This document shows, one piece after another, positions 1 through 6,300 of a DNA stretch of 6,300 bases (positions within the stretch are counted from its first letter, which is position 1; each line of letters opens with the position of its first letter). The notes under the pieces are model-generated. The model made no database searches and was not told where the DNA came from. It saw only the letters and a program-made list of their open reading frames with translations. Origin of the DNA: a virus (lineage: Duplodnaviria; Heunggongvirae; Uroviricota; Caudoviricetes); the IMG/VR virus record IMGVR_UViG_648276671_000006, positions 1-6,300 of that record; one strand, written 5' to 3'. The translations under genes were made by a program, and so were the position numbers.

Positions 1-203
1 GCTGAAAATGGCAGTAATGATTTATCCTCCGCCAGCGACTGGCGAACGGCAGGAACGAACCCGGACGGCAGATTACGCATGCTTTTCGGTTCCGGCTCCA
101 CCAGTATCCGGGTATTGTGGAATACTGGCATGGATTCACGGCCCAGCTTAAGGACCACCAACCCAAGTTCTGGTACCAGAACAGGTCGAAGTAATACCCG
201 CAC
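1..203 (-). CDS. hypothetical protein, truncated at the left window edge (N-terminus MRVLLRPVLVPELGLVVLKLGRESMPVFHNTRILVEPEPKSMRNLPSGFVPAVRQSLAEDKSLLPFS...)
   Basis: Minus-strand frame is open from GTG at 203..201 to position 1. GGAGG (212..208) lies 4 nt upstream, and the TAA stop of the preceding gene (207..205) sits inside the same GGAGGTAACGTG junction. An alternative in-frame ATG at 275..273 has only a weak GGA upstream. Not in the ORF track because it runs off the window. Product not recognised. Confidence 0.45.
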   Translation of the reverse strand, partial: MRVLLRPVLVPELGLVVLKLGRESMPVFHNTRILVEPEPKSMRNLPSGFVPAVRQSLAEDKSLLPFS

Positions 204-204
204 G

Positions 205-450
205 TTACCTCCAGATCCGTTGCTGGTATGTGCGGGATGGGCGCGGTGGGCGTTCGGAATAAGGGAGCCTGACATAGATTATCCAGTGACGATAATCGAG
301 GCTGAGGGCTTTCTTAATCTCGTATCCGCGTCTGCGGTAGTTCTGAATCAGCCATTCGGCCTGTTCTTCAGTGCAGGGGTTATGCTGGAACCAGTCTGGT
401 TTGAATGCGTGAAAACGCCGCTCATTGTAACTCGTTGCTTTTTGCGTCAT
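205..450 (-). CDS. hypothetical small protein (81 aa, MTQKATSYNERRFHAFKPDWFQHNPCTEEQAEWLIQNYRRRGYEI...)
   Basis: Track ORF 205..462 trimmed to the ATG at 450..448, which has GAGGA (460..456) 5 nt upstream. The N-terminal 50 residues look protein-like. The C-terminal 30 residues (RLPYSERPPRPSRTYQQRIWR) are low-complexity, so the true end is uncertain. Confidence 0.55.
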   Translation of the reverse strand: MTQKATSYNERRFHAFKPDWFQHNPCTEEQAEWLIQNYRRRGYEIKKALSLDYRHWIIYVRLPYSERPPRPSRTYQQRIWR

Positions 451-479
451 AACAATCCTCATGACGCATCATTATCAGA

Positions 480-511
480 CCCCACAGTGTTCAGCTATGG
501 GGTTTTATTAT
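480..511 (+). terminator. terminator-like hairpin with a plus-strand T-run, in the gap between two minus-strand genes
   Basis: CCCCACAG (480..487) pairs with CTATGGGG (495..502) with one mismatch, loop TGTTCAG, followed by TTTTATTAT on the plus strand. On the minus strand the same hairpin has no U-run after it. Confidence 0.3.
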
Positions 512-529
512 CTCCACTAACGGTGTCCG

Positions 530-748
530 CTACAAGCCCCCGGACGAATACTGCTGCACAATATCACGCAATACTGCGTGGGACACAATGCGTTCGTCAT
601 TATGCAGAGGGCGCACCCTTAATACCTTCCCCATTCGTCTCCAGACAGCTCTTTTACTATCAGGCAAACTATCCATCTCAGCAACCACTGCGCCATCAGA
701 GCGGCGAACAACTTCATATTCATGCTCCGTCAATGCGTGACTTCTCAT
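530..748 (-). CDS. hypothetical small protein (72 aa, MRSHALTEHEYEVVRRSDGAVVAEMDSLPDSKRAVWRRMGKVLRVRPLHNDERIVSHAVLRDIVQQYSSGGL)
   Basis: ATG at 748..746 with a strong AGGAGGAA 7 nt upstream. Balanced charged/hydrophobic composition. Lies downstream of the hok terminator, so it is probably a separate transcription unit or needs read-through. Confidence 0.6.
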   Translation of the reverse strand: MRSHALTEHEYEVVRRSDGAVVAEMDSLPDSKRAVWRRMGKVLRVRPLHNDERIVSHAVLRDIVQQYSSGGL

Positions 749-930
749 ATCGTATTTCCTCCTGGATCGTTACCTTCAAAATAAATCTTTCTGATAAGAG
801 AAATATAACCACCTGATGTGATTATTTCATCACCAATAATTGAGTGTTTTTTGCCCGCTCTCAATGAAATTTTTTTACGTCTGTTATCTAATCAGAAAGT
901 AGCGTGTCTTTTAAACAGTCGTTGATTTTG

Positions 931-957
931 GCAATAAAAAACCCGCCGAAGCGGGTT
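931..957 (-). terminator. rho-independent terminator of the hok transcript
   Basis: On the minus strand: AACCCGC-UUCG-GCGGGUU (plus 940..957) followed by UUUUAUUGC. GC-rich 7-bp stem with a UUCG tetraloop and U-run. Confidence 0.7.
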
Positions 958-960
958 AAG

Positions 961-1018
961 TGCGGGTGCGTTGAGGATGCCTGACACATCAGAGGTGGCG
1001 AGGGATTTCTCCCTCGCC
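961..1018 (-). promoter_or_regulatory. hok mRNA 3' elements: fbi-like box (961..976) and a perfect 9-bp hairpin (997..1018)
   Basis: The transcript here reads CCUCAACGCACCCGCA, complementary with one bulged C to the predicted 5' end UGCGGGUGCUUGAGG (1330..1316). GGCGAGGGA/UCCCUCGCC hairpin with a 4-nt loop sits just 3' of the hok stop. Confidence 0.5.
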
Positions 1019-1025
1019 TGGTCTC

Positions 1026-1181
1026 TTACTCCTCAGGTTCGTAAGCTGTGAAGACAGCGACCTCCGTCTGGCCGGTTCGGATTCGTACCTCGCAGAGGTC
1101 TTTCCTCGTTACCAGTGCCGTCACTATGACGGTTAAACAGATGACGATCAGGGCGATTAACATCGCCTTTTGCTGCTTCAT
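1026..1181 (-). CDS. hok: Hok/Gef-family type I toxin (51 aa, MKQQKAMLIALIVICLTVIVTALVTRKDLCEVRIRTGQTEVAVFTAYEPEE)
   Basis: Single hydrophobic transmembrane segment followed by the conserved RKxLCE.R...GxxEVAAF-like tail of Hok/Gef peptides. From memory it is closest to chromosomal HokD/RelF. ATG at 1181..1179 with AAGGAG 9 nt upstream. The 70-aa track ORF 1026..1238 is an in-frame N-terminal extension. Confidence 0.85.
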   Translation of the reverse strand: MKQQKAMLIALIVICLTVIVTALVTRKDLCEVRIRTGQTEVAVFTAYEPEE

Positions 1182-1227
1182 AGCCTGCTTCTCCTTGACC
1201 TTTCGGTCCGTAAGAGGCAATCTATAT

Positions 1228-1290
1228 GTGACGAGCATATAGGGGCCTCACTTCGATTTATAGTCGGGTGGGGCTTTTCTCTATCTGCCT
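1228..1290 (+). ncRNA. expected position of a Sok-like antisense RNA (approximate, not firmly located)
   Basis: By analogy with hok/sok loci, the antisense RNA should cover the leader-ORF SD (plus 1246..1251) and ATG (1236..1238). Plus-strand signals are weak: TTGACC (1195..1200), 17 nt, CAATCT; possible 3' stem 1245..1251/1268..1274 followed by TTTTCTCT. It may be degenerate. Confidence 0.2.
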
Positions 1291-1315
1291 TTGGTGGCAT
1301 GCCCGAGACAGATAG

Positions 1316-1361
1316 CCTCAAGCACCCGCAGCAATTCTACTTAACTCTCCTTTTCCCGCAA
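1316..1361 (-). promoter_or_regulatory. hok promoter and 5' tac-like box
   Basis: On the minus strand: TTGCGG (1361..1356), 16 nt, TAGAAT (1339..1334). Predicted start near 1328, giving a transcript of about 390 nt whose first 15 nt are complementary to 976..961. Confidence 0.45.
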
Positions 1362-1448
1362 ACCGTTTTTATCCCCATCGGCAAATCGAATACACCACCA
1401 GCGCCACCGCCAGTGCGATTCCTACCGTTGTGAATGCTTCAGGGCAGG

Positions 1449-1730
1449 TCATCGCAAAACATCCTCCGCGCTTATCAGTTCGTTCCGCTTCAGGTAGTCC
1501 ATCGCCTTCTCCGGTAATTTGCAGTCTGGATTAGCTTTTTTCAGTTGACTGACCAGTCGTTTAACCCACATTGTTAATTCGCCAACTTGGTTACTGGATG
1601 CTAATGGATTGTCGGCTTTACCCAGAATGACAGCACAGCAGGCCTCTTTGAGAACCCAATCAACAGCATCTTTCCATACTCCTGTTTCGACTGGTGGATT
1701 CTCACGCTTTACCTGTTCATAAAAGCGCAC
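1449..1730 (-). CDS. hypothetical protein (93 aa, VRFYEQVKRENPPVETGVWKDAVDWVLKEACCAVILGKADNPLASSNQVGELTMWVKRLVSQLKKANPDCKLPEKAMDYLKRNELISAEDVLR)
   Basis: Protein-like composition. The only start available is GTG at 1730..1728, with no convincing SD; it overlaps the upstream gene by 22 nt, so translation may be coupled. No in-frame ATG before residue 54. Confidence 0.5.
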   Translation of the reverse strand: MRFYEQVKRENPPVETGVWKDAVDWVLKEACCAVILGKADNPLASSNQVGELTMWVKRLVSQLKKANPDCKLPEKAMDYLKRNELISAEDVLR

Positions 1731-1957
1731 GGCTTTAACCAGTCCTTACGCGCCTGCTCCGAAGGAAATATCCCATGCCCCGAACCATATACTGCACCAC
1801 TGACCACCAGCTCTTTCGCCAGAACTTCTATCAGGTGTCTGGTAGCTCCGGTTTCATCTTCCAGTTGCTTACGCGTTTTCCTTCCGTCTCTGCGTACCAG
1901 TTCCACAATACGCGCCTTCAGTTGTTCCCTGTATTCAGGTGTAAAAGCGTTTCCCAT
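1709..1957 (-). CDS. small winged-helix-like protein (82 aa, MGNAFTPEYREQLKARIVELVRRDGRKTRKQLEDETGATRHLIEVLAKELVVSGAVYGSGHGIFPSEQARKDWLKPCAFMNR)
   Basis: Track ORF 1709..2014 begins at a TTG. The ATG at 1957..1955 has GAGG 5 nt upstream, overlapping the stop of the previous gene. Contains a K.T..EL....G.S...V...L...L...G.V motif also found twice in the 256-aa neighbour. Confidence 0.6.
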   Translation of the reverse strand: MGNAFTPEYREQLKARIVELVRRDGRKTRKQLEDETGATRHLIEVLAKELVVSGAVYGSGHGIFPSEQARKDWLKPCAFMNR

Positions 1958-1964
1958 AAACGCC

Positions 1965-2735
1965 TCACTTTTCCGATACAACGCGACTGGTGGAATCGAC
2001 AATCTGTCGAACAATATCCCGGTGCTTGTTCAGCTCCCGTAGCGCGGCGCAGACACGCTCCCACTTCTGGACATGGCTTTTCGCCCGACGCAGTTCACGA
2101 TTTGCCATATGCAGCGATGGTAAAATCAGGTCATCCGCTCGAGTTTCGGTGAACGATGACAACGACTGCACAATGTCCGCCACAGTTTCTGTTTTAATTT
2201 CTTCCTGTATTGCAGCTTCCTGTACAGGTAACGCAACGCCGGCTGGCTGAGGAAAGGCTTTACCATCATTTTCCGTTACCAATGCGACTTTCGGCTTTAC
2301 TGGTAAATTCTCGCCCGGCATGCAGTAGCGAAATTTACCGTTCTGGTTTACGCGTGCCAGCCGCCCCGTTGCGGTTACTACCGCCAGTGTGGAAGCAACC
2401 TTGCGAGTGCTGACACCGAACTTACCCGCCAGTTCCTCACACGTTTTAGCTCCCTCCTGACCGATAAACTCAATCATCATGTCAGCGGTAACTTTTCGTT
2501 CGACCTCCCTGGTTAACACATCTTGTGTTTCAGATTGTGCTGGCTGCTCTTCGGCTCCCCCTGATTCACCTTCGCCAGCCACACGCCAGGTGTATGCACT
2601 TTTATCAACGAAGCCAGCCTTTTTCAGTTCCCACAGCTCCTTCAGCACTTCTTCACGACTGATATCAAGTCGCGTAGTCAGTTCTACCGACGTGGCTTTT
2701 CCCATTGCTTTCAGTGCGTCAAAAACAGTCTCCAT
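1965..2735 (-). CDS. hypothetical protein with two tandem winged-helix-like motifs and a helical C-terminal region (256 aa)
   Basis: ATG at 2735..2733 with GGGAGGA 5 nt upstream; 33-nt gap after the P-like stop. Motifs [32 protein letters not shown] and [33 protein letters not shown]. No Walker A/B or nuclease motifs seen. Confidence 0.8.
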
Positions 2736-2768
2736 AAATTTCCTCCCGGTAAAAAATCACTTCTCAAC

Positions 2769-3434
2769 TCAAACAAAACCAGCCGCTTTCCGGCGTTCAT
2801 ACTCCTGTTTCAGCAACTCAATTGGCGTTGGTCCCGACGGGCGTTTGGGTGCTGCCAGTTGCCGCCGTACGGGCGGAACGCTGAGGCCGTTGCCAACATG
2901 CTTTGCCCATTTCGTCAGCTGCCGTTCTGCAAGCCGTTTTAACTCCCCTTCGGTCATCTGGCATTCAATCCCCTTTGAACGCATCTCGAGGCAAATGTGA
3001 TACAGCACAGGCTGAGACCACGGGTATTTATCGCTTCCGTCGTATCGCCAGGACTCATTGCGCCAGCGTCGGTACTCCTCCATCACGCCATCTACCGTCA
3101 GACCAAATGGATTTGCCCCGCTCTCCGAAATCAGCGCCACAAACTCAGCCAGGTCCGGAGGCCATGTTTCACCCGCCCGGCAGCGGTCCATGCACTGGCG
3201 GCAGACCTGCCGGATTTGCTGCTCAGTCATCGCGCCAATCTGTGCAATCCAGAGCTTCGAAGGTGCGGACCCGTTCTTCTGGGTCCAGCGGTTCGAATAA
3301 ACCTCCCCCATGAGTTCCCACAGCTTCCACGCCGTTTCCGTCGCTGATAAATCCGTTTTCACGTTCCCACTGTTCACGTGCTGCCCGAATTTCCTGAACT
3401 GCCCGTGATGCGGTGCCACCTGGTGCTGCTGCAT
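2769..3434 (-). CDS. replication protein P-like helicase loader
   Basis: The C-terminal two thirds align by eye with lambda P ([18 protein letters not shown] vs ESYPWKSNAHYWLVTNLY; [13 protein letters not shown] vs TDAELRRKAADEL). Start is uncertain: ATG at 3434 has a G-rich SD but overlaps the O-like gene by 212 nt; internal ATGs at 3311 and 3230 (the latter an ATGACTGA overlap with the O-like stop) are alternatives. Confidence 0.7.
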
Positions 3435-4263
3435 GGCTCCCCCCCTTGCTGACTGGTTTAACCTGCGCCCTGACGTGATTTACGTGACGGGCAAATTTCT
3501 GCTCCCACTGAACCTGCGTGAAAACTTTTCCCTCCTCTGCCCAGTAATCCCGGAAGGCGGCAAGTTCAGCAGGTGTAAATTCCGGCTCCGGCAAAGCCAC
3601 TCCCCACAGTGCAGCCCGCCGTCGAAAATCCGGCGACGGATACCAGTCATCGGTCATCGGAAATTTTCCGATGCGTTCGCTCAGGCCATCCAGGAATGCA
3701 GGGGGCGTTGCCTGTGACGGCAAAACTTCCCTCTCACTGGTCGGAGCACTCTCGCGTGCGTTATGTATGGGGTTTAGATCTTTAGGTTCCTTTGGGTTCC
3801 GTGATCCGTTTTTGGGTGTCTTTGATGGAAAATTTGGGTGCCTTTGGTTATTTTCTATGCTGCAAAGAGTCCCGTTTTTGGGTCTGTTTTGTGCGGAAAC
3901 ACAACCGTTTTTGGTGCTGTTTTTATTAACAGTACCAATTTTACCCACCTTTAAAGACTCCCGTTTTTGGGTGTATTCAGGCTCGGCAACACTTTCTTCA
4001 ACACCGATAAGTTGGTACACCACAATTTGCTTTGTTCGACCTTTTCTCTCACCGGTATCAACAATTAACCCAATCTCCATCAGGTGCCGTAAGCTGTCCT
4101 GCACAGTTTTTTTGTTCAGTTCCGTTACTTCTGCCAGTGCAGATACAGACGGGTATGCACACAAATCGGCACCGCACATATCAGCAAGCCAGGTCAATAC
4201 TGACTTACTGGATGAACTGCCGGTTTTCACCCTTTTAGCCCATCGTAGTGCATCGATACTCAT
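3223..4263 (-). CDS. O-like replication initiator: N-terminal HTH domain, PKNG-repeat linker, DnaT-like C-terminal domain
   Basis: Track ORF 3223..4338 starts at TTG. The ATG at 4263..4261 has GAGG 5 nt upstream ([15 protein letters not shown]...). N-terminal region resembles phage replication-initiator HTH domains; [48 protein letters not shown] resembles the DnaT C-terminal domain. Iteron-like repeats lie inside the linker-coding segment. Confidence 0.8.
3783..3976. repeat. iteron-like direct repeats (CCGTTTTTGGGTG family), putative replication origin inside the initiator gene
   Basis: Near-identical copies at 3806..3818, 3872..3884, 3905..3916 and 3961..3973, plus degenerate TTTGGGT(T/G)CC copies at 3791..3800 and 3833..3842. 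An AT-rich stretch lies at 3917..3958. On the coding strand the repeats translate to recurring PKNG. Confidence 0.55.
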
Positions 4264-4786
4264 GCGAACCTCGACCAGGTATCTGTTGACCCGCAAAGCA
4301 ATGTTGGTATTGCTGACGATATGCACGTTTGAAAGCAATAGCTTTTTCTATAAGCTCGTCAGCCTCACGCTCCACAACAGTTGGATCTGCAAAAAGCAGC
4401 CCGGACTCCACCACATCACCATACTCTTTGTTTAACCCGGCGATCATGTACGTAATGCTTTTTCCGTCAGTAATTTCACAATACAACCTGAAATCACTGA
4501 TCCGGATAGCCTCCATAATTGCCGGAATCAGCGCCGTGAATTTTTCACGCTTATCCCTGGTGTCGATAGCTTTCCAGCGTTCAAATATCTTCACCCTGTT
4601 AACGCCAAGCGCCCGCTGATCAACCACGCCATCATCAAATGTGACACGTTGAACATCGATGTTCGGGCGCTCTTTCAGAGCCCAGAAGGCTTCTGTGATT
4701 AATATCGTCGCCTGCTCCTGCGTCATTCCCGGGCTGCATACCCAGGAGTCCAGAGCCTCACGAGCCTGCTCAGGAGTGAATATCAT
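4235..4786 (-). CDS. YdaT-like protein, positional equivalent of lambda CII (183 aa)
   Basis: Sits between the Cro-like gene and the initiator, as cII does in lambda. ATG at 4786..4784 overlaps the Cro-like stop by 17 nt. Assignment to the YdaT family is from memory of prophage YdaS/YdaT pairs, not from a search. Confidence 0.7.
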
Positions 4787-5063
4787 TGTTCACCGCCAGT
4801 GATTCATTTGTCATACACTTATTCCCACAAGGCAGCCCATCGGTTAGATTGGGGTAAATATCTGGGCGAAGCTCGTGGGGGGTGACTTGCCATTCAAGGA
4901 GCACACAAAGAGGAATGACCCGCTCAGCTGGTATTGATTTATTGGCAAACCATTTTCCAACCCCTTGCCCACTAATCCCAAAGCGTTCTCCAATCTCGAC
5001 AAAGGAAAAGTTTTTTTTAATCTTGTCTCGTAGATCGTTTAGTTTTTGATGTTTTTTAGCCAC
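4770..5063 (-). CDS. Cro/YdaS-like HTH regulator (97 aa from the GTG start)
   Basis: HTH FVEIGERFGISGQGVGKWFANKSIPAERV and an ELRPD motif as in YdaS-type Cro proteins. Track ORF 4770..5162 would leave only 11 nt to the divergent repressor. GTG at 5063..5061 has a near-consensus SD GAGGTGAGG (5078..5070). ATG at 5087 is an alternative, possibly leaderless. Confidence 0.7.
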   Translation of the reverse strand: MAKKHQKLNDLRDKIKKNFSFVEIGERFGISGQGVGKWFANKSIPAERVIPLCVLLEWQVTPHELRPDIYPNLTDGLPCGNKCMTNESLAVNNDIHS

Positions 5064-5173
5064 ACAACACCTCACCTCTTGGTTCATCACTGGGAGCATA
5101 ACAGGCGAAAGTTTACGTTTCAAGAACAAGGAAACAAATAGTTGTACTGATAATCGAAACATTTGGTTGTAAA
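5064..5173. promoter_or_regulatory. divergent promoter/operator region of the immunity switch
   Basis: Three operator-like sites about 25 bp apart: GAAAGTTTACGTTTC (5107..5121, palindromic GAAA-N7-TTTC), GAAACAAATAGTTGTAC (5131..5147) and GAAACATTTGGTTGTAA (5156..5172). Leftward promoter TTGAAA (5123..5118), 17 nt, TATGCT (5100..5095). Rightward promoter CTGATA (5147..5152), 17 nt, TAAAAT (5170..5175). Confidence 0.55.
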
Positions 5174-5599
5174 ATGCAGGCTATGAACGATACCGTTAAC
5201 AATGTTTTTGCAAAAAGAATCCAGCAAGTGATGGATGAAAATGGCTGGAATAAGTCAGACCTGGCTAAGCGGGTCATGTTATCTCACACCGCGGTTCAGA
5301 ATTGGGCAAAAGGCATCAGCGTAGCCAGCGGTGTAAGATTAAAAAGGCTCGCAGCTGTAACAGGAAAGCCTGAGTACTGGTTTTTTATGGATCGGGATGC
5401 AGGAGGCGATGAAAATCACCAAGATATACCAATACCCATTGTGCTTGATGACAAAGAGAAAGCCCTGCTCTCAATTTTCAATCAAATGCCAGAAGCAGAA
5501 AAGTTACGCCTAATTATCCATGCTAAGGAAGTCCTGAGAGAGCTGGAACTGCTTAAGAGCGATGTTTTCGATATTATCAACGATCAATTAAAACCATAG
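5174..5599 (+). CDS. DicA-like HTH (XRE-family) prophage repressor, 141 aa
   Basis: N-terminal HTH SDLAKRVMLSHTAVQNWAKG; the C-terminal segment LDDKEKALLSIFNQMPEAEKLRLIIHAKEV resembles the DicA C-terminal region. No peptidase S24 (LexA-like) domain. Divergent from the Cro-like gene. The start may instead be the ATG at 5183, because the -10 TAAAAT overlaps the first ATG. Confidence 0.85.
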   Translation: MQAMNDTVNNVFAKRIQQVMDENGWNKSDLAKRVMLSHTAVQNWAKGISVASGVRLKRLAAVTGKPEYWFFMDRDAGGDENHQDIPIPIVLDDKEKALLSIFNQMPEAEKLRLIIHAKEVLRELELLKSDVFDIINDQLKP

Positions 5600-5624
5600 C
5601 TAACAAACCATCCACACATCAGAC

Positions 5625-5652
5625 AAAAAGCACCTTTCTGGTGCTTTTTTTT
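5625..5652 (+). terminator. rho-independent terminator after the repressor gene
   Basis: AAAAAGCACC-TTTCT-GGTGCTTTTT: perfect 10-bp stem, 5-nt loop, then a T-run to 5652. The A-run before the stem makes it potentially bidirectional. Confidence 0.7.
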
Positions 5653-5661
5653 GCCCAGAAA

Positions 5662-5712
5662 CGAAATTTTCTATTTCGCACACTTTACACGCGAAAGTTA
5701 TTGTTGCACAAT
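5662..5712 (+). promoter_or_regulatory. second operator-bearing promoter (PL-like) for the rightward ydfA-like operon
   Basis: GAAATTTTCTATTTC (5663..5677) is a second GAAA-N7-TTTC palindrome. GAAAGTTATTGTTGCAC (5693..5709) matches 12 of 17 positions of the 5131..5147 site. Candidate promoter TTTACA (5684..5689), 17 nt, CACAAT (5707..5712). Confidence 0.35.
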
Positions 5713-5790
5713 CCACACCATCAACAACGAAACGCATCGTTGTCAGGCTAAAGTTCCGCTACCCCGGCGTTAAGGGGAAATGAGGTCAAC

Positions 5791-5943
5791 ATGGATACTA
5801 TCGATCTTGGCAACAACGAATCTCTGGTGTACGGCGTGTTTCCCAACCAGGACGGCACGTTCACCGCGATGACGTATACCAAAAGCAAAACATTTAAAAC
5901 CGAAGCTGGCGCGCGTCGCTGGTTAGCCAGAAACACTGACTGA
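5791..5943 (+). CDS. YdfA-like small protein (50 aa, MDTIDLGNNESLVYGVFPNQDGTFTAMTYTKSKTFKTEAGARRWLARNTD)
   Basis: Below the ORF-track length cutoff. ATG at 5791 with GAGG 5 nt upstream; stop TGA at 5941..5943. Its position immediately downstream of a DicA-like repressor matches the dicA-ydfA arrangement of the Qin prophage. Sequence identity to YdfA is from uncertain memory. Confidence 0.6.
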   Translation: MDTIDLGNNESLVYGVFPNQDGTFTAMTYTKSKTFKTEAGARRWLARNTD

Positions 5944-5954
5944 TGAGGTTGACG

Positions 5955-6300
5955 ATGGAATTTAAAGATTTACCAAAAGAAATCCAGTCCATTGCTGCAA
6001 CGACACTTAGTGATAGCCTGGTGGAAATTAACCCGGCATACATCAAAAAGGAAACCATCGATAATTTGGTTCGTAATGTGCGCGATGCGTTTACCGGATT
6101 GTACTCCGTTTCGGTAACAAACAACCAGAATACTGAAGAAGCTGCAAAGCGGAATGCCTCGGTGACGGGTTTTCATGTCGAGGAAAAGTATTCAAAAAAG
6201 AATTCTGGAAAACTGCAAAAAAATTGCAGAGCGAGAACTGTCATCTCCTGCGGCAAATCGGTTCTTTCTATGAGGAAAGTTATTCAGATGACACAGGATT
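5955..6300 (+). CDS. hypothetical protein, truncated at the right window edge (MEFKDLPKEIQSIAATTLSDSLVEINPAYIKKETIDNLVRNVRDAFTGLYSVSVTNNQNTEEAAKRNASVTGFHVEEKYSKK...)
   Basis: ATG at 5955 with GAGG 6 nt upstream, 11 nt after the ydfA-like stop. The frame stays open to position 6300. The first 80 residues look protein-like; the last 35 are lysine/serine-rich and contain a perfect hairpin, so the real gene may end earlier in other strains. Confidence 0.4.
   Translation, partial: MEFKDLPKEIQSIAATTLSDSLVEINPAYIKKETIDNLVRNVRDAFTGLYSVSVTNNQNTEEAAKRNASVTGFHVEEKYSKKNSGKLQKNCRARTVISCGKSVLSMRKVIQMTQD

Follow-up and report, generated by a model that had tools for sequence, protein, structure and literature searches.

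A hokD-type hok/mok/sok cassette in a lambdoid prophage, with a predicted 5'/3' fold-back switch in its mRNA

The region 937..1369 of the window (the whole stretch of viral DNA analysed here, 6,300 nucleotides in length) very probably represents a type I toxin-antitoxin cassette, a hok/mok/sok locus of the hokD type in complete form. Its mRNA would be read from the minus strand, and its regulation is proposed by homology with plasmid R1's hok/sok locus. Both the system and its setting are already known: this is an ordinary prophage-borne hok/sok cassette, and there is nothing new about it as such. A long-range pairing is predicted between two elements at the ends of the mRNA, called tac (translational activator) and fbi (fold-back inhibitory) after the arrangement and the element names of the R1 hok mRNA (PMC9841398).

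A first-pass annotation, made from the letters alone, had proposed that the 5' end of the transcript (minus strand 1330..1316) is complementary, with one bulge, to a box near its 3' end (976..961). The complementarity was confirmed from the letters. The minus strand reads UGCGGGUGCUUGAGG at 1330..1316 and CCUCAACGCACCCGCA at 976..961, the latter being the reverse complement of the former with one extra C (C970); the duplex comprises 15 bp and one bulge on the 3' side. The fold of the minus-strand RNA 1330..935, which had been suggested as a check, did contain the 5'/3' pairing: the first 15 nt paired exactly with the proposed 976..961 box in both the minimum-free-energy (MFE) and the centroid folds (-171.9 kcal/mol; z = -7.7, 100 shuffles). 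When the fold was started from G1327, the tac/fbi helix was found again, with 12 bp (z = -7.0), and the pair probabilities of tac/fbi in the full transcript were 0.97-1.0. When the 15-mer was paired with the 3' part of the transcript, the best duplex had an energy of -27.3 kcal/mol, a value reached by none of 2000 dinucleotide shuffles; for the 12-mer from G1327, the energy was -21.1 kcal/mol.

The extent of the conserved pairing was analyzed on the basis of 66 distinct close relatives, 59 of which are complete. Positions 1327..1316 were invariant in these relatives. All substitutions in 976..964 were compatible with G-U pairing, i.e. the pairing was kept, and the bulged C970 was free to vary (C, T or A). 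The outer three pairs (1330-1328 with 963-961), on the other hand, showed changes at 1330, 1328 and 963..961 without compensation; the 3-bp extension of fbi to 961 is present in the window sequence and is non-conserved. Because 1327..1316 is fixed, C970 is free and the outer pairs vary uncompensated, the conserved tac/fbi helix, as judged by this alignment, is the 12-bp core of 1327..1316 with 976..964. The tac element (GGGUGCUUGAGG; 1316..1327, minus strand) is defined by this pairing and by position 1 of the Rfam RF01794 match, and the fbi element (CCUCAA-C-GCACCC with the bulged C970; 964..976, minus strand) by the folds, the duplex energies and the conservation. G1327 corresponds to position 1 of the RF01794 model, and the conserved block of hokC and F flm begins in the same register. 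From this register, the 5' end of the mRNA is probably G1327 and not 1330. The pairing postulated by the first-pass annotation was thus retained, whereas its 15-bp box and its transcript start at 1330 should be replaced by a conserved length of 12 bp and a likely start at G1327.

Since tac is invariant in the close clade, no covariation could be read there. Intact loci were gathered from Photorhabdus, an Enterobacteriaceae MAG, Franconibacter (record title Enterobacter pulveris), Buttiauxella and an Atlantibacter plasmid, together with IncI pndA, an IncK pnd-like locus, srnB and F flm. The profile of the contig scan, the pattern GCCTCTTACN{6,14}AAGGAG, was too permissive: it gave at least 120 stretches, and nearly all of those among the matches listed were chance matches. 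Six enterobacterial hok candidates were found among the matches listed; five of them showed an Rfam sok match (Photorhabdus, Franconibacter, Buttiauxella, Shigella and the Enterobacteriaceae MAG), and the sixth (L118, Escherichia sp. ESNIH1) showed none. Four R1-type plasmid copies, in which IS or other foreign DNA truncates the locus immediately upstream of hok, were unusable for tac/fbi, as were two IncHI2 copies that are likewise cut upstream of hok.

For 12 loci, we compared the first 12 nt of the leader, as defined by Rfam, with the 110 nt after the hok stop codon, and the partner was taken as the best duplex in this stop-codon-defined 3' segment. Since the partner was picked in this way, a shuffle test for each locus served as the control. 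Pairs were tabulated locus by locus from the duplex predictions, because in a MAFFT column alignment of the 5' ends and the 3' UTRs the fbi boxes were misplaced for R1, flm and srnB; this alignment was dropped. The best tac partner was located 47-58 nt past the hok stop codon in all 12 loci. The observed energy was reached by 0-3 of 1000 shuffles in eight of them and by 28-89 of 1000 in the other four. Compensatory pair changes were read in the ten loci sharing the register of the window. Two-sided changes were observed at five of the 12 tac/fbi pairs, namely at tac positions 4 (U-A to C-G), 6 (C-G to U-A in srnB), 7 (U-A to C-G in two loci, or to U-G), 9 (G-C to A-U in Buttiauxella) and 12 (G-C to A-U in Photorhabdus). 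The whole-transcript MFE folds of pndA, the pnd-like locus, srnB and flm also showed the 5' end paired with a post-stop fbi box. Little could be learned from a cross-locus matrix in which tac was set against foreign 3' regions: with G-U pairs allowed, nearly any combination of tac and fbi boxes in it could form a duplex in most cases.

That the 5'/3' complementarity is a functionless chance match has become exceedingly improbable and is effectively refuted: the 12-bp match, which has G-C-rich ends, was reached by 4 of 2000 shuffles, and the shuffle test was weak in three of the 12 loci (89, 54 and 28 per 1000), but the value of the 15-mer was reached by none of 2000, the pairing appeared in the MFE folds of every intact locus tried, the partner lies at a constant distance past the stop codon with compensatory changes at five pairs, and variation affects the bulged base but not the paired ones. 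The fold-back arrangement claimed for this mRNA, with tac and fbi as described for R1 (PMC9841398), is upheld by the MFE fold and by the compensatory changes in distant loci.

Two further structures at the 3' end had been pointed out, and both were found. A perfect post-stop hairpin of 9 bp (997..1018, minus strand), recognized in the letters and in the folds, is formed by GGCGAGGGA (1018..1010), a GAAA loop and UCCCUCGCC (1005..997). It is followed by a Rho-independent terminator (936..957, minus strand) with a 7-bp stem, a UUCG loop and a U-run. In the terminator scan, this element, AACCCGC-UUCG-GCGGGUU (957..940) and then Us, was the sole terminator-like site in 800..1500. A G+C-rich post-stop hairpin was present in 15 of 15 aligned hok loci. 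In R1, the post-stop stem-loop shields the truncated mRNA from 3' exonucleases (PMC9841398). The 9-bp hairpin corresponds to this stem-loop, which is found family-wide after the stop codon, and by analogy it would give the processed, active mRNA a protected 3' end. The two hairpins also account for a match to the Hfq-binding sRNA IsrK (Rfam RF01394) at 1017..936 of the minus strand, which at 31.2 bits was below the gathering score of 50; no link between isrK and hok was found in a literature search.

In the leader, a 5' stem-loop (1281..1315, minus strand; 1315..1306 with 1290..1281) was observed in the folds of the full-length and the growing RNA and in the Rfam consensus structure. The folds also showed an anti-Shine-Dalgarno (anti-SD) box, AAGCCCC (1270..1276, minus strand), which we call ucb following PMC9841398. 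A dcb-like box, GCCUC (1214..1218, minus strand), lies in a region, GCCUCUUAC, that is conserved across the hok family; in the centroid structure predicted for the truncated RNA, it paired with the region of the mok SD, and its assignment is tentative. The search with the Rfam sok model, another of the suggested checks, gave a full-length match to RF01794 (108 bits against a gathering score of 59; all 157 positions of the model, 1-157) at 1327..1179, but on the hok-sense strand. The consensus of RF01794 ends in SD-AUG and therefore describes the hok-sense leader. The match is thus a sign of leader homology and not a detection of the antisense RNA.

The predicted partner of tac differed with the length of the RNA. 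Within the first 30-50 nt of the nascent RNA, tac was predicted to form an 11-bp local hairpin (1325..1315 with 1309..1299), in which its partner is the 5' half of the 1281..1315 stem-loop. In the predicted fold of the full-length RNA, tac paired with fbi and ucb paired with the mok SD, the unpaired probabilities of the mok SD being 0.0 for G79, G81 and G82 and 1.0 for A80. When the 3' 42 nt were removed (RNA 1327..978), tac was predicted to move to ucb (1276..1270) and the mok SD was loosened; in the Rfam consensus, tac and ucb likewise form the outer helix. The unpaired probabilities of the mok SD in the 3'-truncated RNA were 0.24, 0.45, 0.05 and 0.04, i.e. it was only partly freed in silico, and, depending on the cut point, the fold showed either tac/ucb or the local hairpin. 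These three predicted states match the forms that have been described for the R1 hok mRNA when nascent, full-length and truncated (PMC9841398).

The hok ORF (1026..1181, minus strand) encodes 51 amino acids and is identical to HokD (RelF) of Escherichia coli K-12 in the K-12 alignment. The product matched Pfam HOK_GEF (PF01848) with an E-value of 1.2e-23 and 82.9 bits (cut-off 22), and the coding DNA was identical to that of K-12 hokD at 156 of 156 nt. The ORF is a Hok/Gef toxin gene, in agreement with the family assigned to it at first pass; that the peptide is toxic is suggested solely by its identity with HokD/RelF. Its SD, AAGGAG (1191..1196, minus strand), is evident from the letters and is kept in all aligned loci.

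The first-pass annotation had left mok and sok unplaced. In the list of open reading frames, a mok ORF of 70 amino acids (1026..1238, minus strand) is in frame with hok and contains it, and the mok SD, GAGG (1246..1249, minus strand), is located 7 nt upstream of the mok AUG. The same in-frame layout is annotated in mokW/hokW and mokC/hokC, and a 100% identical 70-aa mok product was found in 17 IMG/VR loci (L003-L017, L026). Translation of hok would, by analogy with the known systems, be coupled to that of mok.

A candidate hok/mok promoter (1334..1362, minus strand) could be read from the letters, with a -35 box TTTGCG (1362..1357), a 17-nt spacer and a -10 box TAGAAT (1339..1334). The -10 box, as TAnAAT, is retained in almost all of the 66 distinct relatives, even with unrelated upstream DNA, and the relatives carry TTGGCA in the register of the -35 box. 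For sok, alignment with hokC/sokC and 933W pointed to a candidate promoter on the plus strand (1195..1223), with a -35 box TTGACC (1195..1200), a 17-nt spacer and a -10 box CAATCT (1218..1223); the sokC promoter of K-12 reads TTGACC-17-CACTCT. Neither the hok nor the sok promoter was above the threshold in a consensus promoter scan. The candidate sok -10 box is weak, with two of six consensus matches, and the output of the antitoxin is therefore uncertain.

The putative Sok antisense RNA of about 55 nt (1230..1284, plus strand), the ends of which were transferred from the annotated sokC and sokW, would consist of a short 5' tail and a terminator-like hairpin followed by UUUUCUCUAU. Its predicted fold has an energy of -19.3 kcal/mol (z = -3.2), and its sequence could pair with ucb and with both the SD and the AUG of mok. 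The form of the candidate promoter and the proposed ends of the RNA agree with the annotated sokC and sokW in the alignment. No other part of the cassette varies nearly as much as the Sok/sokT segment, with its mean pairwise identity of 0.71; the values elsewhere are 0.98 for the toxin gene, 1.0 for tac and 94% for fbi (59 complete relatives). It occurs in at least two discrete forms, distinguished by a 23-nt indel and by a differing Sok 5' tail. It is conceivable, if rather unlikely, that the prophage hokD-type cassettes form mutually non-cross-reacting antisense specificity classes, the window belonging to a short-hairpin class. If this were the case, several hok prophages could coexist in one genome without their Sok RNAs cross-neutralising the toxins.

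Comparison with 80 prophage loci in IMG/VR showed that in most cases the homology starts at 1369 and stops at 937/938. Both break points are just outside the elements of the transcription unit, i.e. the -35 box and the U-run of the terminator. By this sequence comparison, the hok cassette is a discrete unit of 433 bp (937..1369), and the breaks give independent support to the view, already taken at first pass, that it is self-contained. The minus strand of the window represents a lambdoid early region, and a cI-like HTH repressor gene is located on the plus strand at 5174..5596. The region also carries YdaS and YdaT-like genes and genes for a DnaT-domain replication protein and a lambda-P-like protein, then DUF1627 and DUF977 genes and then the hok cassette, which is thus situated downstream of lambdoid prophage replication genes (early/nin region). 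The best coverage of the window by any E. coli genome was about 70%, at an identity of about 92%. The prophage is therefore a mosaic.

On the basis of these elements and of the R1 system, the following mechanism can be proposed. An mRNA of about 390 nt would start near G1327, and during its synthesis the 5' tac would be held in the local hairpin. Once the 3' end has been made, tac (1327..1316) would pair with fbi (976..964) and close the molecule. In the closed form, ucb (1276..1270) would cover the mok ribosome-binding site (1249..1246), and both ribosomes and Sok would be blocked; the closed full-length RNA would serve as a stable, silent reserve. Slow trimming of the 3' end back to the 9-bp hairpin, as presumed here, would strip off fbi. 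The tac element could then pair with ucb, the mok site would open, mok would be translated, and the 51-aa membrane toxin Hok would be made through its coupling to mok. If the short-lived Sok RNA (plus strand, about 1230..1284) were to bind first, toxin synthesis would be prevented and the duplex would be cut by RNase III. What the analysis itself shows are the sequence elements, with their conservation and covariation, and the alternative folds predicted for the RNA; we infer the transcript ends, the 3' processing, the expression of Sok, the toxicity and the biological role from the known systems.

It might be argued that a cassette with this sequence is a functionally silent passenger relic, transcribed yet never activated, as with those chromosomal hok loci that fail to kill upon rifampicin treatment or loss. 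According to the portion of a preprint that summarises earlier work (bioRxiv 10.1101/2025.08.07.668861), the chromosomal hokA, hokB and hokC could not mediate post-segregational killing, so that an intact sequence is no guarantee of activity. In addition, both promoters are sub-consensus, and the sok -10 box has only two of six matches. The regulatory boxes, however, are under visible constraint in the 59 complete relatives (tac invariant, coding sequence 98%, fbi 94%), and the related hokW-sokW is active (PMC8621323). Decayed copies, moreover, look different: K-12 hokD has lost its leader, the plasmid copies are truncated by IS, and the Shigella copy is frameshifted and lacks the fbi partner. 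Set against these copies, the architecture in the window appears intact and not decayed, as had been thought at first pass. A silent relic is an improbable explanation.

A different question is what the cassette is for. Its main role might be not retention but help with lysis and phage release after induction, or an abortive-infection defence against other phages. The hokW-sokW locus of the Sakai prophage Sp5 is a working type I toxin-antitoxin system; mitomycin C lowered the sokW RNA and raised HokW in Sp5, and deletion of the locus halved phage release (PMC8621323). The position of the cassette, downstream of lambdoid replication genes, is alike. For the allele of the window, the argument proceeds by analogy, and the Sok region of the window is strongly unlike sokW. 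Such a role is compatible with the proposed regulation and concerns the role only, and we regard it as a serious though not the favoured possibility. A complete cassette regulated as in R1 could, by analogy, act in prophage retention, or in lysis and phage release as for Sp5 hokW-sokW. In the portion of the preprint that reports a survey, hok is described as enriched in prophages (bioRxiv 10.1101/2025.08.07.668861).

It is worth noting that the long-range RNA switch was correctly recovered by reading the raw sequence without tools. The analysis documents the complete hokD form, of which K-12 keeps only a stump, and marks an unannotated mok ORF and putative Sok RNA beside a hokD-type gene that is annotated. 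A presumably potent toxin gene is flagged as well, one that could bear on prophage stability, on the timing of lysis and on the cloning of this region.

The locus is 97-98% identical to loci annotated as hokD in E. coli chromosomes, and 3798 of 5426 complete genomes matched at least 80% of the query; 'gef' genes of PPompW-type prophages resemble it at about 97% identity. K-12 hokD (relF) in the Qin cryptic prophage shares the lambdoid prophage setting and the coding DNA, and it is nearly the same in the SD of hok, the post-stop hairpin, fbi and the terminator, with four differences in the 3' UTR. Upstream of the hok SD, however, everything has been replaced by relBE (relE DNA), with loss of the promoter, tac, ucb, the mok start and sok. 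Since the homology with K-12 begins only at the hok SD, the window represents the complete form and K-12 hokD the stump. The Shigella copy is frameshifted and has no fbi partner. The K-12 hokC (gef)/mokC/sokC locus encodes a toxin 82% identical to that of the window; its leader is alignable throughout, its tac is identical, and the form of its sok promoter (TTGACC-17-CAnTCT) and the extent of its Sok are as proposed for the window. In contrast to the window, hokC is chromosomal and outside a prophage, and its 3' region is disrupted because IS186 sits just downstream.

The hokW/mokW/sokW locus of 933W and of the Sakai prophage Sp5 has the same gene order, the same in-frame mok and the same kind of genomic position. 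In 933W, which has annotations for mokW, hokW and the SokW RNA, tac and fbi are identical to those of the window at an overall DNA identity of 86%. The differences lie in the Sok/sokT hairpin, to which the window has 23 nt fewer, and the Sok 5' tail, the identity over the Sok overlap falling to about 40-60%, in the C-terminus of Hok (FTAYEPEE in the window, FVDYESEK in 933W) and at the 3' end, where the 933W copy is without a canonical terminator hairpin directly after fbi. R1 hok/sok (parB) and F flm differ more widely: their toxin is only 39% identical to that of the window, their tac is one nucleotide shorter (GGCGCUUGAGG), their leader is longer, and they are plasmid-borne with proven post-segregational killing. 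Nevertheless, they contain the set of elements assigned to the window, namely tac, ucb, the mok SD, dcb, fbi, the post-stop hairpin, the terminator and Sok, and their tac has the same three alternative partners in the predicted folds (PMC9841398).

The variability of the hok transcript was analyzed across the window and the related prophage loci L001-L082. The mean pairwise identity of the segment overlapped by the antisense RNA Sok (1230..1284) was 0.71, whereas those of the coding sequence and of tac, the 5' element of the hok mRNA, were 0.98 and 1.0, respectively. In this set, no other part of the transcript varies as much as the Sok-overlap segment. Two discrete forms of the segment exist; the hairpin found in phage 933W is 23 nt longer than that of the window form.

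The window and 933W (L001) also differ at the 3' end of the transcript. Homology between the two ends immediately past fbi, the 3' pairing partner of tac, and no window-like terminator hairpin was found directly 3' of fbi in 933W (approximately 1950..1990 of that locus). The 3' end of the hokW mRNA must therefore be formed in a different manner. In the window, the hok 3' UTR (936..1017, minus strand) consists of a post-stop hairpin, fbi and the terminator. The Rfam model of isrK aligned to this segment over the full model length at 31.2 bits (E-value of about 2e-5 to 8e-5), which is below the gathering score of 50 bits. IsrK is a prophage-encoded sRNA of Salmonella. The match could reflect a remote kinship of IsrK with hok 3' ends, or it could merely reflect two similar hairpins.

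At its other boundary, the hok cassette directly adjoins the stop codon of an unannotated ORF (1369..1452, minus strand) that encodes a hydrophobic peptide of 27 aa, MTCPEAFTTVGIALAVALVVYSICRWG. The start codon of this ORF overlaps the TGA of a 93-aa ORF upstream (ATGA, 1452..1449). Conservation of the peptide extends to 13 related prophage loci, 933W being one of them. The ORF is broken by a stop codon in one locus, L007, and in another, L019, it has a GTG start and lacks a stop codon.

Five tandem hok leaders, spaced by roughly 0.5-1 kb on one strand, were found in Photorhabdus luminescens (L132, 3450..6710). At least three of the five are each accompanied by an intact hok ORF and by a tac/fbi pair of their own. 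For the leaders at 4130 and 4634, neither a hok ORF of the expected length nor a convincing fbi partner was found. A hokC-like locus of Shigella flexneri (L134, 1127..1600) has a good Rfam leader match (85.7 bits), a scrambled Hok reading frame, and a tac for which no fbi partner was found in the locus. This locus is an example of a decayed hok copy.

In four of the plasmid loci taken for comparison (L203, L205, L212 and L213), the leader of hok is cut by the end of an IS3-family element, …TGTCCAACTTT(T/C)TGGGGTC(A/T)GTACA. The junction lies at almost the same point in each (approximately 480..530 per locus). In these four, the promoter, tac and the anti-SD box ucb have been lost, and mok/hok is left in place. 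In L204 and L206, unrelated DNA beside an integrase/IS481-like gene begins still nearer to hok. The disarming of the plasmid hok loci is either recurrent or inherited.

UACG is the motif for A-to-I editing by TadA. The hok allele of the window retains this motif at codon 47 (Tyr47), where UAC is followed by G (1040..1043, minus strand). According to a survey of Hok, the corresponding Tyr codon is recoded to Cys in the hokC, hokD and hokE mRNAs (bioRxiv 10.1101/2025.08.07.668861).

What the first reader, a model, noticed from the sequence alone, without database searches (positions are those of the whole stretch)
1178..1300. Two alternative leader ORFs for coupling hok translation
Translation could reach hok by two routes. 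(a) An in-frame 19-codon extension from the ATG at 1238 (SD GUGAGG 7 nt upstream) would give a 70-aa protein. (b) A 40-codon ORF in another frame (ATG 1300..1298, MPPKADREKPHPTINRSEAPICSSHIDCLLRTERSRRSRL) ends in TGA overlapping the hok ATG as ATGA. Either could act as the mok-type leader reading frame.
Basis: seen in the sequence. Interest (0 to 1): 0.4.

Follow-up and report, generated by a model that had tools for sequence, protein, structure and literature searches.

The report
Prophage hok leader: mok real, second ORF chance
This is an ordinary, complete hok/mok/sok toxin-antitoxin locus in a lambda-like prophage: the in-frame upstream start is the known mok leader, arranged as in E. coli K-12 mokC, and the second proposed leader ORF is an accident of this one allele.

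Summary
ORF (a) starts at ATG 1238, with GUGAGG 7 nt upstream, and runs in frame with hok to give 70 aa. It is the mok homologue. It aligns base for base with the K-12 mokC start, and RefSeq annotates mokC as a 19-codon in-frame extension of hokC. The identical 70-aa protein is on about 1000 public contigs. The GAGG-N7-ATG start is kept 56-58 nt upstream of hok in all 56 distinct leaders I aligned, from Escherichia, Kluyvera, Photorhabdus, Pantoea and plasmids including R1. The predicted Sok antisense RNA (+ strand, about 1230-1284) covers this start.

ORF (b) runs from ATG 1300 to the TGA at 1180-1178. It has no Shine-Dalgarno sequence and sits in the apical loop of the 5' hairpin, outside the Sok target. 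In the nearest relatives it is broken by a 1-nt indel or by stop codons, and in hokC the ATG is ATT. The ATGA overlap follows from Hok beginning Met-Lys.

One modest addition came out of the survey. Relatives use all three frames from the same mok start: 45 in frame, 8 at -58, and 3 at -56 that end at the ATGA. The leader peptide shows no protein-level selection. The kind is already known and interest is low.

The parts
1334..1361 (-). Putative hok mRNA promoter: -35 TTGCGG 1361-1356, 16-nt spacer, -10 TAGAAT 1339-1334. Weak.
   Evidence: Read from the sequence. It is conserved in close relatives. It falls below the threshold of the consensus scan. Inferred, not shown.
936..1327 (-). Predicted full-length hok mRNA, about 390 nt: 5' end by homology at G1327, 3' end at the intrinsic terminator.
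   Evidence: Rfam RF01794 matches 1327-1179 at 108 bits, E 1.3e-24. Terminator stem 957-940 plus a T run. Fold -165.7 kcal/mol, z = -7.8.
1316..1327 (-). tac element at the 5' end (GGGUGCUUGAGG). It pairs with fbi in the full-length RNA and with ucb after 3' trimming.
   Evidence: Predicted pair tables.
964..976 (-). fbi element near the 3' end (CCUCAACGCACCC), complementary to tac.
   Evidence: 12 predicted base pairs, 1327-1316 with 964-976.
1281..1315 (-). 5' hairpin of the hok leader. Its apical loop holds ATG 1300-1298, the start of ORF (b).
   Evidence: The stem is conserved and the loop is variable among relatives.
1178..1300 (-). ORF (b): 40 codons plus TGA. An allele-specific chance ORF, not a leader.
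1267..1276 (-). ucb (anti-SD of mok). It pairs with the mok SD in the full-length fold and with tac in the truncated fold.
   Evidence: Matches the R1 model described in PMC9841398.
1246..1251 (-). mok Shine-Dalgarno sequence GUGAGG, with an invariant GAGG core.
   Evidence: GAGG is invariant in 56/56 aligned leaders.
1026..1238 (-). mok-type leader reading frame, ORF (a): ATG 1238, 19 codons, then in frame through hok to give 70 aa.
1230..1284 (+). Predicted Sok-type antisense RNA, about 55 nt. Its 5' tail is complementary to the mok AUG and codons 2-3. Stem-loop followed by a U-rich end.
   Evidence: Positional homology to annotated K-12 sokC 16952..17010. Fold -20.4 kcal/mol, z = -3.7. Transcription not shown.
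1195..1223 (+). Putative Sok promoter: -35 TTGACC 1195-1200, whose TTG is the complement of the CAA just 5' of the hok SD AAGGAG; 17-nt spacer; weak -10 CAATCT 1218-1223.
   Evidence: Read from the sequence. It is aligned with the region upstream of K-12 sokC. Missed by the consensus scan. Inferred.
1210..1218 (-). GCCUCUUAC element (dcb / anti-SD) inside mok codons 7-10. It can pair either with the mok SD or with the hok SD.
   Evidence: Nearly invariant in 56 leaders. RNAalifold finds a 5-bp stem with the mok SD. Single-sequence folds pair it with the hok SD region.
1190..1196 (-). hok Shine-Dalgarno sequence AAGGAGA. It is enclosed in a hairpin whose inner stem (1208-1205 with 1200-1197) covaries among relatives.
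1026..1181 (-). hok toxin gene, 51 aa, a Hok/Gef family member.
   Evidence: PF01848, E 2.9e-23. PHROG 251. The matching genes in related E. coli records are annotated hokD.

Best explanation
The window carries a complete hok/mok/sok type I toxin-antitoxin locus on the minus strand, inside the early region of a lambda-like prophage. ORF (a) is the mok leader frame.

The mechanism below is taken from plasmid R1 hok/sok, and the sequence features here fit it.
1. A stable mRNA of about 390 nt is made. It is held inert by pairing of its 5' end (tac) with its 3' end (fbi), and the mok SD is paired to an upstream box (ucb).
2. Slow 3' trimming removes fbi. tac then pairs with ucb, and the mok SD moves into a hairpin with GCCUC (dcb).
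3. This form is either bound by the cis-antisense Sok RNA across the mok start and destroyed, or, if Sok is gone, translated from the mok AUG at 1238.
4. Ribosomes reading the 19 leader codons pass through GCCUCUUAC and open the hairpin that encloses the hok SD, so hok (ATG 1181) is translated.

Because mok is in frame with hok here, every ribosome that starts at 1238 must also make a 70-aa N-extended Hok.

Shown here: the ORFs, the SDs, homology to mokC/sokC, conservation, and the predicted pairings. Inferred: transcription start sites, RNA processing, Sok expression, translational coupling and toxicity.

ORF (b) has no role.
For: - Homology to annotated genes. The ATG at 1238 aligns with the K-12 mokC start. 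mokC (16751..16960) and hokC (16751..16903) share a stop, so mokC is a 19-codon in-frame extension. sokC (16952..17010) overlaps that start.
- Family matches. Rfam sok/hok-leader model, 108 bits against a gathering score of 59. Pfam HOK_GEF, 2.9e-23.
- Public records. The exact 70-aa protein is on about 999 contigs. A phage record annotates the homologous 213-nt CDS as 'gef, phage maintenance protein'.
- Conservation. GAGG plus ATG lies at -57, -58 or -56 in 45, 8 and 3 of 56 distinct leaders.
- Selection. Codon-position entropy is flat in the 19-codon extension (0.73/0.77/0.73). In hok it is 0.33/0.22/0.77. So translation of the leader is what is conserved, not its peptide.
- Structure. The folds reproduce the tac:fbi and SD:ucb pairings in the full-length RNA, and tac:ucb and SD:dcb in the truncated RNA. 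The hairpin around the hok SD is kept with different inner stems: GACC/GGUC, UGCC/GGCA, GCU/AGC, GCGC/GCGC.
- Literature. In R1, mok start-codon mutations, and stop codons upstream of hok, abolish toxicity, while stops downstream of the hok start do not (PMC9841398). The 51-aa HokW with sokW in prophage Sp5 is a working toxin-antitoxin pair (PMC8621323).
Against: - There are no expression data for this locus.
- Both promoters are weak matches, and the consensus scan found none.
- The Sok -10 (CAATCT) matches only 2 of 6 consensus positions.
- According to the bioRxiv survey 10.1101/2025.08.07.668861, the chromosomal hokA, hokB and hokC loci that were tested did not mediate post-segregational killing. 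This copy may therefore be regulated differently or be silent.
- The predicted MFE structures are models, and the GCCUCUU element has two competing partners.
Confidence: 0.9

Rival explanations
1. ORF (b), ATG 1300 to TGA 1180-1178, is a second functional leader. It delivers ribosomes to the hok start by termination and reinitiation at AUGA, and it escapes Sok because its start lies outside the antisense target.
For: - The ORF is intact in this allele, and its stop overlaps the hok AUG.
- The AUG is unpaired in a 7-nt apical loop in the predicted folds.
- An AUGA-terminated leader is a workable design, because 3 of 56 relatives end their mok frame there.
Against: - There is no SD upstream (CUGUCUCGGGC-AUG).
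- The AUG is flanked by a 10-12-bp stem.
- Nearest relatives have ATGAACACC, which gives a stop after 6 codons in L020 and CM2010 and after 14 in the closest E. coli genome.
- The frame carries TAG or TAA in L020, L033, L071, L081, L142 and CM2010.
- hokC and more distant leaders have ATT or other triplets at that position.
- Three viral contigs with the identical loop give ORFs of 20, 20 and 89 codons.
- No exact match exists in 5,426 E. coli genomes.
- An ORF of this length is expected by chance.
Confidence: 0.03
2. Only the hok ATG at 1181 is used. The upstream in-frame ATG is an untranslated remnant, and Sok acts some other way.
For: - hok has its own good SD, AAGGAG, 9 nt upstream.
- K-12 hokD (relF) lacks the leader altogether yet encodes a toxic peptide (established knowledge).
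- The 51-aa HokW alone is toxic when expressed from a plasmid (PMC8621323).
Against: - The Sok-homologous region (1230-1284) is more than 30 nt away from the hok SD and AUG, and covers the mok start instead.
- GAGG-N7-ATG is conserved at a fixed distance in 56 of 56 leaders spanning several genera.
- The hok SD is enclosed in a conserved hairpin.
- In R1, mutating the mok start or SD abolishes Hok production (PMC9841398).
Confidence: 0.05
3. The 70-aa ORF is the true single toxin gene, as several records annotate it, and the internal ATG 1181 is not a separate start.
For: - Gene callers and some records annotate the 70-aa CDS.
- In an in-frame locus the long form must be made whenever 1238 is used.
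Against: - The coding signature (third-position variability) begins only at the hok ATG. The extension shows none.
- An invariant SD precedes ATG 1181.
- 11 of 56 relatives have the leader out of frame and cannot make a fusion.
- RefSeq annotates hokC and hokD as 50-51 aa.
Confidence: 0.05

Closest known systems
E. coli K-12 hokC/mokC/sokC (formerly gef, with leader orf69 and antisense sof)
   Same: - Same architecture, and the leader is alignable base for base.
- mok starts at the aligned ATG, 57 nt upstream, in frame with hok. It gives 69 aa in K-12 and 70 aa here.
- Same SD core, same GCCUCUUAC element, same hok SD.
- The antisense gene overlaps the mok start.
   Different: - The toxin here has the HokD/RelF-type sequence (MKQQKAMLIALI...EPEE) and sits in a lambda-like prophage.
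- Leader peptide: MLVTYRLPLTDRKVKEKQA here, MLNTCRVPLTDRKVKEKRA in K-12.
- K-12 hokC has IS186 inserted about 20 bp downstream of the hokC stop.
E. coli K-12 hokD (relF) in the Qin prophage
   Same: The part that matches the K-12 record is 98.8% identical at the DNA level, and the matching gene there is annotated hokD. The prophage neighbourhood is of the same kind (dicA/dicC ... gef ... rem ... ydfU in the related phage record).
   Different: The K-12 match covers only 46% of the query, positions 266-524, so it starts about 14 nt before the hok ATG. The mok/sok leader and the hok promoter are absent there. The window holds the complete locus.
hok/mok/sok of plasmid R1 (the paradigm)
   Same: - GAGG-N7-AUG mok start, GCCUCUUAC element, hok SD hairpin, tac/fbi/ucb/dcb logic, and an mRNA of roughly 390-400 nt (PMC9841398).
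   Different: - R1 mok starts 58 nt upstream, so it is in the +1 frame. It has 70 codons and ends 4 nt before the hok stop.
- Hok identity is only 42%.
- R1 is plasmid-borne, with demonstrated post-segregational killing.
hokW-sokW of Sakai prophage Sp5 (E. coli O157:H7)
   Same: A hok locus borne by a lambda-like prophage, encoding a 51-aa Hok. It was tested experimentally as a toxin-antitoxin pair (PMC8621323). PHROG 251 'MokW-like host killing' matches residues 20-69 of the 70-aa ORF.
   Different: I did not align hokW itself, so its leader frame was not checked here.

Membership tests
hok/mok/sok type I toxin-antitoxin locus | Toxin ORF of about 50 aa in the Hok/Gef family | tested here: met
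   PF01848, E 2.9e-23, 81.6 bits against a cutoff of 22. 51 aa.
hok/mok/sok type I toxin-antitoxin locus | Leader reading frame (mok) with its own SD, starting about 57 nt upstream of hok and running at least to the hok start | tested here: met
   GUGAGG-N7-ATG at 1238, open through to hok. The position is conserved in 56 of 56 leaders.
hok/mok/sok type I toxin-antitoxin locus | cis-encoded antisense RNA (Sok) overlapping the mok translation initiation region | tested here: inconclusive
   The region is homologous to annotated sokC. It has a -35 TTGACC, a stem-loop and a U-rich end. The -10 is weak, and transcription cannot be tested with these tools.
hok/mok/sok type I toxin-antitoxin locus | Long-range 5'-3' pairing (tac-fbi) that locks the full-length mRNA | tested here: met
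   12 predicted pairs, 1327-1316 with 964-976, in an MFE fold with z = -7.8.
hok/mok/sok type I toxin-antitoxin locus | The mok SD switches between ucb (closed form) and dcb (open form) after 3' trimming | tested here: met
   Predicted in the full-length and truncated folds. The SD:dcb stem is invariant in 56 sequences. This is prediction only.
hok/mok/sok type I toxin-antitoxin locus | hok translation depends on mok translation; toxicity; post-segregational killing | not testable with these tools
   Supported indirectly by the conserved hairpin around the hok SD and by R1 genetics (PMC9841398).
mokC-type (in-frame) leader arrangement | The leader shares frame and stop with hok, as a 19-codon N-terminal extension | tested here: met
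   Window ORF 1238..1026 against hok 1181..1026. K-12 mokC and hokC share the stop at 16751. The start codons align.
ORF (b) as a mok-type leader | SD at a functional distance from the start codon | tested here: not met
   Upstream sequence is CUGUCUCGGGC, with no SD. The AUG lies in a hairpin loop.
ORF (b) as a mok-type leader | Start codon and open frame conserved among homologues | tested here: not met
   Frameshifted, stopped, or lacking the ATG in all relatives examined.
ORF (b) as a mok-type leader | Start region covered by the Sok antisense RNA | tested here: not met
   ATG 1300 lies 14 nt beyond the predicted Sok 3' end at 1284.

The most novel reading that the evidence does not exclude
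In in-frame loci such as this one and hokC, the obligatory 70-aa N-extended Hok made from the mok AUG is itself a significant toxic species. 'Coupling' would then be partly or wholly replaced by direct synthesis of a long proteoform. The -58 and -56 variants would be the only ones that rely purely on reinitiation or on melting of the SD hairpin. The natural spread of one conserved mok start over all three frames would make this directly testable by swapping single nucleotides.
Probability: 0.2. Interest if true: 0.35.

Novelty: already known. Interest (0 to 1): 0.12.

Why it matters
It matters little beyond annotation. The result settles which upstream ORF is the leader in this very common prophage hok allele. 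It also shows that the public 70-aa 'Hok family toxin' calls are mok-hok fusions, not a longer toxin.

The side result may help groups cataloguing hok loci. One conserved GAGG-N7-ATG start is used in all three frames, and the leader peptide shows no protein-level selection. A recent survey called the Mok coding sequence 'not trivial' to identify (bioRxiv 10.1101/2025.08.07.668861). The side result also gives a natural counterpart to the R1 stop-codon genetics.

Tried and rejected
A 5-sequence alignment worked.
- My first leader alignment (A5) used wrong minus-strand coordinates for K-12 hokB and hokC and included a leaderless relE-hokD type locus. I redid it as A6.
- RNAalifold on A6 returned only the invariant mok SD:GCCUC stem, with no covariation. 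Column-wise covariation of the hok-SD hairpin was not attempted, because MAFFT places a gap inside the inner stem. I used per-sequence folds instead.
- The sigma-70 consensus scan found no promoter. The promoters given in this report are read by homology and are weak.
- Literature searches for gefL/orf69/mokD and for ribosome-profiling evidence on mokC/mokB found nothing usable. The statement that gef is coupled to 'orf69' (Poulsen et al. 1991) rests on my memory only.
- The isrK and rsmX Rfam hits at 936-1023 are below their gathering scores. I rejected them as terminator and hairpin look-alikes.

Full report
**Observation.**
On the minus strand the window reads ...GAAGUGAGGCCCCUAUAUGCUCGUCACAUAUAGAUUGCCUCUUACGGACCGAAAGGUCAAGGAGAAGCAGGCUAUGAAGCAG.... 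The hok ATG is at 1181, and hok encodes 51 aa, MKQQKAMLIALIVICLTVIVTALVTRKDLCEVRIRTGQTEVAVFTAYEPEE. The matching genes in related E. coli records are annotated hokD.

ORF (a) starts at ATG 1238. It is in frame with hok with no stop between them, giving 70 aa, and GUGAGG lies exactly 7 nt upstream. ORF (b) starts at ATG 1300 and has 40 codons. Its TGA at 1180-1178 overlaps the hok ATG as ATGA. Both observations are accurate.

**What the locus is.**
- Rfam's sok/hok-leader model matches 1327-1179 at 108 bits, against a gathering score of 59.
- The toxin matches Pfam HOK_GEF at 2.9e-23.
- The 561-nt region has matches in 4,721 of 5,426 complete E. coli genomes.
- The surrounding genes are a lambda-like prophage early region: a cI-like HTH protein, YdaS/YdaT-like proteins, a replication protein with a DnaT-like domain in the position of lambda O, lambda P, and DUF1627.
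- Related phage records annotate the homologous 213-nt CDS as 'gef, phage maintenance protein'.

**ORF (a) is mok.**
In K-12 RefSeq, mokC (16751..16960) and hokC (16751..16903) share their stop. mokC is therefore a 19-codon in-frame extension of hokC, and sokC (16952..17010, opposite strand) overlaps the mokC start. In a DNA alignment the mokC ATG falls exactly on window ATG 1238, within the shared CCUAUAUGCU motif. The identical 70-aa protein is in the public collection on about 999 contigs.

I collected 80 viral-contig loci, 49 loci from species-representative genomes, four plasmid loci including R1-type hok, and K-12 hokB and hokA. Among 56 distinct leaders, GAGG is invariant. An ATG 7-9 nt downstream of it lies 57, 58 or 56 nt before the hok ATG in 45, 8 and 3 sequences respectively.
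- The -58 class includes R1 mok (70 codons, ending 4 nt before the hok stop) and K-12 mokB.
- The -56 class ends after 19 codons at the TGA of the ATGA at the hok start.
- Each class spans more than one genus, or both plasmid and chromosome. This suggests the frame changed more than once.

So the start site is conserved and the frame is not.

**The leader peptide is not selected as a protein.**
Among the 45 in-frame leaders, mean column entropy is the same at codon positions 1, 2 and 3 (0.73, 0.77, 0.73). In the hok CDS of the same loci it is 0.33, 0.22 and 0.77, the usual coding pattern. This agrees with the R1 literature. [quoted passage not shown] Stop codons in mok upstream of the hok start abolish toxicity, and those downstream do not (PMC9841398).

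**RNA features fit the R1 mechanism.**
In the full-length fold (1327-938; -165.7 kcal/mol; z = -7.8):
- the 5' end, 1327-1316, pairs with 964-976 (tac:fbi);
- the mok SD pairs with 1268-1273 (ucb);
- the hok SD, GGAG 1193-1190, pairs with UCUU 1215-1212 inside mok codons 8-9.

With 42 nt removed from the 3' end, tac pairs with 1270-1276 (ucb). In the centroid structure the mok SD pairs with GCCUC 1218-1214 (dcb). RNAalifold on the 56 leaders finds the same 5-bp SD:dcb stem, which is invariant.

Per-sequence folds show that GCCUCUU closes a hairpin around the hok SD in the different lineages. The inner stems differ but stay paired: GACC/GGUC, UGCC/GGCA, GCU/AGC, GCGC/GCGC.

By homology to sokC, the antisense RNA would run on the + strand from about 1230 to 1284. 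Its -35 is TTGACC (1195-1200) and its -10 is a weak CAATCT. It folds into a stem-loop with a U-rich tail (z = -3.7) and has a 5' tail complementary to the mok AUG. The promoters, RNA ends, processing, coupling and toxicity are inferred, not shown.

**ORF (b) is a chance ORF.**
- Its ATG sits in the 7-nt apical loop of the conserved 5' hairpin, has no SD (CUGUCUCGGGC-AUG), and lies 14 nt beyond the predicted Sok 3' end.
- The nearest relatives read GGCATGAACACC instead of GGCATGCCACC. That ATG is then followed by TAG after 6 codons (L020, CM2010), or by TAA after 14 codons in the closest E. coli genome, which is 97.8% identical.
- Translating frame (b) in relatives gives in-frame stops: PTADR*KPH in L020, L071, L081 and L142 (PKADR*KPH in L033), and APIC*THID in CM2010.
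- K-12 hokC and more distant leaders have ATT or other triplets at that position.
- Three viral contigs that share the exact ATGCCACC loop give ORFs of 20, 20 and 89 codons from that ATG.
- No complete E. coli genome has this leader at 99% identity or above over its full length. The 56-nt hairpin has no exact match in 5,426 genomes.
- A 40-codon ORF is unremarkable. The window has 33 of them against 21 +/- 4 in shuffles, and P(39 open codons) is about 0.15.
- The ATGA is a by-product of Hok starting Met-Lys.

**Consequence of the in-frame arrangement.**
Any ribosome starting at 1238 cannot terminate before the hok stop. A 70-aa N-extended Hok is therefore an obligatory product whenever the leader is translated. 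Whether that long form is toxic cannot be decided here. It is the only part of this locus that I regard as open.

**Comparison and verdict.**
The closest known system is K-12 hokC/mokC/sokC, which has the same in-frame arrangement. K-12 hokD (relF) matches the hok gene and its 3' region at 98.8% identity, but the match starts about 14 nt before the hok ATG, so the leader is absent there. R1 hok/sok is the mechanistic paradigm, with mok in the +1 frame. hokW-sokW of prophage Sp5 is an experimentally tested prophage-borne relative (PMC8621323).

The finding is an already known kind of element.

Noticed in passing
window 1369-1452 (-): A 27-aa hydrophobic ORF, MTCPEAFTTVGIALAVALVVYSICRWG. Its ATG overlaps the TGA of the upstream 93-aa ORF (1449-1730) as ATGA. 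Intact homologues sit upstream of hok in more than 30 fetched loci, including versions only 55-59% identical (MNWPEAFAITGVAMAIAFLVYVICRWG). Two loci have a stop at codon 3. It is not annotated in the RefSeq records inspected and has no Pfam or PHROG family. It is probably a real, unannotated small membrane protein of lambda-like prophages.
   Followed up: partly
window 1179-1327 (-): The Rfam family named 'sok antitoxin' (RF01794) matches the hok-mRNA strand and ends at the hok AUG. In practice it models the hok leader, not the antisense strand. The hit's strand should not be read as the orientation of Sok.
   Followed up: partly
L004, L014, L040, L080 (viral contigs), L098, L126; hok ATG at 701 in each: A natural class of hok loci in which a 1-nt shorter spacer puts the canonical mok ATG at -56. 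The 19-codon leader then ends at the TGA of the ATGA at the hok start, the classic termination-reinitiation layout. The class is seen in Escherichia-type prophage contigs, a soil MAG and Pantoea.
   Followed up: yes
window 936-1017 (-): The hok 3' UTR with its terminator gives a sub-threshold Rfam hit to isrK (31 bits against a gathering score of 50). It probably reflects only the two-hairpin-plus-terminator shape.
   Followed up: no
window 1195-1200 (+) / 1190-1196 (-): The putative Sok -35 hexamer TTGACC abuts the complement of the hok SD: CUCCUUGACC on the + strand is the reverse complement of GGUCAAGGAG. The invariant CAAGGAG motif may therefore be constrained from both strands.
   Followed up: partly
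L092 (MAG labelled Veillonella parvula), L099 (Acinetobacter idrijaensis), L101 (Xanthomonas pisi): hok loci 96-100% identical to E. coli Hok appear on short contigs of assemblies labelled as non-enterobacterial species. These are most likely contamination or binning errors, not real host range.
   Followed up: no

Follow-up and report, generated by a model that had tools for sequence, protein, structure and literature searches.

The window, by which we mean the whole 6,300-nucleotide (nt) stretch of DNA analyzed here, comes from a lambdoid prophage (Rac/Qin-like) of one Escherichia coli draft genome and carries its early-right operon, whose genes are all on the minus strand. Listed from the repressor end, its features are as follows.

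5174-5599, plus strand: DicA-like repressor.
Within the open reading frame (ORF) at 4770-5162, minus strand: YdaS/Cro-like gene, facing the DicA-like repressor.
4235-4786, minus strand: YdaT/CII-like gene, likewise facing the DicA-like repressor.
Within the ORF at 3223-4338, minus strand: DnaT-domain initiator.
Within the ORF at 2769-3434, minus strand: P-like loader (replication gene).
1965-2735, minus strand: DUF1627/YdaW-family gene, intact, 256 amino acids (aa) plus stop (PF07789, phrog_630).
1709-1957, minus strand: 3′-truncated DUF977/Ren-like gene (PF06163, phrog_142, junction alignment).
1733-1747, minus strand: putative deletion or illegitimate-recombination junction; the coding strand reads AAGGACTGGTTAAAG.
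1449-1730, minus strand: 5′-truncated remnant, a 93-codon ORF from a mosaic 171- to 210-aa phrog_660-type protein (phrog_660, parent translations).
1179-1327: sok (Rfam match).
Within the ORF at 1026-1238, minus strand: hok.

Three ORFs of 256, 82, and 93 aa are thus present on the minus strand between the P-like gene and hok, and their position in a lambdoid early-right operon agrees with the ren/nin slot to which an earlier sequence-only reading had assigned them. The 82-aa ORF lengthens to 101 aa if counted from an upstream TTG, and the GTG of the 93-aa ORF sits 22 nt inside the 82-aa ORF. The same reading had described three genes of these lengths that could not be placed in any family; the ORFs and their coordinates hold, but all three match catalogued families, and two of them are not intact genes, their matches covering the family profiles only in part. 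No Nin family (NinB to NinH, etc.) appears among the Pfam, PHROG, and NCBIfam matches of the three ORFs. A search of PADLOC-DB returned no significant defense-model match for the three ORFs, nor for the full-length parents of the two small ones, and no internal promoter or terminator in the region 1000-3500 rises above shuffle expectation.

The 256-aa ORF encodes a full-length DUF1627 protein. PF07789 matches it over the entire profile (8.4e-96; 318.4 bits, where the cut-off is 28.1; positions 1-155 of 155), phrog_630 matches over profile positions 1-252 of 253 (6.9e-130), and annotated DUF1627 proteins align at 92% identity with 100% coverage of the window's protein, bearing out a family assignment that had been offered earlier as a guess. 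A strong Shine-Dalgarno (SD) sequence, GGGAGG, lies six nt 5′ of its ATG. The AF2 model places a confident winged helix at aa 1-55 (pLDDT about 90), followed by an acidic disordered linker, a second winged helix (helix-turn-helix) at aa 84-135 (pLDDT about 70), a Pro-rich disordered linker, and a long C-terminal helix at aa 197-255; the whole-protein model has a pTM of 0.25, and per-domain matches alone were used. The domains match winged-helix folds in Foldseek and profile searches, with no Foldseek match of the DUF1627 domains reaching an E value of 0.001, and the 256-aa protein contains no enzymatic domain, so that the tandem winged-helix motifs and the lack of enzymatic motifs noticed from the letters alone are both upheld. 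This architecture of two winged helices and a C-terminal EIRRTK...LE.LR helix is kept across 40 aligned members that share 21 to 79% identity, and L34 and W50 are invariant in that alignment.

The DUF1627 family is both compact (175 clusters at 50% identity) and abundant (2,272 clusters at 90% identity). Of 5,426 complete E. coli genomes, 3,717, or roughly two-thirds, have a match to a 1.5-kb query spanning the three ORFs, and the same search finds up to 14 related places per genome. In the window, DUF1627 lies directly downstream of a loader gene, with the P-like gene ending at 2769 and DUF1627 starting at 2735; a P-like gene adjoins DUF1627 in 54 of 76 loci, and a DnaC/IstB-like loader is the alternative in annotated relatives. 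The only PADLOC matches of DUF1627 are weak winged-helix ones, to Csa3/CARF C-terminal domains (best, 1.1e-5).

Among solved structures, the closest folds to winged helix 1 are Z-alpha domains (ADAR1, ZBP1, PKZ, and E3L; rmsd of 0.7 to 1.2 Å over 51 to 56 residues), which are also the best sequence-profile matches of winged helix 2 (E values of 2e-4 to 7e-3), and the Z-alpha wing tryptophan has its counterpart in the invariant W50 of winged helix 1. The nucleic-acid contact residues of ADAR1 Z-alpha are Asn173 and Tyr177. In winged helix 2, unlike in Z-alpha domains, Ser and Met/Val occupy these positions; the Tyr177 equivalent of winged helix 1 (position 35) is variable across the family, and the Pro-Pro of the wing motif Pro-Pro-x-Trp is absent from DUF1627. 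With the contact residues unconserved and with MarR, ArsR, and AspA domains scoring about equally, we rejected a Z-alpha identity; the DUF1627 domains are treated here as generic winged helices, and Z-alpha is kept as a description of the fold only.

The 82-aa ORF that follows DUF1627 belongs to a different family and is incomplete. PF06163 (DUF977) matches it at 3.8e-11 (43.6 bits, where the cut-off is 22.1) over profile positions 1-76 of 134 only, and phrog_142, annotated as "Ren-like exclusion protein," matches at 4.7e-17 over the N-terminal part of the family; a full-length DUF977 relative covers PF06163 from 1 to 134 of 134. DUF977 was recognized earlier as a winged helix (PMC2686095). 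The window's product consists of residues 1-73 of an approximately 140-aa DUF977 protein, which is the winged-helix part, plus nine out-of-frame residues (LKPCAFMNR) and then a stop, and the motif ECRxSxAMxRVLAxY at the C terminus of full-length DUF977 is absent from this copy. Its SD is good (GAGG, 5 nt), and a truncated protein that has both this signal and a complete winged helix may keep partial activity. In the assembly collection, the exact 82-aa product is recorded on a single contig (GL884357.1, GCA_000176655.2), which is 100% identical to the window.

The 93-aa ORF is incomplete at the opposite end. Its match to phrog_660 (9.5e-45) is confined to profile positions 105-193 of 193, and it represents the shared C-terminal module alone (..VRFYEQVKRENPP...EDVLR; here called the C-module). 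Translations of the 171- and 210-aa parents identify the GTG at 1730 as an internal Val codon, and a TAA at 1746-1748 shuts the 93-aa frame five codons above it; what had been taken for an overlapping start within a compact gene arrangement is thus an internal codon exposed by deletion. The nearest SD-like sequence, AAGGA, lies at a poor spacing of 12 nt 5′ of the GTG. No gene call in the assembly collection corresponds to the 93-aa product, and the gene caller of the source record likewise passed over it; the ORF has no match in Pfam, NCBIfam, PADLOC, or (by profile) PDB, and its AF2 model is all-helical with low confidence (pLDDT of 58).

The closest proteins to the 93-aa ORF are mosaic proteins of the ead/Ea22-like region (phrog_660, phrog_924, and related families), in the nearest of which the C-terminal module is 74 to 99% identical to it. 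In these homologs, the module always stands behind an N-terminal extension of one of at least four types, joined at one boundary (..P.P..EGLVKAV..), whereas in the window the N-terminal domain and the native start are missing. The C-module is itself made of two sub-modules, each of which is also found separately. We considered the C-module as a stand-alone gene, for which database entries of 93 to 113 aa (P0130, P0138, P0139, P0145, and P0146) seemed to be natural short forms, but these were ruled out: at L086 and L088/L089, translation runs on upstream into different N-terminal domains, giving longer ORFs, and the L087 locus is a frameshifted version of the 171-aa type. Low-level translation of the remnant may occur, given the in-frame GTG and the nearly whole shared C-module that it retains.

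Alignment with relatives gives the coding-strand context in which the two partial ORFs meet as ...GAGCAGGCGCGTAAGGACTGGTTAAAGCCGTGCGCTTTTATGAA... As far as AAGGACTGG, the window tracks DUF977, read ..Q A R K D W, and from GGACTGGTTAAAGCCGTGCGC on it tracks the hok-proximal gene, read ..E G L V K A V R F Y E Q, with the frame displaced by one base. The shared AAGGACTGG is an exact 9-bp microhomology at 1739-1747, with 14 of 15 positions shared overall. Searches by blastn against three annotated relatives likewise return two homology blocks, ending at 1747 or starting at 1727-1739, which overlap by only 9 to 21 nt. A common 9-mer is expected by chance about once between genes of such size (420 × 600 / 4^9), and therefore the microhomology needs no special explanation.

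The annotated E. coli relatives have a DUF977 of about 140 aa and, beside hokD, a gene for a 171- or 210-aa hypothetical protein, with variable genes between the two. Compared with PEC422, which has the closest layout (99.2% identity upstream and 94% downstream), the window is missing 715 nt; compared with other relatives, it is missing 1.07 to 2.0 kb (up to 1,997 nt) and up to six genes. One such relative, SMS-3-5, has a C-module that is 100% identical over window positions 1620-1747 and carries six genes between DUF977 and the 171-aa gene. Because their family matches are partial and complementary, the 82- and 93-aa ORFs are, as judged from these alignments, the two sides of an out-of-frame deletion junction and not genes.

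The junction is known solely from the window's own source contig, which is 9.3 kb long and comes from one draft assembly. No match spans it in the 5,426 complete E. coli genomes, 342 of which have a match on one of its two sides that stops at 1747 or begins at 1733; no high-scoring pair spans it in 80 IMG/VR viral loci; and the exact junction, searched as two patterns, has 0 matches in species-representative genomes. This confinement to one short contig of a single assembly would favor a chimeric contig of two lambdoid prophage regions, with the true locus intact, as would the up to 14 related places per genome, which can confuse assemblers, and the different closest relatives of the two flanks. 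We nonetheless regard an assembly artifact as highly unlikely, since the exact overlap of 9 bp (14 of 15) is far below usual assembler overlaps or k-mers, both sides are continuous and collinear with the normal order (DUF977, C-module, hok), and decay is common at this locus, as in similar frameshifted DUF977 copies and in the truncated YdaW of the K-12 Rac prophage. Of the first three annotated relatives, two had a frameshifted DUF977.

We give an equally small chance to a rearranged locus that has become newly functional, either because both products, the winged-helix-only DUF977 and a GTG-initiated C-module, are made or because a −1 frameshift yields an approximately 165-aa chimera of the DUF977 N terminus and the C-module. 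Such a shift would have to take place in an 11-codon interval bounded by the TAA at 1746-1748 and by the stop at 1709-1711, where no canonical X XXY YYZ slippery heptamer occurs, although the C-module frame is indeed −1 relative to DUF977 and the overlap contains A-AAG and T-TTT stretches. Elsewhere, the module occurs as a natural fusion to four or more different N-terminal domains at exactly the boundary of the junction, and AAGGA precedes the GTG by 12 nt, which would favor a working product; against this stand the poor SD spacing, the singleton status of the arrangement with its lack of evolutionary conservation, the source record's gene caller having skipped the ORF, and the low confidence of the remnant's AF2 model. 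A programmed −1 frameshift gene pair was also considered and rejected, the overlap being a singleton and having no slippery heptamer.

Related loci separate what is conserved here from what is not. In 63 of the 78 viral loci whose sequence continues for at least 500 nt past DUF1627, a full-length DUF977 (at least 130 of 140 residues) follows DUF1627 immediately, and in none of the 78 does a truncated DUF977 follow it; DUF977 is absent from 14 loci with a 245-aa DUF1627 variant. The C-module, by comparison, is present in 34 and absent from 22 of the 56 loci with enough sequence, and its distance from DUF1627 is always at least 1,130 nt in the 80 related loci versus 238 nt in the window. DUF1627 and DUF977 are a conserved pair, and the trio with the C-module is not conserved. 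Lambdoid prophages of E. coli and Salmonella annotated by PGAP carry both families of this pair in the same order as the window, after a P-like or DnaC/IstB-like loader, but DUF977 retains at least 130 of 140 residues in all 63 loci, whereas in the window it is cut at codon 73. The pair bears the label "LygF" in some phage records, and our literature search returned no functional data under that name.

These counts bear on the idea that three intact, co-evolved genes form a nucleic-acid-binding cassette for superinfection exclusion, anti-defense, or host takeover, as the sequence-only reading had suggested. Tight packing within one operon, winged-helix content together with a Ren-like family match, and the listing of YdaW as a retron-toxin blocker (discussed below) would fit such a cassette, but two of the ORFs match longer families only in part, the GTG is a codon from the interior of a parent gene, and the arrangement is a singleton in which the supposed linkage of the three genes, checked across 80 related loci, was found in 0, an outcome that the sequence-only reading had itself named as refuting. 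We consider the cassette extremely improbable. What survives of the suggestion is its exclusion or anti-defense element, which the phrog_142 match makes plausible for intact DUF977 copies; the novel three-gene cassette does not survive.

Lambda provides the nearest characterized parallel to DUF977. There, ren lies directly after P on the pR transcript and encodes, like DUF977, a small protein downstream of the replication genes, and ren mutants are sensitive to Rex exclusion. Ren is reported to have a likely role in replication and to interact with the Rex proteins and O (bioRxiv 10.1101/2021.04.19.439022). Lambda Ren and full-length DUF977 share a C-terminal motif (NLVFKECRQSAAMKRVLAVY versus NIICRECRKSEAMQRVLAFY), identical at 12 of 20 positions (E value of 4e-7). 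Unlike lambda ren, DUF977 is set apart from P by DUF1627, and lambda Ren itself has no match to Pfam DUF977. The window's truncated DUF977 shows no pairwise similarity to lambda Ren (E value of 2.7) because the common motif is deleted. An exclusion or anti-defense flavor is plausible for intact DUF977 copies, judging from their membership in a Ren-like family, and the window's own DUF1627-DUF977 pair is probably crippled, because its DUF977 is without the conserved Ren-like C terminus.

The parallel for DUF1627 is YdaW (b1361) of the E. coli K-12 Rac prophage, a DUF1627 member that lies directly after ydaV and is therefore loader-adjacent, as is the window gene. YdaW and the window protein share 62% identity over residues 1-154, and their first winged helices are nearly identical. 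The K-12 protein is 186 aa long and breaks off after its second winged helix (PF07789 at 3.6e-34, positions 1-64 of 155), whereas the window copy is full length at 256 aa; because Rac is deleted at that point, YdaW lacks the C-terminal helix that the window's DUF1627 has. We had also entertained YdaW as a DUF977 protein, which its match to DUF1627 rules out. In an overexpression screen, ydaW is listed among the prophage-gene blockers of the retron-Sen2 toxin RcaT (bioRxiv 10.1101/2020.06.22.160242; PMC11951105), a result that pertains to the truncated K-12 homolog and not to full-length DUF1627. Beyond this screen, the literature that we found mentions DUF1627 only as a conserved neighbor of the PasA/PasC sRNAs.

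Taken together, the sequence comparisons make it very probable that the region contains one intact DUF1627 gene and a deletion scar formed by microhomology-mediated illegitimate recombination, and that it reflects the usual decay of a prophage instead of a new system. The ancestral order would have been that of the relatives: DUF1627, a 140-aa DUF977, a variable stretch with as many as six small genes, and a 171- to 210-aa mosaic gene by hok/sok. Illegitimate recombination across AAGGACTGG would have joined DUF977 codon 73, with a one-base shift in frame, to the final 95 or so codons of the hok-proximal gene and removed about 0.7 to 2 kb. The predicted outcome is a winged-helix-only DUF977 with nine junk residues and a promoterless, start-less C-terminal remnant. 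Because the two flanks are closest to different strains (PEC422 at 99.2% and SMS-3-5 at 100%), two prophages may have recombined with each other here, in place of a simple internal deletion.

As for the intact gene, DUF1627 would probably bind nucleic acid or a partner protein via its two winged helices, probably self-associate through its C-terminal helix, and probably act as an early accessory protein together with Ren-like DUF977 in replication control or counter-defense. We tentatively suggest, as one possible reading, that DUF1627 and DUF977 serve as Ren-like accessories of the early operon that protect replication or counter host defense, with DUF1627 binding through its tandem winged helices and self-associating through its C-terminal helix. 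The broader proposition that DUF1627 and Ren-like DUF977 constitute a widespread two-gene counter-defense/replication-protection module of lambdoid prophages, neutralizing abortive-infection toxins (retron RcaT, Rex), we consider rather unlikely; if it were true, the DUF977 truncation in the window would amount to a naturally occurring separation-of-function allele.

In sum, the stretch comprises one intact member of a known, uncharacterized family and a deletion scar. If it were labeled a novel three-gene cassette, two pseudogene fragments would be passed on as genes, and expression or phage-challenge work on the trio would chase a deletion scar. Since YdaW is a DUF1627 member, the sole literature hint of function, as a retron-toxin blocker, attaches to the window's intact gene, and DUF977 is related to Ren, the conserved motif at its C terminus being precisely what the window copy lost. 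DUF1627 and DUF977 form a conserved, very common, and uncharacterized pair, which would be better studied where the prophage is intact, as it is in SMS-3-5.

The spot used by the window's deletion is shared with other prophages. In different prophages, one C-terminal module (..EGLVKAVRFYEQ..) is fused at GGACTGGTTAAAG to N-terminal domains of at least four unrelated kinds, and the deletion falls at this same boundary. The site behaves like a recurrent mosaic boundary.

Positions of the GGACTGGTTAAAG boundary
Window, 1733-1747
L001 (annotated E. coli relative), about 3448
L002 (annotated E. coli relative), about 3446
L003 (annotated E. coli relative), about 1626
L086 and L088 (loci with the C-terminal module)

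A repeat lies at the left edge of the window: positions 1-199 are present twice, with the second copy (99.5% identity) in the source contig (locus L004, 6592-6791), 292 nt past the window's left end and at the 5′ end of the DUF968 gene. The DUF968 start seems to have been partly duplicated in this 199-nt repeat, possibly leaving a second rearrangement scar in the prophage that carries the deletion. In the same part of the window, the gene call at 79-816 is probably spurious; the ORF has no recorded Pfam family and overlaps two minus-strand ORFs oriented like the operon. Further along, we confirmed a hok/sok type I toxin-antitoxin locus. A 70-aa ORF at this locus matches the "MokW-like host killing" PHROG and is therefore probably the longer mok-type frame with hok inside.

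Features of the window's left part
79-816, plus strand: 245-aa ORF, a gene call in the source record
205-462, minus strand: ORF, phrog_1212 (1.6e-36)
530-748, minus strand: ORF
1026-1327, minus strand: hok/sok locus, containing hok (Hok/gef PF01848, 2.9e-23) and sok (Rfam RF01794, 108 bits)

At 2769-5599, the window carries a Rac/Qin-type immunity and replication module, comprising a DicA-like repressor, YdaS-like and YdaT-like regulators, an initiator with a DnaT DNA-binding domain (346 aa), and a short P-like loader (153 aa). These lengths are the source-record gene calls, against which the mechanical ORF list makes both the P-like and initiator genes too long.

The DUF1627 protein contains two winged helices:

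1968-2735, minus strand: DUF1627 winged helices, residues 1-55 and 84-135

By fold and profile, the nearest solved relatives of both are Z-alpha domains (ADAR1, ZBP1, PKZ, and E3L; E down to 2e-4), but the residues that contact Z-DNA are not conserved. YdaW of E. coli K-12 (b1361; L092, the K-12 ydaW locus, 5253-5813) is a C-terminally truncated member of this family and does not belong to DUF977. The YdaW name is used inconsistently because some phage records give the label "YdaW family" to a neighboring gene.

A 245-aa DUF1627 variant (query residues 1-245 matched) occurs in the viral comparison set at L053, L056, L062, L064, L066-L068, L072-L077, L080, L083, and L084. In the 14 loci whose downstream sequence is long enough, no detectable DUF977 follows it, and therefore DUF1627-DUF977 pairing depends on DUF1627 subtype. 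As for DUF977 itself, the window's copy is truncated, and among the first three E. coli relatives examined, two have it annotated as a frameshifted pseudogene:

L001, 4306-4732: frameshifted DUF977
L002, 3941-4358: frameshifted DUF977

In resident prophages, DUF977 may often be inactivated.

Follow-up and report, generated by a model that had tools for sequence, protein, structure and literature searches.

Winged-helix modules of YdaW and of a truncated Ren-like protein encoded beside it in a Rac-like lambdoid prophage

The 6,300-nt stretch of DNA analysed here (the window) comes from a Rac-like lambdoid prophage of Escherichia coli, of which it forms the early-right (replication) operon; the minus strand carries, in order, cro-like, cII-like, O-like and P-like genes, ydaW, a Ren-like gene and, past a deletion, hok. 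Two neighbours concern us: a ydaW-type gene encoding 256 aa (1965..2735, minus strand; stop codon 1965-1967) and a gene encoding 82 aa (1709..1957, minus strand; ATG start at 1957, stop 1709-1711), which the program-made list of open reading frames gives as a 101-aa version from a TTG start. The ydaW stop codon overlaps the GAGG Shine-Dalgarno sequence of the smaller gene, 7 nt upstream of ATG 1957, an overlap that suggests translational coupling; the intervals between P, ydaW and DUF977 showed no promoter or terminator beyond shuffle expectation. Placement directly 3' of replication genes is shared by 76 of 80 related loci.

The 256-aa product is a member of DUF1627 (PF07789; E 8.4e-96 and 318.4 bits, with the cutoff at 28.1; the match spans model positions 1-155 of 155) and of PHROG 630 (phrog_630; E 6.9e-130, residues 1-252 on profile positions 1-252 of 253). 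It resembles Rac YdaW over its full length, in its identical architecture and in its location downstream of the replication genes, which in Rac are ydaU and ydaV, with 62% identity to the E. coli K-12 protein over residues 1-154; the homologue of phage Rac-SA53 is annotated ydaW, RefSeq annotation likewise backs the gene identities, and proteins with 83-92% identity occur widely in E. coli under the name 'DUF1627 domain-containing protein'. The K-12 reference, however, is a 186-aa truncated allele devoid of the C-terminal helix, whereas the window copy is full length. YdaW also figures on a list of predicted two-domain transcription factors (PMC9308461).

AlphaFold2 (AF2) resolves the protein into an acidic winged helix-turn-helix (wHTH1), a disordered linker, a basic wHTH2, a second disordered linker and a long C-terminal helix. 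wHTH1 (residues 1-55; 2571..2735, minus strand; pLDDT 94-97) consists of H4-11, a short strand, H16-23, H27-39, E43-46 and E49-52, and lies outside the Pfam DUF1627 model because the latter spans only residues 91-245; weak Pfam matches are to TrmB, HTH_9 and Fe_dep_repress. In an alignment of 40 YdaW-family members (A1; 21-79% identity to the window protein) its L34 and W50, the wing Trp, are invariant. Linker 1 (residues 56-80; 2496..2570, minus strand; pLDDT ~50) is predicted to be disordered and varies in length and sequence, its alignment columns being gapped and non-conserved. wHTH2 (residues 81-140; 2316..2495, minus strand; pLDDT 93-96) comprises H84-94, H99-106, H110-123, E127-131 and E134-138, and is followed by the Pro/Ala/Glu-rich linker 2 (residues 141-184; 2184..2315, minus strand; pLDDT 50-65), likewise predicted to be disordered and highly gapped in A1. 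The C-terminal domain (residues 185-256; 1968..2183, minus strand) starts with short helices and ends in a long helix, 208-255 (pLDDT 93-96 for residues 208-250). It holds the conserved stretch IPSFT..R.DDLI.P....EIRRTK..L..LEKLR.A.REL.KH, in which the EIRRTK..L..LEKLR motif of the DUF1627 architecture (wHTH1, facultative wHTH2, C-terminal helical domain) is present; R216 is nearly invariant in A1. This helix is probably an oligomerisation helix, through which YdaW would self-associate, judging from the monomer model.

The D1, D2 and CT HMMs match in that order in 77 of 80 viral loci, the exceptions being one locus cut by a contig end (L019), one with an extra wHTH2-HMM match over the wHTH1 region (L021) and one without wHTH2 (L025). 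wHTH2 is an optional module of the family: besides L025, it is missing from the short members P0246, P0253, P0287, P0330 and P0365. The modules also differ in charge, with a median pI of 4.9 for wHTH1 and 9.9 for wHTH2 and a pI of 9.6 for the DUF977 wHTH, and the opposite charges of the two YdaW domains suggest different roles.

The 82-aa product belongs to DUF977/LygF (PHROG 142, 'Ren-like exclusion protein'), which it resembles in its N-terminal wHTH and its position downstream of ydaW. PF06163 (DUF977) scores 43.6 bits against a cutoff of 22.1, covering only model positions 1-76 of 134, and phrog_142 matches at E 4.7e-17. For the wHTH (residues 7-64; ~1766-1939, minus strand) we took the AF2 model of a full-length relative, P0121, with one substitution within residues 1-72, to stand in for the 82-aa chain: it shows H7-24, a short strand, H29-36, H40-53, E57-59, E62-64 and H67-85 (pLDDT ~90-93). 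Together with the PF06163 match, this model identifies the N-terminal winged helix of the family, as called previously (Kinch 2009; PMC2686095). Full-length relatives measure 138-141 aa. Residues 1-~75 are 84-96% identical to E. albertii and E. coli DUF977 proteins, but the window copy has nothing that corresponds to Pfam model positions 77-134, where the conserved DPDLI..LPDGEIRRY...ECRKSEVMQRVLAFY stretch lies, and, ending at residue 82, it lacks the Ren-type C-terminal motif ECRQS..M.RvL..Y (E-C-R-x-S-x-x-M-x-R-v-L-x-x-Y).

The Ren-type C-terminal half is gone because of a deletion at 1727-1747, where the junction is marked by an imperfect repeat of 21 bp, 9 bp of it exact (CCAGTCCTT), and ~1.28 kb of related prophages is missing. 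Window positions 1680-1747 are 100% identical to 2204-2271 of locus L002, in which the right arm resumes at 3548. Beyond the junction, a 93-aa ORF (1449..1730, minus strand) is the C-terminal remnant of another gene: phrog_660 matches in its C-terminal half only (positions 105-193 of 193, E 9.5e-45), and the ORF corresponds to the 3' part of a 171-aa hypothetical gene of L002. As one piece, the junction occurs in 0 of 5,426 complete E. coli genomes, and the 82-aa form was seen on one contig only. The 82-aa protein is thus what a deletion specific to this strain has left of a Ren-like protein of 138-141 aa; it is most likely non-functional, at best a bare DNA-binding domain. Recombination across the repeat removed ~1.3 kb while sparing the DUF977 wHTH (residues 1-~75).

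The original prediction, made from the letters of the window, was that one winged-helix-like motif recurs three times in these two genes. All three segments are indeed found on the minus strand, at 2607-2702 (GKATSVEL...AGFV, residues 12-43 of the 256-aa ORF), 2355-2453 (GAKTCEEL...GRLA, residues 95-127) and 1790-1885 (GRKTRKQL...SGAV, residues 25-56 of the 82-aa ORF), within wHTH1, wHTH2 and the DUF977 wHTH, respectively. Each covers the second and third helices and the first part of the wing; what recurs three times is the H2-turn-H3-wing core of a wHTH domain. The winged-helix label proved right for all three, by AF2 topology, Foldseek, Pfam and PHROG matches and earlier literature: AF2 gives them one topology, with the order H1-(b1)-H2-turn-H3-b2-b3 visible in each (in the third through P0121), and Foldseek matches ArsR, MarR, GntR and Zalpha structures at a probability of 1.00; for the single-domain wHTH matches, 51-69 aligned columns fit with an rmsd of 1.2-3 A. 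The likeness to the DNA-binding domains of ArsR/SmtB, MarR, TrmB, FeoC and GntR lies in this alpha1-beta1-alpha2-alpha3-beta2-beta3 topology; unlike MarR, the window domains carry no MarR-type dimerisation helices, and all Pfam and NCBIfam scores to generic wHTH families fall under the curated cutoffs. Foldseek also retrieves tandem-WH proteins. Among the tandem-WH scaffolds compared (ScpB, ESCRT-II and the SelB C-terminus), ScpB and ESCRT-II share with YdaW the presence of two WH domains per chain; in these scaffolds the two pack together, whereas in YdaW a disordered linker separates them. Single-sequence searches of the PDB gave E values of 0.05-1 only; matches to gasdermin-B and to PPR/designed-repeat entries, having no significant aligned stretch, were dismissed as compositional.

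At the level of single sequences the resemblance is slight. When the three segments are aligned without gaps, the pairwise comparisons show 8, 8 and 6 identical residues out of 32, and four columns are invariant (G1, T4, L8 and G30); identity among the three wHTHs is 14-20%. Smith-Waterman comparison of single sequences against 2000 shuffles singles out wHTH2 and the small protein as the sole convincing pair (z 4.7, p 0.0015), with z 1.6 for wHTH1-wHTH2 and 0.4 for wHTH1 and the small protein. The pattern G..T..[EQ]L....[DG].[ST]...[VI]......[LV]...G.[VL] finds, in the window, the three segments only, four DUF977 ORFs among 3,504 others and nothing in shuffles; we do not take it as evidence because it was built post hoc from the same three segments and is over-fitted. 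Profile comparison of the family alignments (hhalign) aligns the modules exactly in the predicted register and above background, with probabilities of 94.3% for wHTH1-wHTH2 (score 35.9), 78.3% for wHTH1-DUF977 (score 28.0) and 96.3-96.5% for wHTH2-DUF977 (score 45-47). Column-shuffled controls scored 9 +/- 2 (maximum 16.5) and a control wHTH, that of the phage's own O-like initiator, 15-20 (probability 2-19%); the pattern therefore exceeds chance. The basic pair, wHTH2 and the Ren-like wHTH, is the closest of the three in these comparisons.

How these modules are related is less straightforward. A common origin is plausible: in their profiles all three are closer to one another than to the control, phrog_142 matches wHTH2 (residues 79-137 of the window protein, E 2.6e-5) and wHTH2 behaves as an optional insert. 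Specific common descent, however, is not proven, because mutual similarity is no greater than that between wHTH2 and eukaryotic Zalpha domains (24-29 bits). It is possible, albeit unlikely, that three members of the wHTH superfamily were recruited independently and that the pattern is a generic signature made of the hydrophobic core of H2 and H3 and of Gly in turns. Individual family members match generic families as well as or better than each other (HTH_20 4.8e-12, HTH_24 9.5e-11, MarR 8.6e-9), Zalpha, ArsR, MarR, TrmB and FeoC score in the same range as the mutual matches, the best PDB matches of the wHTH2 profile are eukaryotic Zalpha, and cross-domain HMM medians reach only 4-12 bits. NCBIfam and PADLOC scans yield only sub-threshold generic or CARF-associated wHTH matches. 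Against independent recruitment, the mutual hhalign scores of 28-47 stand clearly above the 15-20 of the initiator, a figure that comes from one control wHTH while PDB matches to Zalpha and ArsR reach comparable bit scores; the commonest non-self match of the YdaW family is to the Ren-like PHROG (32 of 40 members, best E 6.4e-9); and among 3,504 ORFs the wHTH2 HMM singles out free-standing wHTH proteins encoded downstream in distant phages (18-27 bits, E 5e-7 to 3e-4). An iterative HMM search from DUF977 gathered all YdaW proteins at round 2 (round-1 domain E 0.002-0.9), a result that we count as no more than supportive, given that wHTH profiles can be expected to drift. A large protein search with the DUF977 and Ren alignment added little diversity, the matches listed all being near DUF977 relatives with identities of 65% or more.

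The original prediction went further and proposed internal duplication within YdaW plus a free-standing paralogue that could be a decoy or partner subunit; in such a role it might, for example, compete with YdaW for a DNA site or form hetero-oligomers. The common register of the three profiles (78-96%), the overlap of the ydaW stop with the Shine-Dalgarno of the small gene, and the presence of DUF977 immediately 3' of ydaW in 16/16 E. coli-type viral loci and ~9 distant ones speak for it, but this adjacency amounts to only ~25 of 80 related phage loci; in the remaining ~55 another gene, mostly encoding a small zinc-ribbon-like protein, lies downstream. The 82-aa form, moreover, is a deletion product of a single contig, not a designed minimal paralogue, and should not be read as a dedicated decoy; full-length DUF977 continues into an unrelated C-terminal region of its own; and in 2/2 related prophages inspected DUF977 is annotated as frameshifted while ydaW is intact. 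One domain of YdaW being acidic and the other basic, the two are not equivalent repeats, which also counts against this model. Duplication survives as a plausible notion at the level of the wHTH module alone: a recent event is not demonstrated, because the two proteins end in unrelated domains (0.6% probability in hhalign, with no similarity between YdaW and DUF977 detected outside the wHTH) and other wHTH families score about equally, and the low identity argues likewise. The decoy or partner-subunit role is not supported, and the proposal as a whole we regard as unlikely. In the same vein, the idea that full-length DUF977 equals 'wHTH2 plus C-terminus' of YdaW was rejected on BLASTP (E 3-19) and on the C-terminal comparison above.

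The affinity to Zalpha deserves a separate comment, as the modules could conceivably be phage Zalpha-like domains binding left-handed Z-DNA or Z-RNA. The Zalpha domains of ADAR1, ZBP1, PKZ and E3L, which share the minimal wHTH size, give wHTH2 its best profile-to-PDB sequence scores, being top or near-top matches; they also match the DUF977 wHTH and, weakly, wHTH1, where the invariant wing Trp W50 is suggestive, and Foldseek superposes them with TM 0.70-0.77 and rmsd 1.3-2.3 A. Yet the profile alignment shows alanine in the wHTH2 family at the two helix-3 positions through which ADAR1 contacts Z-DNA (N173 and Y177), and the match stops before the PPxW wing. The best single-domain PDB match, 2l54, itself has alanine at both contact positions (KKEIARVLASLAKKG versus KKEINRVLYSLAKKG in the other ADAR1 chain), and it is because of these alanines that it outscores unmutated ADAR1 Zalpha chains (27.8 versus ~23 bits). 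With neither the helix-3 Asn and Tyr nor the wing PPxW matched, Zalpha membership was rejected; Zalpha is simply a minimal wHTH of equal size, and a Z-nucleic-acid function appears very improbable.

A further comparison is with lambda Ren (96 aa, conferring resistance to Rex exclusion). The gene for Ren fills the same slot, directly downstream of the replication genes, and its product shares an N-terminal wHTH-like region with a G.T...V..LTGAT pattern; full-length DUF977 matches Ren at 3e-8 in BLASTP over the C-terminal motif, so the significant, Ren-similar part is exactly what the window protein has lost. No pairwise similarity was found between YdaW and Ren. Ren has been described as interacting with Rex proteins and as 'likely involved in DNA replication' (bioRxiv 10.1101/2021.04.19.439022), and ydaW was reported as a blocker of the retron toxin RcaT in an overexpression screen that involved the truncated K-12 allele (bioRxiv 10.1101/2020.06.22.160242). 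Overall, the explanation we consider best, at a probability of about 60%, combines three related wHTHs, a truncated DUF977, module shuffling and an accessory or anti-exclusion role of YdaW. The modules would share a common origin within the superfamily and have spread by shuffling among the 'ren slot' genes downstream of the replication genes. In early lytic growth YdaW may have an accessory function, associated with replication or directed against exclusion; going by net charge, the basic wHTH2 would bind nucleic acid and the acidic wHTH1 would contact protein. An early accessory DNA-binding or anti-exclusion role is the one we favour, its anti-exclusion side because of the analogy to Ren, which protects against Rex, and consistent with the block of RcaT by K-12 ydaW.

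A bolder and rather improbable extension sees in the ren slot of lambdoid phages a modular cassette against abortive infection, made up of YdaW and the Ren-like DUF977 protein. The two basic wHTHs might then recognise the same nucleic-acid or defence-protein target, wHTH1 might serve as a DNA-mimic or protein-binding head neutralising toxins of host or prophage (RexAB-type systems, the retron effector RcaT), and the optional wHTH2 and the frequent decay of DUF977 might reflect an arms race with different defence systems.

Both families, DUF1627/YdaW and DUF977/Ren-like, and their wHTH nature are already described, and the finding is mostly ordinary. What it adds is the recognition of the 82-aa protein as a deletion remnant, the optional status of wHTH2 in YdaW, with the Ren-like wHTH as the closest relative detectable for it among phages, and the opposite charge of the two YdaW domains. 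What ren-slot genes do has long been a minor gap in the biology of lambdoid phages, and no mechanism is known for lambda Ren, described in 1980; a connection with anti-defence, if shown experimentally, would therefore be of moderate interest. As to taxonomic range, a scan of a genome collection with the wHTH1 alignment matched 14 loci, one in an unclassified bacterium and the 13 with a named genus all in Enterobacterales (Escherichia, Salmonella, Serratia, Enterobacter, Citrobacter and Buttiauxella).

We explored how three winged helix-turn-helix (wHTH) domains encoded by two adjacent minus-strand genes of the window are related: wHTH1 and wHTH2, followed by a C-terminal domain, in the 256-aa YdaW-type protein (1965-2735), and the wHTH of an 82-aa DUF977 protein (1709-1957). 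That the three share an origin through shuffling of one wHTH module is plausible but not proven, the closest pair being wHTH2 and the Ren-like domain of the small protein. The original prediction had recognized one winged-helix-like motif in all three and read it as an internal duplication plus a free-standing paralogue, possibly a decoy or partner subunit; its evolutionary reading is partly supported, its functional reading is not supported. The three peptide segments do lie on the minus strand within 1709-2735, the 82-aa frame starting at an ATG at 1957 with GAGG 7 nt upstream, overlapping the stop codon of the 256-aa gene. Aligned without gaps, the segments (32 residues) have 6-8 identical positions in each pair and four columns invariant in all three. 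As single sequences, with significance from 2000 shuffles, wHTH2 and the small protein gave z 4.7 (p 0.0015), wHTH1 and wHTH2 z 1.6 (p 0.09), and wHTH1 and the small protein z 0.4 (p 0.31); thus, the raw motif pattern alone is weak evidence.

An exhaustive search of 1.84 billion representatives yielded 175 relatives of the 256-aa protein, about 40 of them full-length (21-50% identity). The YdaW family alignment was split into wHTH1 (residues 1-56), wHTH2 (78-141) and the C-terminal domain, and the small protein was represented by DUF977 proteins together with distant free-standing relatives adjoining YdaW homologues in viral contigs. The pairwise profile alignment proposed with the original prediction (hhalign) gave probabilities of 94.3% for wHTH1 and wHTH2 (score 35.9), 78.3% for wHTH1 and the DUF977 wHTH (28.0), and 96.3-96.5% for wHTH2 and the DUF977 wHTH (45-47), against scores of 9 +/- 2 (max 16.5) for column-shuffled controls, 15-20 (2-19%) for the wHTH of the phage's O-like initiator and 8.5-10.6 (below 1%) for the YdaW C-terminal domain. 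Every alignment among the three fell in exactly the proposed register; the repeated motif is real and was correctly aligned. Three independent cross-hits agree with this: PHROG 142 ("Ren-like exclusion protein"), to which the small protein belongs (E 4.7e-17), also matches the 256-aa protein at residues 79-137 (E 2.6e-5) as well as 32 of 40 YdaW-family members (best 6.4e-9); a wHTH2-only HMM detects, among 3,504 ORFs, the free-standing downstream wHTH proteins of four related loci (L065, L079, L045 and L038; 18-27 bits); and an iterative search seeded with DUF977 arrives at YdaW proteins.

Structure prediction, likewise proposed at the outset, gives one topology, alpha1-beta1-alpha2-alpha3-beta2-beta3, for all three domains. 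In the AlphaFold2 model of the 256-aa protein (40-sequence alignment, mean pLDDT 80), wHTH1 (residues 1-55: helix 4-11, short strand, helices 16-23 and 27-39, hairpin 43-52) and wHTH2 (82-140: helices 84-94, 99-106 and 110-123, hairpin 127-138) reach pLDDT 93-97; linkers 56-80 (about 50) and 141-184 (about 50-65) are predicted disordered, and the C-terminal domain (185-255) consists of short helices, then a long helix, 208-255 (93-96). The DUF977 wHTH was modelled through a full-length relative, P0121, with one substitution within residues 1-72 (helix 7-24, short strand, helices 29-36 and 40-53, hairpin 57-64, extra helix 67-85; pLDDT about 90); confidence is low in its C-terminal third. Foldseek matches were limited to generic winged helices (ArsR, MarR, GntR, Zalpha) and tandem-WH scaffolds (ESCRT-II, ScpB, SelB). 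On these predicted models the wHTH assignment of the three domains is right. DUF977 had earlier been placed in the winged-helix fold (PMC2686095), and PMC9308461 includes YdaW in its predicted transcription factors of E. coli, giving it a MarR-type domain and, putatively, a second DNA-binding domain. Zalpha domains top the profile-to-PDB list for wHTH2 and are also listed for wHTH1 and the DUF977 wHTH. We rejected wHTH2 as a Zalpha domain: its family carries Ala at both helix-3 positions that contact Z-DNA (N173 and Y177 in ADAR1), as does its best single-domain PDB match, the ADAR1 Zalpha chain 2l54, in contrast to the Asn and Tyr of the other ADAR1 chain, and the alignment stops short of the PPxW wing. 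The resemblance reflects the shared minimal wHTH.

How far does this relatedness extend? YdaW-family members of 117-170 aa, as well as viral locus L025, join wHTH1 straight to the C-terminal domain, so a wHTH has been inserted or lost within the family and wHTH2 is an optional module, which together with the profile scores and cross-hits favors a common origin of the three domains at the level of the module. Several observations speak against a specific recent duplication: identities are only 14-20%, the YdaW and DUF977 C-terminal domains are unrelated (probability 0.6%), and individual members match generic wHTH families no less strongly than one another (HTH_20 4.8e-12, HTH_24 9.5e-11, MarR 8.6e-9). 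Moreover, the wHTH2 profile gives 24-29 bits on eukaryotic Zalpha domains and at best 28-30 bits, a comparable range, on wHTH1 and DUF977 sequences (medians 4-12). The two YdaW domains are not equivalent repeats either, since wHTH1 is acidic (family median pI 4.9) whereas wHTH2 is basic (9.9), the DUF977 wHTH being basic as well (9.6).

The small gene itself is a remnant, a recent accident. DUF977 proteins elsewhere have 138-141 aa, and the Pfam match here ends at model position 76 of 134. When two related prophages were compared by blastn, window 1680-1747 matched 2204-2271 of one of them (L002) at 100% identity, within a downstream 171-aa gene, and from 1739 onward the match picks up at L002 3548, within DUF977; an imperfect repeat of 21 bp, 9 bp of it exact, forms the junction (1727-1747). 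The ~1.28-kb gap takes in the C-terminal half of DUF977, three small genes and the 5' portion of the 171-aa gene, whose 3' remnant is the 93-aa ORF at 1449-1730 (minus strand; phrog_660, C-terminal half only). Among 5,426 complete E. coli genomes, not one has the junction as a single piece, and the exact 82-aa sequence (EGI41129.1) is recorded just once, on a 9.3-kb E. coli TA280 contig. Unlike it, the exact 256-aa sequence is absent from a 15-billion-protein collection (closest cluster 92% identical); in that strain, gene calling may have set the start of ydaW elsewhere or missed the allele. Both related E. coli prophages that we inspected carry DUF977 as an annotated frameshifted pseudogene (L002 3344-3765, L003 2743-3160) beside an intact ydaW, and further truncated forms (91-109 aa) cluster with the 82-aa protein at 90% identity, which suggests frequent decay in resident prophages. 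A bare wHTH can nonetheless be a viable protein, since natural wHTH-only relatives (~85 aa) adjoin distant YdaW homologues.

The decoy or partner role finds little support, given this truncation and a pairing that is not obligate: in 76 of 80 related viral loci the YdaW homologue comes after the replication module (upstream gene DnaC-like in 51, P-like in 13, initiator-like in 12), and a DUF977/Ren-like gene is next in only ~25 of the 80. In ~50 the next gene encodes a small zinc-ribbon-like protein, and elsewhere an Rrf2-like wHTH or an unrelated ORF. The zinc-ribbon-like proteins (67-78 aa, CPxCG...C..(G)C/H, at roughly 3650-3880 of their loci, plus strand) take the place of a Ren-like wHTH in the majority of distant YdaW-family loci (L030, L032, L037, L039, L043 and about 45 others).

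Lambda Ren is genetically known to protect phage from Rex exclusion. The deleted part of DUF977 carries the motif common to both, ...N-l-v-x-x-E-C-R-Q-S-x-x-M-x-R-v-L-x-x-Y, over which Ren matches full-length DUF977 at 3e-8. Interaction of Ren with Rex proteins has been reported, as has that it is "likely involved in DNA replication" (bioRxiv 10.1101/2021.04.19.439022), and the truncated K-12 ydaW allele, retaining wHTH1 and wHTH2, came out of an overexpression screen as blocking RcaT, the toxin of retron-Sen2 (bioRxiv 10.1101/2020.06.22.160242). With low confidence, we favor YdaW as an early accessory protein that would oligomerise via its C-terminal helix, bind nucleic acid through basic wHTH2, contact a protein through acidic wHTH1 and serve replication control or anti-exclusion. 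Neither family is new, nor is its wHTH nature, near-identical proteins being annotated in hundreds of genomes; what we add is modest: the truncation, the optional wHTH2 and how it connects to the Ren-like wHTH, and the charge difference between the wHTHs.

From ORF listing and family scans, the window is a lambdoid early-right operon, and DNA searches assign it to the Rac-like prophages of E. coli. A cI-like HTH_3 repressor (5174-5599) is the sole plus-strand gene of the operon region; on the minus strand lie YdaS/Cro-like (4770-5162) and YdaT/CII-like (4235-4786) genes, an O-like initiator with a DnaT domain (3223-4338), a P-like helicase loader (2769-3434), then ydaW and DUF977 in the slot held by ren in lambda. 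Phage Rac-SA53 is annotated in identical order (dicA, dicC, ydaT, ydaU, ydaV, ydaW, lygF), and RefSeq genomes list a "DUF1627 domain-containing protein" followed by a "DUF977 family protein". No promoter or terminator signal between the P-like gene, ydaW and DUF977 exceeded shuffle expectation, so both seem to share a transcript with the replication genes. The operon segment ends at a type I toxin gene of the hok/mok type (1026-1238, minus strand; Pfam HOK_GEF 2.9e-23, labelled hokD in related genomes) and, 3' of it, a hairpin at 940-957 (minus strand), the only strong intrinsic-terminator-like site in a 900-3500 scan. Annotations of the cro-like and cII-like genes conflict (Pfam YdaS_toxin and YdaT_toxin; PHROGs transcriptional repressor and CII-like activator). 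The P-like ORF, mechanically called at 221 aa, has 212 nt in common with the O-like ORF; its true start is probably near 3230, since the L002 homologue is a 153-aa RefSeq 'replication protein P' with an 8-nt overlap with the initiator gene. PHROG 15931 (482 positions) covers both proteins, which suggests fused O-P forms elsewhere. Past the cI-like repressor lies a DUF1391 ORF (5791-5943, plus strand).

Follow-up and report, generated by a model that had tools for sequence, protein, structure and literature searches.

The closest described counterpart of the locus considered here is the O–P gene pair of bacteriophage lambda, in which the gene of the initiator O is directly followed by that of P, the loader of the DnaB helicase (PF06992; PDB 9oa1, 8v9t, and 8v9s). 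In this system, the N-terminus of O binds the origin and its C-terminus binds P, and fragments from the N-terminus of P disturb the function of O (PMC6022878). P itself comprises domain I (residues 1–29), which is disordered in solution and known as the "N-terminal lasso", followed by the compact domain II (approximately 30–119) and by domains III (approximately 120–192) and IV (193–233), as defined by cryo-EM (PMC12661323). A second related pair is DopC/DopE (Brezellec et al. 2017, PMC5509034), in which the gene of a PF06992 protein directly follows that of a protein with HTH_36 and DnaT_C domains. The DopCE pair is chromosomal, has been domesticated, and lacks iterons; its description mentions no gene overlap (PMC5509034).

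The window analysed here, a stretch of 6,300 nucleotides that represents positions 1 to 6,300 of the IMG/VR virus record IMGVR_UViG_648276671_000006 (Caudoviricetes) and to which all coordinates refer, carries a gene pair of the same general layout. As in lambda, an initiator gene directly precedes that of a P-type DnaB loader; the predicted loader shares the fold of lambda P, including a disordered N-terminal segment and an equivalent of domain II, and matches the family profile nearly from end to end. The initiator gene contains candidate iterons, an arrangement that recalls ori-lambda. However, the C-terminal half of the O-like protein consists of a DnaT-type domain and a tail, unlike lambda O's C-terminal domain, and the P-like protein is only about 19–25 % identical to lambda P. 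Most conspicuously, the O and P genes of lambda overlap by 4 nt (ATGA), whereas the overlap in the window amounts to 212 nt and contains an internal SD-ATG. With DopC/DopE the locus shares its two-gene architecture; the candidate iterons set it apart from that pair.

Long same-strand overprinted genes of phages and other viruses are known to place an ordered segment in one frame over a disordered one in the other. The pair described here resembles them in having two conserved frames, depressed synonymous rates in both, and complementary order and disorder. Unlike nested overprinted genes, however, the two genes here are functionally coupled neighbours that overlap at their termini, and neither of them arose de novo. 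It is, in other words, a well-supported additional example of a kind of overlap already known in phages and not a new mechanism.

The replication module and its two genes

The pair is part of a lambdoid early-right operon on the minus strand with genes for Cro/DicC-like, YdaT-like (4235–4786), O-like, P-like, and DUF1627 (1965–2735) proteins, and a consensus scan for an internal promoter found none. The gene of the O-like initiator or replisome organizer (3223–4263, minus strand) encodes 346 residues between ATG 4263 and a TGA at 3225–3223. According to the list of open reading frames, its frame is open over 3223–4338 of the minus strand with 4263 as the first ATG, and PGAP calls the same 1041-nt coding sequence in E. 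coli. The product is composed of a weakly recognizable HTH_36 region, a linker, a DnaT C-terminal-type domain, and a tail. In the N-terminal part, the HTH_36 match reaches 21.2 bits and thus remains below the Pfam cutoff of 25; the PHROG families that match O are replication-initiation families, with phrog_1032 covering the N-terminal half (E = 3.8e-88). Residues 201–267, encoded at 3463–3663 (minus strand) just upstream of the overlap, match Pfam DnaT (PF17948) with 65.8 bits against a cutoff of 25 and are modelled by AF2 with a pLDDT of about 90. The NCBIfam DnaT model likewise matches (E = 2.4e-25), with a score under its equivalog cutoff, as is to be expected when only the domain is matched. 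Profile and model together indicate that the O-like product carries a DnaT C-terminal domain of the predicted ssDNA-binding type. The original prediction had the protein continue for about 70 residues past this domain. The extension is borne out, but its length is 79 residues when counted from the end of the Pfam domain at residue 267.

The P-like helicase-loader gene (2769–3434, minus strand) encodes 221 residues from an ATG at 3434–3432 to a stop codon that ends at 2769. Residues 53–188 match Phage_lambda_P (PF06992) with 59.2 bits (cutoff 26), and phrog_109, a family of P-like helicase loaders, aligns residues 19–220 to positions 22–235 of its 236 profile positions (E = 5.8e-62). Both alignments begin before Met69, which is encoded by the ATG at 3230; the similarity to lambda P that had been suspected by eye upstream of this ATG was hence recovered by two profiles. 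Direct comparison by BLASTP aligns only residues 86–193 with lambda P, and homology upstream of 3230 therefore had to be addressed with profiles and structure. By profile and by predicted fold (see below), the P-like product appears to belong to the lambda P helicase-loader family, with the loader function itself being a prediction.

Inspection of the open reading frames confirmed that both minus-strand frames are open across 3223–3434, that is, over 212 nt that encode O residues 277–346 plus the stop codon in one frame and P residues 1–70 in the other. The P frame is +1 relative to O, so that the third codon position of O corresponds to the second of P. By itself, this openness says little. 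When O was recoded by synonymous resampling of its codons, 50 % of the trials for the window left the +1 frame free of stops throughout the overlap; for other lineages, the share was 7–66 %. For the portion of the P frame upstream of Met42, the probability of being open by chance ranges from 0.13 to 0.86 per lineage. A stop-free frame was accordingly dropped as a decisive test, since the +1 frame would be open by chance about half of the time. As an open second frame in one sequence is unremarkable, the case must rest on comparison with relatives.

Conservation of the overlap among relatives

Approximately 240 loci were gathered from viral contigs, E. coli genomes, and one E. albertii contig. 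Their diversity came from scans of viral contigs seeded with P0062 and P0057; a viral scan seeded with P0112 gave no match, and the scan of a genome-contig collection returned a single locus, that of E. albertii. Seen from P, the O gene occupies the −1 frame in each of 145 distinct loci, whose P cores are 53–100 % identical. Its stop codon lies 89–143 nt downstream of the Met42 codon of P, and an ATG is found 37–42 codons upstream of that Met42 codon, resulting in overlaps of 209–254 nt. Another 15 loci, including those of the Pectobacterium/Brenneria type, show the same arrangement with overlaps of 137–227 nt. Over all related loci examined, the position of the O stop ranges from +35 to +143 nt relative to Met42, and the indels between lineages are without exception multiples of three. 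These alignments suggest a same-strand dual-coding pair, both frames of which have been kept in register across diverged homologues.

The long tail of O appears to belong to this arrangement. O-like proteins exist that carry the same DnaT domain with short, unrelated tails and without a P partner tail (P0161 and P0168), and the long tail is thus specific to P-linked initiators. These alternative short tails came to light in a protein search with the C-terminal half of O, which mostly returned partial E. coli entries. Homology to the window among the relatives often begins at about ref 480–485 (window position approximately 3780), upstream of the DnaT domain, and the N-terminal halves of O differ between relatives, being either of the HTH_36 or of the DUF1376 type. 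With the mosaic junctions located upstream of the DnaT domain, this domain, the tail, and P move as one mosaic unit, which parallels the division of roles between the two ends of lambda O.

Substitution rates in the two frames

The comparison of homologous O/P pairs by synonymous-site conservation, which had been proposed as a check of the overlap, was based on a codon-register alignment of 143 loci, from which 84 representatives gave 1302 pairs with at least 70 % identity. As in OLGenie, differences and possible sites were classed by what they change in each of the two frames, and the O-only and P-only flanks, where the second frame is non-coding, were used as internal controls. Both controls behaved as expected. 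In the O-only flank, NN/NS for the P frame is 0.91 (0.72–1.11) and NN/SN for the O frame is 0.36; in the P-only flank, the P-frame NN/NS drops to 0.11 and the O-frame NN/SN is 1.26 (0.93–1.70). In small windows, these ratios proved unreliable. An NN/NS of 0.17 for P codons 22–35 was dropped as proof of coding, as 12-codon windows of the O-only control also fall to 0.18–0.24 because the constraint on O is uneven. For this reason, absolute rates at sites that are synonymous in one frame were used instead.

Measured in this way, the rate at sites that are synonymous in O and nonsynonymous in P is 0.470 (0.437–0.504) in the O-only region and declines to 0.212 (0.160–0.270) over P codons 2–28, to 0.044 over codons 29–41, and to 0.031 over codons 42–68. 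Over codons 29–68, it equals the nonsynonymous baseline of P (0.037 in the P-only region). In the reciprocal class (synonymous in P, nonsynonymous in O), the rate is 0.058 over P codons 2–28, 0.302 over codons 29–41, and 0.257 (0.191–0.326) over codons 42–68, as compared to a P-synonymous rate of 0.413 (0.373–0.457) in the P-only region. The nonsynonymous rates of O are very low over P codons 2–28 (NS 0.058, NN 0.046). Synonymous rates are hence depressed in both frames, and the drops, whose bootstrap intervals do not overlap (the intervals were drawn over codons only, and the sequence pairs are phylogenetically non-independent), point to selection on both of them.

The pattern supports the interpretation of a real overlap put forward in the original prediction and at the same time refines it, as the constraint read from these rates is not evenly dual. 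Both frames seem to leave a footprint over the entire overlap. In roughly its first 85 nt (3351–3431, minus strand; P codons 2–28 over O residues 278–305), a strong constraint on O is apparently combined with a moderate additional one that can be ascribed to P (about 0.45 of neutral). The remaining stretch of roughly 125 nt (3231–3350, minus strand; P codons 29–68 over O residues 305–344, which are predicted to be disordered) appears to be dominated by P, and the constraint ascribed to O is weak there (about 0.6 of neutral). At the very beginning of P, the evidence is of another kind. Codons 2–21 exhibit no P-specific amino-acid constraint (NN/NS 1.47, 0.92–3.6), and the halved O-synonymous rate, which is the only signal there, could partly reflect constraints at the RNA level or regional rate variation. 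Close relatives aligned with MAFFT show, by codon phase, a zone of low diversity at ref 750–1110; this zone is wider than the overlap itself (ref 830–1041), and the support that it lends to the overlap is suggestive.

Protein conservation and predicted structure

Among homologues with 45–78 % identity, P residues 29–68 are some of the best conserved of the protein (AWxLWExMGEIYSNRWTxKNGxxPSxLWIAQIG), with W50, K53, N54, G55, P58, and W62 being invariant and Met42 nearly so, and this strong conservation joins the depressed rates in speaking for a genuine overlap. Residues 1–28, on the other hand, are poorly conserved. An AF2 model of the 221-residue protein (54-sequence alignment, mean pLDDT 77) predicts residues 1–27 to be disordered (pLDDT below 50), followed by helices at 25–46, 48–54, and 60–67 (pLDDT 80–89) and by further helices from 71–86 onward. 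In a Foldseek search of the PDB with this model, the sole significant matches were chains of lambda P (9oa1_Z, 9oa1_V, and 9oa1_Y; 200–221 columns, probability 1.0, TM 0.45–0.55), of which 9oa1_Z is the one full-length chain. This agrees with the fold and the domain order of lambda P, in which the disordered N-terminal segment precedes two compact helical domains and a C-terminal lasso. The switch to strong P-frame constraint at about codon 29 coincides with the boundary between domains I and II of lambda P. Judged by the model, a P protein begun at Met42 would start inside its first helix, and one begun at Met69 would be without three of the domain II helices.

The C-terminal 164 residues of O were modelled by AF2 from a shallow alignment of 20 sequences. 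The model contains the confident DnaT domain, a disordered linker (271–284), and a helix at residues 285–302 (pLDDT approximately 60–70; model residues 103–120, window 3358–3411), after which residues 303–346 have a pLDDT below 50. Where one frame encodes an ordered segment, the other thus encodes a disordered one, and this complementarity explains why the overlap can be tolerated.

Start signals of the loader gene

The start of P at ATG 3434 is preceded by the G-rich SD sequence AAGGGGGGGAG (3447–3437, minus strand) that had been described in the original prediction and that is embedded in the O codons for K-G-G-S. Its 3' end is 2 nt from the ATG. That the best GGAG of this SD in the window ends only 2 nt from the ATG speaks against the start, although the run of G residues extends further upstream.

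In the 143 aligned loci, the Met1 column is ATG in all except one, which has an alignment gap beside a 3-nt deletion. All of these loci have an SD core of 4 nt or more at −18 to −4 of Met1, and 53 of them possess GGAGGT with a spacer of 6–7 nt. Between Met1 and Met42, the lineages of this alignment share no further start codon. In 60 of the 143 loci, a stop codon two codons upstream of Met1 closes the P frame, so that the open reading frame cannot start earlier there. The O residue that spans the P ATG varies between H, N, and Y (all NAT codons) and is followed by Ala or Val, and the ATG is nevertheless kept, which would fit selection on a start codon in the +1 frame and not on the O residues. 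In addition, the O-synonymous rate is already lowered in the five codons before Met1 (0.22 vs. 0.47). The RNA around the P start folds no better than shuffled sequences (z = +1.49), which agrees, as weak evidence, with an accessible start site. Taken together, the comparison argues for a conserved, independent initiation signal of P inside the O gene and favours the SD-ATG at 3434 as the start, as had been proposed.

An alternative would be that P starts at the invariant internal ATG of Met42 (3309–3311, minus strand), which may also represent a structural methionine. A loader of 180 residues and an overlap of 89 nt would result, and the 123 nt upstream would be open by chance or would serve as a ribosome-loading region. 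This codon is ATG in 143 of 143 loci, PGAP gives forms of 180–181 residues in many genera, and the lack of P-specific amino-acid constraint over codons 2–21 as well as the chance probabilities given above for the upstream frame would be in agreement with such a start. However, residues 29–41 (AWxLWE) are conserved with rates of the P type (O-synonymous 0.044), Met42 lies inside the predicted helix 25–46, and the SD match upstream of it usually comprises about 3 nt, which is at chance level. Moreover, the ATG and strong SD of Met1 are retained over a varying O residue, the O-synonymous rate is halved from Met1 onward, and lambda P has an equivalent N-terminal domain I. We therefore consider a sole start at Met42 unlikely. 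In contrast, a start of P at Met42 or upstream of it, and with it an overlap of at least 89 nt, is nearly certain.

A start even further downstream had been offered in the original prediction as the alternative to the long overlap. The sequence ATGACTGA, which is indeed found at 3230–3223 (minus strand), contains the Met69 ATG overlapping the O stop codon, and P could start there by termination–reinitiation as at lambda O/P, leaving a protein of 153 residues and a non-coding upstream frame. The junction, being of the ATGA type, resembles the 4-nt overlap of lambda, and PGAP calls the corresponding coding sequence of 462 nt in E. coli genomes. The relatives do not bear this out as a conserved junction that would yield a complete P protein. 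Met69 is replaced by Leu in about half of the diverged homologues, and in these O ends at another position (+113 or +143); the SD match preceding Met69 is at chance level, with 73 of the 143 loci lacking an SD core. Residues 29–68 evolve under P-type constraint, the profile matches begin at residue 53 (Pfam) or 19 (PHROG), and the product would be devoid of the three helices of a compact domain. A start at ATG 3230 in place of ATG 3434 is consequently highly improbable.

Alternatively, several starts may be used side by side, with full-length P made from 3434 and truncated isoforms from 3311 and/or 3230, for example, as a lasso-less modulator of the loader. The invariance of Met42 would be compatible with this scenario, and in the E. 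coli-type lineage the overlap of ATG 3230 with the O stop would permit reinitiation; N-terminal parts of lambda P, moreover, have distinct O-related phenotypes (PMC6022878). On the other hand, neither Met42 nor Met69 is accompanied by conserved initiation signals, and Met42 may be kept for structural reasons. Such a mixture of isoforms is unlikely, if slightly less so than the exclusive use of Met42.

Finally, an O–P fusion might be produced by a programmed +1 frameshift within the overlap, as open reading frames in databases continue without a change of frame from the DnaT domain to P (P0117 and P0104) and phrog_15931 mixes the O tail with P. However, P0104 carries a further frameshift at the C-terminus of P and a fusion with the next gene downstream, both of which suggest a decayed prophage. 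A conserved slippery motif was not seen either, and most relatives have G5 where the window has a G7 run. The conserved SD-ATG furthermore argues for independent initiation. Fusion by frameshifting was rejected as extremely improbable, and P0117, P0104, and phrog_15931 are probably artefacts of pseudogenes or of clustering.

Proposed organization and function of the overlap

The reading that we prefer is that the 212 nt constitute a genuine same-strand dual-coding region in the replication module of a lambdoid (Rac/PPompW-like) prophage. Ribosomes translating the O-like initiator would read through to the TGA at 3223, and other ribosomes would start independently at the internal SD-ATG (3447–3432), 212 nt upstream of the O stop, to give the full-length, 221-residue helicase loader of the lambda P type. 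That ATG 3434 is the main start of P in vivo, and that the overlap consequently has its full length, is probable in our view. Approximately the first 85 nt would be constrained mainly by the conserved O helix 285–302, with the P frame there encoding the predicted-disordered segment that corresponds to domain I of lambda P. The other 125 nt, approximately, would be constrained by the first three helices of the domain II equivalent of P, over which the O frame would supply a weakly constrained, predicted-disordered tail with a stop codon that drifts between lineages.

Both the O helix and the N-terminus of P would be functional in this arrangement, possibly as contact elements between O and P or between P and DnaB, as the analogy with lambda suggests. 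The overlap may, in addition, keep the C-terminal half of O and P together as one recombination module. As a tentative and rather speculative extension, the overlap might hard-wire the O helix with the lasso and the first domain II helices of P, such that the recombination that shuffles lambdoid modules could not part the loader-binding end of the initiator from the initiator- or DnaB-binding end of the loader; the SD-ATG lying under the ribosomes that translate O would then set the O:P ratio, and Met42 might contribute a regulatory, lasso-less isoform.

Annotation of the loader and wider significance

The database annotations of this locus differ in where they start P. In the DDBJ records of Stx/PPompW phages, the start corresponds to window position 3191 (140 residues, "phage replication protein"), and in the RefSeq records examined, PGAP starts the E. 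coli copies at ATGACTGA (153 residues, "replication protein P"). For Citrobacter, Klebsiella, Salmonella, Brenneria, and other genera, the PGAP start corresponds to Met42 (180–181 residues). Forms of 215–223 residues occur in older GenBank entries, for example, P0001 and P0003 with 221 residues each ("replication protein"), and in many gene calls from metagenomes. The DDBJ and PGAP forms represent the same locus and stop codon as the 221-residue protein, with starts that avoid the overlap. On balance, the evidence favours the long form of 221 residues over the annotations of 153 and 140 residues.

The module is widespread, with matches in 2035 of 5426 complete E. coli genomes, at least 907 of which are nearly full length (i. 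e., cover most of the query). Automatic annotation would thus cut off the first 68 residues of P in many E. coli genomes. The forms of 153 and 140 residues lack the N-terminal segment as well as three helices of the domain whose counterpart in lambda P is the crown on DnaB, and the 221-residue form should therefore be the basis of structural models, family profiles, and functional studies of these prophage loaders. The correction of this widespread N-terminal truncation is the main practical consequence of the present analysis. Beyond this, the locus provides a well-controlled case in which a same-strand prophage overlap of more than 200 nt can be real, although long overlaps are often dismissed as mispredictions. 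As a modest lead, the conserved O helix 285–302 may be regarded as a candidate loader-contact element that is specific to P-linked initiators of the DnaT type.

Sequence variation and boundaries of the O/P overlap

When the minus-strand segment 2769-4263 of the window was compared with 67 close E. coli-type relatives, nucleotide diversity was low across positions 750-1110, counted from the start of the O-like gene. This zone takes in the overlap between the O-like replication initiator gene and the P-like helicase loader gene (window 3223-3434), together with about 80 nt on its upstream side and about 70 nt on its downstream side. The low-diversity zone is thus wider than the overlap itself, and dual coding is not by itself a sufficient explanation for it. 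Further upstream, a mosaic recombination junction lies at about 3780 (positions 480-485 of the O-like gene), and in many relatives the DNA in common with the window begins only here, covering the DnaT domain, the O tail, and P, while their O N-terminal halves differ (e.g., the DUF1376 type in the related locus L004).

At the upstream edge of the overlap, the Shine-Dalgarno sequence of P is a seven-G run in the window (AAGGGGGGGAG, 3439-3445, minus strand) and GGGGGT(A/G)A in most E. coli relatives. Several relatives carry a P-frame TAA or TGA two codons before the P ATG at 3434; the window has no such stop, and its P frame is therefore open for 15 more codons upstream. At the other edge, the position of the O stop varies by lineage, from +35 nt (locus L178) to +143 nt (L102) after the codon of Met42, an internal P-frame methionine (3309-3311, minus strand) that is invariant among the aligned loci, with the window at +89. 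Such drift is in keeping with a weakly constrained C-terminal end of O.

Two more short same-strand overlaps were noted in the operon, both on the minus strand: 29 nt (4235-4263) between the YdaT-like ORF (4235-4786) and the start of O, and 17 nt (4770-4786) between the upstream Cro/DicC-like ORF and the YdaT-like ORF. Both pairs are likewise annotated as overlapping in related records.

O-P fusion ORFs

In two database proteins, P0117 (44 members) and P0104 (10 members), the DnaT domain runs in frame into P, with the junction near residue 36; P0104 is additionally frameshifted at the P C-terminus. A third protein, P0077, is a deletion fusion joining a DUF1376-type O to P. All three probably represent decaying prophages, and these ORFs may account for the mixing of O tail and P in the PHROG family phrog_15931.

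Candidate iterons within the O-like gene

The sequence CCCAAAAACGG occurs four times on the minus strand, at 3806-3816, 3872-3882, 3905-3915, and 3961-3971, as compared to a chance expectation of 0.24; one of these copies carries a mismatch. They are located in the low-complexity linker that separates the putative HTH from the DnaT domain of the O-like protein, in which they encode repeated PKNG motifs. The repeats look like iterons and mark a candidate replication origin within the initiator gene, similar to ori-lambda, which also lies inside the gene of its initiator.

Follow-up and report, generated by a model that had tools for sequence, protein, structure and literature searches.

An iteron array inside a winged-helix/DnaT-like initiator gene as the probable replication origin of a Rac-like lambdoid prophage

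Introduction

The replication origin of phage lambda is built of four iterons that lie inside gene O. In lambda, the Stx phages, P22 and L the initiator gene contains an iteron set of its own: six iterons in the Stx phages 933W and P27 and six 11-bp repeats in gene 18 of phage L, while P22 likewise has its set in gene 18 (PMC7466680, PMC8022706). Initiators of another composition, joining an HTH_36 domain to a DnaT_C domain, are known in domesticated form from DopC, which is paired with the P-like protein DopE (Brezellec et al. 2017; PMC5509034). Outside phages, the initiators of iteron plasmids (RepA, pi, TrfA, RepE) are winged-helix proteins acting on direct-repeat arrays.

The present analysis concerns an initiator gene of the HTH_36 plus DnaT_C kind in a window of 6300 nt (the whole stretch of DNA analysed); the gene is part of a Rac-like/lambdoid prophage. 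The comparative sequence evidence indicates that positions 3779-3977, inside this gene, are very probably the iteron part of the prophage replication origin, arranged in the style of lambda. Literature searches found no paper on this iteron sequence in any phage and nothing on the origins of phiV10 or epsilon15; a search with the core sequence returned unrelated matches only, in particular papillomavirus E2 sites.

The initiator and its genomic context

The initiator consists of a winged-helix N-terminal domain, a disordered linker and a DnaT-like C-terminal domain (Table 1). It belongs to the HTH_36 plus DnaT_C phage initiators by its full-length match to phrog_1032 ('replication initiation protein', E=3.8e-88, over aa 1-298), a family that phiV10 gp43 matches as well (E=2.1e-107). 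The AF2 model of the N-domain places helices at residues 3-64 and a beta-hairpin at 67-74/80-85 (pLDDT 70-86), and an invariant wing motif, DTGERKGRT, occupies aa 69-77. Foldseek matches of this domain are to the generic winged helix, with no sequence or fold match to plasmid initiators beyond that. The HTH_36 profile (PF13730) matches the window protein weakly (aa 36-67, 21.2 bits against a 25-bit cut-off), whereas 8 of 8 compared relatives pass the cut-off. Residues 90-195, between the winged helix and the DnaT-like domain, are disordered in the AF2 model.

A DnaT-type C-terminus had been proposed by a sequence-only reading of this DNA, and it is confirmed by the PF17948 match (E=2.9e-18, 65.8 bits against a 25-bit cut-off) and by Foldseek matches to the DnaT C-domain structures 6AEQ and 4OU6 (52-59% identity, TM-score 0.87-0.91). 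The protein has this domain in common with the primosomal protein DnaT but is not DnaT itself, as it reaches 89 bits with the NF002770 equivalog model, whose cut-off is 201, and matches it at model positions 84-156 only. The presence of this domain in place of a lambda-O C-terminus, presented earlier as a peculiarity of the locus, is real but not unusual, for HTH_36 plus DnaT_C proteins paired with P-like proteins are annotated in phiV10 and have been described (PMC5509034).

The gene directly downstream encodes a lambda-P-like helicase loader (Pfam PF06992, E=5.6e-16; phrog_109 'P-like helicase loader'), in agreement with the RefSeq annotation of relatives, and ydaT lies immediately upstream of the initiator gene. 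The same P-like partner and a ydaS and ydaT operon context are found with YdaU/YdaV of Rac, whose DnaT-like C-terminal half shows 88% aa identity; the N-domain of YdaU, however, is DUF1376, and its gene is without the CCCAAAAACGG array. DopC/DopE likewise resemble the present pair in two-gene architecture and domain composition, but dopC is reported without iteron-like sequences and a chromosomal helicase-loading role has been proposed for it, whereas here an array is present in a prophage (PMC5509034). The prophage may be defective, and the origin could therefore be a relic in this particular host.

The repeat array

Four copies of CCGTTTTTGG(G)TG lie at 3806-3977 inside the initiator gene, the coding strand reading CACCCAAAAACGG. 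Allowing up to two mismatches, CCGTTTTTGGKTG matches the window four times, always on the plus strand (3806-3818, 3872-3884, 3905-3917 and 3961-3973); shuffled windows gave a mean of 0.53 matches, and four were reached in 0 of 200. The pattern AA-N5-CCRAAAWYGG matches these four sites and no others in the window (0 of 200 shuffles), and five of the six TTTGGGT heptamers of the window fall at 3791-3972, six being reached in 1 of 200 shuffles. The initial description, with at least four repeat copies plus degenerate TTTGGGT copies inside the initiator gene and between the segments for the HTH N-terminus and the DnaT-like C-terminus, thus holds: the motif counts exceed those of shuffles, and the domain matches flank the array.

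The array as a whole (3779-3977) comprises four good and three degenerate units in a single orientation, and it encodes aa 97-160, within the predicted disordered linker. The iteron 3 position carries ACCGAAAACGG in most E. coli relatives, and relatives show the same variant position at the variant unit. Unit spacing in the window is irregular (56, 33, 44, 22 and 20 bp). The spacings of 56, 33, 44 and 22 bp are close to multiples of 11, those of other lineages are 17-18 or 24 bp, and helical phasing is suggestive only. An Rfam scan at the gathering threshold gave nothing in the array.

Table 1. Coordinates of the initiator gene, its repeat units and adjoining features in the window
Feature	Positions	Strand	Remarks
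Replication initiator gene	3223-4263	minus	346 aa; from the ORF list; RefSeq relatives annotated with the same ends
N-terminal winged-helix coding region	3997-4263	minus	aa 1-89; AF2 model, Foldseek
DnaT-like ssDNA-binding three-helix domain coding region	3463-3663	minus	aa 201-267; Pfam PF17948
Lambda-P-like helicase-loader gene	2769-3230	minus	directly downstream of the initiator gene, 8-nt overlap
Iteron 1	3954-3977	minus	24-bp unit AATACACCCAAAAACGGGAGTCTT; read YTQKRES, in a frame unlike the other strong copies
Decayed iteron position	3928-3951	minus	AAAGGTGGGTAAAATTGGTACTGTT region; most of the AT-rich stretch 3918-3960
Iteron 3	3898-3921	minus	AACAGCACCAAAAACGGTTGTGTT; read TKNG
Iteron 4	3865-3888	minus	AACAGACCCAAAAACGGGACTCTT; read PKNG
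Variant unit	3821-3844	minus	core CACCCAAATTTTCC; degenerate copy at 3827-3840 read in the third frame, HPNFP
Iteron 6	3799-3822	minus	AAGACACCCAAAAACGGATCACGG; read PKNG
Short remnant unit	3779-3802	minus	AACCCAAAGGAACC; last TTTGGGT copy
Mosaic junction	3756-3757		downstream (gene direction) 93% DNA identity to Rac-SA53 ydaU; upstream (N-domain plus array) no similarity

A 40-bp AT-rich stretch had also been singled out. It is present at 3920-3959 with 72% AT, a value that ranks at the 98.8th percentile among the 40-mers of the window, and no other 40-mer of the gene is less stable. It is, however, largely a decayed iteron rather than an element in its own right: in the EPP-1, Plesiomonas, Scandinavium and Kluyvera relatives, intact CCCAAAAACGG units align with the decayed position. 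As a lambda-like DUE it was rejected, since it lies inside the array, corresponds to a decayed iteron and is not conserved in position, the most AT-rich segment falling at different places in different lineages. An AT-rich unwinding tract flanking the array, as in lambda, was looked for and not found, and the DNA past the last unit (3700-3780) has average composition. One strand of the array is the most A-rich in the window (42% A, 99.8th percentile), and melting within the array is therefore conceivable.

Conservation across phages

The core CC(C)RAAAACGG is found in three to seven copies directly after the N-domain in 12 lineages, defined by N-domain identity below 80%. These lineages are E. 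coli, Scandinavium/Enterobacter, Kluyvera, Edwardsiella EPP-1 and GF-2, a Plesiomonas MAG, phiV10, Acinetobacter LZ35 and Ab105-2phi, Vibrio Her, EBPR podovirus 1 and Burkholderia Bcep176. A contig scan for diverse loci gave 13 loci, viral contig scans yielded mostly near-identical relatives, and a word-indexed protein search with just the N-domain gave nothing but fragments. The N-domains that carry the common core are only 35-75% identical. Comparison of homologues had been suggested as a check, and it came out in favour of the repeats, which are kept together with the linker in all 12 lineages while their number varies.

The linker DNA (3.8 kb) has 53 motif copies and the DNA outside it (37.7 kb, both strands) has 7, or 13.8 against 0.09 per kb per strand, an enrichment of about 150-fold; 53 copies are forward and 4 reverse. 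The array is the sole motif cluster in the 2.8-6.3 kb examined per lineage. A position matrix of 55 copies describes a dyad unit of about 24 bp, AA-N5-CC-RAAAAC-GG-N5-TT. Its flanks were not imposed by the search pattern, yet A occupies position -6 in 55/55 copies and position -5 in 50/55; on the other side, T is found at +16 in 39/55 copies and at +17 in 32/55. When the matrix of the 55 distinct copies is compared with its own reverse complement, the correlation is highest (0.53) with the centre between CC and GG. Among about 54 distinct close E. coli relatives, polymorphic sites (9 of 66 in cores, 26 of 130 in spacers) do not differ significantly, and this comparison is uninformative because there is too little divergence.

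Could such an array be a functionless product of neutral slippage and low complexity in a tolerant linker? The existence of a natural variant with a 66-bp deletion and the varying copy number among lineages would fit, but both the 11-nt core and the unit architecture of 24 bp persist in hosts of different orders while synonymous divergence elsewhere is saturated, and neither the enrichment nor the fixed orientation is expected, so that a neutral origin is hardly credible.

Selection on the DNA or on the peptide

The comparative evidence indicates that selection acts on the repeat as DNA. One and the same core occurs in all three frames, and at least two of them are used in 9 of the 12 lineages, giving PKNG, TQKR or VPKTE. 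Codon choice within the motif is invariant: proline is CCC in 18/18 motif codons as against 8/110 (7%) elsewhere in the same genes, asparagine AAC in 24/24 against 68/121 (56%), lysine AAA in 14/14 against 125/226, and glutamate GAA in 10/10 against 124/210. The (P/T)KNG, TQKR and HPNF peptides would then be by-products of DNA-level selection in a tolerant disordered linker. The earlier statement that the DNA repeat forces a PKNG repeat into the protein is accordingly right in making the peptide the by-product, but it is too general, as (P/T)KNG appears in only three of the four strong copies of the window (TKNG, PKNG, PKNG); the strong copy at 3961-3973 reads TQKR in another frame.

The converse, that a (P/T)(K/E)NG peptide is selected at the protein level, as turns or as a partner-binding site, and that the DNA repeat follows from it, is very improbable. 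It could appeal to phiV10, LZ35 and Ab105-2phi, in which all copies share one frame, and to PKNG/PENG being the commonest reading overall. The use of several frames and the strongly atypical codons for proline and asparagine speak against it, as do AA/TT flanks that are conserved whatever the frame and a segment that is predicted to be disordered. Moreover, domesticated HTH_36 plus DnaT_C proteins (DopC) are reported without iteron-like repeats (PMC5509034). A programmed -1 frameshift at CCC AAA AAC was also considered; it was rejected by inspection because the heptamer is C-AAA-AAC and not A-AAA-AAC and because copies stand in all frames.

Exchange of the N-domain and array as a module

The N-domain and the array are exchanged as one module. 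Rac-SA53 YdaU has only its C-terminal 188 aa in common with the window initiator, the boundary being the mosaic junction of Table 1, and in EPP-1 the same N-domain and iterons are joined to a Phg_2220_C C-terminus. N-domain homologues that are more distant and differ in the wing (Desulfovibrionaceae, Methylophilaceae, Zoogloeaceae, Moraxella Mcat8, Acinetobacter MD-2021a) have other repeats at the same place. The proposed tie between the repeat and the N-domain of the initiator is therefore supported, since the repeat changes as the N-domain diverges and travels with it. In the natural E. coli deletion variant, exactly 66 bp from one iteron core to another are missing, having been lost by iteron-iteron recombination.

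The whole-gene query matches 1254 E. coli genomes at least in part, and the N-domain plus array matches 909. About 900 of 5426 complete E. coli genomes carry the module, including O157, O145 and O111 STEC, in up to four copies per genome; PPompW-type elements adjoining Stx2a phages are among the carriers.

These observations bear on whether the repeats might bind another protein, such as a nucleoid protein of the host or the YdaT/cII-like regulator encoded nearby. Phased A-tract-rich DNA is a common target of nucleoid proteins, which counts in favour of the idea, and so does the position of ydaT next to the gene. The winged-helix N-domain, however, is the only constant companion of the array in phages of Enterobacteriaceae, Vibrio, Acinetobacter, Burkholderia and EBPR communities. 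Neighbours vary elsewhere, with no YdaT and with DnaB or DUF6475 replacing P, and the repeat sequence shifts when the wing of the N-domain shifts. Binding to a different protein and not to the initiator is thus highly unlikely, and the reading of the array as iterons for the product of its own gene is strongly supported by the comparison of sequences.

The array as a lambda-like origin

The proposed likeness to lambda ori, with the iterons of the initiator in its own linker-coding region, finds support in the comparative evidence. Direct repeats follow right after the DNA-binding N-domain in both (lambda O codons 117-145, here 97-158), and the units are dyads with C-rich and G-rich arms round an A-tract (lambda TCCCTCAAAACGAGGGA, here CCCAAAAACGGG). 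The units stand in different frames, a P-like loader lies directly downstream, and the array is part of an early rightward operon. There are also differences: the arms are spaced CCC-N9-GGG in lambda and CCC-N6-GGG here, the unit sequence differs, iterons recur every 20-24 bp in lambda but irregularly here, the flanking AT-rich tract is absent, and the C-domain is DnaT-like rather than O-type. In profile searches with PF04492 and TIGR01610, lambda O matches both whereas the window initiator matches neither. Direct homology of the N-domain to lambda O was rejected (BLASTP E=0.009 in a single comparison, hhalign probability 2%), and the link between the two proteins is only transitive, both matching phrog_678 and phrog_345 'O-like' in the same profile region.

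Like the Stx phages, P22 and L, the present locus has its own intragenic iteron set with variable copy number, in which extra iterons add residues, but the iteron sequences differ, and here one core is common to very divergent phages instead of being type-specific (PMC7466680, PMC8022706). The phiV10/epsilon15 type has the same composition: an HTH_36 plus DnaT initiator, a P-like partner and a linker with 6-7 copies of this core. It differs in its N-domain, where identity is only 47% over aa 1-95 (tblastn gives 39% over the 169-aa N-domain and linker), and in copies 18 or 24 bp apart, all in one frame. Plasmid iterons, in contrast, lie between genes and are as a rule monomer sites of 17-22 bp that lack dyad symmetry. 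Contacts of plasmid initiators with ssDNA have been reported (PMC10602881), whereas here such contact is only suggested by the DnaT-like domain.

In the proposed mechanism, the winged-helix N-domain would bind each unit, probably as a dimer, and an O-some-like nucleoprotein complex would be built on intrinsically A-tract-rich DNA. The DnaT-like C-domain would then bind ssDNA at the opened origin and/or contact the P-like protein. The P-like protein would deliver host DnaB, and rightward early transcription (cro-like, ydaT, initiator, P) would pass through the site.

An initiator-binding array need not itself be the origin. It might instead serve copy-number control or autoregulation, through titration, handcuffing or a transcription roadblock, with the origin elsewhere in the prophage. 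Plasmid iterons serve control as well as initiation, and the missing flanking AT-rich unwinding element is in line with such a role. Against it stand the confinement of motif clusters to the array in the DNA examined per lineage and the A-rich strand, which could open within the array. Furthermore, wherever a lambdoid system has been characterised, the iterons inside the gene are its origin (PMC7466680, PMC8022706). A purely regulatory array is accordingly unlikely, and origin function inside the initiator gene is the preferred reading.

A broader proposal can be put forward tentatively, although it is more doubtful than likely. It holds that one 24-bp code, AA-N5-CCRAAAACGG-N5-TT recognised by a winged helix whose wing is DTGERKG(R/A)T, is common to divergent phages and nearly unchanged among them, unlike the type-specific pairs of O and iterons. 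It would span temperate and virulent phages of Enterobacteriaceae, Vibrio, Acinetobacter, Burkholderia and Accumulibacter-associated communities, and the interchangeable C-termini (DnaT-like, O-like and others) would decide the helicase-loading route; the DnaT-like domain might itself bind the unwound A-rich strand. If this were true, the initiator of one phage could fire, titrate or block the origin of another, whether the two are unrelated prophages resident in the same cell or one is a superinfecting phage.

Implications

The finding is real but ordinary because the arrangement has long been known from phage lambda; no new mechanism is involved, and the lambda paradigm is extended to another initiator family. 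Its value is that a probable replication origin is located for a very common class of E. coli prophages, and also for many other phages in which the initiator bears no annotation beyond 'DnaT-like ssDNA-binding' or 'primosomal protein'. For the HTH_36 plus DnaT_C initiator family it provides a simple sequence signature for origin prediction. Additionally, PKNG-type peptide repeats in these proteins would be the footprint of selection on DNA, which bears on their annotation and on how variation in the linker is read.

The repeat array within the initiator gene

As proposed by a sequence-only reading, the initiator gene contains an array of iteron-like repeats. CCGTTTTTGGKTG occurs four times in a single orientation, all four copies lying in the array and none elsewhere in the window, and none of 200 shuffles held as many. 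Five of the six TTTGGGT occurrences in the window also fall within 3791-3972. Written on the coding (minus) strand, the unit is CACCCAAAAACGG; this strand is 42% A across the array (99.8th percentile), only 0.2% of 195-nt positions on either window strand being more A-rich. The PKNG peptide repeat that the DNA was thought to impose is real but partial. Three strong copies translate as TKNG, PKNG and PKNG, whereas that at 3961-3973 lies one frame over and gives TQKR, and a degenerate copy, CACCCAAATTTTCC, is translated in the third frame as HPNFP. The array is therefore primarily a DNA repeat. A variant unit position carries CCCAAATTTTCC in the window and (A/C)CCGTTTTT(C/T)CC, core-like in inverted orientation, in the Scandinavium and Kluyvera relatives (L197, L200); it may be a conserved oppositely oriented unit or half-site.

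Features of the immunity and replication region, in window coordinates
Feature	Position	Strand	Remark
cI-like repressor	5174-5599	+	first in gene order
YdaS/Cro-like gene			minus strand; between cI-like repressor and YdaT
YdaT	4235-4786	-	before initiator
Initiator	3223-4263	-	after YdaT
Repeat array	3779-3977	-	inside initiator gene
CCGTTTTTGGKTG copies	3806, 3872, 3905, 3961		four copies
AT-rich 40-mer	3920-3959		between units 1 and 3 (gene order)
Variant unit position	3821-3844
Lambda-P-like gene	2769-3230	-	after initiator
Open P-like frame	2769-3434	-	221 codons
DUF1627, then DUF977			minus strand; after lambda-P-like gene
DUF977 homologue	1709-2014	-
hok/sok-type locus	1026-1327	-	type I toxin-antitoxin
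sok antisense RNA	1179-1327		RF01794, 108 bits

The AT-rich stretch noticed in the same reading is present (72% AT, 98.8th percentile of the window), but its role as a lambda-like unwinding element is not accepted. It lies inside the array, whereas the AT-rich tract of lambda lies beside it. It aligns to an intact unit in EPP-1, Plesiomonas, Scandinavium and Kluyvera relatives (window AAAGGTGGGTAAAATTGGTACTGTT versus EPP-1 AAAGACACCCAAAAACGGTGCTGTT), and the most AT-rich 40-mer has no conserved position across the lineages compared.

Domain organization of the initiator

The initiator belongs to phrog_1032 'replication initiation protein' (E=3.8e-88). Pfam assigns aa 201-267 to a DnaT domain (E=2.9e-18), and its HTH_36 match at aa 36-67 stays below threshold. 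In an AlphaFold2 model built from 23 homologues, a winged helix occupies aa 1-89, its wing strands (67-74 and 80-85) holding DTGERKGRT, which is invariant across the family. Residues 200-266 form a confident three-helix domain similar to the ssDNA-binding domain of DnaT (Foldseek, 52-59% identity: 6AEQ; 4OU6, a complex with dT10), in agreement with the DnaT-like C-terminus assigned earlier. For the N-domain, Foldseek returned nothing beyond generic winged helices. The protein is not DnaT itself: the cut-off is 201 bits and it scores 89. Since aa 90-195 have no structure in the model (pLDDT <50), the array (aa 97-160) is predicted to encode a disordered linker between the two domains, as had been supposed.

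Conservation of the repeat core at the DNA level

Initiator genes with related N-domains were gathered and collapsed to 15 lineages with <80% N-domain identity. A core, CC(C)(A/G)AAAACGG, is common to 12 of them in 3-7 copies each, the first no more than about 30 nt past the N-domain end. These are the window, Scandinavium/Enterobacter prophages, a Kluyvera prophage, Edwardsiella phages EPP-1 and GF-2, a Plesiomonas MAG, phiV10, Acinetobacter LZ35 and Ab105-2phi, Vibrio phage Her, EBPR podovirus 1 and Burkholderia Bcep176.

Four independent lines show that this core is under DNA-level constraint. Firstly, its copies are spread over two or three reading frames in 9/12 lineages; those of EBPR podovirus 1 translate as STKNG, SQKRD, VPKTE, SPENG and VPKSG. 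Secondly, synonymous codons are fixed, also in AT-rich Acinetobacter phages. In peptide matches to [PT][KE]NG, picked without reference to DNA, Pro is CCC in 18/18 (8/110 elsewhere in the same genes), Lys AAA in 14/14 (125/226), Glu GAA in 10/10 (124/210) and Asn AAC in 24/24 (68/121). Thirdly, flanks left unspecified in the search pattern are conserved independently of reading frame among 55 distinct copies, with A at -6 (55/55) and -5 (50/55) and T at +16 (39/55) and +17 (32/55), which defines a 24-bp dyad unit, AA-N5-CC-N6-GG-N5-TT. Fourthly, 53 forward copies occur in 3.8 kb of linker DNA, compared with 7 on both strands in the remaining 37.7 kb of the same loci.

Perfect head-to-tail tandem units occur in Her (L006 1859-1978, four to five of 24 bp) and Ab105-2phi (L213 1486-1560, four of 18 bp), yielding exact peptide repeats (NRPENGTL and GTEI). 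Some cores (ACCGAAAACGGT) match papillomavirus E2 binding sites exactly; the likeness, a dimer on ACC-N6-GGT whose spacer is an A-tract, is one of analogy only.

The N-domain and array as one module

Array-bearing loci differ in their neighbours (P-like, DnaB-like or DUF6475, with YdaT present or absent), leaving the N-domain as the sole constant partner of the array. More distant homologues, whose wing differs, have other repeats in the corresponding place; for example, a Desulfovibrionaceae genome has CCCCCGAAC units, a Zoogloeaceae MAG GTGCCAAAAGTGGCAC, Moraxella Mcat8 an 84-bp compound repeat and Acinetobacter MD-2021a AACAGTNCCAACAANGGNAC.

N-domain and array are swapped between genes as one unit. 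YdaU of Rac-SA53 has a DUF1376 N-domain and lacks the window's array, and its C-terminal 188 aa are common with the window initiator (88% identity); the DNA junction falls at about 3756/3757, just beyond the last array unit. In Edwardsiella phage EPP-1, an N-domain of 72% identity and the same iterons are joined to a Phg_2220_C C-terminus, a domain assigned to lambda O by Brezellec et al. (PMC5509034), and a P-like gene lies downstream. A P-like partner is found in all three. Initiators undergo domain shuffling, the DnaT-like C-half being joined to DUF1376 and the winged helix plus iterons to an O-type Phg_2220_C. While 1254 E. coli genomes match the initiator gene, only 909 match N-domain plus array.

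Copy-number variation

No array indels were found among 54 distinct close relatives. Two 324-aa initiator variants (P0029, P0031) lack 22 residues. The contig encoding them, from E. coli GCA_025675965.1 (L216 1764-1950), has an exact in-frame 66-bp deletion, with endpoints within the cores at 3872-3884 and 3806-3818, that removes one strong and one variant unit and leaves a single hybrid unit. It is the product expected from iteron-iteron recombination, and parallels the differing iteron number of lambdoid phages (PMC7466680). The third unit of this allele carries ACCGAAAATGG.

Prophage setting

The window comes from a Rac-like/lambdoid prophage, of which it forms the immunity and replication region. 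At the DNA level the initiator gene shares 93-94% identity with genes of 'PPompW' phages and many E. coli chromosomes, being matched at least partly in 1254/5426 complete E. coli genomes and to at least 80% in 907. The open P-like frame shares 212 nt with the initiator 3' end; annotated starts differ, with ATG 3230 in RefSeq relatives (leaving an 8-nt overlap) and other positions from other gene callers. At 101 aa from a TTG start (about 82 aa if counted from the first ATG), the DUF977 homologue falls short of the 138 aa seen in relatives; an unrelated 93-aa ORF comes next, pointing to another mosaic junction or a truncation. The hok/sok-type locus encodes a Hok/gef family ORF (PF01848, E=2.9e-23) that is extended at its N-terminus in Mok-like fashion.

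Comparison with known systems

Lambda has the same arrangement of iterons inside the initiator gene, and its iteron and the window unit are built alike, with C/G arms around AAAAC. However, arm spacing differs, and the window array has no flanking AT tract. The initiator is not an O family member by Pfam or TIGRFAM, its only link to lambda O being shared 'O-like' PHROG profiles. By analogy with lambda (PMC7466680, PMC8022706), winged-helix dimers would occupy the dyad units, wrapping or bending the A-tract DNA, the DnaT-like domain would touch ssDNA and/or the P-like protein, and the latter would bring in DnaB, with early rightward transcription running across the array site.

Annotation of phiV10 already lists the HTH_36 + DnaT_C/P-like gene pair, which was also described for domesticated DopC/DopE, reported to lack iterons (PMC5509034). 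Our literature search found no paper on the CC(C)(A/G)AAAACGG iteron family. The reading of iterons within the initiator gene is correct and well supported, and the element is of an ordinary kind; what is modestly new is that a single iteron core is common to very divergent phages.

Follow-up and report, generated by a model that had tools for sequence, protein, structure and literature searches.

In phage lambda, the pR operon begins with cro and cII, which diverge from the repressor gene and precede O and P; the spacer between cro and cII carries nutR/tR1. The activator CII recognises a direct repeat (TTGC-N6-TTGC) that overlaps cII at its 5′ end, and the C-terminal tail of the protein is disordered. 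The YdaT protein of CP-933P (141 aa, PDB 8BT1) is a non-toxic activator of PRE933P (PMC8630535). It binds the repeat TTGATT-N6-AATCAA as a tetramer, that is to say, an inverted repeat, unlike the direct repeat of CII, and its C-terminal tail (residues 125–141) is likewise disordered (PMC9986795). The tetramer is built through one long helix per subunit in an antiparallel four-helix bundle, and the box is located at the end of ydaS. The hallmarks of the YdaT family are an unusually long and variable α2–α3 loop (9–23 residues) and a conserved Arg, the DNA-contacting residue in α3 being R60 in CP-933P YdaT and R57 in Rac YdaT (PMC9986795). In Rac, the DNase-footprinted YdaT-box is ATGATT-CATGAA-AATCAA, and through it the reverse promoter that drives racR is activated 29-fold (PMC11879457); this promoter lies about 190 bp away inside ydaS.

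The view that YdaS and YdaT are regulators has been stated in earlier works (Casjens 2003; Jobling 2018; Jurenas 2021; Prolic-Kalinsek 2023; Wons 2025) and is found in the literature under PMC5917428, PMC8630535, PMC9986795 and PMC11879457. A gene named 'toxin YdaT family protein' is present in 2,512 of 5,426 complete E. coli genomes (about half), and tallying such genes as toxin-antitoxin (TA) modules inflates TA censuses. The features of the present locus, which lies in the window (i.e., the whole stretch of 6,300 nucleotides that was analysed), are as follows.

2769–3230, minus strand: helicase loader of the lambda P family, 153 aa (Pfam and source-contig gene call)
3223–4263, minus strand: O-like replication initiator, 346 aa, with HTH_36 and a DnaT ssDNA-binding domain
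4235–4786, minus strand: open reading frame of the YdaT-like gene (CII analogue), 183 aa
4770–5063, minus strand: Cro/YdaS-like gene, 97 aa, GTG start, HTH at residues ~15–73
4776–4793, given as gene-strand sequence: predicted YdaT-box, an 18-bp 6-N6-6 inverted repeat, GTGAAC-AATGAT-ATTCAC
5095–5123, minus strand: candidate pR for cro-ydaT-O-P, TTGAAA-17-TATGCT with TG, 9/12 in the consensus scan
5131–5171, repressor/cro intergenic region: two 16-nt operator-like direct repeats, GAAACAAATAGTTGTA and GAAACATTTGGTTGTA, 25 bp apart
5174–5599, plus strand, divergent: CI-analogue repressor, 141 aa, HTH_3, DicA-like, without an S24 peptidase domain

It is highly probable that the early-right operon of a lambdoid prophage immunity region begins with the pair at 4235–5063, which encodes a Cro analogue and a CII analogue acting by the mechanism described below. 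The first-pass annotation had reported a stop/start-overlapping pair, divergent from the repressor and directly upstream of O and P, and on this the coordinates, Pfam and the source-contig gene calls agree. The Cro-like gene opens the operon that diverges from the repressor, across a repressor/cro gap of 110 bp; its stop shares 17 nt with the start of the ydaT-like gene (4770–4786), which in turn extends 29 nt into the O-like gene, and there is an 8-nt overlap between the O-like and P-like genes. The order of a divergent repressor, YdaS, YdaT and the replication genes is conserved in all 10 distinct gene-called related loci. The annotation had also equated the position exactly with that of lambda cro-cII; this holds for the slot, but the detail differs, for there is no intergenic spacer and the ydaT-like gene additionally runs 29 nt into the O-like gene. 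Because the cro-like and ydaT-like genes overlap by 17 nt, there is no room for an equivalent of nutR/tR1. A search 3′ of the ydaT-like gene found no terminator, and, unlike in lambda, no OOP-like terminator was found antisense to its 3′ end.

The neighbouring genes were assigned by profile. The repressor matches Pfam HTH_3 (E 4.1e-8) and, partially and under the cut-off, the NCBIfam DicA model (E 1.8e-11); CP-933P differs in having a paaA2-parE2 module, which is absent here, where the repressor is DicA-like. The O-like gene, present as a gene call on the source contig, matches the Pfam DnaT domain (E 2.9e-18) and a PHROG replication initiation protein (E 3.8e-88), and the P-like gene matches Pfam Phage_lambda_P (E 2.7e-15). 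The GTG start of the Cro-like gene is preceded by the Shine-Dalgarno sequence GAGGTGAGG, and the source contig carries an independent public gene call with an identical 97-aa product. This product matches Pfam YdaS_toxin (PF15943) at 36.7 bits (cut-off 30) and the transcriptional repressor family PHROG 35 (E 1.7e-16), and its residues 15–73 match the PDB structures of Cro (3bd1, E 5e-3) and XPH1 (5w8y, E 2e-3). NCBIfam gave no model for either the Cro-like or the YdaT-like protein.

In the YdaT-like protein, residues 59–131 match Pfam YdaT_toxin (PF06254) at 26.2 bits (cut-off 21), and the 183-aa protein matches PHROG 163, 'CII-like transcriptional activator' (E 4.9e-39). A search of the PDB with the single sequence was marginal (E 0.08), while the profile of 32 family members retrieved the YdaT structures 8bt1 (E 4.6e-26) and 3c4r (E 1.2e-24). 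Identity to characterised YdaTs is only about 25% (about 25–27% to CP-933P YdaT), and there is no match to Pfam Phage_CII at E ≤ 0.01; judged by sequence, the protein is a functional analogue of lambda CII only, without sequence homology to it. For structure prediction by AF2, distant members from an exhaustive HMM search were included, the 11 close homologues alone giving a pLDDT of 51. The segments of the protein are as follows.

4466–4786, minus strand: POU-like HTH DNA-binding domain, codons 1–107 (AF2 helices, pLDDT >90)
4397–4456, minus strand: helix, codons 111–130, probable counterpart of the YdaT oligomerisation helix α6
4295–4384, minus strand: added C-terminal helix, codons 135–164, not in YdaT of the Rac/CP-933P type
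4238–4303, minus strand: variable tail, codons 162–183, predicted disordered

Five helices are predicted in the HTH domain (5–16, 23–36, 57–73, 77–97 and 99–107). Among them, 57–73 is the predicted recognition helix, bearing N63, R70 and W71, and the α2–α3 loop of the model comprises 20 residues (37–56). R70-W71 align with R60-W61 of CP-933P YdaT (8bt1), and the Arg-Trp pair in α3 is conserved in Rac YdaT as well; among the 32 family sequences, R70 is invariant and W71 is more than 90% conserved.

The names in the databases (Pfam 'Bacterial toxin ydaT/YdaS', PGAP 'toxin YdaT family protein') would make the pair a genuine type II TA module, with the YdaT-like protein as toxin and the YdaS-like protein as antitoxin, or the reverse. 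The pair does resemble such modules in consisting of two small overlapping genes of which the first encodes an HTH protein, and over-expressed relatives have been reported as toxic, PMC5700377, PMC5700373 and PMC11879457 describing this for ectopically expressed Rac ydaS/ydaT. However, the presumed toxin has no toxin fold; it is predicted to be a POU-like HTH transcription factor, identical in fold to the DNA-binding YdaT, so that both partners are HTH DNA-binding proteins, and a predicted operator for the second lies at its own start codon. Nor do the two genes form an autonomous bicistronic operon, since they run by overlaps into O and P without a terminator, within a replication operon that extends beyond them in the immunity region, and in the loci fetched the pair always occupies the cro/cII slot. 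CP-933P YdaT showed no TA behaviour (PMC8630535), and Christensen-Dalsgaard 2010, as conveyed by a citing paper, is likewise credited with finding none. For Rac YdaT, PMC11879457 explains the toxicity by off-target activation of rcsA, and over-expressed lambda CII is toxic likewise. Toxicity on over-expression alone lends no support to a TA pair: both lambda CII and Rac YdaT show it, and yet they act as transcription factors (PMC5917428, PMC11879457). A genuine TA pair is scarcely credible here. The first-pass annotation had preferred Cro- and CII-type regulators, and the CII-like PHROG match, the synteny in 10 of 10 loci and the predicted operator across the ydaT start bear it out; this view is correct but already published. 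The main value of the analysis is the correction of an annotation, the 'toxin YdaT' being a CII-type lysogeny regulator. Current understanding is unchallenged, and the locus is a divergent, long-form member of the known YdaT kind.

The predicted YdaT-box straddles the ydaT start, with the ATG at spacer positions 2–4, and sits immediately 3′ of the ribosome-binding site of the ydaT-like gene. It is the sole match in the window to GTGAAY-N6-RTTCAC with zero mismatches; the core TGAW-N8-WTCA was found twice in 6.3 kb (0.52 expected), and the box scores 11.2 bits, where 0.57 sites scoring 10 bits or more are expected per window. Such a site is not rare window-wide, so that the weight of the box rests on its position. 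In 20 of 22 related loci (11 distinct sequences), nTGAnn-N6-nnTCAn lies exactly at −7, and in the remaining two at −33/−36; the placement at −7 holds down to about 23% protein identity and also beside unrelated cro genes. Since part of the box forms codons 2–4, protein constraint or common descent may account for some of this conservation. The arms pair at five of six positions here versus three of six in relatives. The geometry and register are identical to those of the footprinted Rac box, the ATG again occupying spacer positions 2–4, and the half-sites differ, being nTGAAC/GTGAAT here, ATGATT/AATCAA in Rac and TTGATT in CP-933P, where the box lies at the end of ydaS and not on the start codon. 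By analogy with the CP-933P and Rac proteins, the YdaT-like protein would bind this box. As a modest new point, the operator-on-start-codon arrangement described for Rac recurs throughout the family, in 20 of 22 loci.

Two other repeats were rejected as operators. ATGAAC-GATACC-GTTAAC (5183–5200), at the second ATG of the repressor, has two mismatches with about one such match expected by chance, has no TCA core and does not pass the family PWM. CAGGAG/CTCCTG at 28-bp spacing (4715, 4743, 4771) is explained by repeated E-Q-A codons.

The proposed mechanism follows the two characterised systems. When the repressor is absent or inactivated, the candidate promoter in the intergenic region (5123–5095, minus strand) would transcribe cro, ydaT, O and P as one overlapping unit; it is a consensus match and not significant against shuffles. 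The Cro-like HTH protein would then bind intergenic operators and switch off the maintenance promoter of the repressor; the candidates are the repeats at 5131–5171, a pattern matched twice with 0.36 expected, which the repressor or Cro may bind. The YdaT-like protein, contacting DNA through its N-terminal POU-like HTH (helix 57–73, Arg70) and oligomerising through its C-terminal helices, would next occupy the 18-bp inverted repeat over its own start codon and activate a weak plus-strand promoter, whose transcript would run antisense to cro and on into the repressor gene. The raised repressor synthesis would favour the establishment or maintenance of lysogeny. Both the activation of the reverse promoter, in which the locus would resemble Rac, and the oligomeric state are here drawn from CP-933P and Rac YdaT by analogy.

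The standard scan of the plus strand between 4790 and 5100 found no PRE-like promoter. A relaxed scan gave TTCACC-19-TACACT (4789–4819) and TTCCCA-17-TAGATT (4822–4850), with 8/12 each, and the same promoter scan on 12 related loci revealed no conserved position relative to the box, so the repressor-directed promoter, the presumed equivalent of the Rac reverse promoter, is not locatable from sequence. The YdaT-like protein might instead be mainly a negative autoregulator or roadblock on its own SD and start, limiting the read-through from pR into ydaT-O-P and thereby controlling replication. The box over the ATG, immediately downstream of the ribosome-binding site, and the outcome of the promoter scans fit such a role; Rac YdaT also binds the ydaS promoter region (PMC11879457), and the structural paper terms YdaT a 'repressor' (PMC9986795). 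Yet in Rac, binding to the box barely altered ydaT expression and strongly raised that of racR (PMC11879457), and CP-933P YdaT raised the activity of PRE933P (PMC8630535). Autoregulation as the main function is considered unlikely, and the two roles are compatible rather than mutually exclusive.

Alternatively, the genes could be remnants left by a decayed cryptic prophage, without current regulatory function. Truncated or fused copies are common in E. coli, the gene is frameshifted in two of the related loci (L020 and L021), and the C-terminal tail evolves almost freely; the source contig is short as well, and from a contig of 9.3 kb the intactness of a prophage cannot be judged. However, both open reading frames are intact, as are the repressor, O and P genes, and the operator is intact and a better palindrome than in relatives. 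The Cro-like and YdaT-like genes are under purifying selection, with a dN/dS of 0.07–0.12 over codons 1–161 of the latter. Near-identical genes also occur in the viable isolated phages HannyBb, PhiR42_1 and mEp460, and an inactive remnant is very improbable. The cII genes of these three phages (PHROG 163) lie in the same slot, with a dicC-like cro on one side and an O-like gene on the other, and their products share 88–89% protein identity over residues 1–162. They differ in being 173 aa long, with another tail joined to a different O gene, and in having the cro and repressor of another immunity type; their box is TTGAAC-AATGAA-AATCAC.

The length of 183 aa, which the annotation had noticed to exceed that of YdaT, is real, as the 183-aa form is likewise annotated in E. 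coli RM10740 and YdaT has 141 aa. The accompanying guess of an extra domain is only partly right: an extra C-terminal helix exists, but AF2 and the alignment show no separate domain, and the domain and structure prediction that had been suggested for the protein returned the HTH plus the added helix and nothing foreign. The excess consists of this added helix, a tail of about 20 aa and a longer α2–α3 loop. Helix 111–130 probably corresponds to α6 of crystallised YdaT, the single such helix of the short-form Rac protein. Helix 135–164 is predicted by AF2 to fold against it in an antiparallel hairpin, so that the added helix probably turns a single oligomerisation helix into a hairpin. The tail has a pLDDT below 50 at residues 170–182, and its last nine codons or so are shared with the beginning of the O-like gene, whose ATG is at 4263. 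The tail differs from that of RM10740 at 8 of 22 residues, the core at 6 of 161, and relatives of 173 and 165 aa carry other sequences in place of the tail. This weakly constrained tail of about 20 aa probably arose at the mosaic joint with the O gene.

The C-terminal architecture, two helices in a predicted hairpin followed by a tail, is unlike that of the crystallised tetramer, and the stoichiometry and mode of action could therefore differ. A clade of long-form YdaT proteins with the added C-terminal helix and a shifted half-site is the second modest new point, and together with the start-codon operator it offers a natural series for the diversification of specificity and oligomerisation in phage switch proteins. 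Only tentatively can it be suggested that this uncharacterised clade jointly combines a ROP-like hairpin, a shifted operator specificity and a DNA-constrained N-terminus. As to the first, the ROP-like hairpin of the model is proposed to replace the single tetramerising helix; a long-form YdaT could then be a dimer, its two hairpins making one four-helix bundle, on one 18-bp site instead of a DNA-bridging tetramer. As to the third, since the operator is embedded in codons 2–4, it is proposed that the M-x-I-x N-terminus of the family is constrained by DNA recognition and not by protein function. As to the second, the half-site nTGAAC, versus TTGATT, is proposed to co-vary with Val/Ile in place of Gln. 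The position of this substitution is two residues beyond the conserved Asn of the recognition helix.

Read on the minus strand, the window contains a lambdoid immunity/replication region, whose genes, together with conserved prophage genes around it, are as follows.

5063..4770, minus strand: YdaS/Cro-like ORF, 97 aa, GTG start (Pfam YdaS_toxin)
4786..4235, minus strand: YdaT-like ORF, 183 aa (Pfam YdaT_toxin)
4263..3223, minus strand: O-like gene, 346 aa (Pfam DnaT domain and a sub-threshold HTH_36)
3230..2769, minus strand: lambda-P-family gene, 153 aa (Pfam Phage_lambda_P)
5174-5599, plus strand: divergent repressor, 141 aa (Pfam HTH_3)
5791-5943, plus strand: DUF1391 gene (E 3.6e-29), 3′ of the repressor, conserved prophage gene of unknown function
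1965-2735 and 1709-2014, minus strand: DUF1627 (E 8.4e-96) and DUF977 genes, 3′ of P, conserved prophage genes of unknown function

The Cro-like ORF overlaps the ydaT-like ORF by 17 nt, the latter overlaps the O-like gene by 29 nt, and the O-like and lambda-P-family genes overlap by 8 nt; GAGGTGAGG is placed 5-14 nt 5′ of the GTG start. The same genes are found in the public calls for the source contig (NCBI GCA_000176655.2, GL884357.1, 9.3 kb). Against Pfam, the Cro-like protein reaches 36.7 bits for YdaS_toxin (cut-off 30) and the 183-aa protein 26.2 bits for YdaT_toxin (cut-off 21), in residues 59-131 only. That is to say, ORFs, public gene calls and Pfam agree with the coordinates, content and context of the first-pass annotation; the feature is real, its interpretation there was correct, and the second gene encodes a divergent YdaT family member.

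From single-sequence evidence, the YdaT assignment appears thin: a PDB search with the 183-aa protein was marginal (E 0.08), and an NCBIfam search gave no match. In PHROGs, the protein matches phrog_163 at E 4.9e-39, a family named "CII-like transcriptional activator". When 1.84 billion representatives were searched exhaustively with a profile, just 83 proteins reached E <= 1e-3, among them full-length relatives of 143-165 aa down to about 20-30% identity. Positions 2-115 of a 32-member profile match the solved YdaT structures 8bt1 (CP-933P, 141 aa; E 4.6e-26) and 3c4r (E 1.2e-24), which are also the top Foldseek matches (probability 1.0) of the AlphaFold2 model, whose mean pLDDT was 87 with the 32-member alignment versus 51 with 11 sequences. 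In comparison with the hallmarks described for CP-933P YdaT (PMC9986795), the protein has the POU-like HTH domain of five helices, an α2-α3 loop that is very long (20 residues, 37-56) and the recognition-helix Arg as R70, followed by W71; R70 is invariant in the 32 sequences and aligns with R60 of 8bt1. Membership of the YdaT family is thus well supported.

The extra domain suspected in the first-pass annotation is a different matter: the extra length is real, but colinear full-length alignment with the 145-165-aa relatives, Pfam, in which no foreign domain was found, and AlphaFold2 all speak against a separate domain. The excess over the crystallised 141-aa YdaT has three sources, including the loop, which is longer by a few residues, and the tail (162-183), which is predicted to be disordered (pLDDT <50 at residues 170-182). 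Tails are wholly different in relatives, 173-aa proteins ending in ...QQKAGWNYEPSFC and 165-aa proteins in ...RCDQ. Relative to the 94%-identical gene of E. coli RM10740, differences fall at 8 of 22 tail residues and 6 of 161 in the core, and core dN/dS is 0.07-0.12. Since the last tail codons overlap the O-like gene and different types of O gene go with different forms of the tail, the tail appears to be a by-product of mosaic joining to O. CP-933P and Rac YdaT form a four-helix tetramer, whereas the 183-aa protein is modelled with a second C-terminal helix (codons 135-164, after helix 111-130), and its oligomerisation module would therefore not be identical to theirs.

In the Rac prophage, the YdaT footprint is ATGATT-CATGAA-AATCAA, with the ydaT ATG within the spacer (PMC11879457), and the CP-933P target is TTGATT-N6-AATCAA at the ydaS/ydaT junction (PMC9986795). 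A comparable element was predicted in the window.

4776-4793, plus-strand coordinates: predicted YdaT-box, GTGAAC-AATGAT-ATTCAC on the gene strand, a 6-N6-6 inverted repeat

Five of its six arm positions pair, and it shares with the Rac box the TGA/TCA core and an ATG at spacer positions 2-4. GTGAAY-N6-RTTCAC is matched exactly nowhere else in the window; the core TGAW-N8-WTCA has two matches (the box being one) versus 0.52 expected, and a family PWM predicts 0.57 sites per window with 10 bits or more, so such a site is not rare. The significance of the box is its position. Among the start-codon contexts of 22 related loci, nTGAnn-N6-nnTCAn lies exactly at -7 in 20 (11 distinct sequences), whose proteins are down to about 23% identical to the window protein and whose adjoining cro genes are unrelated; the other two have a TTGATT/CTGATT-N6-AATCAG/AATCAA box 33-36 nt upstream. 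DNA homology to the E. coli relatives stops about 10-25 nt before the ydaT ATG, and therefore the box moves with ydaT, not with cro.

The left half-site is always nTGAAC in the window's clade versus yTGATT in the Rac-like clade, and half-site positions 5-6 (TT versus AC/TC) co-vary with Gln versus Val/Ile two residues past the conserved recognition-helix Asn. This is suggestive of a shifted operator specificity, with phylogeny as a confounder. The right operator half coincides with ydaT codons 2-4 (e.g., ATG AAA ATC AAx) in related loci L001-L003, L005-L006 and L008-L023 and in the window (4776-4793). The family N-terminus, M-x-I, is nearly invariant, perhaps because of this embedding. In E. 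coli ECDA1023 (L020) and Shigella flexneri SFBU0723 (L021), the box is intact beside truncated or frameshifted ydaT-like copies (96 and 55 codons before the stop), which are products of cryptic-prophage decay.

The toxin-antitoxin label for YdaS/YdaT originates in a 2007 algorithmic prediction, and such behaviour was not confirmed in direct tests on relatives (PMC8630535). Against a toxin-antitoxin module stand the HTH proteins on both sides of the pair, the fold of the "toxin", which is that of a characterised transcription factor, the embedding in a four-gene overlapping operon and the predicted cognate operator, which together support the first-pass view of a regulator pair, not necessarily a toxin-antitoxin. 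Over-expression toxicity is reported for Rac YdaS/YdaT and lambda CII (PMC11879457, PMC5917428), and this property would not discriminate between the toxin-antitoxin and regulator readings. A genuine type I toxin-antitoxin locus, hok/sok, lies elsewhere in the window (1026-1327).

1026-1238, minus strand: Hok/Gef-family ORF (hok; Pfam PF01848, E 2.9e-23)
1179-1327 (locus 1026-1327, minus strand): sok antisense RNA (Rfam RF01794, 108 bits; gathering score 59)

By homology and context, the pair are the Cro and CII analogues of this prophage, in line with the regulator types first proposed. A promoter scan and repeat analysis gave the following candidates.

5123-5095, minus strand: candidate pR, TTGAAA-17-TATGCT with extended TG
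5147-5175, plus strand: candidate pRM, CTGATA-17-TAAAAT
5131-5171: two operator-like 16-nt direct repeats, GAAACAAATAGTTGTA and GAAACATTTGGTTGTA, 25 bp apart

The 16-mers, which the two candidate promoters flank or overlap, are probably operators; pR would transcribe cro-ydaT-O-P, and pRM would drive the repressor. Because transcription from the candidate pRM -10 (TAAAAT, 5170-5175) would start at about the second in-frame repressor ATG (5183), the repressor mRNA may be leaderless, as in the precedents lambda cI and PaaR2 (PMC8630535). CP-933P YdaT activates the weak promoter PRE933P, directed toward the repressor gene (PMC8630535), and the Rac reverse promoter PracR4 shows 29-fold, box-dependent activation from about 190 bp away (PMC11879457); these experiments on relatives support the proposed CII-like role. 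By analogy, the YdaT-like protein may activate a repressor-directed promoter. Such a promoter was not found in the window, where just two 8/12 matches occur (4789-4819 and 4822-4850), nor was a conserved position for it across 12 related loci.

The regulator reading is already in print (Casjens 2003, as cited in Jobling 2018, PMC5917428; Jurenas 2021, PMC8630535; Prolic-Kalinsek 2023, PMC9986795; Wons 2025, PMC11879457). Modest additions may be that the start-codon operator generalises over the YdaT family, and that there is a long-form clade in which the half-site is shifted and an extra C-terminal helix is predicted. The ydaT-like gene is a common one: of 5,426 complete E. coli genomes, 2,512 carry DNA 80-95% identical to it, labelled "toxin YdaT family protein", and the gene is also present in isolated phages, annotated cII or "CII-like activator". 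The cro/repressor immunity module (~4797-5700) is rare, its best match in the same genomes having about 65% nucleotide identity and a phage-collection megablast giving none. It looks as if a rare, new immunity specificity has been linked to a ydaT-O-P module that is common, and this rarity is ordinary lambdoid mosaicism. In addition, three 89-90%-identical E. coli-type ydaT loci (L017, L018, L019) lie on short contigs in MAGs labelled Collinsella, Bacillota and Veillonella parvula, and are most likely enterobacterial prophage DNA placed there by binning contamination.

Follow-up and report, generated by a model that had tools for sequence, protein, structure and literature searches.

In phage lambda, sequence differences from one operator site to the next cause CI and Cro to fill the sites in opposite orders. 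Switches of the Gifsy/DicA class are widespread in enterobacteria, and their operators have barely been mapped. The repressors of Gifsy-1 and Gifsy-2 are not cleaved but inactivated by LexA-controlled antirepressors, and EMSA of a right-operator fragment is so far the only demonstration of the Gifsy operators (PMC3121763). Lemire et al. placed DicA and RacR in the same repressor group (PMC3121763). In Qin, DicA binds the palindromic operator Oc beside the cro-like gene, represses dicC and activates dicA (PMC3441716), and DicA and DicC together form a bistable switch (PMC10448788). In CP-933P, YdaS fills PRM first, PaaR2 at low dose represses PR and activates PRM, the footprints of the two proteins overlap, and paaR2 is leaderless (PMC8630535). 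This prophage also has a PL/OL analogue, and its YdaT is a CII analogue that binds an inverted repeat at the ydaS/ydaT junction (PMC8630535, PMC9986795). Besides its own box, the YdaT of Rac protects DNA between racR and ydaS, at the ydaS promoter, and these intergenic sites carry no evident motif (PMC11879457). Here, we analysed the region that separates a repressor gene from a Cro-like gene (5064-5173) in a 6,300-nucleotide stretch of viral DNA, which we call the window. Judged from its sequence, the locus is a switch of a known kind with a putatively new DNA specificity.

Results

Gene content of the immunity cassette

The repressor gene diverges from a YdaS/Cro-like gene across a gap of about 100 bp, and the YdaS-family and YdaT-family genes follow in tandem downstream of a PR-like promoter (Table 1). 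A preliminary description had guessed a repressor, a Cro-like and a YdaT-like gene here, and the Pfam and PHROG profile matches agree, the repressor being of the HTH_3 family. Over residues 1-134, the repressor shares 64% identity with those of Gifsy-1/-2 (GfoR/GtgR), and it carries the shared LLSxFNQxPEAEK block at its C-terminus. Pfam found only HTH_3, HTH_26 and HTH_8 domains in the repressor (138-141 aa), and no S24 peptidase (cleavage) domain. Its length class, the N-terminal Cro/C1-type HTH, the lack of a cleavage domain and the homology to GfoR/GtgR are those of the Gifsy/DicA short repressors. Among solved structures, the repressor gave only marginal matches to the HipB HTH (E ~0.1) and none beyond the HTH; the Cro-like protein matched the Cro structures 3bd1 (Xfaso 1 Cro, E = 0.005) and 5w8y.

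Given that the repressor carries no S24/LexA-like domain, induction would rely on an antirepressor encoded elsewhere and not on RecA-stimulated repressor cleavage. No intergenic LexA box was found within the 6.3-kb window; the sole perfect CTGT-N8-ACAG lies at 3917-3932, inside an O-like gene, and the rest of the prophage lies beyond the window. The cassette (~4897-5738) is set in a prophage backbone that is otherwise common in E. coli: no near match to this interval was found in 5,426 complete E. coli genomes and 50,697 phage records, in which the flanks do match, and the single locus of the same type in these collections (L118) is 68% identical. A search of the whole window against Rfam (E <= 1) returned nothing in 5000-5800 save a chance-level SpF10 hit (26 bits, with a gathering score of 60).

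Table 1. Genes, predicted promoters and candidate binding sites of the cassette, with positions counted from the first letter of the window.
Feature	Position	Strand	Sequence or evidence	Remark
YdaT-like (CII-analogue) gene	4235-4786	-	183 aa; PF06254, 26.2 bits (cut-off 21); phrog_163, CII-like activator, 4.9e-39	
Cro-like (YdaS family) gene	4770-5063	-	97 aa; PF15943, 36.7 bits (cut-off 30)	GTG start, SD GAGGTGAGG
Candidate YdaT box	4776-4793		GTGAAT-ATCATT-GTTCAC, 6-N6-6 inverted repeat	ydaT ATG (4786-4784) in spacer
PR-like promoter (predicted)	5095-5123	-	TTGAAA (5123-5118)-17-TATGCT (5100-5095), extended -10 TG	toward cro (ydaS-like)-ydaT-replication operon
S1 (OR1-like)	5107-5121		symmetric type, GAAAG-TTTAC-GTTTC, GAAAGTTTACGTTTC	in spacer and 4 bp of leftward PR-like -35
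S2 (OR2-like)	5131-5145		GAAAC-AAATA-GTTGT, GAAACAAATAGTTGT	ends 1 bp upstream of weak rightward -35
PRM-like promoter (predicted)	5147-5175	+	CTGATA (5147-5152)-17-TAAAAT (5170-5175)	weak -35; -10 ends 7 nt before ATG 5183
S3 (OR3-like)	5156-5170		GAAAC-ATTTG-GTTGT, GAAACATTTGGTTGT	fills rightward promoter spacer; last base is first of -10
Repressor gene	5183-5599	+	138 aa from ATG 5183 (mechanical ORF start 5174)	Gifsy/DicA-type short HTH_3 repressor
Intrinsic terminator, repressor gene	5625-5652	+	10-bp stem, then T8	
OL distal site	5663-5677		symmetric, GAAAT-TTTCT-ATTTC	ends 6 bp upstream of PL-like -35
PL-like promoter (predicted)	5684-5712	+	TTTACA-17-CACAAT	toward ydfA-like (DUF1391) operon
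OL proximal site	5693-5707		GAAAG-TTATT-GTTGC	in PL-like promoter spacer, abutting -10
Leader hairpin	5724-5743	+	ACAACG-N8-CGTTGT	operator-pattern match at 5729

Three sites in one register, interleaved with two divergent predicted promoters

Three repeated sites echoing lambda OR had been described in this region, and this was confirmed: S1, S2 and S3 start 24 bp (S1-S2) and 25 bp (S2-S3) apart, share a 15-bp register, GAAAs-N5-GTTky, and have half-sites that are conserved in relatives. S1 is indeed the GAAA-N7-TTTC palindrome that had been placed in the leftward promoter spacer, and it overlaps the -35 by 4 bp. S2 and S3 are direct repeats (13/16 identical), as had also been noted; of their reported overlap with the repressor promoter, the part concerning S3 stands, whereas S2 stops 1 bp short of the -35 on the upstream side and therefore abuts the promoter without overlapping it. 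The pattern GAAASNNNNNGTTKY matched five times in the window (0.23 expected; 0/200 shuffles reached five), a statistic that is inflated because the pattern was defined post hoc, from sites already seen. GAAA-N7-TTTC by itself matched twice in the window, and 9/200 shuffles did as well.

The three sites are interleaved with two divergent predicted sigma-70 promoters. In the PR-like promoter, AGCATA and GTTTCAA are invariant in the alignment of relatives with the same repressor helix. On the repressor side, the geometry of TAnAAT, 6-7 nt and ATG is kept in all related regions; no SD precedes the repressor ATG, and in L003-L005 the ATG further upstream is not in frame. Because the PRM-like -10 ends so close to the ATG at 5183, the repressor mRNA is probably leaderless, with translation probably starting directly at this ATG. 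The centre of S2 lies at about -44/-45 relative to the same ATG, 2-3 bp further upstream than lambda OR2, which is centred at -42. We also considered the right half of S2 as a -35 element, for PRM or another promoter, and rejected it: a 22-bp spacer would separate it from the -10, and nothing that could serve as a -10 is present 16-18 bp downstream of it.

Conservation of the half-sites in relatives

We aligned six relatives that have the same recognition helix in their repressor. Invariant positions made up 28/30 of the half-sites, against 5/15 of the central spacers and 7/19 of the linkers (12/34 together; Fisher p = 1.3e-6, for sequences that are not independent of each other). S1 reads GAAAG-N5-GTTTC invariantly in all same-helix relatives. 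The right half of S2 varies: among same-helix loci it is GTTGT in the window, L011 and L012 only, and the site reads GAAAG-N5-GTTTT in L003, L004, L118 and L160. At S3, all group-A relatives have the core AAC-N4-GGTTGT; the last base of the S3 central spacer is fixed as G and the first four vary, so that ten different five-base versions occur. The symmetric type (S1, distal OL) and the GAAAs-N5-GTTGy type (S3, proximal OL) take the same positions in every same-helix relative.

The same architecture recurs in 56 distinct related regions, where the motifs change along with the repressor helix. The S2-S3 spacing is constant at 25 bp in 54 distinct related regions (aligned on the -10), and the S1-S2 spacing ranges from 22 to 25 bp among relatives.

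A second operator and a conserved leader hairpin at the PL-like promoter

As in lambda, a second operator lies beyond the repressor gene, and two sites only are recognisable in it. The distal site is unchanged in position and type in L003, L004, L011 and L118; the proximal sites of Gifsy-2 and SLK172 are without the G (GTTTT). A further match to the operator pattern, at 5729-5743, was rejected as a third OL site, being instead an arm and the loop of a hairpin in the PL leader of ~70 nt. This hairpin is kept in 65 distinct loci of every immunity type, whatever the operator type. Its variants comprise a U.G wobble, a G.U wobble and one G-C compensatory pair (+ strand), changes that fit a + strand RNA and not an operator.

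Site flavours in relation to the repressor and Cro helices

Three types of repressor helix were compared, TAVQNW (this phage), TAVRKW and TSVRKW (Gifsy). In this phage, the repressor helix LSHTAVQNW goes with the operator GAAAs-N5-sTTTC, and across the types S1 and the S1-S2 region follow the repressor. The identity of the S1-S2 region was 0.80 between loci sharing the repressor helix and differing in the Cro helix, 0.53 between those sharing the Cro helix only, and 0.41 at baseline; for the S3 spacer with its right half it was 0.74 and 0.78 with either helix shared (baseline 0.56), and all these figures are confounded by shared descent, since there is tight linkage between repressor, Cro and operator.

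The Cro helix-turn-helix GIS[SG]Q[AG]VGKW and the S3 core AAC-N5-GTTGT remain constant across the three repressor types. W-type, SLK172-type, Gifsy-2 and L014/L092-type loci have this HTH together with the full S3, GAAAC-N5-GTTGT, and differ in S1 and OL; in other Gifsy-type loci the first two bases of S3 vary and AAC-N5-GTTGT alone is kept. Another Cro helix, PQTVSLW, was found with both TTTGT and CTTGT halves at S3. A second scan of viral contigs with the Gifsy-2 Cro (group-A Cro head) revealed no case of the same Cro beside an unrelated repressor; it yielded Gifsy-type, one more W-type, group-B and other-immunity loci with different Cro heads (L163-L200).

Taken together, these results suggest that 5064-5173 is probably the right operator of a Gifsy/DicA-type lambdoid switch, in which the site flavours set opposite affinity orders of repressor and Cro on overlapping sites. 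We infer all protein-to-site assignments for this operator from the sequence and its relatives. The non-cleavable 138-aa HTH repressor would bind as a dimer, tightest to the symmetric sites (S1 and distal OL; GAAA...TTTC), and shut PR and PL. It would reach S2 with the help of S1 and stimulate PRM from there, and would occupy S3 at high concentration only, leading to autorepression. The Cro-like protein would read the same register with a preference for the core AAC-N4-GGTTGT (S3, and in this phage S2 too), shutting down repressor synthesis before its own promoter. If the two proteins thus prefer different flavours, the two flavours would encode opposite affinity orders.

The preliminary description had assigned two classes of site to two regulators. 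In support of this, the classes recur at S1 and S3 in relatives; S1 follows the repressor type, and the S3 core stays constant along with the Cro HTH. However, all sites follow a common 15-bp frame with GAAA as left half, the class of S2 is not conserved, and the footprints of the two proteins overlap in CP-933P. Shared sites bound with graded affinities, in opposite orders for the two proteins, fit better than a separate operator for each.

The TTGT of S3 abuts the -10 in 56/56 distinct related regions, covering every immunity type, so the asymmetry of S3 may be imposed by the promoter and not directed by Cro; in some types S3 has CTTGT, the mere palindromic consensus (ACAAG-N5-CTTGT). It is accordingly conceivable, though we think it unlikely, that the asymmetric right halves are degenerate through promoter overlap and that repressor and Cro read the sites alike save for strength. 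The constancy of sTTGT followed by TAnAAT in these regions would be explained in this way, as would the TTG(T/C) abutting the PL -10 in most loci, the embedding of the S1 right half GTTTC in the PR -35 (TTGAAAC), and the GTTTT of S2 in four lineages. However, a TTG at -15 to -13 differs from the canonical extended -10, whose TG lies at -15/-14, and the PR promoters of the same phages have not retained this TTG. Moreover, S2 has its G14 without an adjoining -10 in the window, in L011/L012 and in GAAAA-type phages, and the W-type proximal OL retains G14 even with the consensus C at position 15 (GTTGC). At S3, the first four spacer bases have diverged freely, while the last spacer G and AAC/GTTGT are fixed.

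A stricter division of labour, as first proposed, would reserve S1 and distal OL for the repressor and S2, S3 and proximal OL for Cro. This we consider decidedly improbable, even though DicA bound Oc, and neither Om nor Oa, in vivo (PMC3441716), which is stricter than our preferred explanation, and though the authors of the CP-933P study noted two repeat types in the intergenic region (PMC8630535). The constancy of the S3 core and the Cro HTH over three repressor types, with S1 and OL changing, would also suit such a division. On the other hand, a single register and a repressor-type left half, GAAA, are common to all sites, the left half of S3 changes in its first two positions with the repressor type (GAAAG, ACAAG, TCAAG, GGAAC), and S2 varies in class among relatives. 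PaaR2 protects a continuous stretch of ~78 bp that overlaps the YdaS footprint (PMC8630535). The weak PRM-type -35 and the constant 25-bp spacing between S2 and S3 fit repressor-dependent activation and autorepression.

A candidate YdaT box at the start of ydaT

Only one perfect 6-N6-6 match occurs in the window: the inverted repeat at 4776-4793, which spans the ydaT start codon. Its TGA-N10-TCA is retained in L011/L012 and at ydfX of Qin, and its geometry agrees with that of the Rac and CP-933P boxes, with a different half-site sequence (TTGATT/AATCAA there). YdaT, as the CII analogue, most likely acts at this box, which would be its main site.

YdaT had also been offered as the second regulator, reading one of the site classes within 5064-5173. 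The sequence speaks against this: a search found no YdaT-box-like sequence with <=3 mismatches in 5064-5173, and the nearest match, at 5183-5200 with 2 mismatches, lies in a stretch conserved as coding sequence. By our estimate, about one match with two mismatches is expected by chance in 6.3 kb. Gifsy-2, which has a P22-C1-like CII analogue in place of YdaT, has an operator of the same architecture. We regard a role of YdaT as reader of an operator site class as very unlikely, the footprints of Rac YdaT in the racR-ydaS intergenic region (PMC11879457) notwithstanding. Finally, that the repeats are chance similarities in AT-rich intergenic DNA and bind nothing is scarcely credible: the register statistic is post hoc and 9/200 shuffles reach the GAAA-N7-TTTC pair, but half-sites and not spacers are conserved in six relatives, the architecture recurs in 56 distinct regions with motifs changing with the repressor helix, and a matching pair of sites lies at the PL-like promoter.

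Discussion

The pairing of LSHTAVQNW with GAAAs-N5-sTTTC would represent a previously undescribed immunity specificity for Gifsy/DicA switches. The 56 distinct operator regions, with the reading heads of their repressors and Cro proteins, amount to a table of natural specificity swaps.

A further reading, which we put forward tentatively and with considerable doubt, is that the GAAAC-N5-GTTGT class (core AAC-N4-GGTTGT) is a Cro operator and not a weak repressor site, and that Cro may act across prophages. At least three heteroimmune repressor specificities (this phage, SLK172 type and Gifsy type) have the unit of cro, S3 and PRM in unchanged form, whereas the repressor helix and the S1 and OL sites have diversified; this phage may also have converted S2 into a second Cro-type site. 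If this is true, the Cro of one prophage could shut off repressor synthesis of a heteroimmune co-resident, paralleling the trans-acting Gifsy antirepressors, and co-resident prophages could affect one another's lysogeny by way of Cro in addition to antirepressors; if it is false, the locus is simply one more lambda-like operator.

Among described switches, those of Gifsy-1/-2 are close to the present one. The repressors are 64% identical (134 aa), of the same length class and without a cleavage domain, and the Cro HTH is almost identical (HFGISSQAVGKWL). Three sites are present in both, with 25 bp between S2 and S3 and with S3, GAAAC-N5-GTTGT, fused to TAAAAT and followed by the ATG; they also have in common a PL-like operator with two sites and the conserved PL leader. 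In contrast, the repressor helix is TSVRKW in Gifsy and TAVQNW here, and S1, S2 and OL are rrAAC-N5-GTTCy there and GAAAs-N5-sTTTC here, a difference in operator sequence from which heteroimmunity is expected. In Gifsy-2, a P22-C1-like CII analogue replaces YdaT.

CP-933P of E. coli O157:H7 has a homologous or analogous switch, with repressor and YdaS genes diverging ~100 bp apart, two operator repeat types and a YdaT. It differs in its operator, which is of the GTTTAGTAA type with four palindromes, in the toxin-antitoxin pair of the repressor operon, and in the YdaT box, TTGATT-N6-AATCAA there and GTGAAT-N6-GTTCAC here.

The switch of Qin shares the repressor superfamily, with the C-terminal LLxLFNxLPExE visible in DicA, as well as three sequence-defined operators between divergent genes, a ydfA (DUF1391) operon downstream, and a ydfX remnant 88% identical to the N-terminus of YdaT of this phage. 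Unlike the present sites, however, the DicA operators read TTGTTAG-N6-CTAACAA, and DicC lies outside the YdaS family; Rac departs from our locus with four RacR operators and several racR promoters.

In overall plan the locus resembles lambda, with three sites ~2.3 helical turns apart that are interleaved with the divergent promoters PR and PRM, another operator at PL, a weak PRM -35 beside the middle site, and a leaderless repressor mRNA, which is predicted here. It departs from lambda in that the repressor has no S24/LexA-like domain, only two sites are recognisable at PL, and the operator has a 15-bp core with a 5-bp central spacer, in which the class difference is overt and consists of two bases of one half-site.

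Results

The window covers the early-control region of a lambdoid prophage, in which three candidate operator sites (S1, S2 and S3) lie between the repressor gene and a Cro-like gene whose best solved relatives are the Cro proteins 3bd1 and 5w8y. We found that the sites lie where the preliminary description had placed them, 24 and 25 bp apart, with GAAAs-N5-GTTky as their common register. Within the leftward promoter-like site (PR), S1 lies on the spacer, as had been proposed, and also on four bases of the -35; S2 stops one base short of the -35 of the rightward repressor promoter-like site (PRM), and S3 fills the PRM spacer. The degenerate pattern matched five times in the window against 0.23 expected, a post hoc statistic, and all five matches are on the + strand within the two intergenic regions either side of the repressor gene. 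At sequence level, comparative conservation is the decisive evidence for operator sites. When six loci with the repressor recognition helix LSHTAVQNWAKG were aligned (the window and the related loci L011, L012, L003, L004 and L118), 28 of 30 half-site positions were invariant, compared with 5 of 15 in the central spacers and 7 of 19 in the linkers (Fisher p = 1.3e-6, for sequences that are non-independent).

Features of the early-control region and other elements of the window
Feature	Position	Strand	Details
hok/sok-type toxin-antisense locus	1026-1327	-	Hok-like ORF MKQQKAMLIALIVICLTVIVTALVTRKDLCEVRIRTGQTEVAVFTAYEPEE; Rfam sok, 108 bits (gathering score 59)
isrK Hfq-binding sRNA family	936-1017	-	weak match, 31 bits, under gathering score 50
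LexA-box-like sequence	3917-3932		CTGTTTTTATTAACAG, perfect
lambda-P-like gene		-	leftward, beyond O-like gene
O-like gene		-	leftward, beyond ydaT; DnaT domain
YdaT-family gene	4786-4235	-	PF06254; phrog_163 'CII-like transcriptional activator', 4.9e-39
Palindrome	4651-4664		GAACATCGATGTTC, perfect, 14 bp
Candidate YdaT box	4776-4793		GTGAATATCATTGTTCAC; ydaT ATG in spacer
Cro-like gene, YdaS family	5063-4770	-	GTG start behind GAGGTGAGG; PF15943, 36.7 bits
PR-like site	5123-5118, 5100-5095	-	TTGAAA-17-TATGCT, TG-extended
S1	5107-5121		GAAAGTTTACGTTTC
S2	5131-5145		GAAACAAATAGTTGT
PRM-like site	5147-5152, 5170-5175	+	CTGATA-17-TAAAAT
S3	5156-5170		GAAACATTTGGTTGT
Repressor gene		+	HTH_3 protein without peptidase domain
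Terminator	5625-5652	+	hairpin-T8, after repressor gene
Distal OL site, symmetric	5663-5677		GAAATTTTCTATTTC; ends 6 bp ahead of PL-like -35
PL-like site	5684-5712	+	TTTACA-17-CACAAT
Proximal OL site, asymmetric	5693-5707		GAAAGTTATTGTTGC; occupies PL-like spacer
Leader, two hairpins	5719-5790		ACAACG/CGTTGT (5724-5743), then CCCC-GGCGTTAA-GGGG
DUF1391 (ydfA-like) gene			rightward, after PL-like site

The LexA-box-like sequence lies inside the O-like replication gene and may be a chance match or a feature of the origin region.

Beyond the repressor gene, the pair of OL sites recurs at the same positions in L003, L004, L011 and L118. The fifth pattern match (5729-5743) was rejected as an operator; it belongs to the hairpin ACAACG-N8-CGTTGT of a conserved leader of about 70 nt, which begins at the predicted PL start and is kept across all immunity types, including Gifsy-2, in 65 distinct loci. 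The stem variants seen, a wobble of each kind (U.G and G.U) and a single compensatory G-C pair, fit a + strand RNA, and Rfam has no family for this leader. The loop of the second hairpin, GGCGAYAAG, is reminiscent of P22-type boxB; no N-like gene was evident.

Scans of genome, viral and metagenome contigs yielded 112 loci, 56 with distinct operator regions. In all loci the Cro gene is YdaS-like and divergent, and the sTTGT at the end of S3 runs into a TAnAAT -10 hexamer, with the repressor ATG 6-7 nt further on. Irrespective of the motif, S2 and S3 are exactly 25 bp apart in all 54 distinct operator regions aligned. The distance from S1 to S2 ranges between 22 and 25 bp, even where phages have a repressor helix in common, so the fixed S2-S3 distance seems to reflect PRM and not cooperativity between S1 and S2. 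ATG 5174, within the -10 hexamer TAAAAT(G), is the repressor start both in the mechanical ORF and in the NCBI gene call. The upstream ATG of TAAAATG is out of frame in L003-L005, which points to ATG 5183 (138 aa) as the true start in the window; the conserved TAnAAT, 6-7 nt and ATG, with no Shine-Dalgarno sequence, suggest the same start and a repressor mRNA that is most probably leaderless, as demonstrated experimentally for paaR2 of CP-933P and lambda cI (PMC8630535).

It had been proposed that a palindromic S1 and direct-repeat-like S2 and S3 form two classes suited to two regulators. Two site types do exist, as recurring flavours of one motif. Same-helix relatives all have GAAAG-N5-GTTTC as S1, with its right half embedded in the PR -35 (TTGAAAC), a symmetric distal OL site (GAAAk-N5-mTTTC) and GAAAC-N5-GTTGT as S3; the proximal OL site is GAAAs-N5-GTTGy. 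S2 is unstable, being GAAAC-N5-GTTGT in the window and L011/L012 and GAAAG-N5-GTTTT in L003, L004, L118 and L160. Therefore, the direct-repeat-like pair is present in the window but is a property of the sub-lineage, not of the immunity type. The recurrence of the flavours supports part of that proposal; the single motif, the single register and the unstable S2 class speak against one operator class for each regulator.

Several specificity types can be distinguished among the loci, and from type to type the symmetric half-site follows the recognition helix of the repressor: TAVQNW with GAAAs...sTTTC, TSVRKW (Gifsy) with rrAAC...GTTCy, TAVRKW (E. coli SLK172) with AAAAC...GTTTy, TPQAVQQW with GAAAA...TTTTC, SPQAVQQW with ACAAG...CTTGT and SPQATHQW with TCAAG...CTTGA. 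The TAVQNW, TSVRKW and TAVRKW types have essentially the same Cro reading head, GIS[SG]Q[AG]VGKW, and the S3 core AAC-N4-GGTTGT is likewise common to them. GAAAC-N5-GTTGT is the S3 of all loci with window-type immunity, SLK172, Gifsy-2 and the L014 and L092 types, and the left half is GGAAC, AAAAC or CAAAC in other Gifsy-type loci; the first four spacer bases have drifted, giving ten different five-base central spacers. In the other clade, the loci L089/L090 and L010 have the same repressor helix and S1-S2 region with different Cro helices, and they diverge in the S3 spacer plus right half (GCGGC-CTTGT vs GTAGG-TTTGT). Over all pairs of distinct loci, identities in the S1-S2 region and in the S3 spacer plus right half were 0.80 and 0.74 with only the repressor helix in common, 0.53 and 0.78 with only the Cro helix in common, and 0.41 and 0.56 with neither (baseline), counts that are confounded by linkage and descent. 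One exception to Cro tracking was the PQTVSLW Cro, found with both TTTGT and CTTGT. Taken together, sequence and comparison show the anatomy, its conservation and the co-variation of site sequence with both reading heads.

A third immunity type among loci with a window-like Cro reading head was seen in L119/L120 (E. coli SLK172, E423), with helix TAVRKW, sites AAAAC-N5-GTTTy and S3 GAAAC-CTTTG-GTTGT; the Cro C-terminal extension and the PL leader variant are common to these loci and the window. The annotated E423 repressor is N-terminally shortened.

The cassette 4897-5738 is rare: none of 5,426 complete E. coli genomes contained a near match to it. Its flanks are common and meet it at mosaic junctions: among the listed E. 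coli genome records, out of more than 2,900 with a match, identity to 4700-4896 and 5739-5800 was 86-100%. The left flank comprises the ydaT 5' end and the final ~42 codons of the cro-like gene, the right flank the PL leader from its first hairpin on, and the 840 bp without near match hold the cro HTH, OR, repressor, OL and PL. The pattern suggests an immunity cassette that can be exchanged, with a breakpoint lying within cro. Records of the identical repressor protein are limited to NCBI assembly GCA_000176655.2 (scaffold GL884357.1) and one Logan read assembly. Together, cro, S3 and PRM may form a module common to heteroimmune prophages, which would permit Cro-level cross-talk between them.

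Discussion

The observation of a three-site operator is thus confirmed and its interpretation partly supported; judged from sequence, this is a new DNA specificity within an already known kind of switch. The repressor would bind best at the symmetric sites, shutting PR and PL, would recruit itself to S2 and so stimulate the weak PRM, and, only at high level, would act through S3 to repress PRM. The Cro-like protein would use the same register with a preference for the AAC...GGTTGT core, filling S3 (here also S2) first. With homologous or analogous switches as support, we infer that the two flavours encode opposite filling orders.

A purely promoter-imposed asymmetry is a serious, though unlikely, rival: the TTGT of S3 does adjoin the -10 in every type and is the plain palindromic consensus in ACAAG-type phages, but the canonical extended -10 is not TTG at -15 to -13, TTG is not retained at PR in these phages, and the same G14 (position 14 of the site) occurs in S2 of two unrelated types with no neighbouring -10. 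A stricter partition of sites between repressor and Cro, more doubtful still, is retained as a rival because DicA of Qin left Om and Oa unbound in isolation (PMC3441716).

YdaT had also been named as a possible second regulator, and this is improbable: no YdaT-box-like sequence with up to three mismatches was found in 5064-5173, and the only perfect repeat of YdaT-box geometry in the window is the 6-N6-6 inverted repeat GTGAAT-ATCATT-GTTCAC, whose outer TGA-N10-TCA is kept in L011/L012 and the Qin ydfX remnant. Since Rac YdaT also footprints in the Rac intergenic region with no evident motif there (PMC11879457), YdaT may play a minor role at the operator. A secondary site may exist in the palindrome that lies 120 bp deeper in ydaT.

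The reading of opposite filling orders can be set beside known switches. In CP-933P, PaaR2 and YdaS footprints overlap, YdaS occupies PRM first, and PaaR2 at low dose represses PR as well as activating PRM (PMC8630535). In Qin, DicA at the palindromic Oc beside dicC represses dicC and activates dicA (PMC3441716), and DicA/DicC is a CI/Cro-like bistable switch with antirepressor Rem (PMC10448788). DicA and RacR (Rac) were assigned to the Gifsy repressor group by Lemire et al., in which the 136-aa Gifsy repressors are stripped from DNA by small LexA-controlled antirepressors and induction proceeds without cleavage (PMC3121763); over 134 residues the window repressor shares 64% identity with those of Gifsy-1 and Gifsy-2 of Salmonella. 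The candidate YdaT box has the same arrangement in Rac, where the box is ATGATT-CATGAA-AATCAA (PMC11879457), and matches that of CP-933P in position (PMC9986795). Gifsy-2 has the same operator layout as the window with a different CII analogue.

Follow-up and report, generated by a model that had tools for sequence, protein, structure and literature searches.

A short GtgR/DicA-type repressor of a lambdoid prophage, its probably leaderless mRNA and a candidate antirepressor

The repressors of the Salmonella Gifsy prophages are not cleaved on mitomycin C induction and are inactivated by small antirepressors (Lemire 2011, PMC3121763), of which GftA and GfoA dissociate the repressors from DNA (PMC3121763). 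The antirepressor Rem lifts the repression exerted by DicA (PMC10448788), and two LexA-controlled antirepressors, Tum of phage 186 and AntC of N15, are precedents for induction through an antirepressor (PMC3121763). FsoA (PMC3121763) and Rem (PMC10448788) are not LexA-controlled, and control by LexA thus varies even within the Gifsy-type family. As to expression of the repressor, the leaderless start of RacR was mapped by primer extension (PMC9638921), leaderless starts of both dicA and racR were mapped by dRNA-seq (PMC4681348), and PaaR2 was found to be leaderless by 5′ RACE and N-terminal sequencing (PMC8630535). A mapped transcription start of gtgR was sought in the literature, as were reports of leaderless Gifsy transcripts, and nothing relevant was found.

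Here we describe an immunity region contained in 6,300 nt of viral DNA, referred to below as the window. Its repressor is likely to be the immunity (CI-equivalent) repressor of a lambdoid prophage, of the short, non-cleavable GtgR/DicA type, expressed from a leaderless mRNA and inactivated by an antirepressor. This is a known class, re-derived from the DNA, and the mechanism is not new.

The repressor and the immunity region

The repressor open reading frame (5174..5599, plus strand) gives 141 aa when read from its first ATG (5174..5176), and a second in-frame ATG is present at 5183..5185. Read from this second ATG, which is the conserved start, the coding sequence (5183..5599, +) comprises 138 aa plus the stop codon and specifies a predicted short HTH immunity repressor of the GtgR/DicA type. 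The only Pfam families detected were HTH families (HTH_3 at residues 16-70, E 4e-8), and Peptidase_S24 (PF00717) gave no Pfam match at E ≤ 0.01. The AlphaFold2 model (mean pLDDT 78; 138-aa numbering) consists of five N-terminal helices (3-68) joined by a low-confidence linker (69-89) to a C-terminus made of two helices (90-101 and 104-136), with no beta-domain. When the model was used as a Foldseek query, only HTH domains were returned, for example those of SinR, C.BclI and the N-terminal domain of P22 C2, and a PDB sequence search with the profile of the repressor family gave no match at E ≤ 0.001. The repressor was also tested for a LexA/CI-type cleavage site; its single Ala-Gly (residues 74-75) falls within the disordered linker, at a place unconserved among homologues. 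Having neither S24 nor a conserved cleavage site, the repressor is outside the LexA/lambda CI-type self-cleaving class.

The first-pass annotation, made from the sequence alone, had described an HTH followed by a short helical C-terminus that left no room for a peptidase S24 domain. The HTH_3 match and the two C-terminal helices of the model agree with the first of these statements, and the restriction of the Pfam content to HTH families, together with the same two helices, agrees with the second. It had also excluded RecA-stimulated self-cleavage, since a repressor with no S24 domain would be unable to cleave itself in this way, and the uncleaved Gifsy repressors, among them a close relative, support the same reading. 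Inactivation would fall to a small antirepressor instead. The two-helix C-terminus is conserved and probably serves in dimerisation and/or antirepressor binding.

Over residues 4-137, the repressor is 64% identical to GtgR of Gifsy-1/-2 (E 2e-52), and homology to the GtgR/GfoR repressors covers its whole length. Identity to DicA is 31% (E 1e-14), with a C-terminal LLxLFNxLPExE motif common to both proteins; the score with the NCBIfam DicA model was below the family cut-off (44 vs 101 bits). The homologues (n = 117) are mostly 133-144 aa long and carry HTH families only, and the window repressor, with 138 aa (141 aa from the first ATG), is likewise small, with an HTH only and without S24. An identical 138-aa product had already been called in a public contig (P0001), and the only identical gene found is on a Logan contig of 950 nt. 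No high-identity copy of the immunity cassette was found in complete E. coli genomes, where the best match had 68-69% nucleotide identity.

The gene occupies the cI position, flanked by operators, with divergent cro-like and CII-like genes and then the O/P replication genes. The Cro-like protein (4770..5063, -) is a YdaS-family HTH protein (Pfam YdaS_toxin, E 4e-9; PHROG 35), and its gene, divergent from that of the repressor, has a GTG start with a strong Shine-Dalgarno (SD) sequence, GAGGTGAGG, 5′ of the start. The CII-like protein (4235..4786, -) belongs to the YdaT family (Pfam YdaT_toxin; PHROG 163 'CII-like transcriptional activator', E 5e-39). A promoter scan placed a PR-like promoter for the cro-like operon, TTGAAA-17-TATGCT with a TG, at 5095..5123 (-).

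Exact matches to the motif GAAAS-N5-GTTKY occur five times in the window, all of them in the intergenic regions on either side of the repressor gene. Three predicted operators lie within 5107..5170, with a centre-to-centre spacing of 24-25 bp. The OR1-like operator GAAAGTTTACGTTTC (5107..5121) overlaps the -35 of the divergent promoter and was located by motif search, repeats and the promoter scan, and the OR2-like operator GAAACAAATAGTTGT (5131..5145), from motif search and repeat analysis, abuts the repressor -35. The OR3-like operator GAAACATTTGGTTGT (5156..5170) is nearest the repressor gene, is an exact match that belongs to repeat family D2/D5, and shares bases with the repressor promoter, in the spacer and at the first position of the -10. 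The repressor gene is followed by a predicted intrinsic terminator (5625..5649, +; inverted repeat I7) with a perfect 10-bp stem, a 5-nt loop and a T run. Ahead of the DUF1391 gene (5791), the promoter scan and the operator motif search identified an OL/PL-like region (5684..5743, +) with the promoter-like TTTACA-17-CACAAT (5684..5712) and exact operator matches at 5693..5707 and 5729..5743. The N-terminal HTH of the repressor would bind these 15-bp GAAAS-N5-GTTKY operators, three of them between its own gene and the divergent cro-like (YdaS) gene and at least two before the leftward early operon.

A candidate antirepressor

The first-pass annotation had taken the absence of self-cleavage to imply an antirepressor or other mechanism. 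The antirepressor control of the close relatives makes the former plausible, and a search run within the 6,300-nt window gave a GftA-profile match at 530..748 (-), a 72-aa open reading frame with a strong SD (AGGAGG) that appears to be distantly related to GftA/GfoA. The match to the GftA-family HMM is weak (20 bits, E 3.8e-6), is colinear over the full length and was paralleled by hhalign against the GftA family (probability 92.8%, E 4e-7, 15% identity). Searching the window by tblastn with Gifsy DinI, GftA and IrsA gave no match, so a profile search was needed to see this open reading frame. No similarity was found between Rem and the open reading frames of the window. A word-index homologue search with the 72-aa sequence found none, and no record of the exact sequence was found. 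In an exhaustive HMMER search the only true homologue cluster was P0118, which is in the same slot in 4/4 prophages shown. All four of these prophages have a 120-136-aa HTH_3 repressor adjoining YdaS/YdaT, and the one repressor compared (L123) is 61% identical to that of the window.

The candidate gene lies past the replication genes and would form a separate transcription unit, set off from the hokD-like gene by a predicted intrinsic terminator (940..957, -). Upstream of it (818..864, -), a promoter-like TTGAGA-17-AATTAT (864..836) precedes the perfect palindrome GTGAT-N6-ATCAC (833..818), which falls at the predicted start of the candidate transcript. The slot is that of rem, the gene for the antirepressor of DicA, in the colinear O157 phage PPompW. 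Homology to PPompW stops at 937, just downstream of the terminator; in the window, 422..936 stands where PPompW has its rem segment, and likewise 4798..5738 where it has dicC-dicA.

No LexA box (CTGT-N8-ACAG) was found upstream of the candidate gene, in contrast to a perfect box in 14 of the 18 relatives with a gftA-like gene. The only perfect CTGT-N8-ACAG in the window, at 3917..3932, is among the ori iterons inside the O-like gene, and no promoter-like site was found near it. A CTG-N9-CAG upstream of the candidate was rejected as a LexA box on account of its spacing. Lacking the box, and with no homologue of DinI or IrsA present in the window, the candidate unit stands outside the dinI-gftA-irsA type of operon under direct LexA control, and direct SOS coupling is thus not supported. 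The open reading frame at 530..748 is nevertheless the best candidate antirepressor, and we infer its pairing with the repressor from weak similarity and from position. In its lack of a LexA box this candidate differs from the Gifsy antirepressors.

It seems unlikely that derepression occurs without an antirepressor, by way of bistability between repressor and Cro (YdaS) or by proteolysis, and that the open reading frame at 530..748 is an unrelated small phage gene. For such a scheme it can be said that dicBp turns on spontaneously without Rem and without RecA (PMC10448788), that the PaaR2/YdaS switch is bistable and unresponsive to mitomycin C, and that the open reading frame has no LexA box and only weak GftA similarity. 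However, the closest characterised relatives are under antirepressor control (PMC3121763), gftA-like genes were found in 18/27 relatives with long flanks, and the open reading frame co-varies with the immunity cassette besides sharing the slot of rem.

The position of this candidate in the slot that rem takes in a colinear phage suggests an exchange of immunity and antirepressor cassettes between phages as matched pairs, dicA/dicC with rem on the one hand and GtgR-like/YdaS with the GftA-like open reading frame on the other. A fuller version can be offered only tentatively, and we regard it as rather doubtful: a GtgR-type repressor would work with a divergent GftA-like antirepressor that has no LexA wiring, another regulator would act at GTGAT-N6-ATCAC, and the cassettes would have been exchanged as a matched pair at two sites. 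With a LexA-independent antirepressor, induction would answer a signal other than DNA damage, and the inducing signal of such prophages bears on how Stx-type and other lambdoid prophages are mobilised.

Transcription and translation start of the repressor

A consensus promoter scan gave CTGATA-17-TAAAAT at 5147..5175 (9/12 matches), in which TAAAAT (5170..5175, +) would be the -10 hexamer of a PRM-like maintenance promoter for the repressor and CTGATA (5147..5152, +; 4/6 matches), 17 bp from it, a weak -35. Because the scan by itself was at chance level (3 sites found vs 1.5 ± 1.1 expected), the evidence for this promoter is drawn from the comparison of related loci. These numbered 118 and yielded 51 distinct upstream sequences in 12 operator-sequence clusters. 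All 51 have TA[A/G/T]AAT before the conserved ATG, with a gap of 6 nt (41 regions) or 7 nt (10 regions), and this distance holds while spacer sequence and operators diverge. A Shine-Dalgarno match of ≥ 4 nt in -18..-4 is absent from all 51 regions, and such AGG as occur sit 5′ of the -10 hexamer; the divergent cro-like gene, in contrast, has its strong SD. Among 14 representatives the -35 has nTG at 17-bp spacing in 12 but just 2-4 of 6 matches, and this weak -35 seems to resemble that of an activator-dependent promoter. The motif TTGTAAAAT was considered as an extended -10 and rejected, the TG being one base out of register.

The first-pass annotation had picked TAAAAT, overlapping the first ATG, as the best -10, and had set the transcription start at about the second ATG, as for lambda cI from PRM. 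The retention of the hexamer in every upstream region supports the choice of -10, and the 6-7 nt geometry without an SD favours the proposed start. The gap in this window is 7 nt, which makes A5183 the 8th base past the hexamer (the 7th in most homologues), and a start at T5182, giving a 1-nt leader, may be an alternative to one at A5183. Transcription thus probably begins at or beside A5183, where the position of TAAAAT puts it, and the mRNA would be leaderless. The repressor shares with the leaderless class a -10 placed for a start at the AUG and the lack of an SD. The 5′ AUG of this mRNA is predicted to be unpaired, and the structure of the 5′ end is unremarkable (z = -0.6). In a lysogen, the repressor gene would be transcribed from this promoter with its weak -35. 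Since the geometry is kept through all 51 upstream regions and 12 operator types, leaderless expression looks like a trait of the whole GtgR clade, not one peculiar to a few cryptic prophages.

The reading frame of the first-pass annotation exists, but its length of 141 aa should be 138 aa, from the conserved start at 5183. The Met encoded there (M4 of the 141-aa reading) is invariant in 29/29 homologues. The upstream ATG (5174..5176, +) is unconserved: an open, in-frame ATG at this place is found in just 10/51 upstream regions, those with the 7-nt gap, and in Gifsy the first ATG is out of frame with a TGA directly after it. The true start is almost certainly the second ATG, where translation of the 138-aa protein would begin, and on this comparative evidence the first ATG is incidental, a consequence of the -10 motif TAAAATG. 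The start call also corrects those homologues that were annotated from the ATG within TAAAATG.

A scheme in which the repressor is made mainly from leadered upstream transcripts, with translation starting at 5174 and/or 5183 without an SD and leaderless mRNA minor or absent, is distinctly unlikely. GATAAT (5149..5154) matches the -10 consensus in 5/6 positions and could give a leadered transcript of ∼21 nt; it was rejected as the main repressor promoter because it has no usable -35 and is unconserved in relatives. Two of the three promoters of RacR are leadered, but the leaderless one, PracR3, is the strongest (PMC9638921). On induction, Gifsy-3 GfhR appears in an N-terminally extended form, for which a promoter and an AUG further upstream are used (PMC3121763), and the CII-like gene of the window leaves room for a CII (YdaT)-activated establishment promoter inside the cro-like gene, which would give a leadered repressor mRNA. 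Against leadered transcripts as the main source stand the fixed 6-7 nt between TA[A/G/T]AAT and the repressor ATG and the first ATG, which is missing or out of frame in 41/51 upstream regions; both kinds of transcript may also coexist, as for lambda cI.

It is highly improbable that TTGTAAAAT owes its conservation to a role as operator half-site, or to a -35 (TTTACA) for a divergent promoter on the minus strand, and not to the repressor promoter. The motif does overlap the right half of the operator at 5156..5170, and its reverse complement has TTTACA (5/6 of the -35 consensus). The -35 reading is rejected because neither the window nor Gifsy has an acceptable minus-strand -10 at 15-18 bp past this TTTACA. 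The PR-like promoter is located elsewhere (5123..5095), and the hexamer is kept across phages with differing operators (CTTG/CAAG vs GAAAC types) at a distance fixed to the repressor ATG, not to the operators.

Comparison with known systems

The nearest likeness is to the Salmonella Gifsy repressors GtgR (GftR, GogR), GfoR and GfhR with their antirepressors GftA, GfoA and GfhA (PMC3121763). The identity to GtgR extends over nearly the full length, and the Gifsy repressors have the same size, an HTH without S24, the same position divergent from cro/cII-like genes and the same TTGTAAAAT-6/7 nt-ATG geometry. The small GftA-like open reading frame of the window, past the replication genes and behind a terminator, is Gifsy-like as well. 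The window differs from Gifsy in its operators and its Cro type (YdaS/YdaT), and the candidate antirepressor is very divergent.

DicA/DicC/Rem of the cryptic prophage Qin and of the O157 phage PPompW (PMC10448788) belong to a system whose repressor is of the same broader family. The backbone of PPompW is colinear with the window at ∼90% nucleotide identity, and its antirepressor slot is likewise between hokD/gef and ydfU, whereas the immunity cassette and the slot open reading frame of the window are non-homologous replacements. RacR of Rac (PMC9638921) and PaaR2 of CP-933P (PMC8630535) are short HTH repressors that occupy the cI position adjoining YdaS/YdaT and have no peptidase motif. The -10 of RacR (GAATAT) is 6 nt before its ATG, and its similarity to the window repressor is weak (26%, E 0.003). 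PaaR2, which was compared by description, is co-transcribed with a toxin-antitoxin pair, whereas a terminator comes directly after the window repressor gene. SinR/SinI of Bacillus offers an analogy only (Foldseek E ∼1e-3, TM 0.4, no sequence relationship): SinR, among the best full-length structural matches, combines an HTH with a helical C-terminal domain that is targeted by a small antagonist.

The layout as a whole recalls lambda cI/PRM and OR1-OR3. In both there are divergent promoters and three operators (24-25 bp apart in the window), of which the one closest to the repressor gene reaches into the promoter of that gene, and the repressor gene is followed first by a terminator and next by an OL/PL-like region. 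Lambda PRM has a weak -35, a -10 at 6-7 nt before the AUG and a leaderless mRNA, as proposed here for the window repressor. Unlike lambda CI, the window repressor is without S24 and hence presumably without RecA-stimulated autocleavage, its 15-bp operators are of another sequence, and the analogues of Cro and CII come from the YdaS and YdaT families.

Domain content and relatives of the repressor

The repressor had been described in the first-pass annotation as an HTH with a short helical C-terminus and no room for a peptidase S24 domain, a description that is correct according to Pfam, AlphaFold2 and Foldseek. Pfam found HTH families alone (HTH_3, residues 16-70) and no peptidase S24 domain in the protein, and PHROGs grouped it with phage repressors and regulators. 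The AlphaFold2 model, obtained with 32 homologues as input (mean pLDDT 78), consists of an HTH domain of five helices (3-68), a low-confidence linker (69-89) and two C-terminal helices (90-101 and 104-136). Foldseek comparison of this model with the PDB returned HTH domains only, including SinR, C.BclI and the N-terminal domains of P22 C2 and 434; a profile search of PDB sequences with the repressor family gave no match. The linker holds one Ala-Gly pair, which is not conserved in the homologue alignment, and there is no catalytic domain.

In tblastn searches of phage genomes, the repressor was 64% identical over residues 4-137 to the Gifsy-1/Gifsy-2 repressor, GtgR, of Salmonella LT2, and 58% identical to a putative CI of a Klebsiella phage. 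A large protein search gave 117 relatives across the Enterobacteriaceae, most of 133-144 aa with HTH families only, and a single occurrence of the identical sequence, where the gene call begins at the second ATG and gives 138 aa. Identity to DicA of prophage Qin is 31% (E 1e-14), and the two proteins have the C-terminal motif LLxLFNxLPExE in common; the protein also hits the NCBIfam DicA model, with a score under the family cut-off, and the similarity to RacR is marginal only. Its homology, its size, its domains and its place in the genome put the protein among the GtgR/DicA-type short repressors; the LexA-controlled dinI-gftA-irsA operon, a variable feature within this family, is not present.

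The Gifsy repressors are not cleaved upon mitomycin C treatment, and LexA cleavage is required for Gifsy induction (Lemire et al. 2011, PMC3121763). The small antirepressors GftA, GfoA and GfhA, encoded in the LexA-controlled operon dinI-gftA-irsA ∼1.3 kb past the replication genes, bind the Gifsy repressors, which are thereby freed from DNA, and ∼150-aa homologues in E. coli, Citrobacter, Klebsiella and others, DicA and RacR included, were predicted to act alike (PMC3121763). Relief of DicA repression by Rem was shown later (PMC10448788). The earlier proposal that self-cleavage cannot occur and that an antirepressor is therefore implied matches this knowledge of the family. Comparison with characterised relatives supports the picture of a short non-cleavable repressor that would act with an antirepressor and from a leaderless start. 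What is added is modest: a leaderless promoter geometry conserved family-wide, a corrected repressor start codon, and a candidate antirepressor without a LexA link, in a swappable slot.

Organization of the early and immunity regions

The window is the early region of a lambdoid prophage. The minus strand carries a YdaS-family cro-like gene (4770..5063), a YdaT/CII-like gene (4235..4786), O-like (3223..4338) and P-like (2769..3434) replication genes, DUF1627, DUF977 and other small genes, and a hokD-like toxin gene of the Hok/Gef family (1026..1238; Pfam HOK_GEF, E 3e-23; E. coli matches annotated hokD) whose ORF has a mok-like N-terminal extension. A 245-aa plus-strand ORF (79..816), with a short PHROG match (residues 70-115), lies antisense to small minus-strand genes and is probably a shadow of them rather than a real gene. 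Divergent from the cro-like gene, the repressor ORF (5174..5599, +) is followed by a terminator with a perfect 10-bp stem (5625..5649, +), a DUF1391 (ydfA/ydaF-like) gene and, further along the leftward early operon, an ORF starting MEFKDLPKEIQ... (5955..6300, +) that is open at the right end.

The motif GAAAS-N5-GTTKY was derived from three sites that separate the repressor gene from the cro-like gene (5107, 5131 and 5156; spacing 24-25 bp). It matches exactly at five places in the window, each on the plus strand and within one of the two intergenic regions that border the repressor gene; the remaining two, in front of the leftward operon (5693 and 5729), provide an independent test. A promoter scan of the window gave three sites: a PR-like promoter (TTGAAA-17-TATGCT, 5123..5095, −) that shares bases with the operator most distant from the repressor gene, the repressor promoter (CTGATA-17-TAAAAT, 5147..5175) and a PL-like promoter (5684..5712). 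The operator adjoining the repressor gene overlaps the spacer and first -10 base of its promoter, and the middle operator abuts the weak -35, a layout like that of lambda OR/PRM/PR. This -35 is weak everywhere (2-4 matches of 6, with nTG in 12 of 14 representatives), which would fit an activator-dependent maintenance promoter.

Within the O-like gene, four copies of CCGTTTTTGGKT (at 3806, 3872, 3905 and 3961, spanning 3806..3972; 0.1 expected by chance) are most likely the iterons of a replication origin. Abutting the third is TGCTGTTTTTATTAACAGTA (3915..3934, minus strand), a perfect CTGT-N8-ACAG with 15 of 20 matches to the LexA-box consensus; this is a putative LexA site of unproven role, and a search for a promoter-like site near it found none. 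It recalls the oop promoter of lambda, which is LexA-regulated.

Start codon and probable leaderless expression

The first-pass annotation had given the -10 hexamer TAAAAT at 5170..5175, the first ATG at 5174 and a second in-frame ATG at 5183, and these positions are exact. The Met encoded at 5183 is invariant in a 29-homologue alignment, the three residues before it being present in a minority only. DNA upstream of the conserved ATG was taken from 118 related loci, giving 51 distinct 120-nt sequences in 12 clusters by operator-region sequence. All 51 have a -10 hexamer (TAAAAT in 45, TAGAAT in 5, TATAAT in 1) ending 6 nt (41 sequences) or 7 nt (10) before the conserved ATG, and the bases in between vary freely. 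A similar arrangement, TATACT-6 nt-ATG, occurs in one more relative, which belongs to an independent prophage group. A Shine-Dalgarno match of at least 4 nt was found in 0 of the 51, AGG matches sitting upstream of the hexamer. Only the 10 sequences with the 7-nt gap have an upstream ATG that is open and in frame; in Gifsy the ATG within TAAAATG is out of frame and directly followed by TGA. Since the Met at 5183 is invariant and the hexamer-to-ATG gap is fixed in all 51 sequences, the first ATG is simply a consequence of the -10 motif, and the conserved feature is the fixed distance. The ORF does read 141 aa, as had been stated, but the protein, from the conserved start at 5183, is almost certainly 138 aa.

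E. coli RNA polymerase starts ∼7 bases (within 6-9) after the -10 hexamer and prefers a purine preceded by a pyrimidine. The position of the -10 thus predicts a transcription start at A5183, preceded by T5182, the same geometry as at lambda PRM. In the first 60 nt of the putative mRNA the AUG is unpaired and structure is not unusual (z = −0.6). The divergent cro-like gene has a strong Shine-Dalgarno sequence (GAGGTGAGG), thus its absence is specific to the repressor gene.

Among relatives and analogues, the PracR3 transcript of RacR proved leaderless in primer extension and in mutagenesis of the -10 (PMC9638921), dicA, racR and ymfK give leaderless transcripts in differential RNA-seq (PMC4681348), and 5′ RACE together with N-terminal sequencing and mass spectrometry showed the same for PaaR2 (PMC8630535). 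The primary promoter of Gifsy-3 GfhR was placed between two in-frame AUGs (PMC3121763); no published start site for gtgR itself was found in the literature. These comparisons support the proposed start near the second ATG, predicted to be leaderless as for lambda cI. Given the 7-nt gap a 1-nt leader is possible, and extra leadered transcripts are likely during establishment.

The identical LT2 repressor genes have different annotated starts, a GTG two codons upstream in Gifsy-2 (L001, 2995) and the conserved ATG in Gifsy-1 (L002, 3001), and for several homologues in the databases the ATG within TAAAATG has been taken as the start. The analysis of conserved starts points to an error in these longer gene models.

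A candidate antirepressor in an exchangeable slot

Searching for an antirepressor, as the first-pass annotation had suggested, gave one candidate within the window. Homologues of Gifsy-2 DinI, GftA and IrsA were not found in the window by tblastn. A GftA-like gene was found by tblastn in 18 of 27 relatives with 10-kb flanks, 14 of the 18 having a perfect LexA box upstream, and a profile of these proteins, searched against all window ORFs, singled out a 72-aa ORF (530..748, −; E 3.8e-6, 20 bits) in a colinear alignment of almost full length. Profile-profile comparison gave 92.8% probability (E 4e-7, 62 columns). An intrinsic terminator (957..940) sets the ORF apart as a unit of its own, with a strong Shine-Dalgarno sequence and a promoter-like TTGAGA-17-AATTAT (864..836). 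Its only homologue cluster, P0118, is 59% identical and, in 4/4 prophages shown, fills the same slot, ahead of a 92-aa ORF, ydfU, rusA and Q. All four have a 120-136-aa HTH_3 repressor adjoining YdaS/YdaT; in the one compared (L123) this repressor is 61% identical to that of the window. The sequence basis is weak; the context supports the ORF as a candidate antirepressor.

No LexA box precedes the 72-aa ORF in the window or its counterpart in a P0118 prophage. A perfect 16-bp palindrome, GTGAT-N6-ATCAC (GTGATGAAATAATCAC, minus-strand reading; 818..833), the sole copy in the window, covers the predicted start directly downstream of the promoter-like -10; it matches no LexA, CRP (wrong spacing) or repressor-operator pattern. 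At the locus of the closest relative (L094, repressor 76% identical), an IrsA homologue is present and GftA or DinI was not detected, and the antirepressor may lie elsewhere in some family members. That locus has a LexA-box-like TTCTGCATATACAAACAGTA (12237..12256, 16/20) ∼2.2 kb right of the repressor gene, in the leftward early operon.

Window segments 1..421, 937..1369 and 2010..4797 are colinear with the O157 phage PPompW (PPompW_132418; backbone ∼90% identity). Segment 422..936, with the 72-aa ORF behind the hok terminator, replaces a non-homologous PPompW segment carrying rem, and segment 4798..5738, with the GtgR-like repressor and YdaS-like cro, replaces the non-homologous dicC-dicA. 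This suggests a paired exchange of matching repressor and antirepressor at two distinct sites. Repressor type and slot ORF co-vary when the P0118 prophages are also considered. The Gifsy antirepressor operon is LexA-controlled, whereas the candidate here lacks a LexA box, which speaks against the Gifsy model of control. In Qin hokD precedes rem, and likewise the hokD-like gene lies directly upstream of the candidate antirepressor.

Follow-up and report, generated by a model that had tools for sequence, protein, structure and literature searches.

A candidate left operator and promoter past the repressor gene of a Gifsy/Qin/Rac-kind lambdoid prophage

In phage lambda, the repressor gene is followed by a terminator and then by operators of the OR family, which lie over a promoter that reads away into the early-left operon with its recombination and host-killing functions. 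Does the prophage analysed here carry an equivalent, that is, a second promoter held by its own repressor? An earlier note had read positions 5662–5712 of the window (the whole 6,300-nt stretch of DNA under analysis) in this way, and our computational follow-up supports that reading by the presence of the sites, their scores and frequencies against chance, their conservation in relatives and the way they covary with the repressor in 18 types. We conclude that 5662–5712 very probably serves a lambdoid prophage of the Gifsy/Qin/Rac kind as left operator and promoter, the counterpart of lambda OL/PL and Qin dicBp; repressor binding, its cooperativity, the resulting repression and the start of transcription are inferred.

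The window spans the immunity and replication genes of such a prophage. The repressor gene lies at 5174–5599 on the forward strand, and a Cro-like gene of the YdaS family (4770–5063, reverse strand; Pfam YdaS_toxin, 3.6e-09; PHROG 35, transcriptional repressor) reads away from it, followed leftward by a YdaT-like gene and genes for a DnaT-domain replication protein and a lambda-P-like protein. On the other side, a ydfA-like gene (DUF1391; 5791–5943, forward strand; Pfam DUF1391, 3.6e-29) is the first gene of the downstream operon. Its counterparts in E. coli genomes carry the ydfA/DUF1391 annotation, and in relatives the ydfA-led operon continues to ydfB/ydfC, dicB and recE. The contig ends with the window, 700 nt past the repressor gene, and any dicF and dicB genes would fall beyond it. 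The exact repressor protein is rare, being recorded in two contigs only (GL884357.1 of NCBI assembly GCA_000176655.2 and one Logan assembly), and this immunity module had no match above ~68% DNA identity in E. coli complete genomes or the deposited phage collection, with its nearest counterparts in Salmonella Gifsy-1 and Gifsy-2 and in a few E. coli prophages from chickens and humans. The prophage may be cryptic. Far to the left, the window also holds a hok/sok toxin–antitoxin locus (1026–1327, reverse strand), with an Rfam sok match at 1179–1327 (108 bits against a gathering score of 59) and a 70-aa ORF (1026–1238, reverse strand) that matches a gene named HOK_GEF in locus L085. Adjoining it is a sub-threshold isrK-like match (936–1017, reverse strand; 31 bits against a gathering score of 50) with a terminator-like hairpin at its end.

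The repressor and its divergent promoters

The repressor is 141 aa long (138 aa from M4). HTH_3 is its only Pfam domain, HTH_26 and HTH_8 overlapping it more weakly and falling short of their cut-offs. A peptidase domain is absent. A length of ~135–150 aa, an N-terminal HTH and the lack of an S24 peptidase or autocleavage domain characterize the non-cleavable repressors of the Gifsy type (GogR/GtgR, GfoR and GfhR), and all three features were found here. Over its full length, aligned from residue M4, the protein is 64% identical to the Gifsy-1 LT2 repressor STM2628 of the Gifsy-1/2 pair (E = 2e-65), which is identical to GtgR (PMC3121763), and sequence comparison places it in the Gifsy GogR/GtgR family. 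Induction does not cleave repressors of this family; small antirepressors, whose genes lie in the prophage but outside the immunity region, inactivate them instead (PMC3121763). The missing peptidase domain and the missing LexA box near either promoter are consistent with control of that kind. A perfect LexA-box core (CTGT-N8-ACAG) occurs once in the window, at 3917–3932 within the replication-protein ORF, and is probably a chance match (four matches against two expected when one mismatch is allowed). With no perfect core near 5650–5790, we rejected LexA control of the downstream promoter.

The earlier note had likened the arrangement to Qin, in which DicA represses the downstream dicB operon. 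That comparison holds for the layout and for the published precedent (PMC10448788) but does not extend to the repressor itself, which is 31% identical to DicA over 108 aa. The DicA Oc site TTGTTAGTCATAACTAACAA had no match in the window at up to three mismatches. A DicA orthologue acting on Oc-type sites (TTGTTAG-N6-CTAACAA) was rejected on both counts.

Three copies of a 15-bp dyad lie between the Cro-like and repressor genes. OR-a (GAAAGTTTACGTTTC, 5107–5121) covers the −35 and spacer of the leftward promoter (TTGAAA-17-TATGCT, reading from 5123 to 5095), OR-b (GAAACAAATAGTTGT, 5131–5145) lies immediately upstream of the −35 of the repressor's own promoter, and OR-c (GAAACATTTGGTTGT, 5156–5170) sits inside the spacer of that rightward promoter (CTGATA-17-TAAAAT, 5147–5175). 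When 17 unique relatives were aligned, GAAAGTT..GTTTC of OR-a was invariant and all three sites showed a conservation footprint like the one found downstream. The −10 of the repressor promoter (TAAAAT, 5170–5175) is part of TTGTAAAATG, a sequence kept in nearly all repressor types of the same layout and missing from K-12 dicA, and it overlaps the first ATG of the gene at 5174. The coding sequences of the relatives and of Gifsy-1 begin at the ATG equivalent to 5183, only 7–8 nt past the −10 and without a ribosome-binding site. ATG 5183 (M4) is probably the true start of the repressor and its mRNA is probably leaderless, which would parallel the leaderless lambda cI message transcribed from PRM.

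Sites and promoter past the repressor terminator

The repressor transcript appears to end at an intrinsic terminator at 5625–5652 (forward strand), recognized as an inverted repeat that folds, AAAAAGCACC-tttct-GGTGCTTTTT followed by a T run. The hairpin at 5625–5649, ahead of T8, has a predicted energy of −14.7 kcal/mol (z = −4.2), and the T run is kept in relatives. The earlier note had placed operator copies between this terminator and the ydfA-like gene, overlapping a promoter, and the coordinates bear this out. A promoter scan returned a rightward promoter resembling PL and dicBp at 5684–5712, TTTACA-17-CACAAT, with its −35 at 5684–5689 and its −10 at 5707–5712. The −10 is a poor hexamer, with 9 of 12 consensus positions matched overall. 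CTTTACA is invariant in 20 unique relatives, and the relatives have an xAxxxT hexamer at the same spacing from it. The predicted order of the module is that of an OL/PL region, with the repressor gene, the terminator, the promoter reading away and ydfA all on the forward strand, and two copies of the OR-region motif lie at the promoter.

The first of these copies, OL1 (GAAAGTTATTGTTGC, 15 bp, 5693–5707), occupies the 17-nt spacer and reaches the first base of the −10. It is closest to OR-a, including its 5' flank (ACAsGCGAAAGTT), with 77% identity over 22 nt to 5101–5122. The second copy, OL2 (CGAAATTTTCTATTTCG, 5662–5678), is a perfect 5+7+5 dyad (CGAAA-N7-TTTCG) that ends 6 nt short of the −35. 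OL1 and OL2 are spaced 30 bp centre to centre, a distance of 29–34 bp in most relatives. Both sites had been noticed before, with one difference of detail. The second GAAA-N7-TTTC palindrome is indeed present at 5663–5677, the other copy being the one at 5107–5121 in the divergent promoter region. For the close copy of GAAAC...GTTG, a site does lie within the span (5693–5706), but it reads GAAAG...GTTG, while the literal GAAAC...GTTG occurs at 5729–5742, outside the span.

Neither motif is expected at this frequency. GAAA-N7-TTTC occurs exactly twice in the 6,300-nt window against 0.27 expected (two or more copies in 9 of 200 shuffles), and five copies of GAAA-N6-GTTG are present where 0.38 would be expected (0 of 200 shuffles), four being at 5131, 5156, 5693 and 5729. 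We scanned the whole window, on both strands, with a weight matrix trained only on its three upstream sites, and used a second one derived from 16 related loci and their upstream sites, leaving the window out. Beyond the training sites, OL1 (5691–5709) was the top match, with 19.5 bits on the first matrix and 19.9 on the second, followed by 5727–5745 with 13.3 bits on both; the background maximum was 9.5 bits on the first matrix. Among 191-nt Markov sequences of intergenic composition, ~0.05% reached 19.5 bits and 0.4–0.6% reached 13.3 bits. OL2 scored only ~2 bits on the first matrix, due to its right half, which reads ATTTC where the upstream sites have GTTkc, and fell outside the top 12 on the second. 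We regard OL2 as a putative variant site supported by its exact dyad and its conservation and not by the matrices; it may be weak or serve another role.

Conservation is most evident from the positions of the dyad. In 47 related 5-kb loci (including some second copies), an exact GAAA-N7-TTTC dyad was found at the same two places, ~55–75 nt before the repressor gene and ~70–85 nt past its stop, and 42 of the 47 had no other copy. When 20 unique downstream regions belonging to the operator group of the window were aligned, the fully invariant columns covered, from left to right, the greater part of the terminator T run, the GAAA and the TTT of OL2, CTTTACA, GAAA..TT...GTTG.A at OL1 and blocks of the leader, with variable sequence between them.

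Based on these features, we propose that the repressor, presumably as a dimer, recognizes 15-bp dyads of the form GAAAn-N5-nTTkn, three upstream of its gene and two past its terminator. Repressor bound at OL1 would exclude RNA polymerase by filling the spacer between TTTACA and CACAAT, and OL2, 30 bp upstream and just before the −35, would probably add cooperative binding. With the sites occupied, the early-left operon that begins with ydfA would stay silent in the lysogen, and the Cro-like protein probably binds the same sites. In related systems, the Gifsy repressors are dimers (Lemire et al.), GtgR, itself a dimer, shifts a fragment of the Gifsy-2 right operator (PMC3121763), and DicC gives ChIP-seq peaks on both sides of dicA (PMC11430063). 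Repression of such a promoter by its own repressor has its precedents in DicA (PMC10448788) and in the left operon of Gifsy (PMC3121763).

Covariation with repressor type and competing readings

We compared 80 IMG/VR loci encoding relatives of the repressor (55–76% identity), plus Gifsy-1, K-12 Qin and two prophages from E. coli. At a clustering threshold of 85% identity, the repressors formed 19 types, 18 of them with the usual layout, and their operator motifs fell into about six groups: GAAAn-N5-nTTkn (the group of the window), rAAC-N7-GTTcc (Gifsy-1/2), TGAAAA-N5-TTTTCA, ACAAG-N5-7-CTTGT, a TGAAAG type and TTGTTAG-N6-CTAACAA (DicA). In all 18 types, the stretch from the repressor stop to the −10 contained two copies of the upstream motif of that same locus, one in the promoter spacer and one ~30 bp upstream. 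To quantify this agreement, we scored each upstream region against downstream regions by adding up the two best 15-mer matches that do not overlap (of a maximum of 30). The mean score was 24.9 for the downstream region of the same locus and likewise 24.9 for other loci of the same operator group, compared to 22.1 for loci of a different group and 21.2 for the locus's own downstream region after shuffling. Within-group scores exceeded between-group scores (Mann–Whitney p = 9e-33; permutation p ≤ 1e-5), but these p-values overstate independence because the loci are phylogenetically related, and the real replicates are the ~6 groups and not the 18 loci. The agreement between upstream and downstream motifs was seen in all six groups. 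Relative to the start of the leader, the best matches began at around −24 to −28, in the 17-nt spacer, and at −52 to −60, just upstream of the −35. The predicted downstream sites change together with the repressor type and with the upstream sites of their own locus.

Sequence identity breaks close to the promoter. Comparing the window with six loci, we found the stop-to-−10 segment to be 0.52–0.76 identical and the repressor gene 0.54–0.74. The leader and ydfA are 0.88–0.94 identical to those of heteroimmune E. coli loci, whose operator segment is only 0.52–0.62 identical, but just 0.59–0.64 identical to those of the loci with the most similar repressors. Because the operator segment diverges in step with the repressor while the leader and ydfA have another history, we assign the operators to the immunity module. 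By megablast, similarity to the ydfA regions of thousands of E. coli sequences begins abruptly at about position 5753, which together with the identity break points to a mosaic junction directly past the −10 (in the region 5713–5753), as expected if the operators of a promoter must travel with their repressor. On this comparison, repressor, operators and promoter form one exchangeable module and the leader with ydfA another.

The leader is the presumptive 5' end of the early-left operon transcript, ~75 nt at 5717–5790 (forward strand), and is conserved across heteroimmune loci. It comprises a 5'-terminal hairpin (5724–5730 with 5737–5743), an invariant GTTCCGC, a second hairpin (CCCC at 5762–5765 with GGGG at 5774–5777) and a GAGG ribosome-binding site, and it is common to all six operator groups even before different first genes. 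A covariance model of the leader found one copy per locus in 24 of the 24 loci that gave a match, at 49–92 bits (K-12 at 49 bits), with no second copy on the PR side within ±2.5 kb; a two-copy element of the put type was rejected on this basis. No leader was detected in the two segments of HK022 searched (positions 22000–31600 of a record in which putL is unannotated), and an Rfam search of the leader and the dyad at E ≤ 1 returned nothing credible, the lone overlap being SpF10 at 26 bits against a gathering score of 60. RNAalifold kept hairpin 1 of this putative RNA structure with little covariation (double changes in two of nine predicted pairs, in one and two sequences). It is quite unlikely, in our estimate, that the leader acts in cis as an RNA element, either a 5' stabilizer or a factor-independent antitermination or processing signal that would replace the missing N/nut. 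One IMG/VR relative (L083, ~1008–2031) has tandem repressor genes, with a second HTH repressor-like ORF placed after the first and ahead of the conserved leader.

How many of the downstream matches are operators depends in part on this leader, since a third operator-like match, GAAACGCATCGTTGT at 5729–5743, lies within its hairpin 1. Read as a functional OL3, it would form a roadblock at about +10 to +25 of the transcript and complete a three-site layout as in lambda and Qin. The literature does give three operator sequences at dicBp (PMC10448788), and its 13.3 bits on both OR-trained matrices, reached by the 0.4–0.6% of Markov sequences noted above, are on par with the 12.7 bits of OR-b. We nonetheless consider an OL3 unlikely. 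Of 47 unique leaders, 45 have an identical right half of the match, CGTTGTCA, regardless of immunity type, and the left half differs: it is CGTAGC in L004 and L005, the closest relatives of the same operator type, and CGAACC in heteroimmune E. coli loci. The GAAAC variant is found in no other IMG/VR contig, and a search there with a degenerate pattern returned only the GAACC and GTAGC variants. Moreover, the 15-mer straddles the 7-bp hairpin, beginning in the 5' arm and ending where the 3' arm ends. The match is probably no operator and for the most part a by-product of the conserved leader, although a single base change may have turned hairpin 1 into a third repressor site in this window.

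Doubts of two other kinds concern the promoter-proximal sites. The dyad at 5662–5678 might not bind repressor at all, being instead a terminator-associated RNA or DNA hairpin or an A+T-rich UP-like element, with OL1 as the sole operator. Its weak matrix scores, its position 10 nt past the terminator T run and its potential 6-bp hairpin (−4.0 kcal/mol, z = −4.4) fit such a role, which we consider very unlikely given that the same exact dyad recurs as the PR-proximal OR-a, where there is no terminator. Across the 20 unique relatives, its arms are invariant and its centre variable with no compensatory changes, and heteroimmune groups carry their own motifs at this place (for example TAGAACTATTGGTTCC, AACAACATTTTCTTGT and ATGTTAGCTATAGCATACAA) and not a GAAA/TTTC hairpin. 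Finally, the similarity between the upstream and downstream regions could be due to chance or to a decaying remnant of a cryptic prophage that has no regulatory role, as the rarity of the exact repressor (two contigs) and the poor −10 might suggest. This is highly improbable: conservation and covariation of the sites extend over dozens of loci, the inducible Gifsy phages among them, and the repressor, Cro-like, replication and ydfA genes of the window are all intact. A left operator with two sites, OL1 and OL2, over a repressed promoter remains the reading that we favour.

Known prophages of the same design

The dicA–dicC and dicA–dicBp intergenic regions of Qin contain operator sequences like lambda OR and OL, dicBp lies upstream of ydfA, and deletion of dicA induces a dicBp-lacZ fusion 22-fold (PMC10448788). 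K-12 Qin (dicC-dicA-dicBp-ydfABC-dicF-dicB) has the same order as the window, with a Cro-like gene, a divergent repressor gene, a promoter and ydfA. Two site copies are found at the same positions, ATGTTAGTCATGGCTAATCT in the spacer of TTGACC-17-TAATCT and ATGTTAGCTATAGCATACAA upstream of it, the promoter reading TTGACC-gatATGTTAGTCATGGC-TAATCT in full. The leader and ydfA of K-12 are 88% identical to those of the window, compared to 52% for the stop-to-−10 segment, and the operator sequence is unrelated. Gifsy-1 and Gifsy-2 (LT2) are 67% identical to the window in DNA across the repressor gene and its flanks and share its layout, including three upstream and two downstream sites, one of which lies in the spacer of TTTACA-17-TATCGT, and the same leader hairpin. 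Their half-sites read rAAC..GTTcc, whereas those of the window read GAAAn..nTTkn, a difference that probably makes the prophage of the window and Gifsy-1/2 heteroimmune. In Gifsy-1, the first gene of the left operon is a 38-aa ORF and not ydfA.

The predicted module follows the same regulatory logic as lambda OL/PL, an analogy also drawn for Qin (PMC10448788), with differences in detail. Lambda has three left sites at ~24-bp spacing, compared to two clear sites 30 bp apart here, and its repressor has a cleavable C-terminal domain, which the repressor of the window does not. No lambda N gene or nutL is recognizable in the window, and a different conserved leader takes the place of nutL.

Taken as sequence, the locus combines a known architecture with a new, uncharacterized immunity specificity, and the understanding of lambdoid regulation is unchanged. 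What it adds is a predicted regulatory map, with five operator sites, three promoters and a terminator, for an uncharacterized immunity type within a family of prophages that is very common in enterobacteria. Together with the predicted recognition sequence GAAAn-N5-nTTkn, the map would be useful for predicting heteroimmunity and which prophage repressor silences which toxic operon of the dicB/dicF type.

Follow-up and report, generated by a model that had tools for sequence, protein, structure and literature searches.

In phage lambda, N is the first gene from the repressor-controlled leftward promoter and lies downstream of the repressor gene. In the Qin prophage of Escherichia coli K-12, the gene order is dicA, ydfA, ydfB, ydfC, dicF, dicB, ydfD, ydfE and intQ, and published work likewise places ydfA after dicA and ahead of dicF and dicB (PMC10448788). 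The K-12 ydfA mRNA has been seen by Northern blot and RT-PCR, and dicBp, the PL analogue upstream of ydfA, is repressed 22-fold by DicA (PMC10448788). In the Rac prophage, which encodes the related protein YdaF, the order is racR, ydaG, ydaF, (sieB), kilS, kilR, ydaE, racC and recE. Both ydfA and ydaF were described as uncharacterised in the 2016 and 2023 papers on dicBF and in the 2023 paper on Rac, and the literature that we searched contained no proteomic or ribosome-profiling evidence for ydfA or its homologues. Two other uses of the name have to be set aside: the "ydfA" of the IbfA paper (PMC12111858) is the name of an unrelated IncI-plasmid gene, and the "YdfA" of PMC6606824 denotes Hha-like proteins.

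We analyzed a 6.3-kb stretch of DNA, hereafter the window (positions 1 to 6,300 of the IMG/VR record IMGVR_UViG_648276671_000006, from a virus of the Caudoviricetes), in which positions 5791-5943 on the plus strand very probably correspond to a functional gene of the ydfA/ydaF family, the first cistron in the early-left (PL-like, "dicB-type") operon of a Qin/Rac-type lambdoid Escherichia prophage. As a first-pass annotation of this DNA had reported, the gene is small but well formed. It consists of 50 sense codons starting with an ATG at 5791 and ending at a TGA stop (5941-5943), with a Shine-Dalgarno sequence GAGG at 5782-5785, 5 nt 5' of the ATG, and it encodes a 50-aa DUF1391 protein, MDTIDLGNNESLVYGVFPNQDGTFTAMTYTKSKTFKTEAGARRWLARNTD. 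The start is unambiguous in the window copy, since there is no in-frame ATG, GTG or TTG between the upstream stop and 5791. The same annotation held that the gene had been dropped from its list of ORFs because of its shortness, which is plausible since 50 aa falls short of the 60-aa default cut-off for ORFs. The gene is likewise uncalled on contig GL884357.1 (GCA_000176655.2; 9285 bp), where the gene calls run from the repressor directly to the next ORF, in agreement with the view that this is an easily missed gene. A 50-codon ORF by itself does not rise above chance, since the window contains 72 ORFs of at least 30 aa; the match to DUF1391 in Pfam and the pattern of selection lie far above chance.

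Membership in the DUF1391 family (PF07151) is clear-cut, with a Pfam match of 100.6 bits (E 3.6e-29, cutoff 27.3) in which residues 2-48 of the window protein correspond to positions 1-47 of the 48-position model. The protein also matches phrog_751 (E 3.1e-36), a family to which no function is assigned, and NCBIfam returned no informative match for it. A homologue search covering 5.8 billion proteins gave 339 matches. PF07151 is present in all of the 120 listed, which come from E. coli, Shigella, Salmonella, E. albertii and E. marmotae, and whose source names include "DUF1391 family protein," "YdaF family protein," and "prophage protein." Identity is ~94% to K-12 YdfA from Qin, over 49 residues, and ~86% to K-12 YdaF from Rac. 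The guess of YdfA/DUF1391 made in the first-pass annotation was therefore correct, and the small-protein search for which it had asked found homologues to be abundant, when their lack would have counted against the gene. To define the family core, we aligned 68 sequences with identities as low as 44%. N8 does not vary, and at least 90% of the sequences conserve E10, G15, G22, A26, S32, F35, K36, T37, G40, A41, and W44; the window protein has N8 and every one of these residues. The family is also very widespread. The DNA block matches 3973 of the 5426 complete E. coli genomes, with 2 matching places in the median genome and at most 7, and the exact 50-aa protein occurs in 738 blocks of the indexed assembly collection. 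The gene is already known. It belongs to a named family and occupies the position usual for that family; in K-12 it bears the name ydfA, and the label "DUF1391 family protein" is attached to its homologues in RefSeq already.

The ydfA protein is under purifying selection in the relatives of this prophage. Among 14 distinct ydfA alleles drawn from the loci that we fetched, variable sites are distributed over codon positions 1, 2, and 3 as 8, 6, and 27, and five alleles whose protein is identical to that of the window differ from it by three to seven synonymous changes and by no non-synonymous change. An antisense ORF (5748-5936, minus strand, 62 aa, GTG start) has the same third codon positions as ydfA, and pN/pS was for this reason computed in all six frames. 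The sense frame has the lowest value of the six (0.138), the frame of the antisense ORF has 0.244, and the other four range from 1.9 to 3.9. A +1-frame ORF that overlaps ydfA (5780-5872) was rejected as non-coding, with a pN/pS of 2.4. Purifying selection across the family does not prevent single copies from degenerating in cryptic prophages, as indicated by two decayed copies of ydfA, one with a frameshift in E. coli ECGI0523 (L025, 3001-3220) and one that has lost its start codon in Shigella flexneri (L023, 3001-3129).

Upstream of ydfA lies a probable repressor gene of the DicA/CI class (5174-5599, plus strand), which encodes a 141-aa HTH_3 protein (Pfam E 4e-8). The lack of a Peptidase_S24 domain in Pfam, together with its length, suggests a short repressor of the DicA class, with the qualification that it scores 44 bits against the NCBIfam DicA subfamily model, below the model cutoff of 101. 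The repressor gene is divergent from a minus-strand gene for a YdaS/Cro-like protein, which belongs to a replication/early-right set of minus-strand genes that also encode a DUF1627 protein, a lambda-P-like protein, a DnaT-domain O-like protein, and a YdaT-like protein. Elsewhere on the minus strand of the window, a hok/sok-type toxin-antitoxin locus occupies 1026-1327. Its sok part matches Rfam at 1179-1327 with 108 bits (gathering score 59), the C-terminal end encoded by an overlapping ORF (1026-1238) is Hok-like (…MKQQKAMLIALIVICLTVIVTALVTRKDLCEVRIRTGQTEVAVFTAYEPEE), and the element is also found in related prophage loci.

The repressor gene is followed, starting 26 nt past its stop codon, by an intrinsic terminator (5625-5652, plus strand) that was identified by folding and by an inverted-repeat search. 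Its core stem, GCACC/GGTGC, is extended by A/T pairs and closed by a TTTCT loop, the stem forming a perfect 10-nt inverted repeat (I4), and it ends in a run of eight T (5645-5652). The predicted folding energy of -14.7 kcal/mol is well below that of shuffled sequences (z -3.7). A simple terminator scan of the window did not pick up this hairpin, seemingly because its stem extends into the run of T. The small gene had been described as sitting immediately after the repressor terminator; it does come after the terminator, but not immediately, for the ydfA ATG is found 138 nt past the T-run and the gap holds a promoter-like site. This site, TTTACA-17-CACAAT at 5684-5712 on the plus strand, matches the sigma-70 consensus at 9 of 12 positions, and in a MAFFT alignment it falls on the K-12 TTGACC-17-TAATCT that lies between dicA and ydfA, in the region that contains dicBp. 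We infer that it is a candidate analogue of PL/dicBp that would drive ydfA. The spacer of the promoter-like site contains a possible operator (5687-5708, plus strand), which is a direct repeat (family D1) of positions 5101-5122 in the divergent cro/repressor promoter region. The two 22-nt copies are 77% identical and have a common core, GCGAAAGTT; since some 16-mer match with at most three mismatches occurs between the two regulatory regions in 6.5% of shuffles, the repeat rises only a little above chance and is put forward tentatively as a candidate repressor operator.

Between the promoter-like site and ydfA is a conserved 5' leader (5739-5790, plus strand), delimited by BLAST blocks and by an alignment of eight sequences that is nearly invariant from GTTCCGC onward. 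It includes a hairpin-capable element, CCCCGGCGTTAAGGGG, at 5762-5777, just 5' of the Shine-Dalgarno sequence, which is nearly invariant in the eight aligned prophages, K-12 among them. We rejected the idea that this element is a structured RNA or a site of the nut kind: the fold of the leader does not surpass those of its shuffles (z -0.23), the hairpin shows no covariation, and Rfam finds nothing there.

A BLAST comparison with 25 related loci reveals mosaicism in this region. Similarity to most of these loci ends at 4797 and restarts at 5739 or 5753, boundaries that define the immunity module as a distinct cassette and the ydfA leader and coding sequence as a separate, highly conserved block. 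The cassette comprises the YdaS/Cro-like gene, the 141-aa repressor gene, the terminator, the promoter region, and the candidate operators, and its boundaries (4797-5739) are sharp against relatives that are otherwise 86-97% identical. It represents a rare immunity type, since the exact repressor protein is present on only two contigs of the whole assembly collection. The longer of the two is GL884357.1, which ends at the same base as the window and is evidently the contig from which the window comes.

On the other side of ydfA, the following gene of the operon begins at 5955, 12 nt past the stop codon of ydfA, and is open to the end of the window at 6300 (plus strand). It matches phrog_1363 (E 5e-30), a protein family without an assigned function, which here stands in for ydfB/ydfC of K-12. 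This ORF is preceded by a separate GAGG (5945-5948), and a second possible start, an in-frame ATG at 5943, overlaps the ydfA stop (TGATG); relatives are called from the equivalent of 5955, and GL884357.1 is called from 5943. With either start, the arrangement suggests that ydfA and the next ORF may be translationally coupled. The ribosome-binding contexts of the two genes are much alike (ATGAGGTTGACGATGGA for the next ORF and ATGAGGTCAACATGGA for ydfA). There is no ydfB downstream of the window ydfA, and E. coli matches need a gap of ~130 bp at the place of ydfB. This gene is also reported to be missing in strain ATCC 8739 (PMC5069750) and is thus not essential to the operon.

The window and its contig both end at 6300, and the rest of the operon is therefore extrapolated from other prophages, which have different immunity regions; Rfam finds no DicF within the window. 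In each of the other eight prophage loci that encode the identical protein, all of them chromosomal, a gene for DicB or KilR lies on the same strand, 1.1-2 kb downstream. These loci are arranged alike, with YdfA followed after 12 nt by an unknown protein of 109-211 aa, then DicB/KilR, a YdfE/exonuclease VIII-like protein, and an integrase, and most of them have DUF1482 (YdfD) and a Xis-type gene between DicB/KilR and the integrase. Six of these eight loci were also scanned for the DicF RNA, and three of the six have it. A cI gene followed by DUF1391 is likewise seen in Serratia phage OS31. The statement that small proteins head the operon for cell-division inhibitors in Qin-like prophages holds for K-12 Qin and for all eight of these loci. 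In Rac, YdaF comes second, after ydaG.

These features are consistent with the following scheme, which draws on K-12 Qin and on the alignment. In a lysogen, the repressor would bind operators overlapping 5684-5712 and keep the operon off, and the terminator at 5625-5652 would insulate ydfA from read-through out of the repressor gene. Upon derepression, a transcript would begin ~70 nt 5' of the ATG and be translated from the GAGG, after which ribosomes would continue into the following ORF, which starts 12 nt further on. In the relatives, the same transcript would go on to yield DicF, DicB or KilR, a RecE-like exonuclease, Xis, and Int.

What YdfA might do was approached through its predicted structure and through the proteins in which DUF1391 occurs. 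The AlphaFold2 model, computed from the 68-sequence alignment, has a mean pLDDT of 78.8 and a small, confidently predicted β3-α fold, in which three strands (residues 15-18, 24-27, and 32-35) precede a C-terminal helix (38-49). A Foldseek search with this model against the PDB and BFVD gave nothing at E ≤ 0.001, and no structural match to known anti-restriction proteins emerged from the Foldseek searches of PDB and BFVD or from the PDB profile search. Sequence searches of the PDB with the single protein and with the 68-sequence profile gave chance-level matches only, namely to bagel β-propeller designs and HisF, which were rejected. A match to the head decoration protein of phage 21 (gpD/SHP), at E 0.17, was likewise rejected as homology, and PADLOC gave only a marginal match to AbiEi (E 0.005).

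We scanned 1.84 billion representatives exhaustively with HMMER (E ≤ 1e-3) and recovered 229 relatives, most of which are solo proteins of 45-110 aa. About a dozen are proteins of 440-935 aa in which the DUF1391 core is internal and is 62-67% identical to the window protein. Five of these combine DarA_N with DUF1391 (P0187, P0189, P0190, P0194, and P0201), two combine ArdC-N with DUF1391 and DUF3560 (P0188 and one member of alignment A3), and P0228 has two tandem copies of DUF1391. DarA stands for "defence against restriction A," and the N-terminal domain of ArdC is an anti-restriction domain. P0187, a DarA_N-DUF1391 protein, is encoded on a phage contig where its gene adjoins portal and tail genes, and its DarA_N part matches phrog_1926, annotated as "released from the phage upon host infection"; a protein of this type may therefore be injected. 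Such "polyvalent protein" architectures were described by Iyer et al. in 2017 (PMC5512222). The main text of that paper does not mention DUF1391, DarA_N has no known biochemical activity (PMC5512222), and we found no report of a DUF1391 fusion to DarA_N or ArdC-N in the literature searched. These fusions concern the family and not the window locus, the protein of which is the solo form.

The fusions, one of them encoded beside portal and tail genes, suggest an early, host-directed role. On the strength of the co-occurrence with DarA_N or ArdC-N, we tentatively propose that YdfA could be a small β-β-β-α module whose target is a host or defence component and which acts as soon as infection or induction begins, at the outset of the lytic programme. 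DUF1391 would then be present in the host cytoplasm as early as is possible, having either come in ready-made with the virion or been the first protein expressed from a PL-like promoter. It is a possible, if speculative, extension of this idea that DUF1391 is an unrecognised counter-defence or host-takeover module, delivered within DarA_N/ArdC-N proteins or made as the first PL-like product. If so, YdfA and YdaF, which about three-quarters of the complete E. coli genomes encode, would be factors of an anti-restriction-like kind and not idle y-genes.

The main rival to this counter-defence reading, although an unlikely one, is a regulatory or nucleic-acid-binding role, in which YdfA would control its own operon as an N-like antitermination or processing factor or as a small DNA-binding protein. 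The place of YdfA directly after a PL-like promoter, as for N in lambda, fits such a role, as does the strongly conserved leader with its hairpin-capable element just upstream; this leader, however, is the one that folds no better than shuffles and whose hairpin lacks covariation, and YdfA has no N-type arginine-rich motif. It is similarly improbable that the predicted β-β-β-α topology would work as a DNA-binding module of the AP2 or integrase arm-binding kind. The weak Foldseek matches do include a lambda integrase entry (1z1b) and several phage HNH endonucleases, but all structural matches are non-significant, with E of at least 0.7 in the PDB and, to unannotated proteins, of at least 0.04 in BFVD. 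The distribution of the family also argues against a regulator, since DUF1391 occurs in phages with quite different early-gene arrangements, and its presence inside a large phage protein encoded beside structural genes is a poor fit to an operon-specific regulator.

Two further explanations appear far less probable than a regulatory role. That YdfA is a host-toxic or cell-division-inhibiting small protein, like DicB and KilR, might be supposed from its co-transcription with DicF and DicB in Qin and from the ~40-fold co-induction of Rac ydaF with kilR upon perturbation of RacR (PMC6765115). We nevertheless consider it very unlikely, because cells in which a K-12 operon without dicF and dicB but with ydfABC was induced grew normally, stayed viable, and did not filament (PMC5069750), and because a filamentation screen of an expression library lists the whole dicA-to-exoO region without singling out ydfA. 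In our reading, YdfA itself is not the cell-division inhibitor. Slightly less credible still is that the sense frame is not the product at all, and that the real gene is the antisense ORF at 5748-5936 or that the region is an untranslated RNA leader or cis-acting "leader peptide." The antisense ORF is indeed open in all close relatives and has a low pN/pS, and ydfA is uncalled in the source assembly, but low pN/pS and few stops are the artefact to be expected in a frame whose third codon positions are common with those of ydfA, and the sense value is the lower of the two. The antisense ORF moreover starts with GTG and runs against the operon. In phages of Serratia and Salicola, the homologues preserve the sense protein with its motifs, stops interrupt the antisense frame, and distant homologues have their own RBS-like, purine-rich stretches upstream of the sense frame. 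The occurrence of the module inside large proteins would be impossible for a leader that acts merely in cis. The six-frame pN/pS values, the broken antisense frame of distant homologues, and the larger proteins together identify the sense frame as the gene.

The locus also illustrates how small genes of this kind are handled in databases. Length cut-offs drop real small genes, as seen from ydfA being uncalled in the source assembly. Many database entries carry spurious N-terminal extensions to 77-86 aa, which arise because the leader is open in frame. In several GenBank phage records, the homologue is N-terminally extended to 78 aa and named "head-DNA stabilization protein D," and such a misnamed homologue sits in the early-left operon beside ydfB, ydfC, and dicB. 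This name is probably a propagated misannotation, and the weak gpD/SHP match may have led some annotators to it. The positions noted for the missing call and the misnaming are 5791-5943 of the window, 8776-8928 of locus L032, and 2420-2656 of locus L035. Annotating ydfA in the window is by itself of little consequence; wider interest lies only in the function of a very widespread y-ome protein, for which the fusion to DarA_N/ArdC-N provides a concrete hypothesis.

How, then, does this locus compare with the known systems? Lambda N is a positional analogue only. It has no likeness in sequence or composition to YdfA, which is without the arginine-rich motif, no boxA/boxB-type nut site was recognised, and we claim no homology. 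The DUF1391 modules of the DarA_N/ArdC-N fusions have in common with the window protein a core of ~46 residues with the motif GNNE…G…DGTFTA(M/L)T…SK.FKT..GA..W, but they are internal domains of proteins of 440-935 aa, whereas the window copy is a free-standing early gene. YdaF of Rac (b4527) is of the same family, and its gene likewise lies in the leftward operon next to the repressor, which continues to the gene for the cell-division inhibitor KilR; YdaF differs in being the second gene, after ydaG, in having RacR as its repressor, and in being followed by an antisense sieB. The closest counterpart is YdfA of Qin (b1571; PF07151). The upstream immunity regions of Qin and the window are unrelated in sequence, the C-terminal tails of the two proteins differ (…EAGARRWLARNTD in the window and …ENGARRWLERNSGE in K-12), and ydfA is followed by ydfB in Qin but by the phrog_1363 ORF in the window. 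The two agree in length class (51 aa in K-12, 50 aa here), in the context of the Shine-Dalgarno sequence and ATG, and in the place of the gene, which precedes the remaining early-left genes and comes directly after that of a short HTH repressor.
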